Part shown: positions 1-64,000 of the stretch, in pieces
How the letters are laid out: each line of letters starts with the position of its first letter
Numbering within the stretch: the first letter of the stretch is position 1
Source of the DNA: Eutreptiella sp. 'Long Island Sound 2002'
Taxonomy: Eukaryota; Protista; Euglenida
Direction: 5' to 3'
DNA length: 64,000 bases
Assembly (NCBI GenBank): GCA_964036045.1
Contig: OZ038378.1
Span: 166,408,001-166,472,000, forward strand
Position numbers and translations under genes: made by a program
Notes under the pieces: generated by a model
The model's input: the letters and a program-made list of their open reading frames with translations, nothing else
The model's database searches: none
What the model was told of the DNA's origin: nothing

Positions 1-3000
1 ACACGGCAACGCAATTATCCTGAAGATGTTTTCTTGATGTAGCGTGTGTGTTTGGGGGGGGAGACCCAGGTCTCTGTCCTCTGTCTTGGGTTTCATGCAT
101 CGCATGTGTCTCCCTGGCTTCAGAAGTGTGTATCAGGTGTGCATCAGAGCACAAGTGTGCATCCCCTGCTGGCGGGGATACGTTTTGATCGAACATGCGG
201 GTGCGTTGCGTGCAGACTTCCACTTCACAACTCAGCACCAGTGGGAGGGGGGCTTTGGGGGGGTTCCAGACCCCCCCCCCCCAACCCCAGCCCCAGTCCT
301 TAAGTGATTGGGCCAAATTTTGCTCCGCGCCTGCCGCGCAATGTGCCACGGCATGAGACAGCACACATGACACTGCGGCACGGTCACATCCCTTTGGGGA
401 GATGCCATTGCATGCCATGACTATAGGTGCGGTCTTTTTGCCTCCACAGATGTTCGAAAAAGGCTTGGAACCCCCCCATTGTGCAACACTGTATGGCACC
501 TCGTCGCTCTGGGGTAAATGTATTTCTGGACTGGCCCAAAAATTCAGTACTTCGGGATTCAGGCCCTCCAATACTTCGGGACCAGAGGGGATTGGGGGGT
601 GGGGGGTGGGGGCACCCACCCACCCAGTTCCCTCGGACCCACCCACCCACCGAACCCTCCCCCTTTTAAGTGGAACTCTGGTTGCGTCAGAGGCCCCCAA
701 ACATCTTTGCTTTGTTTGGGGGGGGGGGGGGGGGATTGCACAAGGGCATACTGTGCAAACATTAAATATTTGCAGAAATATTTAATTCTCTGGGCACAGC
801 CTGATTTAATACAAAAAAAATTCAAAAAATAGATAAATTTTTCAGTACCATGCCTCGGGAATGGTAAAAGGCGGCGCAAAAGTGTGCAAAAATAAAATTT
901 TTCTATACAGATGCACCTCTATAGCCGTGCAGGAGTCACAGGAATGGGCGGATTGCTTACAAGTGCGAAAAGTGACCTTTTGCCAGGCCATGCATGTTAC
1001 CTCTTGTCATAAGCCCATAAACCAGAGGTTCCTGCAAGGGCGGCCAAGCAGCCCCAAGTGAAAGCCCCACCAATGTAGGGCAATGCTAAGCCTGCCCAAG
1101 CACCATCCTCACAGGCGTTGTATCAAACTGGGTTTTAAGTGGCAGGTTTGTCATGTACAAACGGGCCCATGGGGACCATGTGCGTGCAAAGGGGGTGCTT
1201 ATCCTGCGGTGCGCAATTTGGGTAATTATCTTGGAACATAGGCAATATAGTGGTACATACACGCATGCGTTTTTTATGTAACATATACCCCTATACGCCC
1301 TTTTTTCCCCTATTTTTGTTACTATTTTTACCTTTTGGGGCCTCTTATAAATGGTGCACTTGTTGCCCATCCCCAATATGGAATGGGCTGTGATGAACTT
1401 TGCGTTGTCCCTGCTTTGGGCCCTCCTAAGACGGCAATGGTTAGGTAGCACGGACGTGGTTGCCAGCCAGGACCCGACCCCAAGTGGGGGTGGGGGGGGG
1501 GGGGGCTCTACGGACCCCAAAATGGTTCTATGGAACAATGGGGTGTGTGGGTTCGGAGGTGATCTGCTGAACTAAGCTAAACGAAACCTATAGTGGCGTG
1601 TAAGAGTGCTTTGAGTGCCAAATGAGGCAAGACGAGGCACTATACAAATGCCGTTTGTCACTCATTGAAGATCCCGCCCTCGAGCTTAGCCCCGGCTCGA
1701 TGTGGCGGTGCCGTATTGTCTCCTCTGTAGAGAGTGATGGTGTCAAAAGATCAACGTTTTTGTTCTGGTGTATTTCCTAGACAGTGTACACTGAAGCTAA
1801 ATACCCTTACCCTGCGGCGCCTGCAGCGCCCCTGCGGCGCCTGCAGCGCACCTGCGGCAATCGTGCAGCGCGCAGTAAGCGCTCCCAACAGTAATGGAGA
1901 ACTATGGCAATGGGAGGTTTGATGTGCAGTGCCAAATGGAAGAAGGCCAAACAGTTGTCCGGCTTTCTGTCCACCATAGCATTTTAGCATTTACTTAGCC
2001 TCTCATCATATCGACGACTGCCCATGGGGAAAACCACCAGTGCATTTGCACTGCTAGTTTTGTTTGTCTTTGAATGTCAGAGATTTGCGCAGGTGTCTTC
2101 CATGCCGCTAGGAATGAGCACAAATGATCAAGAAGCATCTAGGAATTAACGACAAGCATCCAAAAGCACAGTGGAACAAACAGCATGCATTCAGCAGCAT
2201 CCACAGATTAACAGCAATCACCCAAAAGCGTCCACGAATGGAAAGCAGCTGTCCACAAGCCTCCACAAGAGCACAACATAGCACAGCATAGTACTAGCAC
2301 AAACATTAACCTTGACAACATTTTTACGCAAAATAAAATTCAAATGTCCAAACACAAAATTGCTGTTCCGCGAAATTCCATTTTTTGCACAGTAAGGGGA
2401 AGCCATTGTATAAGGTCGTACAAGTGCGAGCTTGTTTTCAAGTCCAACTAGACATGTTCGATTGGAGGACAATCAATGGGGGCGAAACCTCTAGAACAAT
2501 CAGCCTACCAAGCCGCCCACCAAGAGCTTTAGGGATGGTCAACTTGAAGGCGCATGACTGTGGCACATTGTCATTTGCGTCTTGCGCCCTCCGGGGTGCT
2601 TTCGCTCATGTGGAGCCAAGGGGGGGGGGTCAAAAGTTCAATATTGAAAATTGCTTTTGGAAAAAATCACCTTAAAGAGGTGTTGTTGGATCAAGCGCAG
2701 GCGCGGGCGCCATATACTCTTTGGGCGTCATTCACATAGCATACCCCAAAGCATGATATCGGATGTCTAACCCCTTTTAAGTCATCATTTTGTCAGACAA
2801 AGTTATTCCCCAATGAATTTTTTGATTTTGACCCCTCGACCCCCCCCCCCCCCCCTGCTTGGGTATCACTTTTTGGGGGGGGGGGAAACTTGGTTGGCCT
2901 ATAGCCACCACATGTGTCAAGTCGGACCCAGGTCCGATACCACTTTTTTCTTCTTTATGGACTCCTTAGCCTATGACAGGGTTCCCGGGTGCTATCTCCA

Positions 3001-3334
3001 TTTTCCAAGATCGGTCCCCCCATGGGCCCCAATGGCGAGGACTTAGCTGTTTTGAGGCCGGCATGGGTTGGCTGAAAAATACGCATTTTCTGGGTGACCT
3101 CCGACAATCCCCGGGGACCCTTGGGCCGTTGTTGGGTGATCATTTGGTGGCAATGGGAGTATGTCTAAAGCCATGGGGAGCCATGTAGCACCAGCTAGGC
3201 CCTCTTGGTGGTGCTCATTGCCCCTGGAAAGCTCCGTTAGGGCCCGTGAGCACCATGGTGGGCAAAACTTGGTTGGTCTGTAGCCACCACCCTGGTCCCA
3301 TTCCACTTTTTTCTTCTATGTGGGCCCCCTAACC

Positions 3335-4462
3335 CAGGACGTTTTTTAGCAGACAAGATTTTTTTTTTTTTTTAGTTAAAAAACGTGGTCTTGGCGTAGT
3401 AGAAAAACTTTGTCTCGTACGGTTCACTGTTTGTGCCTGGTGCACCCAGTGAGCTGACCTTTGCTATGCCCCCACCCTCTCCCCCATTTGCCTTTTCTTT
3501 CCTCACAGGTATGCTCCCCTGTGCACATCAATGTCCTCCGATTTTGCTGAGATTGCCAGATATGCTTTGTGTGCCTGCTTGCAGGGGGGGGGGGGGGGGG
3601 ATTGAGGTCCGCAATTTTTTGCAATTTTCTGCTTACGACATCGCAATCCCTGCGGTTGGTGTTGAGGCCGGGGGGGGGGGGGGAATTGTACAGGGCTGGA
3701 CTGTGGGAACTATTTGAAATTTCTGTATGGCATTGAACGGTGACGATGGTACTGATGCTTGTAGCGCGCGCACTTTAGCTGCAGCATCCCAGAAAAACTG
3801 GATGCGTGTTTGCTTCCCTCTCTTTTCCTTTTTGCCTTGCCCCGCATTTCACCTCATTTCTGGTGCAGTGCATTTTCTTTGTTTATTTCCATGGTGAAAA
3901 CAAAGGCTACGACCAAAAGTCAAAAGGGGAAGCAAAAACGCATCGAGTTCGTCCGCGAAGTTGCAGCTGAAGTGAGCGCACTACAAGCTGCTGAACGCCG
4001 TCGGGCTGCGGACGAAAGGGCGCAGCTACGCAAAGGCCCGCGTGTCATCGTCAATTTGGACCCCGGAAATTCTCCTCCGCCTTCTGATTCCGACGAGGCA
4101 GAGCTGCTGGAGAATTTCCGTGCCGGGCAGGATCCATTTGCACCTGGAGCCGGCCGGTCACCGTTCAACGTCAGTCAATGGAGACAGGGAAACAGCAACC
4201 ATCCAGAGGCCACCAGGAAATAACAGCAACCATCCAGGGGCCACCAGGAAATAACAGCAACCATCCAGAGGCCACCAGGAAAGAACAGCAACCATCCAGA
4301 GGCCACCAGGAAAGAACAGCAACCATCCAGAGGCCACCAGGAAAGAACAGCAACCATCCAGAGGCCACCAAGAAATAACAACTACAGTGCCCACTATGTA
4401 AAAATGGCTGGTAACCAGACGCTCCTGCTTTTTTTTTTTTTTCTCAATTAAAAAACGTCCTG
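3335..4462. mobile_element. Non-autonomous hAT-type DNA transposon (1.13 kb)
   Basis: Perfect 14-bp TIRs CAGGACGTTTTTTA (3335-3348 / 4449-4462) and a perfect 8-bp TSD CCCTAACC (3327-3334 / 4463-4470). It contains a short basic ORF from ATG 3891 and a 31-bp VNTR. Confidence 0.9.
4191..4381 (+). repeat. 31-bp tandem repeat, ~6 copies
   Basis: Unit AACAGCAACCATCCAGAGGCCACCAGGAAA(G/T), head-to-tail with no spacers. Confidence 0.95.
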
Positions 4463-5117
4463 CCCTAACCAATGACAGGGGTTTAGCCTGCTATCTCCAA
4501 TTTTTCAAATTTTCTTAGTGAGGGGTGGTCCATAAAGACGAAGACATTTGCCTGCCAAGCTGTCTGGCTTCCTCATGGGCTTTTGCATGCATCTACCCCA
4601 GCCGCCGTGGTGTTGAGAGTCGGTGAGGCCGCGGTTCCCATTGTCCTGGTCCCTGAGTGTGGTGATGCAGTGTCTCATTGAGGGAAGGGTACAAGTTGGA
4701 CTGATGCATTTGGGCAATTTCCCCCATTTTGCATCCATTCTGCTCCCAAATATCCAAAACCCTTGAACCGCTGTGCGCAATTCAACTCAGCGTGGCGGTT
4801 GATGGTGCCTGGTGGTGATGGTGGTTGATGTCAATCGACGGCAATAATTGGCTACCCCTGGATTGGATGACAAGTGGAACCATCCACATTGACTGCCACC
4901 AGGGTGGGGGGGGGGGGGGTGAAGGAAGTGGGGAAAACTGGGGAACACTGGAGAGAAATGGGCAATGATCAAAAAGTGGGCGGAAGGTGAAAGAAGCAAC
5001 CGGGTGTCTCATGCGCCAACACTGTCATTGCACCACCAACTGCCAACCGCCGTCCATAGCCTGGACTTTCACCATTTGATAAGCATCCCCAACCCCTGCC
5101 TTTGCGCACTTTTGCAG

Positions 5118-5223
5118 GGCGTCCAACCTGAGACCGATGGCTTTTCCGTCACATATCACGCCAAGATGGGCTATTGTGGAAGGGACGAGTTCACGTACAT
5201 CGCATCAACAATCGATGGATCTG
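5118..5223 (+). CDS. Exon of Ig-like (Big_9/cadherin-like)-vWA protein; Ig-like part (gene probably 5'-incomplete)
   Basis: Acceptor TTTTGCAG (AG 5116-17) and donor GT at 5224 (phase 1). Translation GVQPETDGFSVTYHAKMGYCGRDEFTYIASTIDGS resembles the 'TY.P..gy.G.D.FTY' strand motif of Big_9-type repeats and joins in phase to the exon at 5987. Confidence 0.65.
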
Positions 5224-5986
5224 GTATTCGCTTCGCCAGTGCAGTGGCACATGATACCACACGCCTACCATGTGTGACGGAGCACCAACCCTCCTCCTTT
5301 GTCCAAGCTACGCCTGCTGCAAGCTACGCTCCCGGTTTGCCATATTATTTTGCACCCACATCTATCAGTATCAGCGCCAGTATCACCGGCAGATAACCCT
5401 CTTTTTATTGTAGAGTCTTCCCAGGTGGCCCTAACTTGGATGAAGATGGAGAACCGTCGTTCATTCCTGGGAACTGCAAACTTTTCACGCATTTCAAGCG
5501 ATAATATCGCAAATATCAATCATGACCAGCAAAGGCCATATTTCTGTGGGTTGCGTGGAAGCTAACCCCGCCCCTCCACCAGAGACCTGGGCATATCTCG
5601 GACAAAGGGGGATGCACATCAGAAGTGCCATGCTGTAGGGCCTACTGGTTTCGGACATGCGACTCAAGACCAACCACATCGGATGTGCGATGATTCGGGG
5701 CGCGCCCGGGGCAGGGGGAGGGTTTTTCTTTCTGAGTGCTTACCTTGAGTCCCTCAGTCGCTGCGCAGCAATCCCACGCGGTGGGGGGCGGGGGGTTGCT
5801 TTTGATATGCAACGCAGTAGGACCCGCCCACACCGGATCGGATTTGCCATTTCATAGCACTTTGCCCCATCGGAGTTGTGATTCCATTGGGCCAAGTGTC
5901 CGGACTCATGTAGTGGGTCTGGTCCTAGTACCAGACGTAGACGAGCTGGCCACGCTGTCTCTGCAATGCTCATTCTCTCCGCACAG

Positions 5987-6208
5987 CCACTGGACGAGTG
6001 ACAGCCACGATGGTGAACTGCATTTGTGACCACCCATTGGATGTGGTTGTGCTGCTCGATGGGGGCGTGTCTTCTACGGCGAACGGGTTTCTGCAGCAGC
6101 GGCAATTTGTGTCATTCCTCCAGAGCCGGATGTTGCTCTCTGACACGGGGCCCAAGATTGGGGTCATTCAGTATTCCAACATCCCAGTGGTTGAGGTTGC
6201 ATTGACAG
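5987..6208 (+). CDS. Exon of Ig-like-vWA protein; end of Ig strand and vWA N-terminal half
   Basis: AG at 5985-86 and GT at 6209, both phase 1. Reads ATGRVTATMVNCICDHPLDVVVLLDGGVSS...KIGVIQYSNIPVVEVALTG, i.e. vWA beta-A with a degenerate DxSxS and beta-B GVIQYS. Confidence 0.8.
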
Positions 6209-7460
6209 GTGCGTTGGGTTCAGGGCCTTCTGTAAAGCCCATCACAACAGTGGGTCAGGGGTGGGCAGGGGTCGGGAGGGGGTCGGCATCGCCAGCCCCT
6301 AGCCCAAAACCCCCCCGCTTAGCCCGTCGCACAGCGTCCAGGACTCACAACAGTGGGCTACACCACACTGCACCGCTTGTATTGCAGTCCCTTCCCTGCC
6401 CTGCATGGTACTGCCCCGTAATGCACTGGCCCTGTACTCATCCCAGTTGGCTGTAGCTGCTGCAGCCAACACACACACCCATTCAGGGGTCCGCAGCATA
6501 GGCATCGGGACAGCAGGGCGTGGTAGGGTGCATGTTCTGTACGTTGGGGCATGTCTTCTGTCGTGCTGAGAGGGAGGAGGGATGCGATGGGCGTAAATTT
6601 TCGAACATTGCTGCGGTGCGAACAGTGCTGTAGGGAGGTGTCGATGTTACCCAACGCGATGAAGATGTTGAAGATGTTGGGCGTCACACACACGCGTGCG
6701 CGTGCGCGGAAACAACCTCGCAGTTGGAGCATGATTAAATGGAACTCTTGGCGTGCGCACACACACATGCACACACGCACACAACATGACACAATGTAGA
6801 TACAACACAGTACAGCACAATACAACAGACACACACACACACACACACATGCACACCCACCTCGTAGTTTGAGCAAGATTGCATCGGATGCATTGGCACA
6901 CACACGCTTGGTATGCGCAAACATGCACCAGCCTCGTCCACGAGAAGGGCGTAAGTCGCCACAAGGTGGGTGAGGAAATGAAATAATGAGGAGTTCCTGT
7001 TCAATGCATGTCACAGGGACGCCGCGCGCTGGTCATTGCCTCTCAATCCTTGTATTATCCACCTGGGGTGGGGTCTATGGAGTCTCCGCAACTCTGATGA
7101 GCATTTTCAAAGAAAACCATTTCGCCATGTGAATCGTAGGCGTAATCGCTGAGGCAGAAGTAAGAATTCCCAGGATTGTCTGGGAGCATATTATGAAGGA
7201 GTGTCACGCAAGCCGTCAGGTTTTTTTTTTGAAAAAGGTGCATATTTTCAGGGTTCTTTTTTTTGTGGTGGTGGGGGGGGGGGGGCGCTCTTCCAATACC
7301 CGAAAAAAATAACATGAAAAGGTGTTGTATTATTTTTGTTTGTCTTCACAAGTAAATTGTTTTTTGACTGTGTTTGAAAGTGTAGGACTGCTCTGCAGTT
7401 TCTGAGGAGTTTCTCCAACCGCTTTTCTTTGCTCTATTCTTGGCTCGCGGTTCTCAACGT

Positions 7461-7461
<1 letters not shown>

Positions 7462-7512
<51 letters not shown>
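7462..7512 (+). repeat. (GT)n microsatellite
   Basis: About 25 uninterrupted GT units, inside the predicted vWA intron. Confidence 0.95.
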
Positions 7513-7514
<2 letters not shown>

Positions 7515-8264
7515 CTGATTTGCCACTCTTTTCGAATGAAAGGTGCTTTGGGGCGGACCCCCAACTCTCCCAAAAAGTCCTCTCGCCTACTGCTTTACTG
7601 CTTTGTTGTGGTTTCCGGTCCCCAACATGTGCATGTTTATGTGTATGTGTATGTGTATGCGTATGTGTATGTGTCAGTCAGGAGGTCACCCGGTTAATGC
7701 TGCAGATGGTGCACGAGAAAGGATGGAAACAGAACACAAAAGCGGAACTGTTGTACCTAATTCGCCAGGCGAAGAGCCTCACAAAACAACAATAATTATG
7801 GCGGCCCATTGATGCCACTCCCATGCCAGTGGTCGAGAAACAGTGACTGCGTACAGCAGCGCGTGCGTTTAATCGTTTTTTACACTGCATTATTGAAGAG
7901 ATGCCAATAGCATTTGAGGTTCCAAATGTGCACAATGTGGCCCTCTGGTACCACTAGTTGGACACGGTACACCTTACATGCATGACTGACTTGGGCTGCA
8001 AGGAACAATTCAATCGAGTACAGCCACAATGGGCAGCACGGCATATGCACAAAAGGAGCACATGGCTGTACAAAAGGAAAAAGTGGCGCAGCACTAAGCA
8101 AAGACACTTGATCGCACTGGACAGGCCAACGACGTCCGCTTCCTCACACGCGACCAACGAATTGCAATTGTGTAATTTGATGTGACTCAGAATAACAAGT
8201 GTTCGGCGGTGGGGTGTGTGTGGGAAAGGGTGGGCTGCATCCCCCAATTTTCCGTATTTTCCAG

Positions 8265-8397
8265 GAAATGACGCTGCATTAACGGCTTCTTTGGAGGTCA
8301 TGGCGTACCAAGGAGAAGTGACCACAGACCTGACCTTTGCACTGAGCACTGCTTCGGTTCATTTCAACAGTAATGGGAGAGGTACTGGTTCTCCCAG
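8265..8397 (+). CDS. Exon of Ig-like-vWA protein; vWA middle
   Basis: Acceptor TATTTTCCAG (AG 8263-64) and donor GT at 8398 (phase 2). Reads NDAALTASLEVMAYQGEVTTDLTFALSTASVHFNSNGRGTGSPR, matching the vWA 'y.gG.T.t..AL..a...f...gR' segment; phases match both neighbours. Confidence 0.8.
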
Positions 8398-8430
<33 letters not shown>

Positions 8431-8490
8431 GGTGGGTGGGTGGGTGGGTGTGGGTGTGGGTGTGGGTGTGGGTGTGGGTGTGGGTGTGGG

Positions 8491-8526
<36 letters not shown>

Positions 8527-8655
8527 TGGGTGGGGTAGTGGCTTGGTGCATTTGGGTGTCGGTCTGTGTGTGTGTGTGTATGTTGCTTGGATGCACACGT
8601 GCATGTGTGCCTGTGTGTGTGTGTGTGTGTGTGCCTGTGTGTGTGTGTGCGTGTG
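8398..8655 (+). repeat. Compound microsatellite (GT)n/(GGGT)n/(GGGTGT)n/(GCGT)n
   Basis: Starts exactly at the predicted splice donor (8398) and switches unit several times. Confidence 0.9.
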
Positions 8656-8896
8656 CCAGTTTTTGACCGGGCCTCCCGGGATGCTGATCTGAGCTCAGAG
8701 CGGCCTCTGTGTAAGTGTCATGAGCATGTGGCGCGTCTCCAGCAGCTGGGGACTGTGCGGGAGGTAGGTGGTCACCTCGCTCTGTCCGTGTCGCTGTGTC
8801 CGTCTACACTGCCGGGGGCAGACTTCTCCGCCCGCGTGACCCATTGCCCGTTATTGGCTTGAAAGCCAAGGAAATTGCTGTCAAAGCTGTCCGTGG

Positions 8897-9154
8897 CAGG
8901 GTTTTGCTTAATGTCCGTCCTACCCCACAGGGGGGGGGGGGAGGGTGGGTGGGTCTGGCAGAATTTCAGGGTGGGTGGGTGTCCAACCGACCCCCCCCCC
9001 CCCCGGGGTGGGGTGGGACTTTGTGGGGGCCCTTGGGTCTATCGAGCCAGTGCCAGGGGGTGGGACATTTGTCGGTCTGTGGGTATGCCAAATTCTGGGT
9101 GGGTGGGTCCCTGAATTAACCCCCCCCCCCCTAGGGTGGGTAAGCAAAACCCTG
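8897..9154. mobile_element. hAT-type MITE (258 bp)
   Basis: Perfect 14-bp TIRs CAGGGTTTTGCTTA (8897-8910 / 9141-9154); 8-bp TSD GTCCGTGG / GTCCGTGT (7/8). Confidence 0.85.
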
Positions 9155-11706
9155 GTCCGTGTGTTTGCACAACAAGTGAGGGTGGTGTTCCTGACCTATT
9201 TCCCTCACTCCCTGCATGTTTATTCTCGGAGGCTGGGGCAGATTTGAAGAACACTCGGCGCTTGGCGTGGGAGGTCTCCAATGTTGTCTACGTCCGTTGT
9301 CGATAAGGGTCCAGGGGAATTGTGGGGGTTCTGTCGTGCGTTGCACACAGATCCGCCGGACCAGAGGGCCTCCATTGGACGTTTTTGCGTGCGAACTCTG
9401 AGGCGGGGACATGTTGGCATTGGGCACCAAGCACTTCCCCTGGAAGACAAAGATGGAGTACAGCGGTGAGGCAGGGTTGAATAGCCGCGGAGTTGGCTTG
9501 TGCTTCTGTACCACTCCTGGAGCAGCTGGAGCAGCGACGCGATGACTTGATCTTTCAGCTTGAACCACTTGTTTGCGCCAGTGTCTTTTGTTAGAGGTCA
9601 GTAACCGGATGGCTTGAGTCACGCTTTCAGCAATTGGCACAACGCAGAAGAAGAAAGACCCGTAAGAGGTAGGCGTCAGTGAAGTCAAGGTGTACTACTG
9701 GGTCGAAGAGGAAAGGATTCCAAGAGCTATCTGTGCCCTCAAAGTCATTAGCTAAGGCAAATTTAGCGGCAGAGGTGTTTGCGTCTAGCCTCACCCGGCT
9801 TGTTTGAGTCCCTATGCGCAATACTAGCGATGGTAGTCATTGGGAGCAGAGGCATGGGGGATATTCACCGCGTTCCAAGAATTCTCTGGGCCTTTTAGAC
9901 GGGTTCTTGCGGCGGATGTTGGTACAGATCTTGTGGAGGAACATGTTGGTGATGAAGCACTTGCAGAGGCCACCCATTAGGATAGTGGAACCAACATCTG
10001 TGGGGGAACTTTAGCGCGCCGGGCATCTTTTGTGACCTGTGCCCTACCGGTGGACTGTTGCTGGTGATATGTTGGGCAACATTATATGGATTTGCCCCTT
10101 AGCCCCCGGGACATCAGCAGATGTTTTGATTTGGGGCAGAGGATGAGTTAGAAGTGTGTGTGTTGTGTTGCCAGAAGCACTCCACCGTCGCAGTTTGTGA
10201 TGAGTGTAAGGAGCACTATTGTATTGAATGTATTGACACCCACACTTGTGGGACCAATGTTGTTTGTTAAGTACAATACAGATGACAGTTGGAGTTGCTG
10301 AATTCCCAGGTATTGCTTTATTATGCAACGTGCTTTGTAGGGAAGGTGTGCAGTGCAACGTGGTCTACTTGGGGGCCTTCTCCATGAGAGGGTAAATCTG
10401 GGGCTGAAGTCGGGATAGTTAATAGAAAAGTAGCGCGCAGGGCGCGCGCCGGGCAAACATTCCCCCTGTGGCGGGAGAAAAAAGGACATGTTGGGCCGTT
10501 TTGCATGGCGTGTGTGAAGCAGGACATTGTGTGGGCATGAGCTGGAGTAGTTGTCTAATAGAGCTCAATTCTAGAGCACTTAGCAGAGGAACGGAGAGTG
10601 CTGCAGGCATTTGAGGCTCTAGTGCAGCGTGATGCACGGCTCAGTGTGGGTGAAGTTGCCTACGTAACAGCTGGACAAATTTCTGAGGGTAAATTGGGGA
10701 AACCCCCTGCAGAGACTCCGATCAGTGTTGTTGGTCGCAGATCATGAAGAATTGACTGGTTAGGATCCTGTCTGCAGATTAAATGTTGGTGCAAGGTGTT
10801 GATGAAATATTATGTTGTGCTGCATTGTGCGCGAGGAAGACACCATTGTGTGTAGTGTATCCCCCTGAAACAACAATAGTAGCAGTACATTCTGTTATGT
10901 TGTATCGCGTATGAGAATGACACTGCTGTGTGGGAGGTATGTCTGGGAGGCCAAAAAAGAAAGCATAGTACCATTACATTATGTTGTGCTGTATCATGTA
11001 TGAGAACAACACTGTGACGTGTGAGGTAGCGCCCCATCCGAATCAGCTGTTCCACTGGTTCCCCTCTGACAAGTAATTTAGTGGATTGAGCTCTGAGCTC
11101 TGGGAAAGTGAAATTTTTGTGGAGAAATGTGGCTGACCTTGCTCCCGCATTCACAGACACAATGTGCATGGGCAACACCAAATACACATATCAAACGTCC
11201 CGCCAACTCTTCTAATCACCAATTCGCAATTCTAGTCGATTGGCTTCCATCAACGTTCCTACAGGGGACTGTCACTGTCATTTCAAGTCATTTTTGCAAG
11301 CCGACCAAAAGGGCTGCATGGGGAAGACAGCCCCATGCTTTTTTTTCAGTCGCAAGAGTTTTGTTTTGCCAGTCTTCCAGTTCACAATCGCCGTCGTTTC
11401 GCCCACAGTCGCAGTCAGCGAGCCCATGACGGACATCAGTTGACCCACAACTGCCGTTGCTTGGCCTAATACCACTGTTACTTCCCCTCAACTCCCAGAC
11501 AAGTGGCCCCAAACAGCTGTCATTGGCCTCCACCTACTCCAACAATTGAGCTGATGACACCCATTTTGTTTGTTATACTGAAATAAAACAAAATTCCTGA
11601 CCGGTGCTGTTGTTGGGCGGTGCAGCCAGATCCATTTGCCTGCTTTGCTGCCTCACCCCTCGTTCCTGCTTTCGCGCCCTTTGTGGATGTGTGCCCACTG
11701 TTTCAG

Positions 11707-11965
11707 GAGATTAATTGTCATCACAGACAGCCCAAGCACAAGTACAGAAGACCCAGTGGCAATGGCTTCGACTCTAAAGACTGGGACGTTTCCTGTTCAG
11801 ATCTATACCATCGGTGTAGGCACGGCTGTGGACAGCCCGCTGCTGTCACAGATTGCATCAGCCGCAACGGGGGATTATGTGAAAACTGTCTTGGATTGGA
11901 ATTTCTTGAATGGTTTGGTAACGTCACTGGTGGACCATATGTGCGATATGAGCGTGAATGTGTGA
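11707..11965 (+). CDS. Exon of Ig-like-vWA protein; vWA C-terminal half (last recognisable exon)
   Basis: Acceptor TTTCAG (AG 11705-06), phase 2. Reads RLIVITDS...IYTIGVG...LLSQIAS...HMCDMSVNV*, with canonical vWA motifs. It ends at TGA 11963-65 or splices earlier at a GT near 11953. Confidence 0.8.
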
Positions 11966-14900
11966 TGTCATGGGAAGCAAACCAAACGACCTTCAAGGTG
12001 TGGCCTTTGACGTAGGAGCCATGACGCTTTTTGAAAGTATCACCTTCGTAGTCAACCCAGGGCCGATGGCGAGTAGACCGTTACCGAAGACGGTTCGACG
12101 GTAACCCACAGGTGACCAACCTACAGCAGTTGGAGGGTTCCCAATTGTAAACTAACTGACGGCAGGGCAATCAACGGCGGTTGGAGGGTAACGACGGTAC
12201 GTTGCTGCCAATCGGCGGGGTCCGATGCTGTGGTAGGTTTTGTTGGAATTGGCGCACTGGAAGCCGGGCTTTTTCCTTGCAAGGCGTCAGCTCCATTCTT
12301 ATTAAGGCCTGCCTGTCAAAGACCGCCCAATAATCGACGGCCCCTGACGTCGGCCAGGGGACCAACAGCCGTAGCCTTTCTTGAGGTGGCTCCTGGAAGT
12401 GAATTTAGATTTTTCGTGTTGGGACTAGTGTGCAAAAGTCTTACCATGTGATCCAATTCCATAATTTTACTCCTGGAGGTGGAAATGATGATGATGATGC
12501 CATTTTGTACAGATTTTGGCATCTCATTCGCTGTTTCTGTTTTTCAAGGCGGAGCGACGGACTGATCGAGCCTTTGTAACCTTCATATCACATGTAATGA
12601 CGCTTCCAGAAACGGCCAAGTGCTCACCAGATACTTAGTAAAACGGCACAGTGTTCCACCAAATGCTTGCTGCATTCATTGCAAATTCTTCGTGATCGCC
12701 CCTTTGGCGTTGTGATGTGCTGTGGTGTTATGTGTGTGGCATTGGATTGCGTGGTGTTTGACCTTATTTCTGTAGCGCACAGTGTCCGGACCAATTTGCA
12801 CTCTGTTGTGTTGAAACGTGTAAACTGTGCAACGTGACATTCCATCATCACATGCTGTTGCTCGTTCGGTTTTCATTGTTGTCAGTGACTCATTATCATT
12901 GTGTTGTATTTGGTCATTGGTATTGCATGGTATTGTATTGTGCTGTGTTGCCCCTCGTGCCTCCTCTTTTTTGATTTGTTAGGCACACGTTTTTGAACAT
13001 TCACTTCATTTTACCACCCATACACTTCATTTTACCGATTGAGTTTGGTGATCCTCTGACCTGATACTGGCCTGAATGCTCTGACCAACATCTTGACCAG
13101 AACTACTCCCCGTTGCGTTGACAACGGTATTGCATTGTCCATGGCCACACCAACAGAAAGGCCTCCCCTCCCACACATTCTTCTGATGTACAGGGTCAGC
13201 GATGTTTTTTCCCAGTCCGGAGCAGTGCATACCGCCCAGTATCCACGGAGCCGCAAAGCTCAACATCACCAGATCCCCCCCCCCCCCCGTTCAGGCACAC
13301 CAGGCAGATGCCTTTACTAGGCAGATGCCCAAACTGGTACGTTCTGTGCTCACCCTTCCAGGGGGTGGTAGGGGAGGGGGAAAACCCATTTTAGGTGAAA
13401 AAAGCCCCCTGGGTCTTTTCTCTCCACAGAGGGGGCGGTTTTTCACCTAAACTGGGGGGGGGGGGGCTCCCCACCATTTCTGGTTTTTTTTTGGGGGGGT
13501 TCTCCCTGTTTTGGGGGGTTCCCGGGGGTCAGGGGATGAAGTCCGCAGTTTTTTGGCATTTTTCGCATTTTTTGGGCCGGTCTCTTAGTGTAGTTTCAAG
13601 AGGAAACATTTTACTAACATGTAGTTTTGTAGTCAGTTAGTGGTTCGTGTTTGCATATCTGCCCAGCACTCCCTTTTTGGGGGTTTTTTTTCCACCATCC
13701 CAGGGGGCACATAAACATACCAGCTAGCAAAAGCTGGCAAGAGGACCAGTGCTCGAAGAAGTACTTTTTGTGTGCAGCCTGTGCCCCAAATGACCTTCAC
13801 GAATAGCAAGCCGTGTTTATTCATATGAAATGGACGCTATGGTGCTACTGGTGGGTACCAAAACACCAGGGGGGGGGTCTCTTAGTTTTTCTACAATTAC
13901 ACCATGTGTTGATCAGAGGTCTTGCATTTCAGGATGTACCAGTTGGCACATCAAAAAGTGGGCTATCTGTGTGTGCACAAAACGCACCAGACAGCGTGTT
14001 GACATTTAGCACACCATCATCTGCAGTGCTTGCTATGCCCCTCTCTTTATCTGTGTGCACACAAAGTGGACCAGCTCAGGCCACGCAGGGATAATTTCTA
14101 AACTGGGAAAACCACTCTGTCCCCCAACAGACTTTCTTACCCCTTACAAAACGCAGTGCAAAGAGCAGAGCGGCCATTGATAGCTTTAGTACATGGTTGG
14201 TTTGTCTGCATACTGGTGGGGTGTGAGAGGTGCAGCTTGGTCCTGTGTCTGTTTGGAGCCCGTTTGGAGTTTGCCATTTTGGGTAGGTAAGGTTCAGCTA
14301 ACAGTTGTTGTGTACATACACCGCGGCCAGCAACAGTATTCGCCTCCGAGTGGGCAAGAATCATGCCAAATCAGGGGAGGGATTTTGCATTCACTGTTCA
14401 CTTTAAGGCCCGTACTGGGCCGCAGCCAGCGTGCTGGTTCGGCTGTTCAGGCTGTATGTACAGCAGGGAGCTGTATGTACACCATGCCTTGCTGTCTCCA
14501 GACCAGTGAATACACTCTCCTGCTATTCTCTCTGTGATGCTGAGGTATGTGACGTCCCGACATCACAGCCCCCCCCTCGCAGCGATTCTACTGCAGCCCC
14601 AACAGACTTCTAGCGCCCAGGTAGTCACAGCCCCTCCCCCAGATGCAGTGCCTGCACATTCGTTGTCTGCTAACCATGCCCAGTCTGTGCGAATCCCCTG
14701 CATTCTGACCGTACCCTTGGTTTTCAGGGTTAGCCCAGGGAAGAACAAGACTCTGAAGTCCGGTCAGCCCCCCCCCCCCCCCACAGCGAGTTCAGCCTGC
14801 AGCCCCAGTGAAATCATGACGTCCCAAAATCACTGCAATCCTGCCTGTAGCCCCAGCAAACTTCTAACGTTCAGGTAGTCACAGCCCGCCCCCGTCTTAC

Positions 14901-16985
14901 CACCCGTAAAAGTTGGGACTGTCAACATCGCCTATGCCTCTCCTCAACAACCAACCCTGACTCAGCATGACAATCCGTCTCCAACACCTTCCCAGCCCAC
15001 ACAAGTAATGGCTTGTACACACGACAGTTGTCCCCACTCGCCCGGACGCCGCCAGACACCACCCCGCCCCCCCACAGGACTGCCGCCCCCCCCCCCCCCT
15101 TGTTTCCTATCGTTGACTTTCGGGACGCGTAGCCTAAACAATCCCAGGTGTGGCACAGTCTGCCGCCCCCGTGCCTACCAAGTGCAATTCCACGACAACA
15201 CCCACACACCAGTGCCAGCGAGTCCCCATCCCCTCTCCTCCCTCCCTTCAGCAGCATAGCCGTCACGCACGGTGAAGGTTGCAGCCCTCCGGCATCTGCC
15301 CCGCCATGCACAGGCACACACACTGCATGCAGCCTCGTCCGCTGCCGCCCATCATCACCTACCAGCTGGGGCAGCACAAATTGGGAGGTATTGGAGAATA
15401 TTCAGGAGTTACAGAGATCAAAGGAGTCTGTTGCATGCATTACAAGGTTGCCATTTTTTGTATTGAAAGTGACAAAAGTGTGGCGAGGTTTTTCTATTTG
15501 TAAATTTTTGCTGCTTTTCTACAGAAAATGGGGCACACAAAAGTACATTTTCACAGTGTCAAAAATGTAAGGCATTGCACAAATTAAGTAAGAGGTGTAA
15601 AGACGTTATCTTTTTGGGGGAAAGGTTGGTTCTTGGTTTTCAAGCAATTGTTTTCGGAAATATCACAGGGGAAATTTGTGAAACATGGTAATGTTTGGAA
15701 TTTTTTGTTGCAAAAAAAGTAACGGGAAACAGGTATTATGTGTTTTTAGAAAAGTTTTTTTTCCATGGTAGCAGCTTTGAAGTAATGCCCACGGGCATTT
15801 GAAATTGTGGGAAAGTATCACCAAATGCAATTGTGGCATGCACACATTGACGTCATTTTTGAGGTTGCAAAAATACCATGTGTAAGAAGATCATGTGCCT
15901 CATTTTCGGACCCTATTTTGTGGCATATTGCTTTTTTTTTTATGCATTTGCTGCAATTTTCGTGATTTTATGGCTTTTTTTTTACAGAGGTTTTGATCTA
16001 AAATGTTGATGTTGTGCATGAAATAGTATTACTACTCTCTGGCATCAACAAAACAATCCAATGAACTTCGGGATGCATTGCAATGGACAATCATCCATAG
16101 TGACCATCATGTCATCCTGAATTACTAAGTGAGTAAGAAAAAGTGTATTTCAATGACTAGGGGTAAGCCTTGGTCGTCTTAAAGATGCCTAGAGGCAGAC
16201 CACATTTTTATCTTAGTATTGGCCCCACCAAAATGAGGATAATGCATTTTGAGCTATAAAACCAAATACTAATCATTGGATGTTGTGAGGACCCCTAACC
16301 CCCCAACTATTTTGATTGAATCATAGTTTCCTGAAGGAACTGACGCAGTGCTGTGGTTCAGAGCCTATACATTTTTCTCTATTTTTCCATGAATGCTTAT
16401 CTATCCTAGTGGTGTGCAACCTAGGGGGCTGGGGCACCTCTTTTTGTCAGCCTAGCTAGATAGGAACATCCCATGTGACATGGCAATGACCTCATCGCCA
16501 CATGCCATGCCACCACAGCACCTATGGGACCTAAAACGAAGAGTGCACGTCTCAGAATGGCACTATTTCAGAGAGGGAGCCCATGAGGGCAGTTTTCTAT
16601 CTTGATTAGTTTGTTTTCTAACTATCTTTTCTAATCTGCAGTCAGTGTTTGATTCTTTGTTGTGAATACATTGTACATCTATCTCTTTGTGACAACAACC
16701 CTTCATGTTTGAAGTATAAGATCCTGAATTTGTGCCCTACTTGGACTATGGGTTGAGCCTTTCTCTTTTTTTTCTTTTCCAAAAACACATCAAAACCAGA
16801 GAAGCAATAGGAGCATGCAAGCATCACGACACAAGCAGTGGCACATCAACAGCAATAAAGACAATCATTGGAAGCTGGATATTCTTTCTGGTAGCAGAGA
16901 CAACCAGTCTTTACGTACCTGCAACCCTGTGCAGTACAACCAGTACACCGAGACTATCATCTTCTGAAGGGCGGAAGAACATATA

Positions 16986-18690
16986 ATGGACACCAAGGAC
17001 ACTGCCGAGACGACAGCGCCCTCAGTGGCACCGGCCAAGCCGGCGCCAAAGCCCACACCTGCTGGTGAACCTCACCCTGATGAGCCTGTACCTTCAGTGC
17101 CCTTAAGTGACACCAAGGATGAATCGCTGGCGTTGAGTGGCCTGGGAGCTGCCTTTAGTGAATTACGAGTTGGATCACGTGAAGGCAAAGAGAAGGAGAA
17201 GGAGAAGGAGATAGGGAAAGAAGGAGCAAGAGTGGACCGCGAAGTCGAGCATGGAGGAACAGATGATGCACACTTCGCTGGGATGTCTTCCCACTCAAGT
17301 ACTGCACCTAAAGCTGCCGAGTTCCCTTCTGAGAGCGCCCCAAGAGCGACTGAACTCCCTATCTTTCCGGCTACATCCTCTCCTACTGCCACTACACTCT
17401 CAGCGTCACATCCGGCTGCATCCTCTCCTACTGCCACTACACCCCCAGCTGCACATCCAGCTACATCCTCACCGACAACCACTAAACCCGTGGCGGAGGG
17501 AACAGGCCTCACTGGTACGACTGACCCTACCCCTGGGGTGGACTTGCGCTTCACAGCGCCACTAGTGGCATCTTATGGTAGTGAACCTGTGGCATTTGCC
17601 TCTTTCTACACTGGTGTCCATGAGCCGACTCCCTGTGGGTATCCTGATGCCTTTGCAAGGGTGCCTGCTGCAGCGCCCCCTCCTACGATGCCGTCCTACA
17701 CCATGCCCGAGCATGGTTTACTTCCCTGAGCGGCCTACGGGGCAAAGGCACCTGTGGAGGAAGGAGCAGGGCGTCGGGGAGCTCATCTAAGCAGTCGTTG
17801 ACTCGCTCCGAGATCCGGAAAGCCCTCCGTGGGGCAACCGAGGACTTGATTGGAGACCTCACCCAAGAAACCTGGTCTAAATTGGAGCCCCTCATACCTC
17901 TCCAAGGGTCACCTATGACCGCTGGAGCTTCACCTCACCGAGTACAGGCCAACCATCTGGTTGGCCTCTTATGGTGGTGTATGAAGCAGGCCGATGCCAA
18001 CCCCTGCGGCTATTCCCGGAAGCCCCTTCGTACCAAGGACTGCTCAACCCCCCTATAGCCATGTGGAGAATTGCACACCGCTGAGCTGGACAAGCTGGGG
18101 CTAACAGCCTTGCGGGCTATGGTGGATGTGGAGCCCTACAGCTTCAGTGATATGGTTGGCGATCCTTCGGATGACGAGCCACCTTCCCTGTCGTCTACAT
18201 TACCCTCTGAGGACGTTGACCCTGAAGACCCAGATGGACCTCGTGACAAGAGGAGGAAGAAGAAGAAGAAGAGCCGACGCCATGAAAGACGCCGCTCCAA
18301 GGAGGCCAAGGCTATCGCCACCTCGAAGATTGTGGTGCACCTGCCTGAGTTCACGGGGAAAGACCTCGGCGAGTTCGCTGACAGTCTTGGCCGGTTCCTT
18401 CGGATGGCCGGCCAAACCCACGCGAGTGGGAGGGTCAAGTGTGACCTGCTCTTGCAGTGTTGCAAGACCAAGTACCTAGAGAAGCAGGTGAAGCAGATGG
18501 TGACGAAGTCCGCCACATTCACCGAGGTGCTGGTTGCCCTTGAGTGGCAGTACCCGTCTTATGAGCCGGACCTATCTATCCGGACGGAGATCCAGAACTT
18601 GGCTATGTGGCCCAACAACCCCAAAGCTGCGCGCATCTCTGAAGTATTGGCCGACTAGGACCACTGGGTGGGGCGACTGACGCACATGGT
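16986..18690 (+). mobile_element. Retroelement gag-like remnant (frameshifted, 3'-truncated)
   Basis: A Pro/Thr/Ala-rich ORF (16986-17729) runs via broken frames into 18071-18658: basic patch KRRKKKKKSRR, then LPEFTGKDLGEFA...LEKQVKQMV...YPSYEPDLSIRTEIQNL, which is capsid-like. No pol and no paired LTRs found. Confidence 0.5.
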
Positions 18691-19724
18691 ACCTAATACA
18701 TGTTGTATGACCATAAAACTATGGGCTATGCTCCTAGTGTACCCCGTATTACTCGGGTATATGCCCCTTTAGTGGGGAACCATGTCGTGGTGCGATATGC
18801 ACCTGGTGGCCATGTCACGACAGTATTGGGCATCAAACCTACGCCCACAATTGACGATCCACCATGCATATTGCTGCACTAGACGACCGGGTACCGAATT
18901 TCCGGTTTTTATCAAAATTTTCCACTAAAAAAAAACTTTTTTTTTGCCTTGTATATGTCAAGGACAAGACTTCCTGGGTCATGGGCCACTCTCTAATTGC
19001 TATACCGCACCCCTCACGCACGTTTCTTTACATTTCCCCCTCCTGTAGGCCCCAAGAGAATTCCCACAACGATTCTACTGTTGGCAATAGAACAGGTCAC
19101 GGTGTCCATCAAAGGTCACAACGTGGTGCTACGCTCTGTTGTTGCCCTATGGTTTCCTATCTCCTTGCAGTTGTTCAAAGAGTTCTGCCGGCAGGTCTTG
19201 GGGCTAATGCGCAGCTGCAGGCAGAAGTCCACCAATAATTATGCCGGACCGACATCAACACCGTCTAGCAGACCACTACAGTGTGATGGGGGCTTCTCCT
19301 GTCAGCAGTAGAACAAGTATGTCCTTGTGGAGAGGTGGCCCGGGCGTAGTACACCAGCATACAGAACGTGTCGCATGCTGGTAGAGTGTCACACATGTAC
19401 ATGTAATACACACTACTGATAGGACGCAACCCATCGCTCTGTATTCTTCAACCAGCACTAGAACGGTATTCCAATGGGGTAGACATGGATATATGTTCCA
19501 ATGTTTCCCAAAAAGGATACTAATGCGGAGGACGGGATACAAGTACCCGTGACAACATTATTCGTATGCTGACAAGAACACAAGAGGACAAGTATGTGTA
19601 GAATGGGACGGAAACCATATATCGACAAGGGCTGTGCCGTGGACCGCACTAGGGTATGACATCATTGCAGTGCAATGCAACATGAAGACAGGGAACATTC
19701 AATGAACAGATAAAGCTCGACAAC

Positions 19725-20585
19725 ATTGCACAACGTTGACACCTTGGGGCACCAATTGCACTTTCCCATCTTCTAACTTCTTTACATCGATGATGTCATT
19801 CAGAAGACTGAGCAGCGACGTGGAACTGGCATGGATCAACTCCAAAGGCTCCTGAAGGTCACTGGGAAGGTGCGGCGCCTCTATGCATTCCTCGGCCATG
19901 CCGTTAATGACATAAAGAGGGGTGCGAATCTCATGGGAGATGTTGGCGATTAATTGATCCTTCATCTGCATTTGCCTCAGGCGGTGCTCCGCCTGCTGGC
20001 ACTTGATTTCGGCCAGTTGCAGGCTCATGTCACGCACCAAGTTGCTGACTATATGTTCGTCGCTCTGTGTCCATGGCACAGCAGAGAGCGTTTCTGTTTG
20101 ACTGAACGGCCTGAACGATGAGCGGGGGACCATGCCCCCGGGTTTGAAGCTGCTGGCAGGGTCACCTGCCCAATATACATTTCGGGTAATGTATCCCCGA
20201 AACCAGATGCAAACTAAGCTACCTTCCTTGAGGTCTTTCGTTGTGGTGGACGCACTCTGCAGCAAGCAACCCCTTGCATGCTCACTGAACTTCTCTGCGT
20301 TGGGGTAGACATCCGGAAGATTTGTGGAACACAGCACCCCACCAGAGTGCTCCAAGGCAAAACTCACTAACTCAAGATTCTCCTCTTCAGTAGGGGTGAC
20401 GCCAAATCGATGCACCACACCATCGATCACACAGCAGGCTCCTATACATTTTAATGGATCAGAAACATTCCCGTTTTCGCCGGCGAATGCTGCCTGCGGG
20501 TTATGGGTCTCCTTCAGGCAGTGAAGCATTCTTCGCTGCTCCCGCCCAGCGCTTTCCTGCTGTTGTGCAAGTTCCAACCGCTGCT
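19725..20585 (-). pseudogene. Inverted partial duplicate (PHY + HisKA) of the phytochrome gene
   Basis: 861 bp colinear with 29579-30439 in the opposite orientation. The frame is still open, with 14 amino-acid differences over ~286 residues. It lacks PAS-GAF, HATPase and REC. Confidence 0.95.
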
Positions 20586-21991
20586 CTACTCATTGGTACC
20601 GTCTGTTTCTTTCCATCTATACGGCTCATACTATAGACTACTCCCGGTTATGCATTACCGCGGGCACATCACATGGCTACCAGTGTTCCAATTGGTAGCC
20701 GAGCGGGACTCTTCCCATTTGTGTTGTGTCCTTTTACTGCTGGTAGAAGAACTATTGCAGTCCGAGGGCGGAAGCCGTGGTTACGGAGGTTGATACCAAC
20801 CATGTTTATGATATAACATACCCTACTTAAGCTTAGTCATCCAAATACTGCCCGTGCAAGCCTGCATCAAGACACATCAAGGGTTAGCAAACGGGGTTCG
20901 TGTTCAGCTTGCCGCCTGAGGTTTGCTTTCACGCCGTCAAGCGCCTGTGGCGACACGGGTAGATATTAGTGAGCAAGAAATTCTGCAGATGTTTCCACGG
21001 GGGGGGGGGGGGCGTACACTTGTTGCCTCGGTACATCAGTTCAACAAAGCCCAGTACTTCAAAAACCCGGCCACTCGACGAGACATACTATTGTCAACAA
21101 CGGCAATGGCACACATGCCTACTGGTAGTTTGAGGGGACATTTTGTAGGGCACCCCACGCCTGACTCCCTGTATAGTGATGTGGCTCAGCATGTTACGGA
21201 CCTATAGGATGCATGGGTGTCCTTTACGGCCTCGACAAAGCACCTTGTACGTCAACACATGGGTTTTGAGTAGGTACGGTGCCCGTTGGACCTTTGCCGC
21301 AAGGAGGTTGAGGTTACTCCGTGGTACCCCTTAGCTATTAGGGATGTGCCTATCTCCGCAACCTTTGGATTTCACCAGGCCATGTACGGTGTACTTCAGT
21401 TGGCCAACAATTGTTCGGCAGCAGTCGTACCGATGTTAGGCGACATCACCATATACTACAGCTACTTGAAAATGTTGTACAGCTACTGGATGCAACCACT
21501 CACATTGCGCCATGTGCATGGCTCCGTTTGTCCCTTGTTCGGTATCTGGCATCCATACAAGTACTGTGTTAATCACATGTACAGTGTTTTCCTTCCATTC
21601 ATGGTGGCAATACGAAGGGTTCCTTCTAAACCCAACGGCAGGACAACTGTATGCATATCCTTCCCTTATTGTTAAGGAGCGTCTTATTTTGGCTATTTAC
21701 CTCTCCATAGCAGGTATACGTGCTCACTTACGTTGAAGCAGTAGATCACTTAAAGATAAGTTGTTAGCAGGGCTATACCGTATTGTTTTCCAATATGCCC
21801 CAGCCTTACTTCGTCTTGGTATTATGGTGCGTGATTGTTCGTGGTACCACCGTACACCACGTACCGGCAGGGCCGTCCTTAAGGATCCAGATTTTTTTTT
21901 TTTTGGTTAAGGACAGCCCTTAAGGACAGCCCCTAGAGGCCTTTTTGCCCTGGCCGAACGTGGGCCATGTCTACCCCCCGGCCCTGTTTTG

Positions 21992-22358
21992 GGCACCACT
22001 TCTGATTTTGCCCCCCGCTCTGCAGCGGTGGGGCTCCCCGATACGGCAGGGGTGAGGTAGCCAATTTGCCCACTTGTGGGCCACTTCTGATTTTGCCCCC
22101 CGCTCTGCAGCGGTGGGGCTCCCCGATACGGCAGGGGTGAGGTAGCCAATTTGCCCACTTGTGGGCCACTTCTGATTTTGCCCCCCGCTCTGCAGCGGTG
22201 GGGCTCCCCGATACGGCAGGGGTGAGGTAGCCAATTTGCCCACTTGTGGGCCACTTCTGATTTTGCCCCCCGCTCTGCAGCGGTGGGGCTCCCCGATACG
22301 GCAGGGGTGAGGTAGCCAATTTGCCCACTTGTGGGCCACTTCTGATTTTGCCCCCCGC
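21992..22358 (+). repeat. 85-bp minisatellite, ~4.3 copies
   Basis: TGCAGCGGTG recurs at 22021, 22106, 22191 and 22276. Each unit contains the hairpin GCCCAC-TT-GTGGGC. Confidence 0.95.
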
Positions 22359-22420
22359 TTTGTTGCGCGCCCGTGCATGCACTTTTTAGGTAACTGGTGG
22401 GGCGGCTCCCCACATGAAAA

Positions 22421-23590
22421 TTGAATTTCTCCCGCCGCACTGGTGTGCGTTGGGTGGAAGCGATGTTCCACGAGCTGGATATTGTGCTAGAGAACTTGCC
22501 TGCTGTTGTGGAACACTTGCCCGAGTACATTAGTCATGAGGCTGACCTGGGGCAGAGGGAGAAGGCCGAGGGATTGTTCGATGCCCTTTCGCACCCCCTC
22601 TTCAAGTTGACGGCAGCCTTTTTTTGCGATGTTTTTGCTGTGGTTTGTGCCACAAGCAAGAAAGTTCAAGCGACCAAGGGGGCACGGGTCGCCGCCGTCC
22701 AGGGTTTGATGAACGTGATGTGCACACAACTGTTGTACACCATGCGTCATGTCATTCCACGGGGGTGGGAGGAATCGTTGGGTGTTGACGTAGGGAGTAG
22801 CATCATCAAGGGTAGCCGGATGAAGTTTCTTCGCAGTTTGATTGAGGACGTGCAGACACGATTCAAGCGAGCTGAGTGGGATGGTAGTGCTAACCTGGAG
22901 GATTGGGTTGAGGCAAGCTCGTGTTCGTGTGAGAGAGTTTTTAGCTACGTGACGGCTACGGACTTTGGCCAAACCACGGAGCGCATGTGTGAGACGCCGT
23001 GGGTAAGGTGCAATGGGGAGGCACCAGAGGATTGGGGTCCCTTTGAGGTTTTTGATGAGTTGCGCAAGACCCCTTTCCGCCCGCGCAAACGGAAGCAAGG
23101 GCATGCGGTTGAGGTGGAAGATGGTGGTTTGCTTGGGTTTGCGGCTTTCAAGGATTTGGCAGTTTCTTTGGAAGAGGATGCTGAGGCAGAGGTTCCGTTG
23201 GACATTCGAGATTTGTGGGTTGTCCCCAAGAGGGCTATTACACGTGACGCCAACATTGGTGATGTGTATGGGGTTGAGTTGGAGGGTGAGGACGAAGACA
23301 GTGAGGACGAGGATATGGAGCAGGCAGGTGCAGTTGCCAGTAGCTCCTCTTCTGACCTTCGTAACCCCTCAGCTGTCCCCTCCACCTTCTCTAACCCTGC
23401 CGCGCAGTTGGTGTTTCGGTATGATGTGGATGAGGCGGTGTTGAACGCAATGGAGAGGGGGAGGTTGCATGAGTGGACGAAGGTTGAGTTTAAGGCCATT
23501 TGTAGGAAGCATGGTTTGAGTGTGGGCGGGGGGAAGGGTGAGCTTATGGAGCGTGTCAAGGTGCACTTCAAGAGGTTGTACCAGCAGTAG
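22421..23590 (+). CDS. C-terminal half of hAT transposase with a terminal SAP-like domain
   Basis: GVRWVEA (hAT 'RW' box) and ASSCSCERVFSYV (hAT dimerisation/catalytic-E motif), then an acidic linker and WTKVEFKAICRKHGLSVGGGKGELMERVK (SAP consensus). The N-terminal catalytic part is missing. Confidence 0.75.
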   Translation: MNFSRRTGVRWVEAMFHELDIVLENLPAVVEHLPEYISHEADLGQREKAEGLFDALSHPLFKLTAAFFCDVFAVVCATSKKVQATKGARVAAVQGLMNVMCTQLLYTMRHVIPRGWEESLGVDVGSSIIKGSRMKFLRSLIEDVQTRFKRAEWDGSANLEDWVEASSCSCERVFSYVTATDFGQTTERMCETPWVRCNGEAPEDWGPFEVFDELRKTPFRPRKRKQGHAVEVEDGGLLGFAAFKDLAVSLEEDAEAEVPLDIRDLWVVPKRAITRDANIGDVYGVELEGEDEDSEDEDMEQAGAVASSSSSDLRNPSAVPSTFSNPAAQLVFRYDVDEAVLNAMERGRLHEWTKVEFKAICRKHGLSVGGGKGELMERVKVHFKRLYQQ

Positions 23591-25537
23591 GGAGTTTGTT
23601 TCCAGCTGTGCCACCGGCGATGGAACATTCGGGTGGTCGAACGCTACATGACTGTATCTGATCAGAATATTTGCTCTTGTTCATGTTGAATTGTGCAGGG
23701 TGTGAGGTAGGGTCGTGCAACACATGTGGGGCTAGGATCATATGGTTGTGTGCTGAGACCAATTTGGGGCTAGGGACTCATGGTTCAACAATTGGGAACA
23801 CCGGGGTGAAGACATGTACTGTCCGCGGGCTCTTTTGAAATTACCCCCGACTGGACGGGATTTTTTTTTTTTTGCGTTAAGGACAGCCCTGCGTACCGGT
23901 GAAGCAGCAAGGCGGTGCCTGCAGGTTTCTCTTTACTTGATCCAGAAGTTGAACCCATAGCATAGAGACGGTGGTTACAAGCGAGCTTTGCATTTAGCAC
24001 TATGAATGTGGTCCCCATACCACTCTTCCCTTCCTGCATCTGCCTTCGTGGAGGAGAAGGGGGAGGCAGTGGGCGAGGACATTATCATTACCAGCGTTCA
24101 TGATTGCCACAACATTTTTGTTACCTTACACCACGAGCAGCCCGGTACCCAGAAGCCCCTAACAAGCCCCCACATCACCCGCGAGTCAGTACGAGCTATG
24201 AACATACACCTTACACGATTGCTAGCATGCATTCATGGCGGTACCGTGCCGTTAGTAAAAAAGATGACTGCTCGGCCACAGCCGGGTGCCCGGGCCGCCA
24301 ATACTCTGCAGGCTACGATGGAGTGGCCGGAGGACCCTAGTTTTCCACTTTGTTTCAACTCCCAGGTTGCGGATGCGACCTTCCTGTATGGTGCACACCG
24401 TTCGCTGGACGTGTTGTTTTTTAGTGCGACAAGGGCAGAAAGTTAGCCTAGGTTTGATGCAGCAAGGGCGCATCTACCTCTCGACGTGGCCGAGGTGCCT
24501 GGTTCATGAACTTCTGTGCCCATTTTGGGTATACACGCCCACACCCCTTCCCCGCTGACGGGGATGTTGTGGGGGATCCGGCCTCCCCGGACGCACTGGC
24601 AGGGGGGGTGGTTCCTATCCCCCCCCCAAGTTGTACCCGGGCCTGTTGCGGCAAAGCCTGCACCACGCAACCCTGTGGGTCCTATTTTGGATGGTGATGA
24701 CGCTACCAGCACTGACTCGCAACGTATGTCATGCCCGTTCTGTGGGCAATCTGCTGTGTTGTACACCGGTTTTTACTGCTGGCAGTAGACCTGAGTTCTG
24801 AGTGATCTTTCCGACCATTTTGATGCGACAGGCCTGGTGCATACAACTGCAGGTGCCTTTTACAACTGGCAATAGAACACTGTGTCCAATTGGAACCCTG
24901 TTGTCTTATTTTCTTAGGCAACTGAGAGCACAATGAAACCTCTGATGGCTTTGGACAACCGGTTGTGGAATTGGGGACTGCGAGGATGAGCAGCAGCACT
25001 TTGGAGAGTGGAACAATTGCATGTGAAGGCGAAGGATTTACTAAAGGCCAAGTTTTGGACCCAAGCAACACACCAAGGGTTGAGGATGAGTGTGTTGGCA
25101 GACGTGACTACACAAGGTATTGTGAGCACGGATGCCGCACAGGATGGAGTGGTCGAGGTGGTGGTGAACAACAAGATGCGGACATTGTGATACTGCAAGG
25201 ACAACATGGGAACTGTGAGTGCTGCCCACCGGATATACATTGAGCTTAGGCCTGAGGAACCGATGGACAGGATCCCTGTGGTGCTGGCCCCCCCGCATTA
25301 TGTTTGGACCGAACGCAAGGGAGCAATCAGCATCCCTACAAGAGAGGTAGCCTGTACTAGCAACGTGGCAGAAGACCGAGATTGCAGTGTACAGTACAAG
25401 GGAAACGGACACGGTTGCGAAGGCCAATCGGACTGAGGTCACATGCAGTGTTCTGTATAGTGTGTTGCTGCAACCCAAAAAATTCATCCTGCATCCTTCA
25501 TACATGGTTGTGAATTAATTACCCATGGCACACCTCA

Positions 25538-26188
25538 ATGTTCCGCTGGTGGTATGAACTTCTGGTCCCATGGATAAATGTGCCAGCAGATCCAGCACAT
25601 ACCATGCTGTTGGTGTTTCCTGCGTCCTGTTGCTCTGCACGACAAATTTTGAAGACAGTGTCAGCCCTTCTGGTGTACTTAGTGTCATGGACCACCCGCT
25701 TCTGGGATTGCACGGGCCTGCCACCCAAAAGCATGCGGAAGGTACTGTCGGAGGAGGTGAGCACCACGCAAAAGGCACTGCCTCCGGACTTTGAAGGTGA
25801 GTTGTCGTTGTTTGCCAATTGGACCGCGGTCACCGCGGCTCTGGTGAAGGCCCTGGACAAGCGCTTCGAGGAGACAGCGAAACAGGCAAAGAAAATAGAC
25901 AAGCAAGTGATGAAGCAGGAGGCCAAGCAGGAGGACAAGCAAGCCGCCAGCCCAGCCAATACGCTGAAGGCAACTCGCAAGAGGACCAGCGCATCATCCC
26001 AACTGTCACGTCTGATGGAGAGCCCCTTTCCCCTACTTGCCCCGGATGAGAACCCTCGGCATGACACGACAGGGCCAGTTGCTGCTAGTACTCCAAAGAG
26101 AAAGGTGTCACAGTCCAAGGCCTGCCCCGTAGCCAAGCCGTCTCCCAGTGCCTCCCAGTCTGCTCGTGTTCCAGAGGCCACATTGTAA
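25538..26188 (+). CDS. Unknown ORF with Lys/Gln/Ala-rich coiled coil, probably a transposon accessory gene
   Basis: 216-aa open frame (ALVKALDKRFEETAKQAKKIDKQVMKQEAKQEDKQ) inside the palindrome-marked region; no family recognised. Confidence 0.3.
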   Translation: MFRWWYELLVPWINVPADPAHTMLLVFPASCCSARQILKTVSALLVYLVSWTTRFWDCTGLPPKSMRKVLSEEVSTTQKALPPDFEGELSLFANWTAVTAALVKALDKRFEETAKQAKKIDKQVMKQEAKQEDKQAASPANTLKATRKRTSASSQLSRLMESPFPLLAPDENPRHDTTGPVAASTPKRKVSQSKACPVAKPSPSASQSARVPEATL

Positions 26189-27137
26189 GTGGAGAGGTTC
26201 TGCGAAAGACCCGCGGAGTGAAGAGGCCAAGGCTTCCCGTTACTACACCAGAGGAAGCACATACAGGCCCGGCAACACGCTCCAGCAGTTCCACCTCTGC
26301 AGCCACCAAGATCCCTACTGCACAGGACATGCAGAAGTTTTTCGAGAAGAGCGGCGATAAGGGAAAGAAGAAGTCATCACCGAGTCTGTTGCATGCTGGT
26401 GTTCTGCTGTTGGCAGTAACCCCCCCCCCCCCCCCCCGGTGGATACTGGTTGCTGACTGGCACTGCGATGGGTTGGTGCCGTGTGTGTGGGGCGAACCGC
26501 GCTGCTTTGCACTGGGCCCTTGCTGCCTGTCACTGTGCAGATGTGTTCTACTGCTGGTAGTAAAAGAAAATTTGTATGTGCTTGCCACTTGTGTTACCCG
26601 GTTTGCAACACCCCCGCACACACACTGCCCTTGATGTCCCCGACCTGCCGGGCTTATTTCCGACACTATAACAGCATTGTTCTGGTCAGTTCTATGCTGG
26701 CAGTAGTACCCTCATACTGCTTTCCTTCAGCATACGTGTTCAATTATAAGCCACACATTGTGCCGCCTTCACCAGACAAATGTCCTGCTCACCGGTGGCA
26801 TTGCATTGCATGTTTGTGTGCACTTGGACTGTGATGCATTCCCTTTGTTACTCAAGTCAGGACGTCCATAGGTTTGTGGTGAAGAAAGGTTTCGTAACAG
26901 GCCTCTGCGGTGCAGGTTCTACTGCTGACGGTAAAAAACAGGTGCCGTCTTATAAAAAAAACGGGTATCACAGTTGTAGCTATGTTTAGTTTTCATGAGG
27001 AGACACTGTTGTGCATGCCTGCCTTCTAGTGTTCCCTACCACGCCAACATACCAAATTGTGTGTCTACGCCTTGAAACAACGCCTTTTCGGATTACCATT
27101 TCCTCACACATTCATGTTTTCCACCCTCTACATTCGA

Positions 27138-27159
27138 GTTCTACTGCTAGCAGTAGAAC
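27138..27159. repeat. Perfect 22-bp palindrome GTTCTACTGCTAGCAGTAGAAC, the best copy of a dispersed motif
   Basis: Degenerate copies at about 19073, 19294, 20732, 24771, 26401, 26545, 26689 and 26916. Confidence 0.85.
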
Positions 27160-28353
27160 ACGCGAGTTGGCGTCGGAGATGTGGTTTTAGCAGGGGTGCT
27201 GTGAAGCTTAAAATTCATTTTTGGGTCCGTGCACATTCCTGAAATTTTGTTGAGAAAAAGGGGGTGTCTGTGGTTCCCCCCAACCACCCTTTAGTAAGTT
27301 ACCCCAAAAAGGGAAAATTTACACCCCCAAGTTAGGATACAGTGATGACTGATATTCTTCTAATCTAGTATACATTTGAATGCCAGACGGTCATAGGGAG
27401 TGGAGAAGGAGAACGTGGTTGGTATGCAGGTAATCAGCCAAACACCGATCAAGGACCAAAGGATGTGAAGGGGTCGGGTACAAAGCACGTGAGGCGGTGA
27501 AGGTGTCTTTACACCACCTTGTTCAAAATGCCTTTTCACCTTTGATGGGCCGTCCAAAGAGAGGCAACGGCATTACGCACCACAAGTGAGCTAGAAAGGG
27601 CACTGCTTAAAGAGAGGAAGTGCACTGGAGGATGATGATGCTGATTGCAATTTTAGGGAGGATCCAAGCTGTGCAAGCCCATACATGCGGGTGTGCGTTG
27701 ATGACCCGGTAGCACCGATGCAGGGTGACGGTAAGGGATGCGCCACATGGCACAATACATGTGGACTGTGATTGCCACAGGATACACAGGTACAATTGGC
27801 TAGAAACTCAAGGATTTGACACGCATGGCACCACTGTAGTGTTTCCATGAACCAAGGTATCAAGATGATCAAGCTGCACTTCTCAAGAGATGAGCACTCA
27901 CGGGGTGCCATACATGTGGGCGATGGGTAGCCCGGTGATGGTGGCGGTGATTAATCACCATGTGCTGCAATTTGCTCTGACATTAAGGTCAAACAAGAAA
28001 CCTGTTGAGCCCGTTGACTTCGTGAACGGTGGGCGAACGATTGCCTAAGCTTCGCAAACCGGGAAAGGGTGAGAGCATCAACTGTCCTGACGTTGTAACA
28101 CAACAATGAGTTGATCCAAAGTCATAGGAAAAAGAGGAAGACAGCAGTGGGACTAGCCCAAGAGAGAGTCCGATCTAACCGATTGACCACTGCGCACGTA
28201 AGCATTTGAGCCTGGCAGTGGGACCACACACTGAACGTATGGTTTGTTGCAGCTGTAGCATACAGTCGGAGCTAGGAGTTGGAGCTCACAGTTTGTGCAA
28301 GAGTTGGATGGTGATTGTGGTCCACATTGGGACAAGGCTGTAGGACATATGCA

Positions 28354-28357
<4 letters not shown>

Positions 28358-28401
<44 letters not shown>

Positions 28402-28519
28402 TTTCCTTCTTCTTCGATTGGAAAAATTGTTTTCTACACTGTGAGTGGTTCTCAACAGCCCAATCTGGTCTACCGGTGGAAGCAACAGAAATATTCTTGT
28501 GGCTCTCTTGTGGTTTCAG
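28358..28519 (+). promoter_or_regulatory. (CT)n polypyrimidine tract and candidate 3' (trans- or cis-) splice acceptor of the phytochrome gene
   Basis: (CT)n at ~28358-28392 with further T/C-rich sequence; TTTCAG (AG 28518-19) lies 14 nt before ATG 28534. Confidence 0.5.
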
Positions 28520-28533
28520 GTTCTCCCAAGGCC

Positions 28534-31500
28534 ATGGAACCAGCCCACGAGGATGCATGTCAGTGGGCAGACGCTGTTTTGCTGTCCAGGCAGTACGAAA
28601 CAATTTCGACTGCCAAAAGAGAAGCCTATCGACGGAATTCTTTTTCACTAGAAGATCGCAAGCACACTTGTGCCCGAGAAAATATCCACAAGCCAAGCGC
28701 TGTGCAAGGCCATGGCTATCTTTTGGTGATGGAGAGGGCCACGCTTTCGGTTACCCAAGTCAGTGCAAACGTCCTTGACCTGGGCTATGAAATCAACTCT
28801 CTCCTTGGCACGTCTTTGATGGATGTGATTGGAGCAACAGCCTTCGACAACATCCAGACGACAATTGACATTCAAGAGTCCAAGCCAATGAGCAGTTTCC
28901 CTGTGGAATTCGGTGTTGGAGAACACAGAAAAACGTTTGCAAGCTCCTTCCATGTGCGTGGCACAAGTGCGTTTCTTGAGCTGGAACGTTACGTACCAGT
29001 CACTTCAAGAGGTGTTGATGCTGGAAATGTGCAAGTCCGATGCATGAGTCAGAAGCTGTTAACGGTCGAAAGCAATGTCGAAGGTTGCCAGCTTTTGACA
29101 CAAAGTGTTCAGAGCACAACGGGGTTTGACCGGGTAATGGTCTACATGTTTCACCCTGATCAACACGGTGAAGTCATTGCGGAGACCCTTCGACCTGATT
29201 CTGGGGTGGAGAGCCTCAAGGGGCTGCACTTCCCGGCACATGATATTCCGGAGCAGGCCAGGGCTTGCTTCGTCCACAACATCTACTCACACATCCCCCA
29301 TGTGAAGCATGACGAAATCCCGCTTGTCCCAGTCGATTGTCCCCACAGCATGGAACGTCCGGACATGACGCTGGTGAGCCTTCGATCCGTGGCCCCGGGG
29401 TGCACTCAATACTACCTCAACCTGGGTATTCAAGCATCCTTAGTGGTGTCTCTAGTGGTTGATGGCCAATTGTGGGGCTTGCTGATCTGCCATCATATGT
29501 CGCCAAAATTTGTCCCATTCTATGAAAGGGTTGCAGCCGCAATGGTCAGTGAAGTCTTGTCCCTGTTCATCAGCGTACAGCAGCGGTTGGAACTTGCACA
29601 GCAGCAGGAAAGCGCTGGACGGGCGCAGCAAAGAATGGTTCACTGCCTGAAGGAGACCCATGACCCGCAGGCAGCATTCGCCGGCGAAAACGGGAATGTT
29701 TCTGATCTATTAAAATGTACAGGGGCCTGCTGTGTGATCGATGGTGTGGTGCATCGATTTGGCGTCACCCCTACTGAAGAGGAGATTCTTGAGTTAGTGA
29801 GTTTTGCCTTGGAGCACTCTGGTGGGGTGCTGTGTTCCACAAATCTTCCGGATGTCTACCCCAACGCAGAGAAGTTCAGTGAGCATGCAAGGGGCTGCTT
29901 GCTGCAGAGCGCGTCCACCACAACGAAAGACCTCAAGGAAGGTAGCTTAGTTTGCATCTGGTTTCGGGGATACATTACCCGAAATGTATATTGGGCAGGT
30001 GACCCTGCCAGCAGCTTCAACCCCGGGGGCATGGTCCCCCGCTCATCGTTCAGGCCGTTCAGTCAAACAGAAACGCTCTCTGCTGTGCCATGGACACAGA
30101 GCGACGAGCATATAGTCAGCAACTTTGTGCGTGACATCAGCCTGCAACTGGCCGAAATCAAGTGCCAGCAGGCGGAGCACCGCCTGAGGCAAATGCAGAT
30201 GAAGGATCAATTAATCGCCAACATCTCCCATGAGATTCGCACCCCTCTTTATGTCATTAACGGCATGGCCGAGGAATGCATAGAGGCGCCGCACCTTCCC
30301 AGTGACCTTCAGGAGCCTGTGGAGTTGATCCATGCCAGTGGCACGTCGCTGCTCAGTCTTCTGAATGACATCATCGATGTAAAGAAGTTAGAAGATGGGA
30401 AGCTGCAATTGGTGCCCCAAGATGTCAACGTTGTGCAATTGGCGCGTTTCTGCCTGAAGATGTTCAGCAAGCAATTGAAGGCCAAGGGCCTGCTTGGGCA
30501 GCTGATCTACACCCCCTCCCTGGAGCATACAACTCTCAGTATCGACAAGACGCGGCTGCAGCAGCTGTACGTCAACCTCATCTCCAATGCACTCAAGTTC
30601 ACAAACACAGGCTCCATTACTGTGCGGCTAACGCACAGCCAAAGCCCGTCCGAGCTGACAGTGTCTGTTGAAGACACCGGCATTGGCATCAAGGACAGCG
30701 ACCTCCCCAAGCTCTTTGACAAGTTTGAGCAGGTCGACACCTCCGATAAGCGGGTGTTTCACGGGGCAGGCCTGGGGCTGTACATCGTGAAGCAGATCCT
30801 GGACCTCATGAATGGCAAGCTGGGGGTCCAATCGGAGTGGCAGAAGGGCTGTCAGTTCTGGTTCAAGGTCTGTGCCCCCTGCAGCTGTGAAAGCAACACC
30901 GCTTGGGCATCCCAGGAGCCATGCGAGGAAGTCGTCATCAAGCCATCGCCATCCCAAGACATGGAAGCATCCCGGGCCTCAACAACTGCCTTGGTGTCTG
31001 GATCCGAAAGCACAAGGTCGACGGTTGCCTGGGCGTCTGCCTCGAGATCCAGCTCGGAGCCCTCCTCGCTTGCTCGACATTGTGCTGATCCTCCACCGCG
31101 CCTGGCCCTCAAGCCGCTCCCTCTCACGCCGGTCCCCAGTCGGGCCCGGCCGAGTCCCAAATCTGCATTCAAGCGGATGTTCCGAGCGGTGTTTTCGACG
31201 CGCAGCTCCGATTCCTGTTCAACGCCCTCTTTGCCTTCCGAGACGCTGGTGCCCCAGGCTTCGACACCAATCTCTCCCTCAGCCCCTTCCAACATGGGCA
31301 TGCGGAAGAAGGCCAAGCAGAGGGTGGCACCGGAACCGCCACGGGCGTCGATTCCCATCCAAGTACGTTCAAGGGGAGGCTTACGCCGAAGAATCCTCGT
31401 GGCAGAAGACAACCCTGTGTTGCAGAAGGTCACCTTATCGATGCTGTCGCCCGTGGCAGATTGCGTCATCGTCCCGGATGGCGAAGACGTGCTGGAGAAG

Positions 31501-31791
31501 TTGGGCGAGTCCACGGCGTATGCATTAATTTTGATGGATTTGCAGATGCCTCGTCTGGATGGTGTCGAGACCACGAAAGCCGTGCGAGCCATTCCGCAGT
31601 ATGACCACATCCCCATTGTTGGCTTCACTGCCAGTTCCATCCGGAGCGAGTTGGAGACATGCAAAGCGGCGGGAATGATTGAGGTGCTCTCCAAAAACCT
31701 CCCCAGGGCACAGTTGCAATCGTTCGTCTCCAGGTACACACAGCCGGCACCGCAATCAAATGCTGTGTCGGAGCTATCTTCCCCAGCTTGA
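28534..31791 (+). CDS. Bacteriophytochrome-type hybrid histidine kinase (PAS-GAF-PHY-HisKA-HATPase_c-REC), ~1085 aa, intronless
   Basis: PAS entry CARENIHKPSAVQGHG (Cys codon 28669). GAF: GFDRVMVYMF, FPAHDIPEQAR (Asp 29242), LRSVAPGCTQY, LWGLLICHH. PHY tongue: WAGDP and PRSSF. Kinase: H-box ISHEIRTPL, N-box NLISNALKFT, G1 DTGIGI, G2 GAGLGL. Receiver: LVAEDN...LMDLQMP...FTA...SK. The likely start is ATG 28534, not the ORF-finder start at 28315. Confidence 0.95.
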   Translation: MEPAHEDACQWADAVLLSRQYETISTAKREAYRRNSFSLEDRKHTCARENIHKPSAVQGHGYLLVMERATLSVTQVSANVLDLGYEINSLLGTSLMDVIGATAFDNIQTTIDIQESKPMSSFPVEFGVGEHRKTFASSFHVRGTSAFLELERYVPVTSRGVDAGNVQVRCMSQKLLTVESNVEGCQLLTQSVQSTTGFDRVMVYMFHPDQHGEVIAETLRPDSGVESLKGLHFPAHDIPEQARACFVHNIYSHIPHVKHDEIPLVPVDCPHSMERPDMTLVSLRSVAPGCTQYYLNLGIQASLVVSLVVDGQLWGLLICHHMSPKFVPFYERVAAAMVSEVLSLFISVQQRLELAQQQESAGRAQQRMVHCLKETHDPQAAFAGENGNVSDLLKCTGACCVIDGVVHRFGVTPTEEEILELVSFALEHSGGVLCSTNLPDVYPNAEKFSEHARGCLLQSASTTTKDLKEGSLVCIWFRGYITRNVYWAGDPASSFNPGGMVPRSSFRPFSQTETLSAVPWTQSDEHIVSNFVRDISLQLAEIKCQQAEHRLRQMQMKDQLIANISHEIRTPLYVINGMAEECIEAPHLPSDLQEPVELIHASGTSLLSLLNDIIDVKKLEDGKLQLVPQDVNVVQLARFCLKMFSKQLKAKGLLGQLIYTPSLEHTTLSIDKTRLQQLYVNLISNALKFTNTGSITVRLTHSQSPSELTVSVEDTGIGIKDSDLPKLFDKFEQVDTSDKRVFHGAGLGLYIVKQILDLMNGKLGVQSEWQKGCQFWFKVCAPCSCESNTAWASQEPCEEVVIKPSPSQDMEASRASTTALVSGSESTRSTVAWASASRSSSEPSSLARHCADPPPRLALKPLPLTPVPSRARPSPKSAFKRMFRAVFSTRSSDSCSTPSLPSETLVPQASTPISPSAPSNMGMRKKAKQRVAPEPPRASIPIQVRSRGGLRRRILVAEDNPVLQKVTLSMLSPVADCVIVPDGEDVLEKLGESTAYALILMDLQMPRLDGVETTKAVRAIPQYDHIPIVGFTASSIRSELETCKAAGMIEVLSKNLPRAQLQSFVSRYTQPAPQSNAVSELSSPA

Positions 31792-32139
31792 TCCAAGCAT
31801 GGCATTGCGAAATGCCTTGTTACCCTATCTCACCCGCCCCACCCCTTCCCCCGCTCGTCAGAGCAAGGAAGGCCATGGAAGGCAGGTGGGCACACGTCGC
31901 TTCTTTGCAGCCCCCCTGTGGTATGCCAGAAGCGTATCTCTACCTGCCTTGCATCCAAATTGGTCACAGCCTCCCATCATGCAGCGTGCGCACTGTCAAG
32001 AGTGCGCACTACTGCTCTGTGGGTATGCAGCTTGGTTCAAAAAGTGAGCGTTCTTCATGGTGATGCTGAGACTCCATCAGTCTCTGATGGTCACCACCCA
32101 CCCCTGCCTACCCTGACTGTCCACGCAGCCTCTGTTTTT

Positions 32140-32320
32140 CACCACCGCAGTGTAGGGGGTAGTGGGCAGTGGGGCTACTTCTATACACCACCGCAGTGTA
32201 GGGGGTAGTGGGCAGTGGGTATCCTTCTACACACCACCGCAGTGTAGGGGGTAGTGGGCAGTGGGTATCATTCTACACACCACCGCAGTGTAGGGGGTAG
32301 TGGGCAGTGGGTATCCTTGA
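32140..32320 (+). repeat. 46-bp G-rich tandem repeat, 4 copies
   Basis: CACCACCGCAG recurs at 32140, 32186, 32232 and 32278; the unit contains GGGGGTAGTGGGCAGTGGG. Confidence 0.95.
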
Positions 32321-33251
32321 GTACACTGCAGGTGTGATGTGGCGTAAACCTTGTTGTCTGATCACTCTGTCTTCACACCTGCTGGACGACTGGGATCCTA
32401 CTGCATTTGATGATACCTTCCAGGGAAAATGTTAGATTAGGACAACATTGATGTGGACGAACCTCCCTCGTACCAAACATTTCCTTCAATTTTAAGGATG
32501 CTATGTGCCAAAATGTGTGCACCGGACACCGGCTGCAGGGGGGATTTTCTGCATGCTACATGCAGTGTGACTGTGCAACGCAGAGGTGAGACGGGGTGTC
32601 AACCGACACTGTGTTCTCTGTCGAGACTCACTCAAGACTGACAATGTTCGCATCAGGAGACCGTACAATTCGTGGATGTACCATGTTCTGTGTGCACAAG
32701 CGGCGCGCGCGAGGTGTGTGTACTGGGGTGATTTCGTGCACCTACCCACGTATTTGACAGTGAAGTTCATGTATTTCGAAGCTGTAAAAGGTATTACCAT
32801 TGCACATACTGCACTGCGTCCCCTTACAGTTTCACCAATGTCATTTTCATGGTTTCCTACAGGCATCACTGTGTGCCTGCCACTGTCACCTCCGTCTCCG
32901 AGTGTGGGCAGTACATGAGCATCGAGTACATGGCGCAGTACTGGCAGCGCGGCTGTGCAGGGAGCGCGACCTAGCACTTACGGGTAGGATGCAATTGGCG
33001 CCGACCACACGGCCGGCGCAGTGGCCCTCGACGCTCAAGAATGTTCTCCCGGTGGGCAAAATCACAGGACCCATGGGCAGTGGCCTCGGAGGTGCTGGTA
33101 GCAGAAAAAGGCAGTGCAGCCGGCACTACGACAGCGACTGGCGACTGCCTTTGGCGGTCAGAGGCGGCCCTGGGACACATTGCAGGTTGCCATGGACCAA
33201 GTCTGCTCGGTAGTGCGCAACTCGGGCTGATGTCCGGGGGTTTAGTATTGG

Positions 33252-35476
33252 GTGGGCAAGCTTGCGCCGGAGGCCCTCACGACCACCAATGTGTGGATGA
33301 ACCTCCTGGCGGAGTTGAGAGCAACCACGGCCGACCTATGGACGCGGCTACAGGGGGCCCCCTGGTTCGTGGGGCTACCCAATGGAGGCCACCCAGGTTG
33401 GATTGGGTTCTCGGTATGGGGCCCGGCCACGGTGTGTAGGAAGCTAGCCGCGGAGCTGGGTGCCGAAGTGAGACAACCCAAGACGCTGGCCAAAGTGTAG
33501 GGATATGGGCCTGGCTTTGGCGTGGATGCATGCGAGGCAGAATCCTATGCCCAGCAGAAAATATGTCGAGTATGGCCTACCCTAGAGGTGCAGCTAATCG
33601 AATACCAGCACCTCACACACTCAGGCCTGCAGCACCGCACCTTTACACTCACCCTGGAGGGTGTGCTCGCGGATTCACGGTAGGGAATCGCCAGAATTCC
33701 CATGCATGTCCATTGTCTAATTTCAAAATATTTTTTAAATTTGGCCGGTCACTGCCCTCCCCTCCCGCTGCATTTGCTATGAATCGCGAAGCAGAGCCCG
33801 CATTCATCCACTTCGTACTCACCCAAGAGCTCCAGACCTTCATCAACAGCAAAGGAGTCGATCGGGTCGCCAGAGCAGCAGTGCAAGTCTTGGACAGAGT
33901 TGAAGAGGCGGGGGGGGACAAAGAGGAGTGGCAACAAATCCGAGAGGCCAGCGGGTTCCCAAGTGATGATTCTGAGTTGCAAAAAGCAATCTCTGCCTAT
34001 GCAGCAGCCCATGCGAAGAGAATTGATATCCGATCTGCCGAATTTAGGCCCCTAGCTGATGGGGTTGGATGGCCGAGGCGAGATGTGATGTTAGTCACCC
34101 TGGACCAGAATCTGATAAAGGAACTCTCCATTTTTGTGGCAGTCGTGTTCCAGGTATTCCTCTCGGCGGTGGACGGACTCATCCTGGCCAAAGCATCAAC
34201 GGGTGTGGGACTCAAAATGGCGATGGCTACAGTGGAGAAGAACATCGTCAGGGACATGATTCCAACCATGTCGGAGGACGTGGGATTCACGGACTAGGAC
34301 TCATACGAGTATTGGCAGTGTATGCCCTATACACGGACAAAGGATTTGAAATTCGCGTGGTGGGATCTAGGGCTAACTTGACATTTGTGTGGGGCGCCAA
34401 ACCGATGGAAGGGGGGGAAAGCCTTGATGCCGTGATGGAGGATTTGAGCAGACACTTACAAGAACTAGAGACCAAGCCGGGAGAGCACGAAAAAGAGAAG
34501 GTGCGCCCGAAGCTGTCGGAGGAAGCGGTGGAAACCCTGCGCTCAGAGGAGGGTGTACCAAAGTGGATGGAAAAGCTCGGAGCCACCCTCGTGCGGCTAT
34601 TTAAGGACCTAGAGGGGCCGGAAGAAATGAAACCGGTCCAATTCCTCAGCAACGAGGCCTGGGCAACGATGTGGGATACAAAAGAATCATACGCAAAAAA
34701 TACCTGAATTGAAAAGAACGCCCAGAGAACGGAGGAAGGAGCTCGCAGTCGCAAGGGTCCAGGCCAAGGAGAAGGACTACCGTCGGTTGAACAGATGTTG
34801 GACAGGGGAGGAAGAAAGTACCAAGAAAAAACCAAAGCGGGGTACTTCTGGTTTGTGGAGTATGAGGGGGACAAGTTCCACATGACGAAGGAAGGCGAAG
34901 CATACACTGTAGAGAATGATCCGCTAGAAAAGTGCAGGGAGTGCGGCAAACGGCACTGGGTTTGGATCTGCGACCTAGTTTGACGGGCGGAGATCCCAGG
35001 CGGTGGAGGGGGACTAGGTTCACGAACAGTCTCAGGGAAGGTCCAGGGGAGAACTGGACTTTGGAAAGAAACCCCCCTACGTCCTGCCGCAGGGGGAACA
35101 AAGCATCTTGGCGTCATGCCACCTGGACTGCAGGAGAGAGCAACTAGTGCGATGCACAGGCCGCATTATGATGCAAGGAGGATGCCAGGGGAGAGGAGAG
35201 CGACGAATCTTGCCCGGGAGGAGAAGAAAACTAGTGGAGCTTCCCAGCGTCATGGCCCATCTACCGCACAGCAGCAGCGGTTCTGGGGGGCATATTACAA
35301 CAGCGTAGATCCGGCCAGTGTCCGGACAAACAAACACTGCTGGCCCTCGCTTGGAAGACGTCATCACCGGGAACGTTTGCGTCCGCGCTCCGAAAATTGG
35401 GCAGAAGGCATACGGCAGCCCCGAGTGAGCCCGAATGGAAGGTCTTTGAAGAACAACTTCACATGTAACACCGGTG
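33252..35476 (+). mobile_element. Tyrosine-recombinase (DIRS-like) element, left part: gag-like ORF and start of YR
   Basis: Broken ORFs (33779-34983) end in CRECGKRHWVWIC (CX2CX3HX4C knuckle). PEWKVFEEQLHM at 35430-35465 continues in frame into the YR fragment after 41617. Confidence 0.55.
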
Positions 35477-36113
35477 CCCAGCATAGAACATTGGAAGAGA
35501 GACCAATATTGTCCGGTTACCGGTGGCAATTTTAGGAAATCTGTACCGACGTGCATGCGATATGCTTCGGTCCGTCGCTTGGAAGTTTTCGAAAACCCTT
35601 GGAAAGATGCTCGGAAGTTTTGGCAGCCAGATCGGGTCCCAAAACGCAACCAATATCGGTAGGAATGTCCCATGGGCTTCCCAGCCAACCGTGCCGGGGG
35701 AGCTCGGAAGAAATTTTTCAGCCCGAACCCAGTGGAATTTTGGTTGGATGCTTGGTGCCTACCTTGCCTGCAAGATGCCATGGAGAACAGCACGTTGAAG
35801 CTAATGTTTGTCTACCCTTTGTCTGCTTTGCCTGAAAAACTGTATGGAGAACACTTTGCTCAAGCTTATGATTGCTTCCCCTTTGTGCTCCTTTGTGAAT
35901 TTGGACTTTTGCTTTTGACATGTGCAACGCCAGTTTGATCCTTGGTGGCTGCTTTGCCTACAAACTTGCATGGAGAACACTGTACTCAAGCTGATGAATG
36001 TTTGCCCTTTGTGCCTTGTGAAGCTTTGTGCCTGCTTTTGTGGTTTTCTTTCTGCATGTGTGTCGCTTTCTCACCTAGGCCCCTTTGAGTAGACTCACTA
36101 ATGCATTCCATTT

Positions 36114-36830
36114 TTGTGCTCAGAACGCTTTTTGTCACCTGCAAGAGACATGTCTAATAGTCAAGGCAGTGCCGCTAGTGCCTCGTCTTCGTCCGCTCAG
36201 CCCCCCCAGCCCGTTCAGCAGCTCCCGGAACCAGATTTGGAGCTTGAGGGCGAGCTCATTGACGCGGACACAGCCAATACCGAAGTTCCCGAACCGGGTG
36301 ATACACAATCACGCCTCCAACACGCCCTAGCAGCACTGTGCCTGCGGCATAAGCCGTCAGAGACCATTGAACCCAGAATGCTAAGGGTTTTTTTTAGACA
36401 GGGTCGTCCCTGATGCATACCGCATCCAGCCGAAGGATACCTTGCTGGCTGTGCTTATGCATAAGCATTTTTCAATCCCTTTCTTGACGACACGGGAGGC
36501 TGTGGGCAAGACAAGCCCCAGCAAACATGAGACTTCGTACGGTGTACAATACAGAAACCTCTGCATTGTTGGTCCGGATCCGAAATACAACACGGACCGG
36601 ACCTTTGCAGAGGAATCTGAAGAGAGGCTGCGTGTACATTACATGTACTTGAAATCAATACTGTCCACACACCCGGACAGTACCATTCGCGAGTTAAAGT
36701 GGACCCAGAGCGATGTAGTTACTTGGTTCAAAGAGGCCAAGATCAAGAAGCGGTCCAAAAAAGTAGTTACCTGCAACGTGCAGTTCCCCCCCCCTCTCAT
36801 TTATTCATGTTCCGTTCGAGGTTTTGAGGG
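36114..36830 (+). pseudogene. Frameshifted accessory ORF of the CMC-like element
   Basis: ORFs 36114-36413 and 36442 onward read as one protein (…HETSYGVQYRNLCIVGPDPKY…LKWTQSDVVTWFKEAKIKKR) broken by a frameshift; no family recognised. Confidence 0.35.
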
Positions 36831-37669
36831 TTACCATAAACGATGCCTTCTGCGAGTCCCCACATGCAACGATTCACCGCGCCCTCAGAGCCACCATCAC
36901 AGGTGCACATGTGGTAGAGGTTTTCGGGGAAAAGGACGGCGGGCGGGTGTGGGACCAAGCCCCCTCAGGCACGTGGGAAAAGGTGGTTACCCCCCCCCCC
37001 CCCGACGGTGAGGTTTTGAGAACAGACCAGCAACCCACGTACCATGCGCACGGTGTCTTGTGGGGCATTGAGTTTCTTTTGGCCCCAGCCCCCAAACCTT
37101 CTTCCGAGGGCGCACCAAAGCGGCAGCGACTTACCATCTTAGGTGCATGGTTGCAGGCCAAGGGTGAGGTCCAGGGCCAGGTTGAGACCGCAGAAGCCCC
37201 CCCCCCCCCCTGCCTAAGCTGGGGATGCACTGTGTTGGGTCTTCATCAGCCCTCTTTTTCGCTCTGATGTCTTCCATCTCTGCTGCCCTGGCTGCCCGCT
37301 CCCAGCCACCAGCTCCTGCCGCCGTCCCCATCTCCTCGGGTCGACTGGCCGAACTTGGGAGTGGGAACCCCAGCGCCGGTAGCAGTGCCGGTGCCAGCAA
37401 CCCTTCGCCAGCCACCCCCGCTTTGTGGGAGGCGCCAGCAGTCGGAGGAGCAGCAGGAGCAGCAGCAGCAGGGCCCGCCGCCGCAGCAGAAGATGCGGAG
37501 GACCCCAAGGCCATGCAGGCTGCCCACTGCGCAGCTTTGTTGGCGGCCGTTGCAGCTGTGCAAGTCCAGATGGTGCTTGCACAGCTGAGTAAGAAGACAA
37601 TGTCCTGGTTCGCGGCCGGGGCACGCTACGGGCCAGGGGGGGAGGGGGTGGTGGTGTGGGTCACTCGGG

Positions 37670-38692
37670 GTCGAGCACACTTTGGACCCTTGGATCTCGA
37701 AACTGGTTGGAGCAATCCTGGCAAATGAAGGTTCTGGTGAAAGGTACTGGTTGGGGCTTTCCATACATGGTTCCTTTGAAACCAACCAAAACAGTGGCGC
37801 AGAGGCAGGGGGCGGATAGTCGAGCACACTTTGGACCCTTGGATCTCGAAACTCGTTGGAGCAATCCTGGCAAATGAAGGTTCTGGTGAAAGGTACTGGT
37901 TGGGGCTTTCCATACATGGTTCCTTTGAAACCAACCAAAACAGTGGCACAGAGGCAGGGGGCGGATAGTCGAGCACACTTTGGACCCTTGGATCTCGAAA
38001 CTGGTTGGAGCAATCCTGGCAATTCAAGGTTCTGGTGAAAGGTACTGGTTGGGGCTTTCCATACATGGGTCCTTTGAGACCAAGCAAAACAGTGGCGCAG
38101 AGGGAGGGGGCGGATAGTCGAGCACACTTTGGACCCTTGGATCTCGAAACTGGTTGGAGCAATCCGGGCAAATGAAGGTTCTCGTGAAAGGTACTGGTTG
38201 GGGCTTTCCATACATGGTTCCCTTGAAACTAACCGAAACAGTGGCGCAGAGGGAGGGGGCCGATAGTTGAGCATACTTTGGACCCTTGGATCTCGAAACT
38301 GGTTGGAGCAATCCTAGCAAATGAAGGTTCTGGTGAAAGGTACTGGTTGGGGCTTTCCATACATGGTTCCTTTGAAACCAACCAAAACAGTGGCGCAGAG
38401 GGAGGGGGCGGATAGTTGAGCATACTTTGGACCCTTGGATCTCGAAACTGGTTGGAGCAATCCTGGCAAATGAAGGTTCTGGTGAAAGGTACTGGTTGGG
38501 GCTTTCCATACATGGTTCCTTTGAAACCAACCAAAACAGTGGTGCAGAGTGAGGGGGCGGATAGTCGAGCACACTTTGGACCCTTGGATTTCGAAACTGG
38601 TTGGAGCAATCCTGGCAATTCAAGGTTCTGGTGAAAGGTACCCGTTGGGGCTTTCCATACATGGTTCCTTTGAAACAAACCAAAACAGTGGC
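37670..38692 (+). repeat. 149-bp satellite, ~6.9 copies
   Basis: GT(C/T)GAGCA recurs at 37670, 37819, 37968, 38117, 38266, 38415 and 38564; units are highly similar. Confidence 0.97.
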
Positions 38693-38716
38693 CTACTGCA
38701 ATCTTCTGTTTCCCAG

Positions 38717-41205
38717 GCACCATGTTTCACCATGAATTTGTTGTGAACAACCATGCTATATGGGTGAAGGGGGAGATCTCCAAGCTGGAGGCATTCGCCA
38801 GCATATGCCCTATTCCAGCTGATCAATTCATGGTGTCAGCCTTTGCCATGAACTTCCCCACGGCCACCCCCTTGCAGGCCAAGGACCTAGACCAGCTACA
38901 GCGCCCCCCAAGTGGCACCTTCACAGTTGTGCGTAGGTCCCTTGGCCCTTTGCCTACCACACAGGCCACATGAGTCACCCAAGCACCAGAGTGCCAGGCT
39001 GCTGCACTTCGCCTTCGCCATGAGCATGTGGTGCCAGCCGCTGTCTTGCGCACCTTAGACCATCTCCAACCAGGGGTTGGTTGGTCAATGGTTGCTTTAA
39101 GGCAACAGGAGGACCTGCATCTTCCTGCAGTGGACTACTCCCTGGACAACAGGAAGTTGTTACCACAGCTGTGCCACCTACTTCTACAGAAGTGTGGCTC
39201 ATTGGTTGCCCAAGGCCGGCAGAAACCCCCACCACCCCATGCCACCCTGACCTTAGGCCTCTACGCAGACGGTTACCAGCCCCGGGGCCGTCCAAATATT
39301 AACACAAAAATCAGTATAATTGATTTCCAGGGACACTGGTTCCCAATGTCTGGCAATGTGCCTAGGTGCACAGACATGTTGACCTGGCAAGAGCTTCCCA
39401 AGGTCAGTGATTGCGAGTGGCTACCCAAACGTGCAGAGGCCTTACAAGCCCTGCCTTCTTGTAAATTTAAGCAACGTATGAAGTATGCCGGTGCAGTGTA
39501 CAACACCACCCTGCAGATAAGGCTCGGAGCAATCACTGCCGATCACCACCATTTGTGGTCTGAGTGCCGGCAAAAGGGCTGTGTGGCGTGTCCCTGGGTG
39601 AATAAGGATGGGGCGGGAGAACTCTTTTTGCACAAAGGGGGATGTCTCAATGGTGTGCGTGGGTCCCATAAGTTTCAGGGGGTTTCTAACCTGGAAGAGG
39701 TATATATTGTGCAACCTGTATTGCACAACACCAAAGGAGCAGCCTCCAGGATCCTGGGTGTCATAGGTCGAACACTACCAGCGCCCTACAACCATGACAT
39801 GCTCCAGGTCATAGCACATGTGGCAAGGAGGTATGATCCTGAATCTTTGCCACCTGATAGCAGGCAGCACATGCGTCACGTACGAGGTAGATTCCAGGCA
39901 GGCATTAGCCTCACAGGTCGCGAGGCCCGCACAGTCATGGGCAGACTAGCAGGGGGTATGGTGCTCCCCCTGCCTTTCCATTCCTTGGTGGTGGCATTTT
40001 GCCAGATGGTGCATCTATGCTATGGTTGTAATAACCTGGCAACTGTCACATGGCAAGCTATGGGGATGTTGCACACATATATTGTGCACATCATCCCCAA
40101 GTTTGCTGAAGAAGGTTGCACTGCTACCTTATATATGCATGGGTGGTCCCACACATGGTTTAATCCACGGACACCCATGCTGTATTCCGATGAGGCCGGC
40201 GAGCGGGATCTCAGGGTGGCCAAGAGATATGCCCCCGTCACTAGTACCAGGCAAGATGCCAGTATTAGTGAAAGTTTGAAGCATGAGCTGTATCAAAAGT
40301 TCGTGCAGAAAAAAAAGAAGATCCCCTGTGCCAAAATTTGGGTGCCCGTGCAACGAAACGTTGTTCTGGAGGCGTGCATGGTTGCTGCCAATGCCGTGTG
40401 GCATGTGGTCTTCTAACGCCTCTTAGAGCATTTGCTGCATTTCCAAGATGGAGGTGGTTGCTCCCTATATATGCACCCAGACACCCGTTCGGTGAAATGC
40501 ACCTTTCTAGGTGCAAATCCCGAGAGTGATGTGGTATGTGTGTGTGGGACCTGTGGCTCAAAGCGTGGTGTCCGTCAATGGGTACCACTGGACAGGGAAG
40601 CTGTCTGCAAGTGGCCCAAACTGGGTTTGAAGAGCCGTGCCACATTTAAGTCCTGTGATGCACGCCGTAAGGCGCTGAAGGACAAGGGAAAGGGTAAGGG
40701 ACGGGTGGGGCCCATCCCTCAAAGCAGAGTTTCTAACCCTGCGACAGTTGATATTGTACCCTCTTCGGAGGGCAAGGACAGTGCTGCTTCATTTCAAGGT
40801 CCTACGGGTTTGAACGAGCAGCAGCGTGTTCAACCCATGAGACGTACGAAGTTGGCGCGTGTACCCATTGTTGATAGCGACATTGAGCAGCAACATGTGT
40901 GCCCTCGTGGCAGTGGCAGTAGCAGCAGTAACAGTAGCAGGTGCAGCAGCAGCAGCAGCAGCAGTGATAGTGCGAGCAGTAGCAGTCCTGAGGATAATGA
41001 TTCGGATGATGATGCTGTGCACCTATCTCGTGCCTCCACAGTAAGTGCCTCAGATTCTTCCTCATCATCCAGTGACAACCCTGAACCGCAACCTCAACCC
41101 AAGAAGTATCGCCGTGTGGTGGTGGATGTGGATGCCATGTCAAGCGATGGCTGTCCTGTGCAGATGCTCAGCGAAGGAGAGTGCATCATTCACAGTTCAA
41201 GCTGA
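38717..41205 (+). pseudogene. Transib/Chapaev-like (RAG1-core-like) transposase, main exon, with 2 in-frame stops
   Basis: One frame from 38722 to 41205 with TGA 38971 and TAA 40414. Motifs: LYADG (D 39268), ITAD (D 39541), CVAC (39580-91), PVLHNTKG, MHGWSH...YSDEAGE (E 40201), C-terminal CVCGTC and a Ser-rich tail. A predicted upstream exon 37267-37588 joins in phase. Confidence 0.75.
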
Positions 41206-41617
41206 AATGAACAGGCAAGCCACTGAGCATTCACATTTCAAGCGTAAGTGAACGGTCATGCTTGTCTTTTTGTGTGTTTCTTTGCTGAGGTGTGGGATTT
41301 GGGAACCAAGAACGGTGTAGTTCATCGTACAAAAAACCGATGGAAAAACGCCTGGAAGTTTTTGAAATCCCTCGGAAAGACGCTCGGAAGTTTTGGCAGC
41401 CAGATCGGGTCCCAAAACGCAACCGATATCGGTAGGAATGTTCCATGGGCTCCCCAGCCGACCGTGCCGGGGGATCTCGGAAGAAATTTTGGCTGGGACT
41501 TCCGAGATCAACCCTGCAATATAAGTCCCATTTGCTGAGCATGAATGCTGAGCATTCCCAAATATCCTGAGCAATATGCTCAGCATTTTCCTGCCATTTT
41601 TTACCTTCTATGCTGTG

Positions 41618-42155
41618 CGTCCCAGCACCATGTGTCAAGCAAAAATGGCCATGGGGAGAAGCCCAAGCACCATCAAAACGGTCCTTTCGGCAGCAACATG
41701 GGCGGTTTCCATGGGCATCGCAGAGAATCCGGTACTAAGATTCTTCTGGAAGTATGTCAAGGGAGCAGAATGGGACGACAGGAAAGTTTTCGGGGGATCA
41801 GTTGAGGCGCTGCAGCCAATGGCTTCCCAGAACCAGTACCCTACCGAGTGGGCGGTGGTGGCAGCAGCAGTAGTGTCGACGGTGGCGGGGCTACGTGTCA
41901 GGGAAATGGCGGGAAGCAAAGTCCGAGGAGTGGACGGAATCCGAGGCACAATCTAATTTTGGGACGAGAGGGTTGAGCGTAAGGCGTACTCACGACGAGT
42001 GGGACTCTGGGCGCTCTGATGGGTCCTATTCTTGCATTGGTGGGCAATCCGCAAATTGGGCCGCACCTAGCACGACACCATCTTCCGTGGGCCACGCCAG
42101 CTGGACTACGTTATGGCGAAACTGTTGACAGGCTCCAAGTGGCAAGAAGCCCGGG
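41618..42155 (+). mobile_element. Tyrosine recombinase fragment (right part of the DIRS-like element)
   Basis: SPSTIKTVLSAATW (SAM-like region), then STVAGLRVREM (first catalytic Arg box, GLRxxE) and FWDERVERK...R; truncated before the HxxR/Y boxes. Confidence 0.65.
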
Positions 42156-42159
42156 CCTG

Positions 42160-44792
42160 CATAGAAGTCTTTGGCATAAGCCCCCGCCAATCACTTCGCG
42201 CCTCTTTTACCCCAGCATCTCTCCCGCTGCGGTGGTTGTCCTCCTGACGCCACTACCTGTGTCCCCTAGGATCTCTTCCGCTTGTGCTGCTGTCGCGCCA
42301 CTCGAGATTGTTGCTTGCGGGCCCACCGTGCCGAGCTGTATTGCTGTAGACGCTGCAAATGGTGCCAGAAAACGGGTCTGCCTTTCATTCTTGCTGTAGT
42401 GCCAACCCCCAATGGGACCAGGGATCGGCACCTGTTGGTGATGCCGACGGGAAGAATAGACTCCCGTCCTGCCGCTCTCCGTAGCAGACTTGTCGCCAGC
42501 TGGATAACCCGGCCTTTTCCATGCAGGGACATCTCCGCGCCCACGAGAGAGGGATAATTCTCCTCGCATGTGATTCCAACTCCACTGCCAGCTCCATAAA
42601 GGATACTTGTCGATGTGCCTGCGGCATGGTGTCATTGCTTGGTAGCTACTGCAGCTCTAAGAGCCAGCGCAGTATGGCCGGCAGAAACTCGGCCCCCCAT
42701 TTCCCTTCTTTGGGCAGTGATCCCGGCTCCAACAGCTACATCATACGCGCTTTCGGAAAACGAGGTTGCACGTGGTGCCAGGGATAACAATCCTGCGGCG
42801 CTTTGCGTTACTCCAGGGGAAATAGGAGGCAGGCCTCCTCCTCCCGCTGCATTGTGGCCCACAACACCGCCATGAACATGCCATGTAACTTGTGGCTGAA
42901 TCGCTCTGGCTCGTTGTGATTGTCGTCCGCCCATCGCTGCCCCGCTAGGGCCAGTTCCCCTCTGTGGCGACATGCCTCCTCGTAGTCCTCCCCACGGCAT
43001 TGGGCCCAGGGCCCAATGCCGTGAGACTTTGTGCAGCTCTCTACAATATTTTTTGCACCTCGGCCCCTGCGCCAATCCACTGCGCGTCGCCGCCAATTCC
43101 GGCAACAGTTCGCAAAGGCGGAGGCATGGGGGCCACTCTGACAGTGCCCCCAACTTGAGTGCTCTCGCTAGCAGCATGACGTCTGGCAGGCTTGAGTCTT
43201 TGGTGGCCTTCCAAGTCTCACACCACCATAGGAGGTGGTCTTCATCCTCCCAGGTCCCCTTGGGGCAGTAGCAATCATCCTGCCAGACTCCTCTGCGATG
43301 CACCCTGTCGGCTGTCCATACAGCCCCTGCCAGCAGCCCTCTGAGTAGCAACTTGTCTAACTTGGCGCCCAGGCGCACAGCGCCAATTCACTCAAAGTTA
43401 GTTCCGCGTCGAGGCGGGCTCCCATACCGCCGAGGATGCAAGGCATGCGTTTCTCCAACACCTCCAAGTGGTGCTCCCTCAGCGACCCTCGAAATAGATT
43501 CTTCACGTATTCTTTGGACGCATGTACAAGGTGCACGGAAATCCCAGTGCGCGGCATGGCCTAGCTCCACCACCCCTGCATGTTGCGCTAGCCCAGCCTA
43601 CGAAACTCATGCAGGGCCCTTCCCAGCAGCTCAATAGCCTTGGGTCTCTCCGTGTGCTCCCAAATGGCTTGTGTGACCGTCTGGGCCGTGCCCGGGCTGC
43701 GCGCAATCTGCGCCAGCCTGCACATTCTCTTGTATGGGACAACCATCGAGGGGGCCACCTTGTGCCATGGCAGTAGAAGGGCAAACCCCACCTCCTTCGC
43801 TCTACAAGTCTGCTGGGCCCCCATATCGCCGTCATGATCGCTGTCTCCAGGCTGTGGATGTCTCTCTTCGCGTTGTCTGCTTGACTCCACTCCAAATAGC
43901 GCCGCCGCCACAATCATGACTGCCGCCACCGTGGCCTTTCGATCAAAACCCCCGGGTATCGTGCGGGACTTCCATGGTGCCTTCTTGCCTTCTGCACTGC
44001 GTTTCTGCAGTAGCGGACCCATGCCTCATTGCGGCACGGTGCGTACCCCCGCCCCCAGCTGTTGAAATTCTTACTGGGTATTCACATCCCATCCGGCATC
44101 GCATCTAGCGTGGCCAACCGTTTGCGTGCTGAGTGAGTCACCGTGAAATCCAGGGATTTTTTGGCATTCACTTCCTGCCCTGTTACCTGCAGCCGCCTGC
44201 TAGTTGCTGCCAGCAAAGCCAGCAGCGAAAGGAGGTGCATGGCCAGCATGTATGTGTCGTCGGCGTAGCCTTCAGCCGATCCGGCGATCTTCGTCCCCAG
44301 GGCTGTATCCTCGGCATCTTCTTGGCCATCATCCGACATGCGCGTTTCATCACTTGCACTATCCTCAATGCCTGCTCGAAAGAGGTTTCTCGGCAGGATC
44401 GGGGAGTTTGCCCCCTCGCTGGTCGCCTCCGACGTGGTACCTGGTGAGAGGCGGCCTCTTAGCGACTCTCTGGAGTATTCCGTGGTTGCTGGGGTGGGCA
44501 TTTCTTGCAGCCTGAGGCGTCCCCATATCTTGTCTGCTGGCGTAGGCACTCCGGCCCGGCATCCTTCCGGTCTTTGCGGAGGTTGCGTGGCTCCCCCGTG
44601 GTCTGGGTCCAGTGGGGGTTAGTGCTCTGCCATGCTCCCAGCCGCAGCATGGCTGCACACATCTCCAGACCCATAGCTGGTCTAGGCCCGTCGACCAATA
44701 GCACGAGGGGAGCTCTTCCTGCTTCCGTGCCGGCGGCATTTCCTTCGTGGTGATTGTCACCGGTCGCTCGACGTCGTTGATGATGCTTTTCC
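42160..44792 (-). mobile_element. Non-LTR retrotransposon 1, 3' part (RT C-terminal half, zinc knuckle)
   Basis: EGYADDTYML (~44255-44275), LQVTGQEVNAKKS and CYCPKGTWEDEDHLLWWC; many frameshifts. Confidence 0.8.
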
Positions 44793-45736
44793 TCAGGGGG
44801 GGCCGGGACAATGGGCCAGATGCTGACTCCTTTCCGCTTCCGTGCCACTTTCAGTGTGCGTCGGTGGGGGCTGGGTTCGGGGGAGGGGTTTGGGGGCCGG
44901 CTAGAGAGGGGGGGGAGAGCTTCTGGACCCCTACATACATGGCTTGAAATGGCCGTTTCATCGCGCCCATCAATTACAGATGTAGGGGCCAAAGATATTG
45001 CAACAGGGGTGGGGGGGGCATGGTAGATGGTGCTTTTGTTTAAGGGCATAACACCCTCGAGTCAATTCCCGGCCACTATTGCTAGTGGGGCCCACCCAGG
45101 CTAAACCATGCTGTTTTCAAGGCAGAGTTGAGGTATGTTTTGAAACCCTCTGGAGGAGCGTGGGGAGGAGGTGTGGGGCTGCACCACATGCACAATGTCT
45201 TTTTGAAAAAAAATCCCTCCCTGCACTACGTGCCCACAACGTGCGCACATACACCCGTGGTACATCGTGTGCAATAATGCATCGCGTGCCCTTCGTGGGG
45301 TGCTTCTCCTTGGGTGATGGAAGTGGTGGAGGTGAGGGAGGTAAAGGAAGTAGGCCTAATAACTTCTCAATGCATACGCCATGGCTTGCTATAGAGCAAA
45401 GTAGTAAGCATGACAACCCTTGGTACACGCTAGAAGACCCAATCTCGTTCTAGCCTAGAACCTGCTAGAGCGGCTAGAACGAAAAAAAGAGGGGGATACC
45501 CCCCACCCGCAGGGGGGGGGGGGGATTTGAGGTGTCTAACCTGGACCCCCCTATCCGTACTCGGGGGCCCATACTTTTTTTTTTCACAATTTCATTGTTT
45601 TCACCTGATTTTGGAGTCCAAAAATTCTTCGTTCTAGCGGCGTTCTAGCGACGTTCTAGCGAGCGCCGCTAGAACGCCGCTAGAACGGTTCGCTAGAACG
45701 CCGCTAGAACAATATATATGAATGCTCCGCCACTCC

Positions 45737-48421
45737 TCAAAGAGAAGCTGCCCCGGCTACCATGGCCAGCCGTGGCCAATCATAGGGTCCCGATGCTGGA
45801 CCCGACTCACGGAGCGCCGGGTTGCCCCCCCCCACCCCCCTTACCCCCCGGTTAGCCCCCCACCACACCCCATAGGTCACTTGGAAGGTCACTTGGCGGG
45901 CCGGCGCCGGGTCACTTGGTGGTGGGTTAGCCCGATTAGCCCGGTTAGGCCGATTAGCCCCCCTGCCCCCCCAGGCCGCCATTCGAGAATCGCGACACGC
46001 AAGTTCCCCCTCCTGCCTGGTGGGGGGTTGCCGGGGCTCATCCTTGCTCCCGGCACCCCCCTTCTCAGCCCCCTTGTTCCCTTCGTTCTCACCCCCCACC
46101 TCACCCCCCACCTCACCCCCCTTATCACCCCCCCTCCCCCTTGTCACCACCCTCGTCCCCCTTGTCATCCCCGTCATCCCCTCGTCCCCGTCGTCCCCCG
46201 CCCCCAAAGCCTCCCGGAGGCGGGCCTCCGCCTCCTCCCGGGTGCAGAAGAGAAGCTCCCCCGGCACCCGGAAGGTGCCCCCCTCTTTCTCCCGCTTCCC
46301 CTTCTTCCCCTTCTTCCGCTTCTTCCCCCCCTCTCCATTGGACACCTGCGACACCACCACTCCCCCGGGTCCAACTCCTCATCCCAATCCCCCAACACCG
46401 TCACTTGGCTGACGGTCCCCCCATTGCCCCCCTCCGCCCAAGGGACATACGGGGTGTCCCCCACACCCGGCACATTCCCATAGGGGTTCCGGCCCCTATC
46501 TTGCAAGGGGGGGGCTTGGGGTTTGGGGGGGGGGTGGCTTTGCCCTTGCCCTTGCCCTGGGGTTTGGCCTTGGCCTTGGGCTTGCTTTGCTGGGCTTGGG
46601 GGGGGGGGGGGCGTCTTCCTCGCTACTCTCGAAGTGGCGGGGCTTTTTCTCGGGGGCTTTTGGGGCAGTTTTGGGGGCCTTGGGGGGGGGTGCCCTCCCC
46701 CCGCAGCTGGTGCTGCTGGTGCTGCTGATGCTGGTGTCCCCCGCCTGGTCCTACAACCTCCCGCAACCCTTGCGCTTCGGGTCCATGCCCCCCGCACTGC
46801 TGCCCGCTTCCCAGCTACCGAAACTCTCCAGCACCGAGAGGGCCAAATTGGGGTCCTTCCCCATCATCCGGCCCAACTTGGTGACCCCCACGAGCCGCGT
46901 CCGGCCTCCGCCATCGCGCCACTCCACGCGCACCTCGCGGGGGTCGGCTCCACACGTCTCCACGCTGACAACCCGAGGACATAAACATAATCCAGGTGCG
47001 TTCTAGTGGCGTTCTAGGCAACTGTTCTAGCGGCGTTCTAGCAACGTTCTAGCGGCGGCGGCACGGCGGTGGCTAGATCAACGCTAGAATGGTTCGCTAG
47101 ATCAACGCTAGAACGCAATCAACATACCGTGCCTTGGCGGTCCAGGTCGGGGGAGATGGCCCCTAGAGCCTTGGCGAAGGCGTCCCGGGGGTTGGAGGGG
47201 TGCGGCTGCGGGGTGCCCCTAGCGGGGGTTGCGGCGGGCTTGGGCTTGGACTTGGGCCGGGAGGCGATGCTGTGCACCGCCCCGGCATACGCCCCCCGGT
47301 TCGCCGCCTCCGGGTTGAAACCCCCCATGTCCATCAGCGCCGACCAGGTCGGCGTCCAGGTCCACGCCTTCCCCGCATACTCCATCCCCCCCAAGCCCAA
47401 CCCCTGCCAGCAGTTGGCGACCAATCGCCAATGGGTGGCCCCCCCCTTTTTCCTCTCGGGGGTGAAGAGATTGGTTTGCGCCAACTCGAACAACTTCACC
47501 CCTTTTTCGGGGGGCGGGGGGGCGCACCTCCCCCCATCTCTTCCCCGGCCCCGGCAACTCAGGTTGCCACCCCCACCACCTGTTGACCACCCCTAGGCGC
47601 AGGGGCTTGTCCAGGTGGACCCCCCCCCCCCTCGTCCACCCATACCCCCCCCCCCCCCCAACAACCGGTGGTGCACCTGCTGCAACAAAAACCGGAGAGT
47701 CCAAACCGGACCCTTCGGGGCGACGAGGAGGGGGGTGTCCAGGTTTGGGGGGTGGGGGCCATCCAAGACAGCCGGGTCCCATGGCAGGTCCTGGATCGCC
47801 CCCGCATCCCTCGACCCCATCATCCCCCTGAGCCACTGCCCCCCCCCCCCCCCCCGCCGGCCTCTCCACCACCACCTTCGCCTCCACCTCCTCCTTCACC
47901 ATCCCCTCCTCCATCTCCTCCGCCTCCACTTCCACCTCCACCACCTCGTCCTCCTCCTCCTCCTTCACATTCTCCAGCCTCCTCGCCAACACCAGCTCCG
48001 TCTTCCGCACGCTGCGATCGAGCGCCTCGATCGCGTCCCCCTTCTCCGCCACCTTGGCCTTCGCCTTGCGGAGAGTGTCCTCCGCCATGCGGATCCTCTC
48101 CTCATCCCCCATCGCCCGCACCTCGGCCAGCTTGGTCTCCCATTGGGAGACCTTGGTCTCCAGCTTGGCCTTGGCCCCCTTGGAGGCTGCGAGGGAAGCC
48201 GAGAACTCTTAGAGCTCCCCCCGCATTTCCTCCACCTCCGGGTCTTCCGGCGCCGCCGCCACCAACTTCCTGCCGGCCAACGGGTGACGGGGTGGCAATG
48301 GTGGAGGTGGGGCTTGGGGTTGGGGCTGGGGCTTGGCCTTGGGCTTGGCGAGGGGGGGTGGCTTGGCCTTGGGCTTGGCCTCGGCCTGCTCGGCCTGCGC
48401 CTGCTGCTGCGCCGCCATCAC
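45737..48421 (-). pseudogene. Frameshifted accessory ORF(s) of the CTAG element (coiled coil, Pro/Gly-rich), with predicted intron 46965-47127
   Basis: GC-rich broken frames (MAEDTLRKAKAKVAEKGDAIEALDRSVRK...; VETCGADPREVRVEWRDG); donor GTATG at 47127, acceptor TGTCAG at 46965. Confidence 0.4.
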
Positions 48422-48536
48422 CTACGCAATCAGCGCCTGGGTCGCCGCATTCTATAGGAAACACAGGAGCATGCCACTTGCGACCGCGGCCCCCCATGCA
48501 CAACCCACGACGCGTCAAAGTATGCAAACAGCCATG

Positions 48537-50166
48537 TCATGCGCTGTGCTTGCACATTGGCCTCCCTGTGGATGGCCGACCACTGACGACCCGACACCTC
48601 GTCCACCCCCTCCACCCGACAGCCCCCCCCCCCCCCCGGTTGCTGTGATCGTTGTGACCATGTTTCAGAAAGCGGTTGATGCTTTCCAAAATGTCCCCCG
48701 AGAACATAGCCAACCCAAATGGCTTAATGTTATGCAACATGGTGTCTACATCATGCTCAAGGCTCAGTACATGATGCTGTTGCGACGGTATAGTGGCGCC
48801 GGAAATCACGGGCCGGGGTCACGGGCCACGCACCACAGTTCAATGGGTTAGGGCCCTGATATGTACAATAGAGGGCCTGCAGCAGGTCCCACATGTTCGC
48901 GATGGCCTTGTACTTGGCCGTGCTCGGCCTAATGCCGAGGCACCTAGCAATATCCGGCCATGCGTCAAAAAATTGGCCGTCTCTTCCCCGTCCGGGGAAG
49001 CTGACCCATAAACGCTCCAACCTGCACGCCTCTCCGACAGGAGAAGTTGCAGGTCTTGACGAAGCGCAGGGGTGACCGACCAAGCCTCCCGGTCGACAAA
49101 CTCCCCCAACAAGCGGCCCATGGCCATTTTCAAGTGCAAAATGCACAAGACGACCCAGGTTCGTGGCAATTTCAAAATCCGCTGCGTACTGCAGCCAACG
49201 GCTTGCAAGGAAGGCGTCCCAAGGAGGAAGGCCGTGTAGTTGGCCTCATCACCCTCCATGGTCCGCGGGATAGCACTACCCTCCCAAGTCTTCTTTTGGG
49301 CATTCCATATCCCCTCAATGATCATGGAGCCCACTTGGGGGCATGTGGACACCACGATCACCCTTCATGTCCATGGTTGATCCCCCCCGAGGATCACCTT
49401 TGCCCCTTCCTTGGGGGCCCCCCATTGGACCAGCCCCGTGTCGATGATGTCTTGAATCGCCTAAGCACGAGACATGGGGGGTGGTTAAATTCGTTCTAGT
49501 CTAGTCCAATCTAGCTTCTAGCGAGCGGTGTTGAGGCTAACTAGATCAAAACTAGAACGAGGGAAAGGCGTTAGGTGAGAGGCCTACCTCCCAATTGCTC
49601 TTCCACAACGTCCCAAGGGTGTCCATGGCCTTGTCATCGCCATTGGCCATGCTCAACACCCAAAGGCCCGCGGGGGAGCGGGCCAAGCGGTCGAAGTTGG
49701 CCAAGGAGATGGTGAGTTGGGTCTAATTGCCCCCGGCCACGGGGTAGGCATCTCCCCGGACGATGAACGTCAACGGGAAGTTGCGGTTGATTGACCGCAC
49801 CAAGGCCGGCCGGGAGAGGATGTATGTGACCCATGAGGCGAAGGGCCATGAGATCCCGGTGGCCTTGGGCAACACCGTGGCAACGGGCTCATCCAATTGC
49901 ACCGGGGCGACCAACTCCTTCCAAAGGGCTTGGAAAGCACGCTCGGTACAAATTGGACGGCAGTAGGGGCCACCGGGGACGGTGCGGTGATACTCCAACC
50001 TACGGAGCGTGTAGAGCTCCGAGAGCGTCCTCCACGAGGACTTGGGGGCCCTCATGTTGAGCACTAGTTGACACATGGCGGTGGGGGGGAGAAGGGAGGC
50101 GGTGTATGCCTCAGCGGCGGCCTTGCATGCCTCCCGTGGTATGGGTAGAAGTGGCGGAGGTCGCAT
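48537..50166 (-). pseudogene. Degenerate DDE transposase of the CTAG element, with one predicted intron (49461-49587)
   Basis: IVRGDAY (D ~49751); after splicing WE|AIQDII...VILGGDQPW; then CILHLKMAMGR and FSGDILESINRFLK (E box). Contains stops and frameshifts. Confidence 0.65.
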
Positions 50167-50589
50167 ATTGGACGGCGTTGTTGAATTGCCGCCGTGCTAG
50201 GGGGCATGATAACGCTCACGTGGCCAAGTAATGGCCCACCCGCTCATCCTTGAGGTTTGAAGCCCCACTCAACTCCCGTAGTGCCTTAGACAAGAGGGAA
50301 GTATCCTTCCCGGTTGAGAAGGGAGCAAGGGGGGAAGTGGCGGGGCGTTTCATTGCAAAGAAATGTGCAATATCTAAGCGCGAGAGAAGGAAGCATGAAA
50401 CAACGAACTACGGACAATAGCAAGCATGCACGGGGGAACAATGAAGAAATTGGGATATGTGTGTAGACATTATATCGTTGTAGTATTGATCTAATCTAGG
50501 CTAGAACATCTAGGCTGAACACAGGCTAGATCAAGATTGGGTCTTCTAGGGTGTACGAAGGGAATATGCATTCATGGCTTGTTCAAGAA

Positions 50590-50810
50590 AGAAGAAATCA
50601 GAATTGGCTGCCTCACCCCTGCCTTCTCGGGGGCTCAAAAGTGGGCGGAAATGCTACATCACCTGTGCGTTCTCCAGGGTCACCAACAAAAGGGACAAAA
50701 TCAGAATTGGCTGTCTAACCCTGCCTTCTAGGGGGCCCAAAAGTGGGCAGAAGTGCTACATTACCCCTGCATTCTCAGGGGTCCCCAACAAAGGGGACAA
50801 AATCAAACCA
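50590..50810 (+). repeat. Diverged relatives of the 85-bp minisatellite, ~2.5 copies, opposite orientation
   Basis: AAAATCAGAA, TTGGCT(G/A)CCTCACCCCTGCC and AAGTGGGC blocks match the reverse complement of the 21992-22358 unit. Confidence 0.7.
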
Positions 50811-51191
50811 CAAATACAACCAAAATTCCGTTGTGTCCCTGATGCTGCTTGAGGACCTGCAGACTGCCCATACTGGGTTTTGAACCCATGACCTTTTAGT
50901 TGCAGAGGCAGTACTTTACCTACTAGGGTCTGGGCCATCTCTGACAAACCTTGATATTTGGTCCAATTTGCATTTCATCCAATATTGGGTTCTCCTGAAA
51001 AAACTGAGTATTTTGAGTTTCGACACCTAGGATGGAAACCCATTTTTTCACCCTCTACTAGATCAAGGAAATATTCCTTAGGGCGCCTTTGGCGCCGATT
51101 GTCCAGCACTTTGGTGCCAATTTGCACAAGGGGGGGGGGGTCGGAGGGGGAGTCGGCGTACAGCAACCGGGCCCGGCCACCCCCCGGGCCA

Positions 51192-52700
51192 TTTCCACGT
51201 GGTTTTTAAGGTTTTTGATAACGATGACGCGCAGTGAGCAGCCCAACAACACTCCATTCTTGGCTACCCACCAACCCCCCAGGCAGCCCTTGATCTTGCA
51301 CATGCGCTTGACTTGGACATACATGCCGCGCAAGGCCCTCAACACTCCTTCGTCATTTCCCCGCCCCCCCATCACGGCCATGGAAATGGCCTTGGGTATC
51401 AGGTCAAAACATCCGTGTAGTCCGTGCCGGCCCCTACCAGCGGGCCCTTGAGCACATGCCCAGCTCCACTAGGAGGCTCAGGACCGTTGCTGCGTTGATG
51501 GCCCCTTTGTGGGGGCGGAATCCATATGCCTACGGAAGTATCCGTTGCTCCTGCCACTGCAGGGCATCTTTCATGCGTATTCCTCTTCATCTGCGGTACA
51601 CCTACGGCAGCAGTGTCAATGGTCGTTGCTTCATGGGGTGCTTTCCCCCTGCCCCTTAGTGATGTGAATCCTTCCGCCACTCGGTCTCGCCAGTGCCCCC
51701 GTGCACTCCACCATTCGTAGAAGCTCCGCGAGTGCATCCGAGAAGGGCACGAGGAGGCACTTCAGCAGGGTCACGGATCAAGGGTCCAAGCTGTTCGCCG
51801 TCCTCATGCCCATTTTTCATGCCCGTCGCAGCAGTACCTACCAATGAGCACCCGGGCCTTCATTGCATTGTGCCGCACGTGCCGTCGATACTCGCGCATG
51901 AATTTGTCCACGGTGCAGACTCATAGCGTCGATTTATGGGCTTTCATGCCGCCCTGATGGCTTCATCCACTTCGGCAATGTTCGCCGTGAACTCGCCGCT
52001 CGGTGTCTTTACCATCTGCAATGCCCTCTTGACCCCTTGATCTAGCGGTGCACCATTTTTGGCACTTCAGCCCCAAGGTTCGTCTATCCATTGCTTCCAC
52101 GCCTTCACTCGTGCTCGCTCCTCCGTCTGCACCCATGTTCGGACAGCCGCCTCCAGGGTCTCCATGAGCTGCTCTTGCTCCTTGCCACTTCATAGTGTAT
52201 TCTTTGGCAACATCGCTACCCCCTTCAACAGGGGTCCTTCCGGATGAAGCCGCTCGAGTCTTTTGCGTGCGGAGTGCCAGCTTTGCTATACCTCTCTAGG
52301 CCATCTGCTTGGTCTCGTCTCTGCAGACGCCTCCCATGCACGCACGTACCTTGGCACCGGCTATAGCAATCCTCTAATCGCGTCCGTGATCTAGATAGCC
52401 TTCGTTTTTGGGGCCCGATTGGGCGTCTTCTTGTTGGGGAAGAGTTTGGTGACGGCCGTCGTGCTCTGCGTGCCCCCATCCCGTTTTTCTAGTGCCCGTG
52501 CAGCCCTTTTCAGCACCAGAGGGCCCGGCCATTGTTGTTGGAGGACCGATTCCATTCGGCTGTCCTCGTTGAGCTCCACAACCAGGAACTCCTCCGCTGC
52601 CCATGTCCATGTATTCCACATCCCACTGGTGTCCTCCGAGCACACCGCTGTTTTCCAATGCCTACTCACGCTGCTCCAGAACGCGTGTGCCAGGTCCTGA
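51192..52700 (-). mobile_element. Non-LTR retrotransposon 1, middle part (post-endonuclease region and RT N-terminal half)
   Basis: MWNTWTWAAEEFL; KQRPLTLLP; AYGFRPHKGA; LVGAGTDYT; LRGMY...GCLGGWWVAKNGVLLGCSLRVIVI (degenerate NGxxQGCPLS). Confidence 0.75.
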
Positions 52701-52702
52701 TG

Positions 52703-54899
52703 CTACTAGAGCATCGCTAGAACGCCGCTAGAACAGTTCCCGCGAACGCCGCTAGAACAAAAATATTTAATGCTTACCAGCCCCCCCCCCCCCCCTTGGA
52801 ATGGCACCAAATACAGGTGTACTCACAGATGTGACATCACAGAGCATACAACAGAATGCCACAGCACACACCACAGGGTGCAGACACCACATAGCATGCC
52901 GCAACCGGCTAAACACCCAACAAATAACTAAAGCTGCCAAACAACCCAACCTGCCAAGGAACTAACACACCATCCAACCAACCCCACCAACCACACCACA
53001 TGAGAACACAGCACACCACAGGGCACGCCATGTGACCACAACACACTACCCTCCCACACAATACAGCACACCACGCCACTGCACAGTACCACACAACACA
53101 GCAGATCACACACCACAACAGACTACAACACAGCACACCACACCACTTTACACCTTACGAGACCACAGTATTGTCATGTGGTGTGGTCGGGTGTCATGTG
53201 GTGTGGTCTGGTGTCATGTGGTGTGGTGTGGTGTGGTGGGGTATGGTGCGATAGGGTTGCCTGTCTGGTTTGTTGAAGGGTGTGTTGGTTGCTTGGCAGG
53301 TGGGGTTGTTTGGCAGCTTGGGTTGTTGGGTGTTGGGCTAGGTGGGGCACGCTGTGTGGTGTCTGCACCCTGTGGTATTAGGTGCCGTATGCTGTTGTGT
53401 GCTCTGTGATGTCATGTCTGTGGGTACCATGTAATTGCTGCCATTCCGAGGGAAGGGGGGGGGGTGATAAGCAGTTACTATTTTTGTTCTAGCGGCGTTC
53501 GCGGGGGCTGTTCTAGCGGTGATCTAGCGGCGCTCTAGCGGCCACTAGAACGTCGCTAGATTACCGCTAGAACGCCTCCCTAGAACGCCGCTAGAACAAG
53601 AATAGTGACTGCTTATAACCCTTCCTCCCTCCCTTGGAATGGCAGCAATTACATGGTACCCACAGACATGACATCACAGAGCACACAACAGCATACGGCA
53701 CCTAACACCACATGGTGCACACACCACACAGCGTGCCCCACCCAGCCAAACACCCAACAAACAACCCAAGCTGCCAAACAACCCTACCTGCCAAGCAACC
53801 AACACACCCTTCAACCAACCAGACAGGCAACCCTATCGCACGATACCCCACCACACCACACCACACCACACCACATGACACCAGACCACACCACGTGACA
53901 CCCGACCACACCACATGACAACACAGCACGCTACAGGGCACGTCATGTGACCACAACATACTCCCCCCCCCCCCCCCGCACAGTACAGCAGCGAGAAAAA
54001 CACTGAACAATGTGGTTATGACCATGCGCCTGTGACACGGGGGCGTATGCGAGCCCAGTATCCGTTGCCTCATGGCCGCACAGTACATCACACCACAGCA
54101 CATCACCTACTACAGCAGACCACAGCACACCACAACACACCACACTACATGACACCACTTTACACCTTGTGAGACCACAACACACCACAACACTGCACAG
54201 CATTGCATGGCATACCTGCAACTTCAAAATTCAACTTCAAAATTGCATTTTGTCATCAATATCAATAAAATCCAAGAAAAAACCACCTGTGAAACGAAGA
54301 ACAGAACACCCTCCCAGACCCGTGAGTCCAACCCCCCCCCCCCCCCAAGGTAGTTCTCAAGCCCCCCGCCTGAAAAATGTGTGACAAAAGCAAAGCCCCC
54401 CCCCCACTAAGGGCTTGAAGGGAGGGCACCCCCACAGTGCCCGTGCCTATGTCAAAATGTGTGTGTGCATGTGTGTGCGTGTGTGTGTGTGCGCGCGCGC
54501 ACATATGACTAGACATATACCAAATGTGATGGTTTCCATGTGTCTATGTGTCATGGAAACCCCCCCCTCTCCCACATTGGTGTGTTTTACTTGCCAAATG
54601 TGTGTGCATGGTTTTGTTCTAGCGTCGTTCTAGCGCTGTTCTAGCGGGGCGGTGCTAGAGCGCCGCTAGAACGTTCCTAGAACGGTTTTTTGTACTTGTT
54701 GAATTTCATGTTGAAAATGTGTTTTTCTGAAAAACAACGTATGGACCCGCTAGTATGGTAATAAGGGTCCAATTTGCACCCTTCATACCCCCGCCCCCCT
54801 ATGCCCATGGGTCGGCGTACCCCCCTCTTTTTTTCGTTCTAGCCGCTCTAGCGCGTTCTAGGCTAGAACGAGATTGGGTATTCCAGCGTGTACCTAGGG
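52703..54899. mobile_element. Non-autonomous member of the CTAG family containing a foldback structure
   Basis: The right end (54899) matches the 45417 TIR over ~75 bp. No left TIR found. CTAG clusters at 52705, 53485-53598, 54617 and 54836. Confidence 0.6.
53171..53921. repeat. ~750-bp inverted repeat (arms ~330 bp) of CAC/GTG-rich sequence
   Basis: 53171-53500 is the reverse complement of ~53583-53921. A more diverged direct copy of the right arm lies at ~52745-53060. Confidence 0.9.
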
Positions 54900-55330
54900 G
54901 AGGAGCATTCCCCGGCCGCGAGGTGTACCGGAGTACTGTCCTCCACAGCTAAGCGTTGCTGCGCCGCTTCCCCACGATTCCATAGGCCACCAGGACGTTG
55001 AGGATGATGTGTCCTTCGCATAGGCGAAGTGCCAGACACCCATAGTGCTTGGGTTCCCTCGTCACTCATCGGGGGCGTCGCCAGTTGCATCACCATACTT
55101 GGGCGATAGAGAATGCCTACCCCGCCAGGCCCGATGTCCCGCATACGGGCCCCGTTGGGGGGAAGCGGTGCACCCCAAAGCGCTCACCATCCCATTTTTT
55201 GGGCCAGCACCATCATGGCCCTCCATCCTGCAGCCGTGGGTCTCGTTTCTTGCACACCTAAAATGTCTGCCTTGGACGTCATGATCTGCCTCTAGTGTCG
55301 TCATAGGGAGGTCACATTTGCAAATTCCAT
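54900..55330 (-). mobile_element. Non-LTR retrotransposon 1, 5' part (APE endonuclease N-terminus)
   Basis: ANVTSL...SKADILGVQETRP; GGVGILYR; LNVLVAYG...LWRTVLRY...GNAP, all APE-type motifs. Confidence 0.7.
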
Positions 55331-55399
55331 TTGCACGGGCCCCGGCTTTGAGTGGATGCCCCCATTACATTCCAAGAGCATGCACACCGGGTCGTATAG

Positions 55400-58300
55400 C
55401 GATGGCCACTGGGCCATGAGCAACAGATACAAGACTCACATACACCCCCGTGACACAGGCGTATGGTCATGGCCACAAAGCACACAACATTGTTTCGCCG
55501 GCGCGAACCCTGTTAGCTCTGAATGTTTCCCTGACAGCACCGCTGAAATCGGCCATGGAATGCTTCATGGGCCATCTGTGTTAGCCCCTCGCCTCTCATC
55601 CAGGAACCATCCTATCTGCCACCATTAGACTACTCGCCCTAAGGCGCACCTGGACCTTCCCCTACACCTCTCAAAACCTATAGCGGGGTCATCATGAAGA
55701 TGCCACAACTCAATACCCTGGCCATCGACCGGTCCTGCTAAGGCGTGGTGCATACAAACCACTGCAGGACCCCGTCCCTGAGCCCACAACCACATGCCCC
55801 CACTGACTTCACTCCTTGTACCACTTGCGTCTTTTTTTGCTGACTCCAGAAGTTCAAAGAGTACTCGAGACTGTGCTTGGGAAAGTGGGCGACTCCCGCC
55901 CAGCATATGATACAGTGGATCCCCGCAACGCCGGGCACATGGCAAAGTCTGAGAGTTCACATGCGTATACCAGAGGGCTCTTTGATGCGGTAGGCAAAAC
56001 CGCCACGCCATATGACAAGCCGATGGGTGGCGCGCTGAGATGCCCACAGCCGCCTCATCACCGAAAAGAGCACCCCCCTTCTGTTATGCCGCTGGTAGTG
56101 GCGGTTTGCAGGGTTGGCCACACTCCAGCACGTCGCAGAAGGGAGTGCCAGTGCCGTGATTGCCGGCACCAGATCATCTAGCACGTCGCGGGATGAATCC
56201 AGTAGTGAGGCCCCGAGAACCGCACGCTGAAGCGGAAACCAAGGTTGGGCCAGATACTGCATTGTTGAGGCTACCTGTTGTGCCCCTTGGGTCTGCGGCA
56301 GTGGAACAGAGGCATTGGTCGAGATATCTCACCGCCCATGATCTAGTGTGGTATGACTGCGGCCGGTCCCATGTGCGCACCGCTCTGCGGTGCGATGTCT
56401 CTTGAGAGGCGCAGCCATCCCGCCGCAGTGTTCTCTCCCGGGCCCCTGTAAACCCTATTTGATTGCGGAGGACAGAGTCAGTGGGGTTTGGTCATACGGC
56501 TCGTTGGCGCAGCTTTGTGTACCATGCCCGCACCGCTGTGGAGAGCATGAGCGGCACCTGTAGGTCGCGGGGGGGCTTGGTGAGTAGGCCGCGCAATTGG
56601 CATACACAATGTAGGGCGTGCGACTGGTGCCAGGCCACACCGTCCCTGAGCTCTACCCGCAGTGCTCAGGGGATGTGGTCCCATAGTGACTGCGGCATGC
56701 TAAGGTAGGAAACATGGCGTAGGTCCGCCGCCGACGCCCTGTTCCACCATTCAATTACCATACCGTGCCACGGTCCCCAGGTACTAAGCCACATGTTGCG
56801 AAATGTGACTTTCCAACGCATGCAGTGTATGAGGCGTTTGTAGACAGCGGTACCGTGATGGAGGGGACGTAGGGGGCATTTGGGGGTGGTATGGTCCCAC
56901 GGCGCGCCCGTCCCATCCCATTCAACCTGGCCCCATAGCCATTTAACGCAGAGCATGCGTCGGTCCCCGCGCATCGGCAGCCAGGATAGCCCGTACGCAC
57001 CGTCGAAAGTGACGACACGCCTCCGCTGGAGGATCCATTTCCGCGCCGGAGTGGGGGTGGGCCCGCCGCATATTGCAATATCTTCGTGGCGGCGGGGATC
57101 GTAATCCAGCACGGTTAGGCGCGTGGCCATCTAGGCGAGTAGGTCTACTTCCCCATTACGCCGAATTTGTTTGTCTTCTTGTGCGTTGCGGGCCTCTGTC
57201 TGAAGGCGGTGGCTAGCCATCCACTCCGAGGCGACGCGTTTGTGTTGCACCTGGTCACACACCTTGCGGCGGATGTTGGCGTCAGAACATTCGTGCGCGG
57301 GTCGGTAGTGAGCGCATTTTGTGACGGCCCTGTTGTCGATATATTGAGTGTCACTGTCGGATGCGATCGCTGCTCCAATGGCTGCCCCCTACATTTCAGC
57401 CCTGTAGGACTGCTATAGGCTCGCCACCCGGGTGAGGATGCGAAGAGGCCCTTTTGTCACTGCTGCGCCTGCCCCCGGTATTCCTAGCCCGCCATCTCAA
57501 CTGCTTTAAGGGTACCGTCGGAGTATAGGGACATTCCGGTTGGCGGTTGCTGGTTTGAGTAGCACGGTATGCCCGCGATGGTGACAGGGCGGTATCACGC
57601 GGGCACCGTGCCCGCCGAGGGGTCTTCGTGGTACCAGTGTGGGGCAATGTAGTGGCGTGTGTGGAGGGCATCCCCCACCTGTTCTTTGCGGGCTGACAGG
57701 AGGTCGCCGTCATCGGAGCTTTCGCTGTCGATGAGGTTGGCCCCCCCGGCCGGCCACGGAGGAAGTGCTATGTGAAGTGCGTTGCGAGCACCCAGCTGGG
57801 TGAGTATAACCAGGTAGTTGCGGATAGGCACCGCTCGGGATGGTAGGTCTTTGCTGAGGTCGCAGCCAATGGATCCCGGACGTGAGCGTAACGTGTTCTG
57901 TACCATTGTGATGAATCCTGCCCTGTGGGCCTAGTACAACTGGTGCAACCCCACTTCGCCCAGGCGGTGAGGGGAAGTGACATGGAGGACATTGTATGAT
58001 TTGTGAACGTCGACCTTATTGAGCTCCATACCCTCCACCATAAGCAAGCCAGAACCGCAAGCACATGGTGTCCATGGCTTTGAACATTGAGTTGTTGGGG
58101 AGAAACAAGGTGCGATACGTCCACTGTGGGATCAGGACGTTGTTCAGCAGCTGTACTAGCTCGAAAGCGTTCCGTGGCAGGTATTGGCGTCGCGCCAGAT
58201 CAACTGCGGCCATCACGTGCCTTTTGTTCCCAGGTCGCATGTGCCAGGTGGTGACCAAGGTAGTGGAAGATCGGGGGATGCAGCAGCAATCGCGCATCAC

Positions 58301-59950
58301 CCCACGTGATGGTGTCCCTGGTCGGGGACTCTCTTTGCGCCACACCTTCACGGCGGGAGGGTGGAGCCCAACGGTAAACCTGTGTCTTTGAAGGGTTCGT
58401 CTTGAGGCCTAGTATGGCAGACAATTGACTGACGCGCTCCAGGACGCGTTGCATCTCACGTTGGTTCGGGGAGATGATGGCAATGATGTCGACATAGGCC
58501 GGGATGGTGCTATTGGAGAACTCCCTAGTGAGAGTCTGGTGGAAGGCCTCATACACCAAAACAAAAAGGGCCGGGGACAGGGGGGGGGGGGGGCTCCTTG
58601 ATGCCGCGGCGTAACGGAATACGGACGACTCCATACACCCCTGTGCTGTGTGCGTAGATGCTGGCCACCATGTTGTAGTTGCGAACTGGGGTTCCAATCC
58701 GCCGGAGTCCGTAGGTGAGGCACTCATGGGGCATGTTGGGGTAAGGCTTTGCGATTTTCAGGAGGCATACCAGCGCTTCGTCCCCATATTGGTGTTAAAG
58801 CATCGACATGCGGAGGGCTTGTTGTGATGTGGTATAGCGTCGCCTACGTCCTGCTTGGGGTTCGGAGAGTGCTGCGTCGATGGGCCCGCGCAGGGTGTCT
58901 AATATGAGGCGGGCCAGAATGGAGTACATCCCCGTGGCTATGCTGATGGGCCGGTAGCTGCGGGCCGCCTTAGCGGGGCCAGTTTTGTAGATCATGGCTA
59001 TTTCAGCCTGCAGCTAGTGGCGCGGCGTGTCGCCGCTTTCCCACACATGGCGCACTGCTATGTAATGGTCCCTTTGTAGTTCCCTAGGTAACCAATGGTA
59101 CAAGTGTGGCGCCACGTAGTCCATGCCTGCCGCCTTGTTCTTGGGTTGGCGCAGCGCTTATGTGAAAGATTGTCAGGAGGGAGGATCGGGGATTACTGGT
59201 CATCTTGGTTTTAAGACTTGTGATAGAAGAGCCTTGGCCTCTTACGGTCTCCATGGTGGGTGTCCTGCGAAGTGCGGAAGATGTTCCGCGGCCGAGGTCG
59301 TGTTTGGTTGCGGGCTGGTTGTGCGGAAGCGGGTGATCAGCCACCACTTTAGGGCATTGTAGAAAGTACAGCAGCCACATACCGCGCATTTTCGGAAGCG
59401 TCTCAGGTGTCGTTGGGCCCGTTTCATATTATTGGTCGCCTCGTGGTGTGCCCAAGCCTGCTCGGCCCTCTTGGAGGTAGGGTTGCGGTGCAACTCGTCA
59501 GCCAGTTGTTGTTCAACTGCGTCCTGAACTGGTTGTGGGCGGGGGTGTGCTTGTAAAAAGCTGCACACTGCGGCAATGATGGCGTCCGCCCCATCCAGCG
59601 GCTGCATGATGTGATCTTGGTTAGTCAAGTGCGCCTTGGACCACTGTGACATGTGGCGCGAAAACTTGCGGAATAACGAGGAGGACACGTTGACACGTTG
59701 ACAATCACAGGCGGCGGCGCTGGCCGCGGTCCCAATGGGTTCATCACTGTGACTGTGACCGCTTTGTGGTCACCTGCATGGGGAAAATCGATGGTGTCCG
59801 CAGAGATGGGGGGCTGAATGTCCCATGCCGTGGGAAAAAACAACACAACGTCCAAGTGGCGGCCCCGGCAATGTGTGGCAAGATTTTGAGCGTCAACATT
59901 TGGTGCATGTGCCAACCTCGGTTCCAACAAGGCTCTGAATTCGAGGAGGG
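55400..59950 (-). mobile_element. Non-LTR retrotransposon 2 (L1/Tx1-like APE-RT), heavily degraded
   Basis: RHLDVVL...AGDHKAV (APE C-terminus); RSYRPISIATG; LSPALFVL; AYVDIIAI (degenerate YxDD); LGLKTNPSKT; FHYLGHHL. The downstream part is unresolved. Confidence 0.75.
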
Positions 59951-60280
59951 GGTGCCCCTACCTAGTTGGCTGGGAAGGGTGCCCCACACACACAATCGTT
60001 AGAGTCTGCCATAAGGATGCCCAGGTCCGGCACTTAGGCGTTGGCCTACTGCTCGTGAGGGGCTGTCAACAAGATCAGGGACAGCAATACCCGGGGTGGG
60101 GTGCCCACTATCCGTGCGAGGCGTTGGCCTACTGCATCGGAGGGCCTCCCACCGAGATCGGGGATAGCAATACCTAGAGCAGCATGTGAGCTCTCTCCTT
60201 CGTATGGGGTACCTTGGAACCCTGTATCCACAGAGCTGAAGCACTTACCAGTCTGACTCTCCAGCGGCGCAAACGCAGTC

Positions 60281-60862
60281 GTGTCTTTGGTTGGCCTCCA
60301 CGCCCCATCCGCCGCGAATGGTATGAACGAAACCTACTTGCTCCAACTCGCGCTGGGAGCTGGAGGGTCTGCTAAGAACTGGGCCTTCCCCACTGCTCAC
60401 GCATTTGATGCGGACAGTGCGACCGTTGCCTGCGAGACCCAATTTTCCCCCAGCACTGTGACCATGCCCGCCGCCCCTGGTCAGTCGGAGGTGTTCAGGT
60501 CGCCCTCAGGCCCGGATGCCAACACGAGCCTGCAGCAACATGTGCCCACAGTCTACAGCATGCTGGCCCACAGCCTTCCCTTCAGGCACATGTCGGAGAA
60601 GCGCGTGTTGCCGTCGTGTGCGGACGCCGACACTGCCCTGCATCTGTGCATGCCCCACAGCCCCAAGACCGACTCTTCCCGTCCCTCTAGGCACATACCG
60701 CAGATGAACGTGTTGCCCTCGGGTGAGGACGTCGACGCTGGCTTGCAGCAGCACGTGCCTCACAGCCTCAAGATTGACTCCCCCCGTCTTTCTAGGCAGA
60801 TGTCGGAGATGTTCATGCCCAGAGACCAGCTTGACCAGGCGACTTTCGAAGTGTTGTCGTAA
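60281..60862 (+). CDS. Unknown ORF with imperfect internal repeats (possible exon)
   Basis: 193-aa frame with three related segments (DANTSLQQHVP / DADTALHLCMPHSPKTDS / DVDAGLQQHVPHSLKIDS); no family recognised. Confidence 0.25.
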   Translation: MSLVGLHAPSAANGMNETYLLQLALGAGGSAKNWAFPTAHAFDADSATVACETQFSPSTVTMPAAPGQSEVFRSPSGPDANTSLQQHVPTVYSMLAHSLPFRHMSEKRVLPSCADADTALHLCMPHSPKTDSSRPSRHIPQMNVLPSGEDVDAGLQQHVPHSLKIDSPRLSRQMSEMFMPRDQLDQATFEVLS

Positions 60863-60959
60863 AAGGGCACCGAGAGCACTCCCCACCGCCGACGTCGGCC
60901 GCCATCCACAACCGCTACGGGCCACTGCCCCCCACGGGGGGCCATCCTTGTGGGCATCG

Positions 60960-61933
60960 GCCCATATATGGGCAGTCGGCGACGGGGGAGGCCCATTGCT
61001 CGGCGGGTCTCCCAGCTGCATGGTAGGTGGCGAAGGTGGCGGGGCCGCGGCTGGACCGGTGTTGCCCGATCTGCGGTCGCTGCGGTACTCACCAATCAGG
61101 TATGCAGGGGCGGAGGCATTCACAGAGTCGATGGTGGCCAGAGAGCTGTAGTCATCAAGAAACTCACTAGGCAGGTAGTCAGGGGTGCAGGCATCAGGGG
61201 ATGTGCACGACAACTTGTTGTGCTAAGGTCTGTACTAGGCAGTCATGTTGTCCGAGACGTTGCCAGAGGCGGCAAACATGGCCGCAGGGGAAGGAACGAC
61301 CTGGCCCATCAGCACAAGAGACGGATCGTTGGTGCTGAATGTGTCAGCAGCAACGTGGGCAGCCTAGTTCTCAACTGGACCCTCACCGGTCACGATGGTC
61401 TAGGCGAAGTAGCCCAACATGGAGAACATGGCCAAACGGTCGTTCTTGATCTCCTTGACCTTCAACTCGGCGAAAGTGTCAGGATCATAAGCCAAACCCA
61501 GAGGGTCGAAGGCTTCACCAGGCAGCAAATCAAGATCCTCACTAGCGGGGCCAGCCTAGTTGGCACGGTAGGACTCAACAGCACCCATCACTAGCACCTG
61601 GCAGGCCAAGATGATAAGGATGGACTTGGCATGGATTAGGAAAGGGTTACCAAAGTAGTTAAGACCACCATCATTGGGGGTCTGAGCAACAACCTGGAAC
61701 CCGATAGGTTTGTCCAATTGGTCACCCGAGTACTTGGCCAGGATCTCAGGGGTCAAGCAGCCCAAGGTTCCCAACATAGCCCAATGGGCGTGGATCAGCT
61801 CAGCCTCACGATACCGCTCAAGGGTGGCTGCGTCAGCACCCAAAGCAGCATTGTCCCAACCTTAGTCATCAGGGTACTCACCAATAAGGTAGGTAGGAGT
61901 GGAGCGCCCAGAGAATGGGCCCAACCACTTGTT
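60960..61933 (-). pseudogene. Lhcbm: Chlorophyll a/b LHCII polyprotein pseudogene (one nearly full unit, linker, fragments of following units)
   Basis: NKWLGPFSG..TYLIGEYPDD*GWD...ERYREAELIHAHWAMLG...[29 protein letters not shown]; linker AMFAASG (61262-61282); then new N-termini (PDYLPSEF; APAYLIGEY). Several stops, no introns, 5'-truncated. Homology below ~61075 is weak. Confidence 0.9.
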
Positions 61934-62319
61934 AAAAAAATGAATTCGCGTTCGAGTTCGCAACCTCGTGCGCAATCGTATTCGCATCCGTATCTGCATT
62001 CACATTCGCGCGAACTTCGAGCGAATATCCTTTGATTTGTGCATGAGCATGCTGTTCTTGTCGTATGTCTTTTGTTCAGACCTCACCTTCGCTTTGTTTG
62101 TAAAAATGTCCACTCAATAGTCGCATCCCCTTTCCCAGATTGTGTCACTCTCACTCCCCGACCCGTCCGCTGGCACCCTGGGCCACTACCAGGGCATCCC
62201 CCTTCGCCCCGGCACATTGGAGGAGGCCACGTACACGGGGGGCCTGGCAGTGGAGGACGTGGTGGGGTGGGCAAAGGGGTTGGCCACTCCCCCCCAGTTG
62301 ATTCATCTTGACATGCGAA

Positions 62320-63880
62320 CATTCGCCATTTGCTGGCACCAATTGTCTCAGCCCATTTTACATGGCACAAAGAAGATGTCTATGATTGCTTATCCCTACT
62401 TGTTCCATGTTATGCAACACACCGCTTTGAGACTCGACAACGGGTTCAAAGCGAATGCCTGTGACCAGTTTTGAGCAATTGGCTCTTCATTGGCATACAT
62501 TGTAACACCACCAGATGCATGCAAGCCATGTTGTGGCACGGCATGGCTTGGGAGGGTGGCATCCCATGGCCAATTGCACCAGCAAGTTCTGGACTCCGCT
62601 CTGCTTTACTGCCTCCATTGTTCCCTGCCAATCCAAGGTGTCAACCAAGGGAGCCACTGACGGTACAGGGGGGGGGAGGGGTCTTGTGGCACTTTAATTT
62701 CGCGCAGGAAATTTCGCGTTTCAAATTGACCGCGAAATCTCTCGCGTGAAATTCAGGGTTCTCCGCGAATTTCTGGTACACTACCAGTACACACACTACA
62801 CACTGTGGACTCTGGCGGGGGGTGATACACACACAGTGACAGTGACAGGTGTCTTGCATGTGCCATCTCTTTCAGCTTCAACCCCCTATGAATTGTGTAT
62901 ACTCACATTTCATTCAGCCCTTGCCTCGTGGAACAGTTTTTGGTCCGTAAAAGTGCACCCCACAGTGAAGTGCAACATCTAGTGAATCATCTGAAGGAGG
63001 TTCCCCTCAAGAAAAAGTCCATTGCGAATCGTGGGGCATACAAGAATGCATTATCTTTATATATGCATGTGAACAGAAAAGAGGCGGGCCACTGCAAACA
63101 ATTAATGCCCAAAAAGGCAATAGAGCAAGGCCCAGGAGCTCCTTTGCAGGGAGTTACGGTTGCCCTTGCCGGGGGTGTAAGTTGAATCCCACTGTCAAAG
63201 TTTGAACACATGTCAGTACCTGAGACCAACTTGACCCTCATCACTGGCAGAGTGTGGACCAGGAATTGTTCGCACTTTCACTTGTCTACTGTCCGACGCC
63301 CCCCCCCCCCCCTCTCCCCCCGCACACACCTCTAGCATTCGCCATTTGCTAGCACCAATTGTCTCAGCCCATTTTACATGGCACAACGAACACATCTATG
63401 ATTGCTTATCCCTTGTTCCATGTCATGCAACTTTGAGACTGGAAAGCGGCTTCAAAGTGAATGCCTGCGACCAGTTTTGAGCAATTGGCTCTTCATTGGC
63501 ATGCATCGGTAACACCACCAGATGCATGCAAGCCATGTTGTGGCACGGCATGGCTTGGGAGGGTGGCATCCCATGGCCAATGTCAACATGCCGCTGCTGT
63601 GGCTGTACAATAGTTGTTTGTCAATGGCCAATTGCACCAGCAAGTTCTGGACTCCGCCCTGCTTTACTGCCTCCATTGTCCTATGACAATCTGAGAAGCC
63701 ACTGCCGGTGAGCTGTAGCGCTTTCCGCTTGGATGCATCTCCTGCCCAACATCAATCGGACCAGTCGCAATCGCAATCGTTGGCACTTTGTCCTATGACA
63801 ATCTGAGAAGCCGACCCCCCCCCCCCCCCCCCACACACACCTCCAGCATTCGCCATTTGTTGGCACCAATTATCTCCGCC
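62320..63880 (+). repeat. Dispersed direct repeat (~300-350 bp x2 plus a short third copy)
   Basis: CATTCGCCATTTG...GCTTTACTGCCTCCATTGT at ~62320-62620 and ~63335-63680, with a start fragment again at ~63846. Confidence 0.85.
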
Positions 63881-64000
63881 CACAATCCAGTACTGACTGC
63901 TCCCCCCCTCCCCTTTGTCCCGTGAGGGTGCTGCCCGCGGATTGCACAGAGTGCACCAGGGCATGTGTGTTCGGCTGCATCCGTGAGCACGGATGCGCAT

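What the first reader, a model, noticed from the sequence alone, without database searches (positions are those of the whole stretch)
28534..31791. Euglenid-type phytochrome with the invariant bilin His replaced by Cys: candidate new two-cysteine photosensor
Seen in sequence: the N-terminal biliverdin-type Cys is kept (C46, CARENIHKP, 28669). The GAF helix reads LRSVAPG-C-TQY. The Cys (29401) is exactly 53 residues after the DIP Asp (29242), the same spacing as D207 to H260 in Deinococcus BphP, and the preceding canonical GAF-Cys site (Cph1 C259) is Gly. By eye, Dr Y216, R222 and S274 are also changed (F, S, V), while Y176, D207, R254, Y263, H290 and the PRxSF tongue are kept. Established knowledge: in tandem-cysteine (CH to CC) phytochromes, a Cys at this His position forms a second thioether to the bilin and gives blue/violet-shifted states. 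Inference: pairing a BphP-type PAS Cys with a Cys at the His site could give a dual-linked biliverdin photocycle that I do not know to be described. Alternatively the protein is a bilin-poor or light-independent kinase. The kinase and receiver motifs look intact.
Basis: partly seen in the sequence, partly recalled or inferred. Interest (0 to 1): 0.88.

Follow-up and report, generated by a model that had tools for sequence, protein, structure and literature searches.

The report
Euglena phytochrome with cysteine replacing histidine
A Euglena-type alga expresses a family of bacterial-style light-sensor kinases in which the histidine that normally sits over the pigment has been replaced by a conserved cysteine. 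This may let the sensor form a second bond to its pigment and respond to violet/blue as well as far-red light, but no spectrum has been measured.

Summary
Window 28534-31791(+) is an intact, intronless 1085-aa phytochrome hybrid kinase (PAS_2-GAF-PHY-HisKA-HATPase-REC).

- **Register:** three independent alignments, bridged to DrBphP numbering, put Cys290 (TGC, 29401-29403) at His260. They also place Cys46 at the BphP Cys24 site and Gly289 at the Cph1 Cys259 site.
- **Not an error or private allele:** the codon is TGC in five paralogous loci of one assembly, in an MMETSP-linked cluster and in environmental contigs.
- **Single origin:** a tree shows one His-to-Cys change at the base of an eight-member clade. 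The Cys is kept across more than 1 substitution per site, and His-keeping paralogs are basal.
- **Selection:** domains have dN/dS 0.09-0.31; the Ser/Pro linker has 0.92.
- **Host and expression:** an environmental mRNA of the near-identical copy 75 kb upstream starts with the last 15 nt of the Euglena gracilis spliced leader. RNA-like contigs match the window's own allele.
- **Co-changes:** the His-to-Cys change arose together with L264Y and S257A, and S274 is Val. Outside this family, His/Tyr264 and Val274 also accompany Cys260, mostly in tandem-cysteine cyanobacterial phytochromes.
- **Classification:** it is not a TCCP, because there is no CC dyad and it sits in a different clade.

Whether Cys290 forms a second bilin linkage is untested. 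I rate it a new variant of a known kind, interest about 0.62. The scan had noted this gene and its paralogs before.

The parts
28518..28519 (+). AG acceptor for spliced-leader trans-splicing. The mRNA body starts at 28520, giving a 14-nt 5' UTR before the ATG.
   Evidence: The environmental mRNA contig L004 starts with GTCTATTTTTTTTCG, the last 15 nt of the E. gracilis SL (PMC6242988), and then matches the genome from 28520. The genome reads TTTCAG|GTTCTCC. L004 is the transcript of the near-identical copy L003.
28534..31791 (+). Intronless coding sequence of a 1085-aa phytochrome hybrid histidine kinase, stop codon included.
   Evidence: ORF and translation; six Pfam domains; RNA contigs collinear with the DNA and no joints inside the CDS.
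28669..28671 (+). Cys46, the BphP-type N-terminal ('PAS-knot') bilin-binding cysteine, in the motif C-A-R-E-N-I-H.
   Evidence: Aligns with DrBphP Cys24. Kept in all family members that cover the site except the F-box/LRR fusion P0009/P0140.
28669..28986 (+). PAS_2 domain (aa 46-151).
   Evidence: Pfam PF08446, E = 7.5e-13.
29086..29523 (+). GAF bilin-pocket domain (aa 185-330). Kept: Y204, F233, DIP at 237-239, R284, Y293, H320. Changed: F246 (Y216), S252 (R222), A287 (S257), V304 (S274).
   Evidence: Pfam PF01590; residue map.
29398..29403 (+). Gly289 (GGG, the Cph1 Cys259 site) and Cys290 (TGC, the His260 site): the focal substitution.
   Evidence: TGC is also found in loci L001, L002, L003 and L006. 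Contig 26 of run X9 (29205-29436) has no differences from the window.
29413..29415 (+). Tyr294 (the Leu264 site). It is one helical turn after Cys290 and changed on the same branch as His-to-Cys.
   Evidence: Invariant Tyr in the Cys clade, Leu in the basal His paralogs and in 87% of bacterial sequences. Outside the family, His/Tyr264 occurs in 7 of 8 Cys260 proteins against 0 of 233 His260 proteins.
29620..30120 (+). PHY domain (aa 363-529) with the tongue motifs W-A-G (487-489), PRSSF (502-506) and PW..E.
   Evidence: Pfam PF00360, E = 3.9e-26; motif positions.
30199..30870 (+). Histidine-kinase core: HisKA with the H-box S-H-E-I-R-T-P (His566), and HATPase_c with the N, G1 (DTGIGI), F and G2 (GAGLGL) boxes.
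   Evidence: Pfam PF00512 and PF02518; motifs; dN/dS 0.18 against L002.
30901..31368 (+). Ser/Pro/Ala-rich low-complexity linker (aa 790-945).
   Evidence: Composition; dN/dS 0.92 against L002, i.e. nearly neutral.
31393..31722 (+). Receiver domain (aa 954-1063) with E958-D959, the phospho-acceptor Asp1002 (LILMDLQMP), T1032 and K1054.
   Evidence: Pfam PF00072, E = 4.7e-15; motifs; dN/dS 0.21.
19725..20589 (-). Inverted partial copy (PHY-HisKA) of the same gene. It belongs to the gene family's local duplication history, not to the sensor itself.
   Evidence: 865 nt, 97.3% identical to CDS positions 1042-1906 with no gaps; Pfam PHY + HisKA in ORF 19699-20577(-).

Best explanation
**What is shown.** This is an expressed, selectively maintained member of a euglenid-specific phytochrome family with bacteriophytochrome-like architecture. 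Cys46 sits at the BphP attachment site. The histidine that in all characterised BphPs lies over the B/C rings (His260) was replaced once, in the ancestor of an eight-member paralog clade, by Cys290. Neighbouring changes accompanied it: L264Y and S257A on the same branch, plus S274V.

**What is inferred.**
- Cys46 carries a bilin, most likely biliverdin.
- Cys290 acts as a second nucleophile that adds reversibly to the bilin, at C10 as reported for tandem-cysteine phytochromes. This would give a near-UV/violet/blue-absorbing state that light interconverts with a red/far-red-absorbing state.
- The signal passes through the intact PHY tongue to the HisKA/HATPase core and on to the fused receiver by phosphorelay.
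For: - **Register and architecture:**. An AlphaFold model (pLDDT 83) matches Pr-state BphP photosensory modules with TM 0.82-0.86, and residue 290 lies in helix 288-296.
- **Photochemical residues kept across the Cys clade:** Y176, F203, D207-I-P, Y263 and H290 are all kept, and the N-terminal Cys is kept wherever the sequence covers it. The diverged F-box/LRR paralog P0009 has lost them, which shows what relaxed constraint looks like in this family.
- **Conservation of the Cys:** TGC in five loci. There is a single origin on a 100/99-supported branch, and the Cys is retained over more than 1 substitution per site.
- **Purifying selection:** GAF dN/dS is 0.09 against L001. Against L002, the photosensory module is 0.31, the kinase 0.18, the receiver 0.21 and the linker 0.92.
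- **Expression:** a spliced-leader-capped mRNA of the sister copy. RNA-run contigs cover only the transcribed span. Two contigs from a cultured-organism run that is probably RNA match the window allele exactly where the sister copy differs.
- **Parallel with tandem-cysteine phytochromes:** TCCP signature residues include Cys260, His264 and Val274 (PMC11880981). The window has Cys260, Tyr264 and Val274.
- **Association outside the family:** His/Tyr264 occurs in 7 of 8 Cys260 proteins against 0 of 233 His260 proteins. Val274 occurs in 6 of 8 against 18 of 233.
- **Literature:** the TCCP second Cys attaches at C10 (PMC8707292). Adding the tandem Cys to a dual-Cys BphP that keeps its PAS-knot Cys gave TCCP-like cycles, and its biliverdin adduct gave a UV/far-red cycle (PMC11880981).
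Against: - No spectrum, zinc blot or structure exists. Second-linkage formation is inferred from position and analogy only.
- In known tandem-Cys proteins the bilin hangs on the adjacent GAF Cys259. Here it would hang on the N-terminal Cys, so the geometry could differ.
- PMC11880981 reports that introducing the cysteines into ordinary BphP or Cph1 templates mostly gave poor binders.
- Pocket anchors are missing: R222 (invariant in all 241 bacterial sequences tabulated for it) is Ser/Thr/Gly in the whole family. S257 is Ala and S274 is Val. R254 is Gln in the 89%-identical paralog group.
- Two nested paralogs replaced the Cys by Asn and Phe, so the site is not indispensable in every copy.
- The 264/274 association rests on few independent lineages. 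Six of the eight outside Cys260 proteins are one TCCP clade.
- The organism's bilin supply (heme oxygenase, bilin reductases) was not checked.
Confidence: 0.4

Rival explanations
1. It is a single-linkage phytochrome with retuned chemistry. A bilin is bound only through Cys46. Cys290 is a small polar replacement for His260 that changes chromophore protonation, hydrogen bonding or spectral tuning, or gives poor Pfr formation or more fluorescence, without ever bonding to the bilin. The result is a modified red/far-red cycle that drives the kinase.
For: - All residues needed for an ordinary cycle are present: D207, Y176, Y263, H290 and PRSSF.
- Other non-His residues occur naturally at this site in BphP-like proteins: Tyr in 5 of 247, and Asn and Phe within the family. 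The site therefore tolerates replacement without a thiol.
- From my own recall, not checked here: His260 substitutions in DrBphP and Cph1 still bind bilin but alter protonation and photoconversion.
Against: - The Cys specifically, with codon TGC, is retained in six paralog lineages over long divergence.
- The Cys co-occurs with the same 264 and 274 changes that accompany the reactive Cys of TCCPs.
Confidence: 0.3
2. It is a bilin-poor or light-independent sensor kinase. The remodelled pocket no longer holds a bilin stably, or holds another ligand. The module instead senses something else, for example redox state through Cys290 or another tetrapyrrole, or acts constitutively.
For: - Pocket residues are lost: R222 in the whole family, S257 and S274 in the Cys clade, and R254 in the P0002 group. 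That these are propionate contacts is my own recall of DrBphP structures, not a result of those calls.
- Site 260 varies across paralogs: C, N, F and H.
- One paralog lineage (P0009) has clearly abandoned photochemical residues.
- A 2026 transcriptome study saw essentially no red-light response of E. gracilis transcripts annotated as phytochrome, about 1.07-1.15-fold (PMC13422297).
Against: - The attachment Cys, DIP, Y176, Y263, H290 and the tongue motifs are strictly kept, with GAF dN/dS of 0.09-0.30. That pattern is hard to explain without a bilin and its photoconversion.
- R254 is kept in the window copy.
Confidence: 0.2
3. It is an artefact or a dead gene. The Cys codon would be a sequencing or assembly error or a private allele, or the locus would be an unexpressed retrocopy or pseudogene.
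For: - The gene is intronless in a genome that other scan notes describe as intron-rich.
- There are many near-identical copies and a truncated inverted fragment 9 kb upstream.
- One 97%-identical copy (P0001) changes reading frame just before the Cys46 motif.
Against: - The same codon is found in five loci, and the Cys in JGI environmental contigs.
- The ORF is intact, with domain-wise purifying selection against a neutral linker.
- A spliced-leader-capped mRNA of the sister copy exists, and contigs from a cultured-organism run that is probably RNA match this allele.
Confidence: 0.02

Closest known systems
Bacteriophytochromes (BphP; e.g. DrBphP, PsBphP 8u4x, RpBphP3 4r70) and hybrid-kinase BphPs with a fused receiver
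   Same: - PAS_2-GAF-PHY-HisKA-HATPase(-REC) architecture.
- N-terminal Cys at the Cys24 site, and no GAF Cys at position 259.
- DIP, Y176, R254, Y263, H290 and the PRxSF tongue are present.
- These are the best sequence hits (31-35% identity, E about 1e-66) and the best fold hits (TM 0.82-0.86).
   Different: - His260 is Cys.
- R222 is Ser, Y216 is Phe, S257 is Ala, S274 is Val and L264 is Tyr.
- It is encoded in a eukaryote (euglenid) and trans-spliced.
- It forms a separate clade with a long stem of 0.94 substitutions per site.
[quoted passage not shown]
   Same: - Cys at the His260 position.
- Val at 274 and an aromatic or His residue at 264.
- In TCCPs this Cys makes a second thioether, reported at C10, and gives violet/blue-absorbing states (PMC11880981, PMC8707292).
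   Different: - There is no CC dyad: position 259 is Gly, so the primary attachment would have to be the N-terminal Cys.
- Positions 264, 272 and 288 are Tyr, Ser and Ile instead of His, Leu/Ile/Met and Ser.
- It is not in the TCCP clade.
- The chromophore would probably be biliverdin rather than phycocyanobilin.
Three-cysteine phytochrome Le3CP and engineered 3CP variants of dual-Cys bacteriophytochromes (PMC11880981)
   Same: They combine a PAS-knot Cys with a Cys at position 260. The biliverdin adduct of an engineered FiDCB 3CP variant gave a UV/far-red cycle.
   Different: They also keep the canonical GAF Cys259. In Le3CP the PAS-knot Cys was dispensable. Here the PAS-knot Cys would be the only primary attachment site.
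Uncharacterised bacterial metagenomic BphPs P0039 (HWE-kinase type) and P0265
   Same: They have the same arrangement: N-terminal Cys, a non-Cys residue at 259 and Cys at 260. P0265 also has Tyr264.
   Different: They keep R222. They are unrelated lineages, each an independent origin. They are single metagenomic cluster representatives with no functional data.

Membership tests
Phytochrome superfamily (knotted PAS-GAF-PHY photosensory module) | PAS_2, GAF and PHY domains in that order | tested here: met
   Pfam hits are all above the gathering scores. The fold matches BphP photosensory modules with TM 0.82-0.86.
Phytochrome superfamily (knotted PAS-GAF-PHY photosensory module) | Conserved pocket and tongue residues (Y176, D207-I-P, R254, Y263, H290, W-G/A-G, PRxSF) | tested here: met
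   Y204, D237-I-P, R284, Y293, H320, WAG at 487-489 and PRSSF at 502-506.
Phytochrome superfamily (knotted PAS-GAF-PHY photosensory module) | Covalent bilin binding and reversible photoconversion | not testable with these tools
   Needs recombinant protein and spectroscopy.
Bacteriophytochrome type (biliverdin on the N-terminal Cys) | Cys at the DrBphP Cys24 site and no Cys at GAF position 259 | tested here: met
   Cys46 in C-A-R-E-N-I-H; Gly289.
Bacteriophytochrome type (biliverdin on the N-terminal Cys) | Conserved His260 and Arg222 in the pocket | tested here: not met
   Cys290 and Ser252. The bacterial background is His in 233 of 247 and Arg in all 241 tabulated sequences.
Tandem-cysteine phytochromes (TCCP/TCEP) | Cys-Cys dyad at positions 259-260 | tested here: not met
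   Gly289-Cys290. Only the second Cys of the dyad is present.
Tandem-cysteine phytochromes (TCCP/TCEP) | TCCP signature residues Cys260, His264, Leu/Ile/Met272, Val274 and Ser288 (PMC11880981) | tested here: inconclusive
   Cys260 and Val274 match. Position 264 is Tyr, as in the TCCP-like protein P0030. Positions 272 and 288 are Ser and Ile, which do not match.
Tandem-cysteine phytochromes (TCCP/TCEP) | Placement in the TCCP clade | tested here: not met
   The euglenid family is a separate clade with 100/100 support. The TCCPs (P0015, P0028, P0062) group with cyanobacterial sequences. No TCEP sequences were available to include.
Dual-Cys bacteriophytochromes (DCB) | PAS-knot Cys plus the canonical GAF Cys259, with His260 kept | tested here: not met
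   Position 259 is Gly and position 260 is Cys.
Hybrid two-component histidine kinase | H-box His; N, G1, F and G2 boxes; receiver with an acidic pair, phospho-acceptor Asp, Thr and Lys | tested here: met
   SHEIRTP (His566), NLISNALKF, DTGIGI, FDKFEQ, GAGLGL; E958-D959, D1002, T1032, K1054. The Pfam models are covered nearly end to end. Catalytic activity was not tested.

The most novel reading that the evidence does not exclude
The euglenid Cys clade would be a natural new class of dual-linkage phytochrome. Biliverdin is attached through the N-terminal BphP cysteine. A second, light-reversible thioether forms from the cysteine at the His260 site to C10. This would give a near-UV/violet to far-red photocycle in a eukaryote. 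It would have arisen independently of cyanobacterial TCCPs and algal TCEPs, but with convergent helper substitutions (Tyr/His264, Val274).
Probability: 0.35. Interest if true: 0.8.

Novelty: new variant of a known kind. Interest (0 to 1): 0.62.

Why it matters
- **An uncharacterised lineage.** I found no characterised phytochrome from euglenids. The only mention was transcripts auto-annotated as 'phytochrome' in a 2026 E. gracilis expression study (PMC13422297). This locus shows that a Euglena-type alga carries at least nine diverged phytochrome-like genes with no close relatives elsewhere among 1.84 billion cluster representatives.
- **A natural experiment on His260.** Most of these genes replace one of the most conserved pocket residues by Cys. 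That bears on how second-cysteine colour tuning evolves, and whether it can work from a biliverdin/N-terminal-Cys scaffold.
- **Possible applications.** A biliverdin-based sensor that switches between violet/blue and far-red would interest optogenetics, because biliverdin is available in animal cells.
- **Easy to test.** The question can be settled with one recombinant expression experiment.

Tried and rejected
- **Misregister:** rejected. Pairwise HMMER, MAFFT and a phmmer-anchored alignment of about 280 sequences all agree, and the DrBphP numbering bridge checks out at C24, D207 and H260.
- **Read error or private allele:** rejected.
- **Pseudogene or silent retrocopy:** rejected on dN/dS and RNA evidence.
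- **TCCP or DCB membership:** rejected.
- **Rfam scan of the window:** nothing found.
- **Neighbouring ORFs of 250 aa or more:** only a SAP-domain ORF and the inverted phytochrome fragment have Pfam hits.
- **Heme oxygenase or bilin reductase in this genome:** nothing usable. No tool searches this assembly, the scan notes had nothing relevant, and a paper search returned zero.
- **Primary papers:** the TCCP paper (PMC7212627) and a Rockwell/Lagarias review (PMC5483197) are not held. TCCP facts therefore come from PMC11880981 and PMC8707292.
- **Geometry of Cys290 relative to a bilin:** could not be measured, because model coordinates are not exposed and no ligand was modelled.
- **Other eukaryotic phytochromes:** no fungal, diatom, glaucophyte or plant sequences were placed in the tree. 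None appeared among the best hits and I did not type sequences from memory. The origin of the family (bacterial transfer or ancient eukaryotic lineage) is left open.


Full report
**1. What is in the sequence**

Window 28534-31791(+) is one uninterrupted ORF of 1085 codons. Pfam finds PAS_2 (46-151), GAF (185-330), PHY (363-529), HisKA (556-622), HATPase_c (671-779) and Response_reg (954-1063). All are above the curated thresholds and nearly full length. The kinase and receiver motifs are present:
- H-box SHEIRTP, and the N, G1, F and G2 boxes
- receiver E958-D959, D1002, T1032 and K1054

Residues 790-945 are a Ser/Pro/Ala-rich linker. The stated codon positions are correct: Cys46 is TGT at 28669-28671, Asp237 is at 29242, and Cys290 is TGC at 29401-29403.

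**2. Register of the cysteine**

Three alignments agree.
- phmmer alignments to solved bacteriophytochromes put the Cys opposite the conserved pocket His (PGCTQY against PIHCQY in 8u4x and PTHLEY in 4r70).
- MAFFT with paralogs and three named bacterial BphPs gives the same column.
- I transferred DrBphP numbering through Deinococcus deserti BphP (P0083), aligned to DrBphP chain 8sgk_A. Chain index minus 14 reproduces C24, D207, H260 and H290.

The resulting map is:

| Window | DrBphP |
|---|---|
| C46 | C24 |
| Y204 | Y176 |
| F233 | F203 |
| D237 | D207 |
| F246 | Y216 |
| S252 | R222 |
| R284 | R254 |
| G289 | M259 (Cph1 C259 site) |
| C290 | H260 |
| Y293 | Y263 |
| S302 | S272 |
| V304 | S274 |
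| H320 | H290 |

PRSSF is kept. An AlphaFold model built on the family alignment (pLDDT 83, pTM 0.78) places residue 290 in helix 288-296. Its best structural matches are Pr-state BphP photosensory modules (TM 0.82-0.86).

**3. Host, transcript and copies**

- A 4456-nt environmental contig (L004) begins with GTCTATTTTTTTTCG, the last 15 nt of the Euglena gracilis spliced leader as printed in PMC6242988 and PMC5654406. It then matches the genome from 28520, directly after a TTTCAG acceptor and 14 nt before the ATG. The organism is therefore a Euglena-type euglenid, and ATG 28534 is the first AUG of the mature mRNA.
- L004 is codon-for-codon the transcript of a second 1085-aa copy, L003. L003 is 97.8% identical in nucleotides and lies on the same 908,903-bp contig. 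An earlier scan note places a 3258-nt phytochrome gene about 75 kb upstream of this window.
- When public runs are laid on the window, three runs cover only about 28.6-32.0 kb. A fourth covers the flanks too. There is no joint inside the CDS, so the gene is transcribed and intronless.
- Two contigs of a cultured-organism run whose record marks it only as probably RNA (30500-30841 and 30812-31109) match the window exactly where L003 differs. The X9 contig at 29205-29436 covers the Cys codon with no differences. The window's own copy therefore also appears to be expressed.
- The only unlisted difference in X2 record 10 (29041-29429, from that same run) is at 29406, not in the Cys codon.

**4. 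A family, and one origin of the Cys**

- All close relatives come from one ENA assembly, ERZ25074135. There are also an MMETSP transcript and JGI environmental contigs.
- An exhaustive HMMER scan of 1.84 billion cluster representatives finds only seven close clusters. There is then a gap to bacterial BphPs at about 34% identity.
- A maximum-likelihood tree makes the family monophyletic (100/100) on a long stem.
- The His-keeping paralogs are basal: P0007, P0006/P0141, and the F-box/LRR fusion P0009.
- An eight-member clade (100/99) carries Cys in six members. Asn (P0005) and Phe (P0142) occur in two nested tips next to the Cys-bearing P0004.
- Codons are TGC in the window and in L001, L002, L003 and L006. 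They are AAT in L007, and CAC in the His copies L005 and L008.
- dN/dS against the 89% paralog is 0.31 (photosensory module), 0.18 (kinase), 0.21 (receiver) and 0.92 (linker). Against the 50% paralog, the GAF domain gives 0.09.

The Cys is therefore not an error, not a private allele and not neutral.

**5. What changed with it**

- Columns invariant in the Cys clade but different in both the basal His paralogs and the bacterial consensus include H260C, L264Y and S257A. Also on the list are P50N and G55S next to the attachment Cys, and three further GAF positions.
- S274 is Val in most of the clade.
- R222 is Ser/Thr/Gly in the entire family, although it is Arg in all 241 bacterial sequences tabulated for it.
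- The 89% paralog group also has R254Q.
- The residues tied to photoconversion stay fixed in the Cys clade: Y176, F203, DIP, Y263, H290 and the N-terminal Cys. P0009 has lost most of them, which serves as an internal picture of decay.

**6. Comparison with what is known**

- PMC11880981 states that TCCPs and algal TCEPs independently gained a Cys at this position. It also states that they form second thioether linkages with blue-violet/yellow-orange cycles, and that TCCP signatures are Cys260, His264, Leu/Ile/Met272, Val274 and Ser288.
- PMC8707292 places the TCCP second linkage at C10.
- In my pool of 247 non-family phytochromes, the site is His in 233, Tyr in 5 and Cys in 9. Of the nine Cys: six are TCCP-type CC dyads, one is a misaligned ordinary Cys-His, and two are bacterial BphPs with an N-terminal Cys and X-Cys (P0039, P0265).
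- Outside the family, His/Tyr264 accompanies Cys260 in 7 of 8 proteins and His260 in 0 of 233. Val274 occurs in 6 of 8 against 18 of 233.
- These counts are inflated by shared ancestry within TCCPs. As independent lineages, three of four Cys260 lineages have an aromatic or His residue at 264: TCCP, P0265 and the euglenid clade, but not P0039.
- The window protein is not a TCCP (Gly at 259, different clade) and not a DCB.
- The nearest described constructs are three-Cys proteins. The natural one, Le3CP, does not need its PAS-knot Cys. An engineered FiDCB three-Cys variant gave a UV/far-red cycle with biliverdin.
- I found no description of a natural protein with a PAS-knot Cys and Cys260 but no Cys259. 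I also found no characterised euglenid phytochrome. One 2026 study lists auto-annotated 'phytochrome' transcripts in E. gracilis with negligible red-light response.

**7. Reading**

Shown:
- an expressed, selected euglenid phytochrome-type hybrid kinase with Cys at the His260 site
- a single origin of that Cys, with co-substitutions on the same branch

Inferred:
- a bilin on Cys46
- reversible addition of Cys290 to the bilin, giving a short-wavelength state
- phosphorelay output

I put about 0.4 on this full reading. I put 0.3 on a single-linkage, retuned phytochrome and 0.2 on a bilin-poor or light-independent kinase. The loss of R222, S257 and S274 is the main reason for that last figure. 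Artefact gets about 0.02. The remaining share, under 0.1, is left for readings not listed here.

**8. Verdict**

It is a new variant of a known kind and can be tested with one expression experiment. This gene, its neighbouring copy and the fusion paralog had already been noted by the scan on this genome.

Noticed in passing
window 19725-20589 (-): An inverted 865-nt copy of the PHY-HisKA part of the gene. It is 97.3% identical to CDS positions 1042-1906 with no gaps and still has an open 292-aa ORF. It is also called as a protein (P0127) in the public assembly.
   Followed up: partly
L003:3001-6258 (same 908,903-bp contig; an earlier scan note places a 3258-nt phytochrome gene about 75 kb upstream of the window): A second full 1085-aa copy with 37 nucleotide differences across the CDS. 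The spliced-leader-capped environmental mRNA L004 is identical to it in all 1085 codons.
   Followed up: yes
window 32138-32354: A 217-nt stretch of the 3' region is absent from the sister copy L003, from the mRNA contig L004 and from contigs of all four runs. It is a difference between copies, not an intron.
   Followed up: partly
window 32376-32700: Very high contig depth (up to about 5700 in run X1), with many loose ends. This is a high-copy dispersed repeat just downstream of the gene. Related repeats lie at about 62.3-63.9 kb.
   Followed up: no
window 28346-28404: A (CT)n microsatellite about 115 nt upstream of the spliced-leader acceptor. Reads appear cut there.
   Followed up: no
P0001 (97% copy on a 372,170-bp contig), region homologous to window ~28660-28685: This copy changes reading frame just before the CARENIH motif, next to an A-run. 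Its called protein therefore starts in another frame. It is either a homopolymer assembly error or a frameshifted allele.
   Followed up: no
P0003, P0008, P0004, P0005 (loci L001, L006, L007): In this subclade the tongue motif PRxSF reads ARxDF (Pro to Ala and Ser to Asp). P0004 and P0005 are photosensory-module-only proteins without a kinase.
   Followed up: no
whole euglenid family (P0001-P0009, P0141-P0143): Arg222 is Arg in all 241 bacterial sequences tabulated for it, but it is Ser/Thr/Gly in every family member, including those that keep His260. The P0002 group also has R254Q and G259E.
   Followed up: partly
P0039 and P0265 (bacterial metagenomic proteins): Two unrelated bacterial BphP-like proteins have the same arrangement: N-terminal Cys, non-Cys at 259 and Cys at 260. 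Five others (P0075, P0152, P0161, P0195, P0237) have Tyr at the His260 site.
   Followed up: partly
L005:3791-4111: In the His-keeping paralog P0006, the receiver domain is called as a separate ORF about 100 nt after the kinase ORF. This suggests an intron, a frameshift or a split gene in that copy.
   Followed up: no
window 22421-23590 (+): A 389-aa ORF ending in a SAP DNA-binding domain. It is the only other long ORF (250 aa or more) in the window with a Pfam hit.
   Followed up: no
L007:1-3742: A reverse-transcriptase (RVT_1) ORF lies directly upstream of the Asn260 paralog P0005.
   Followed up: no
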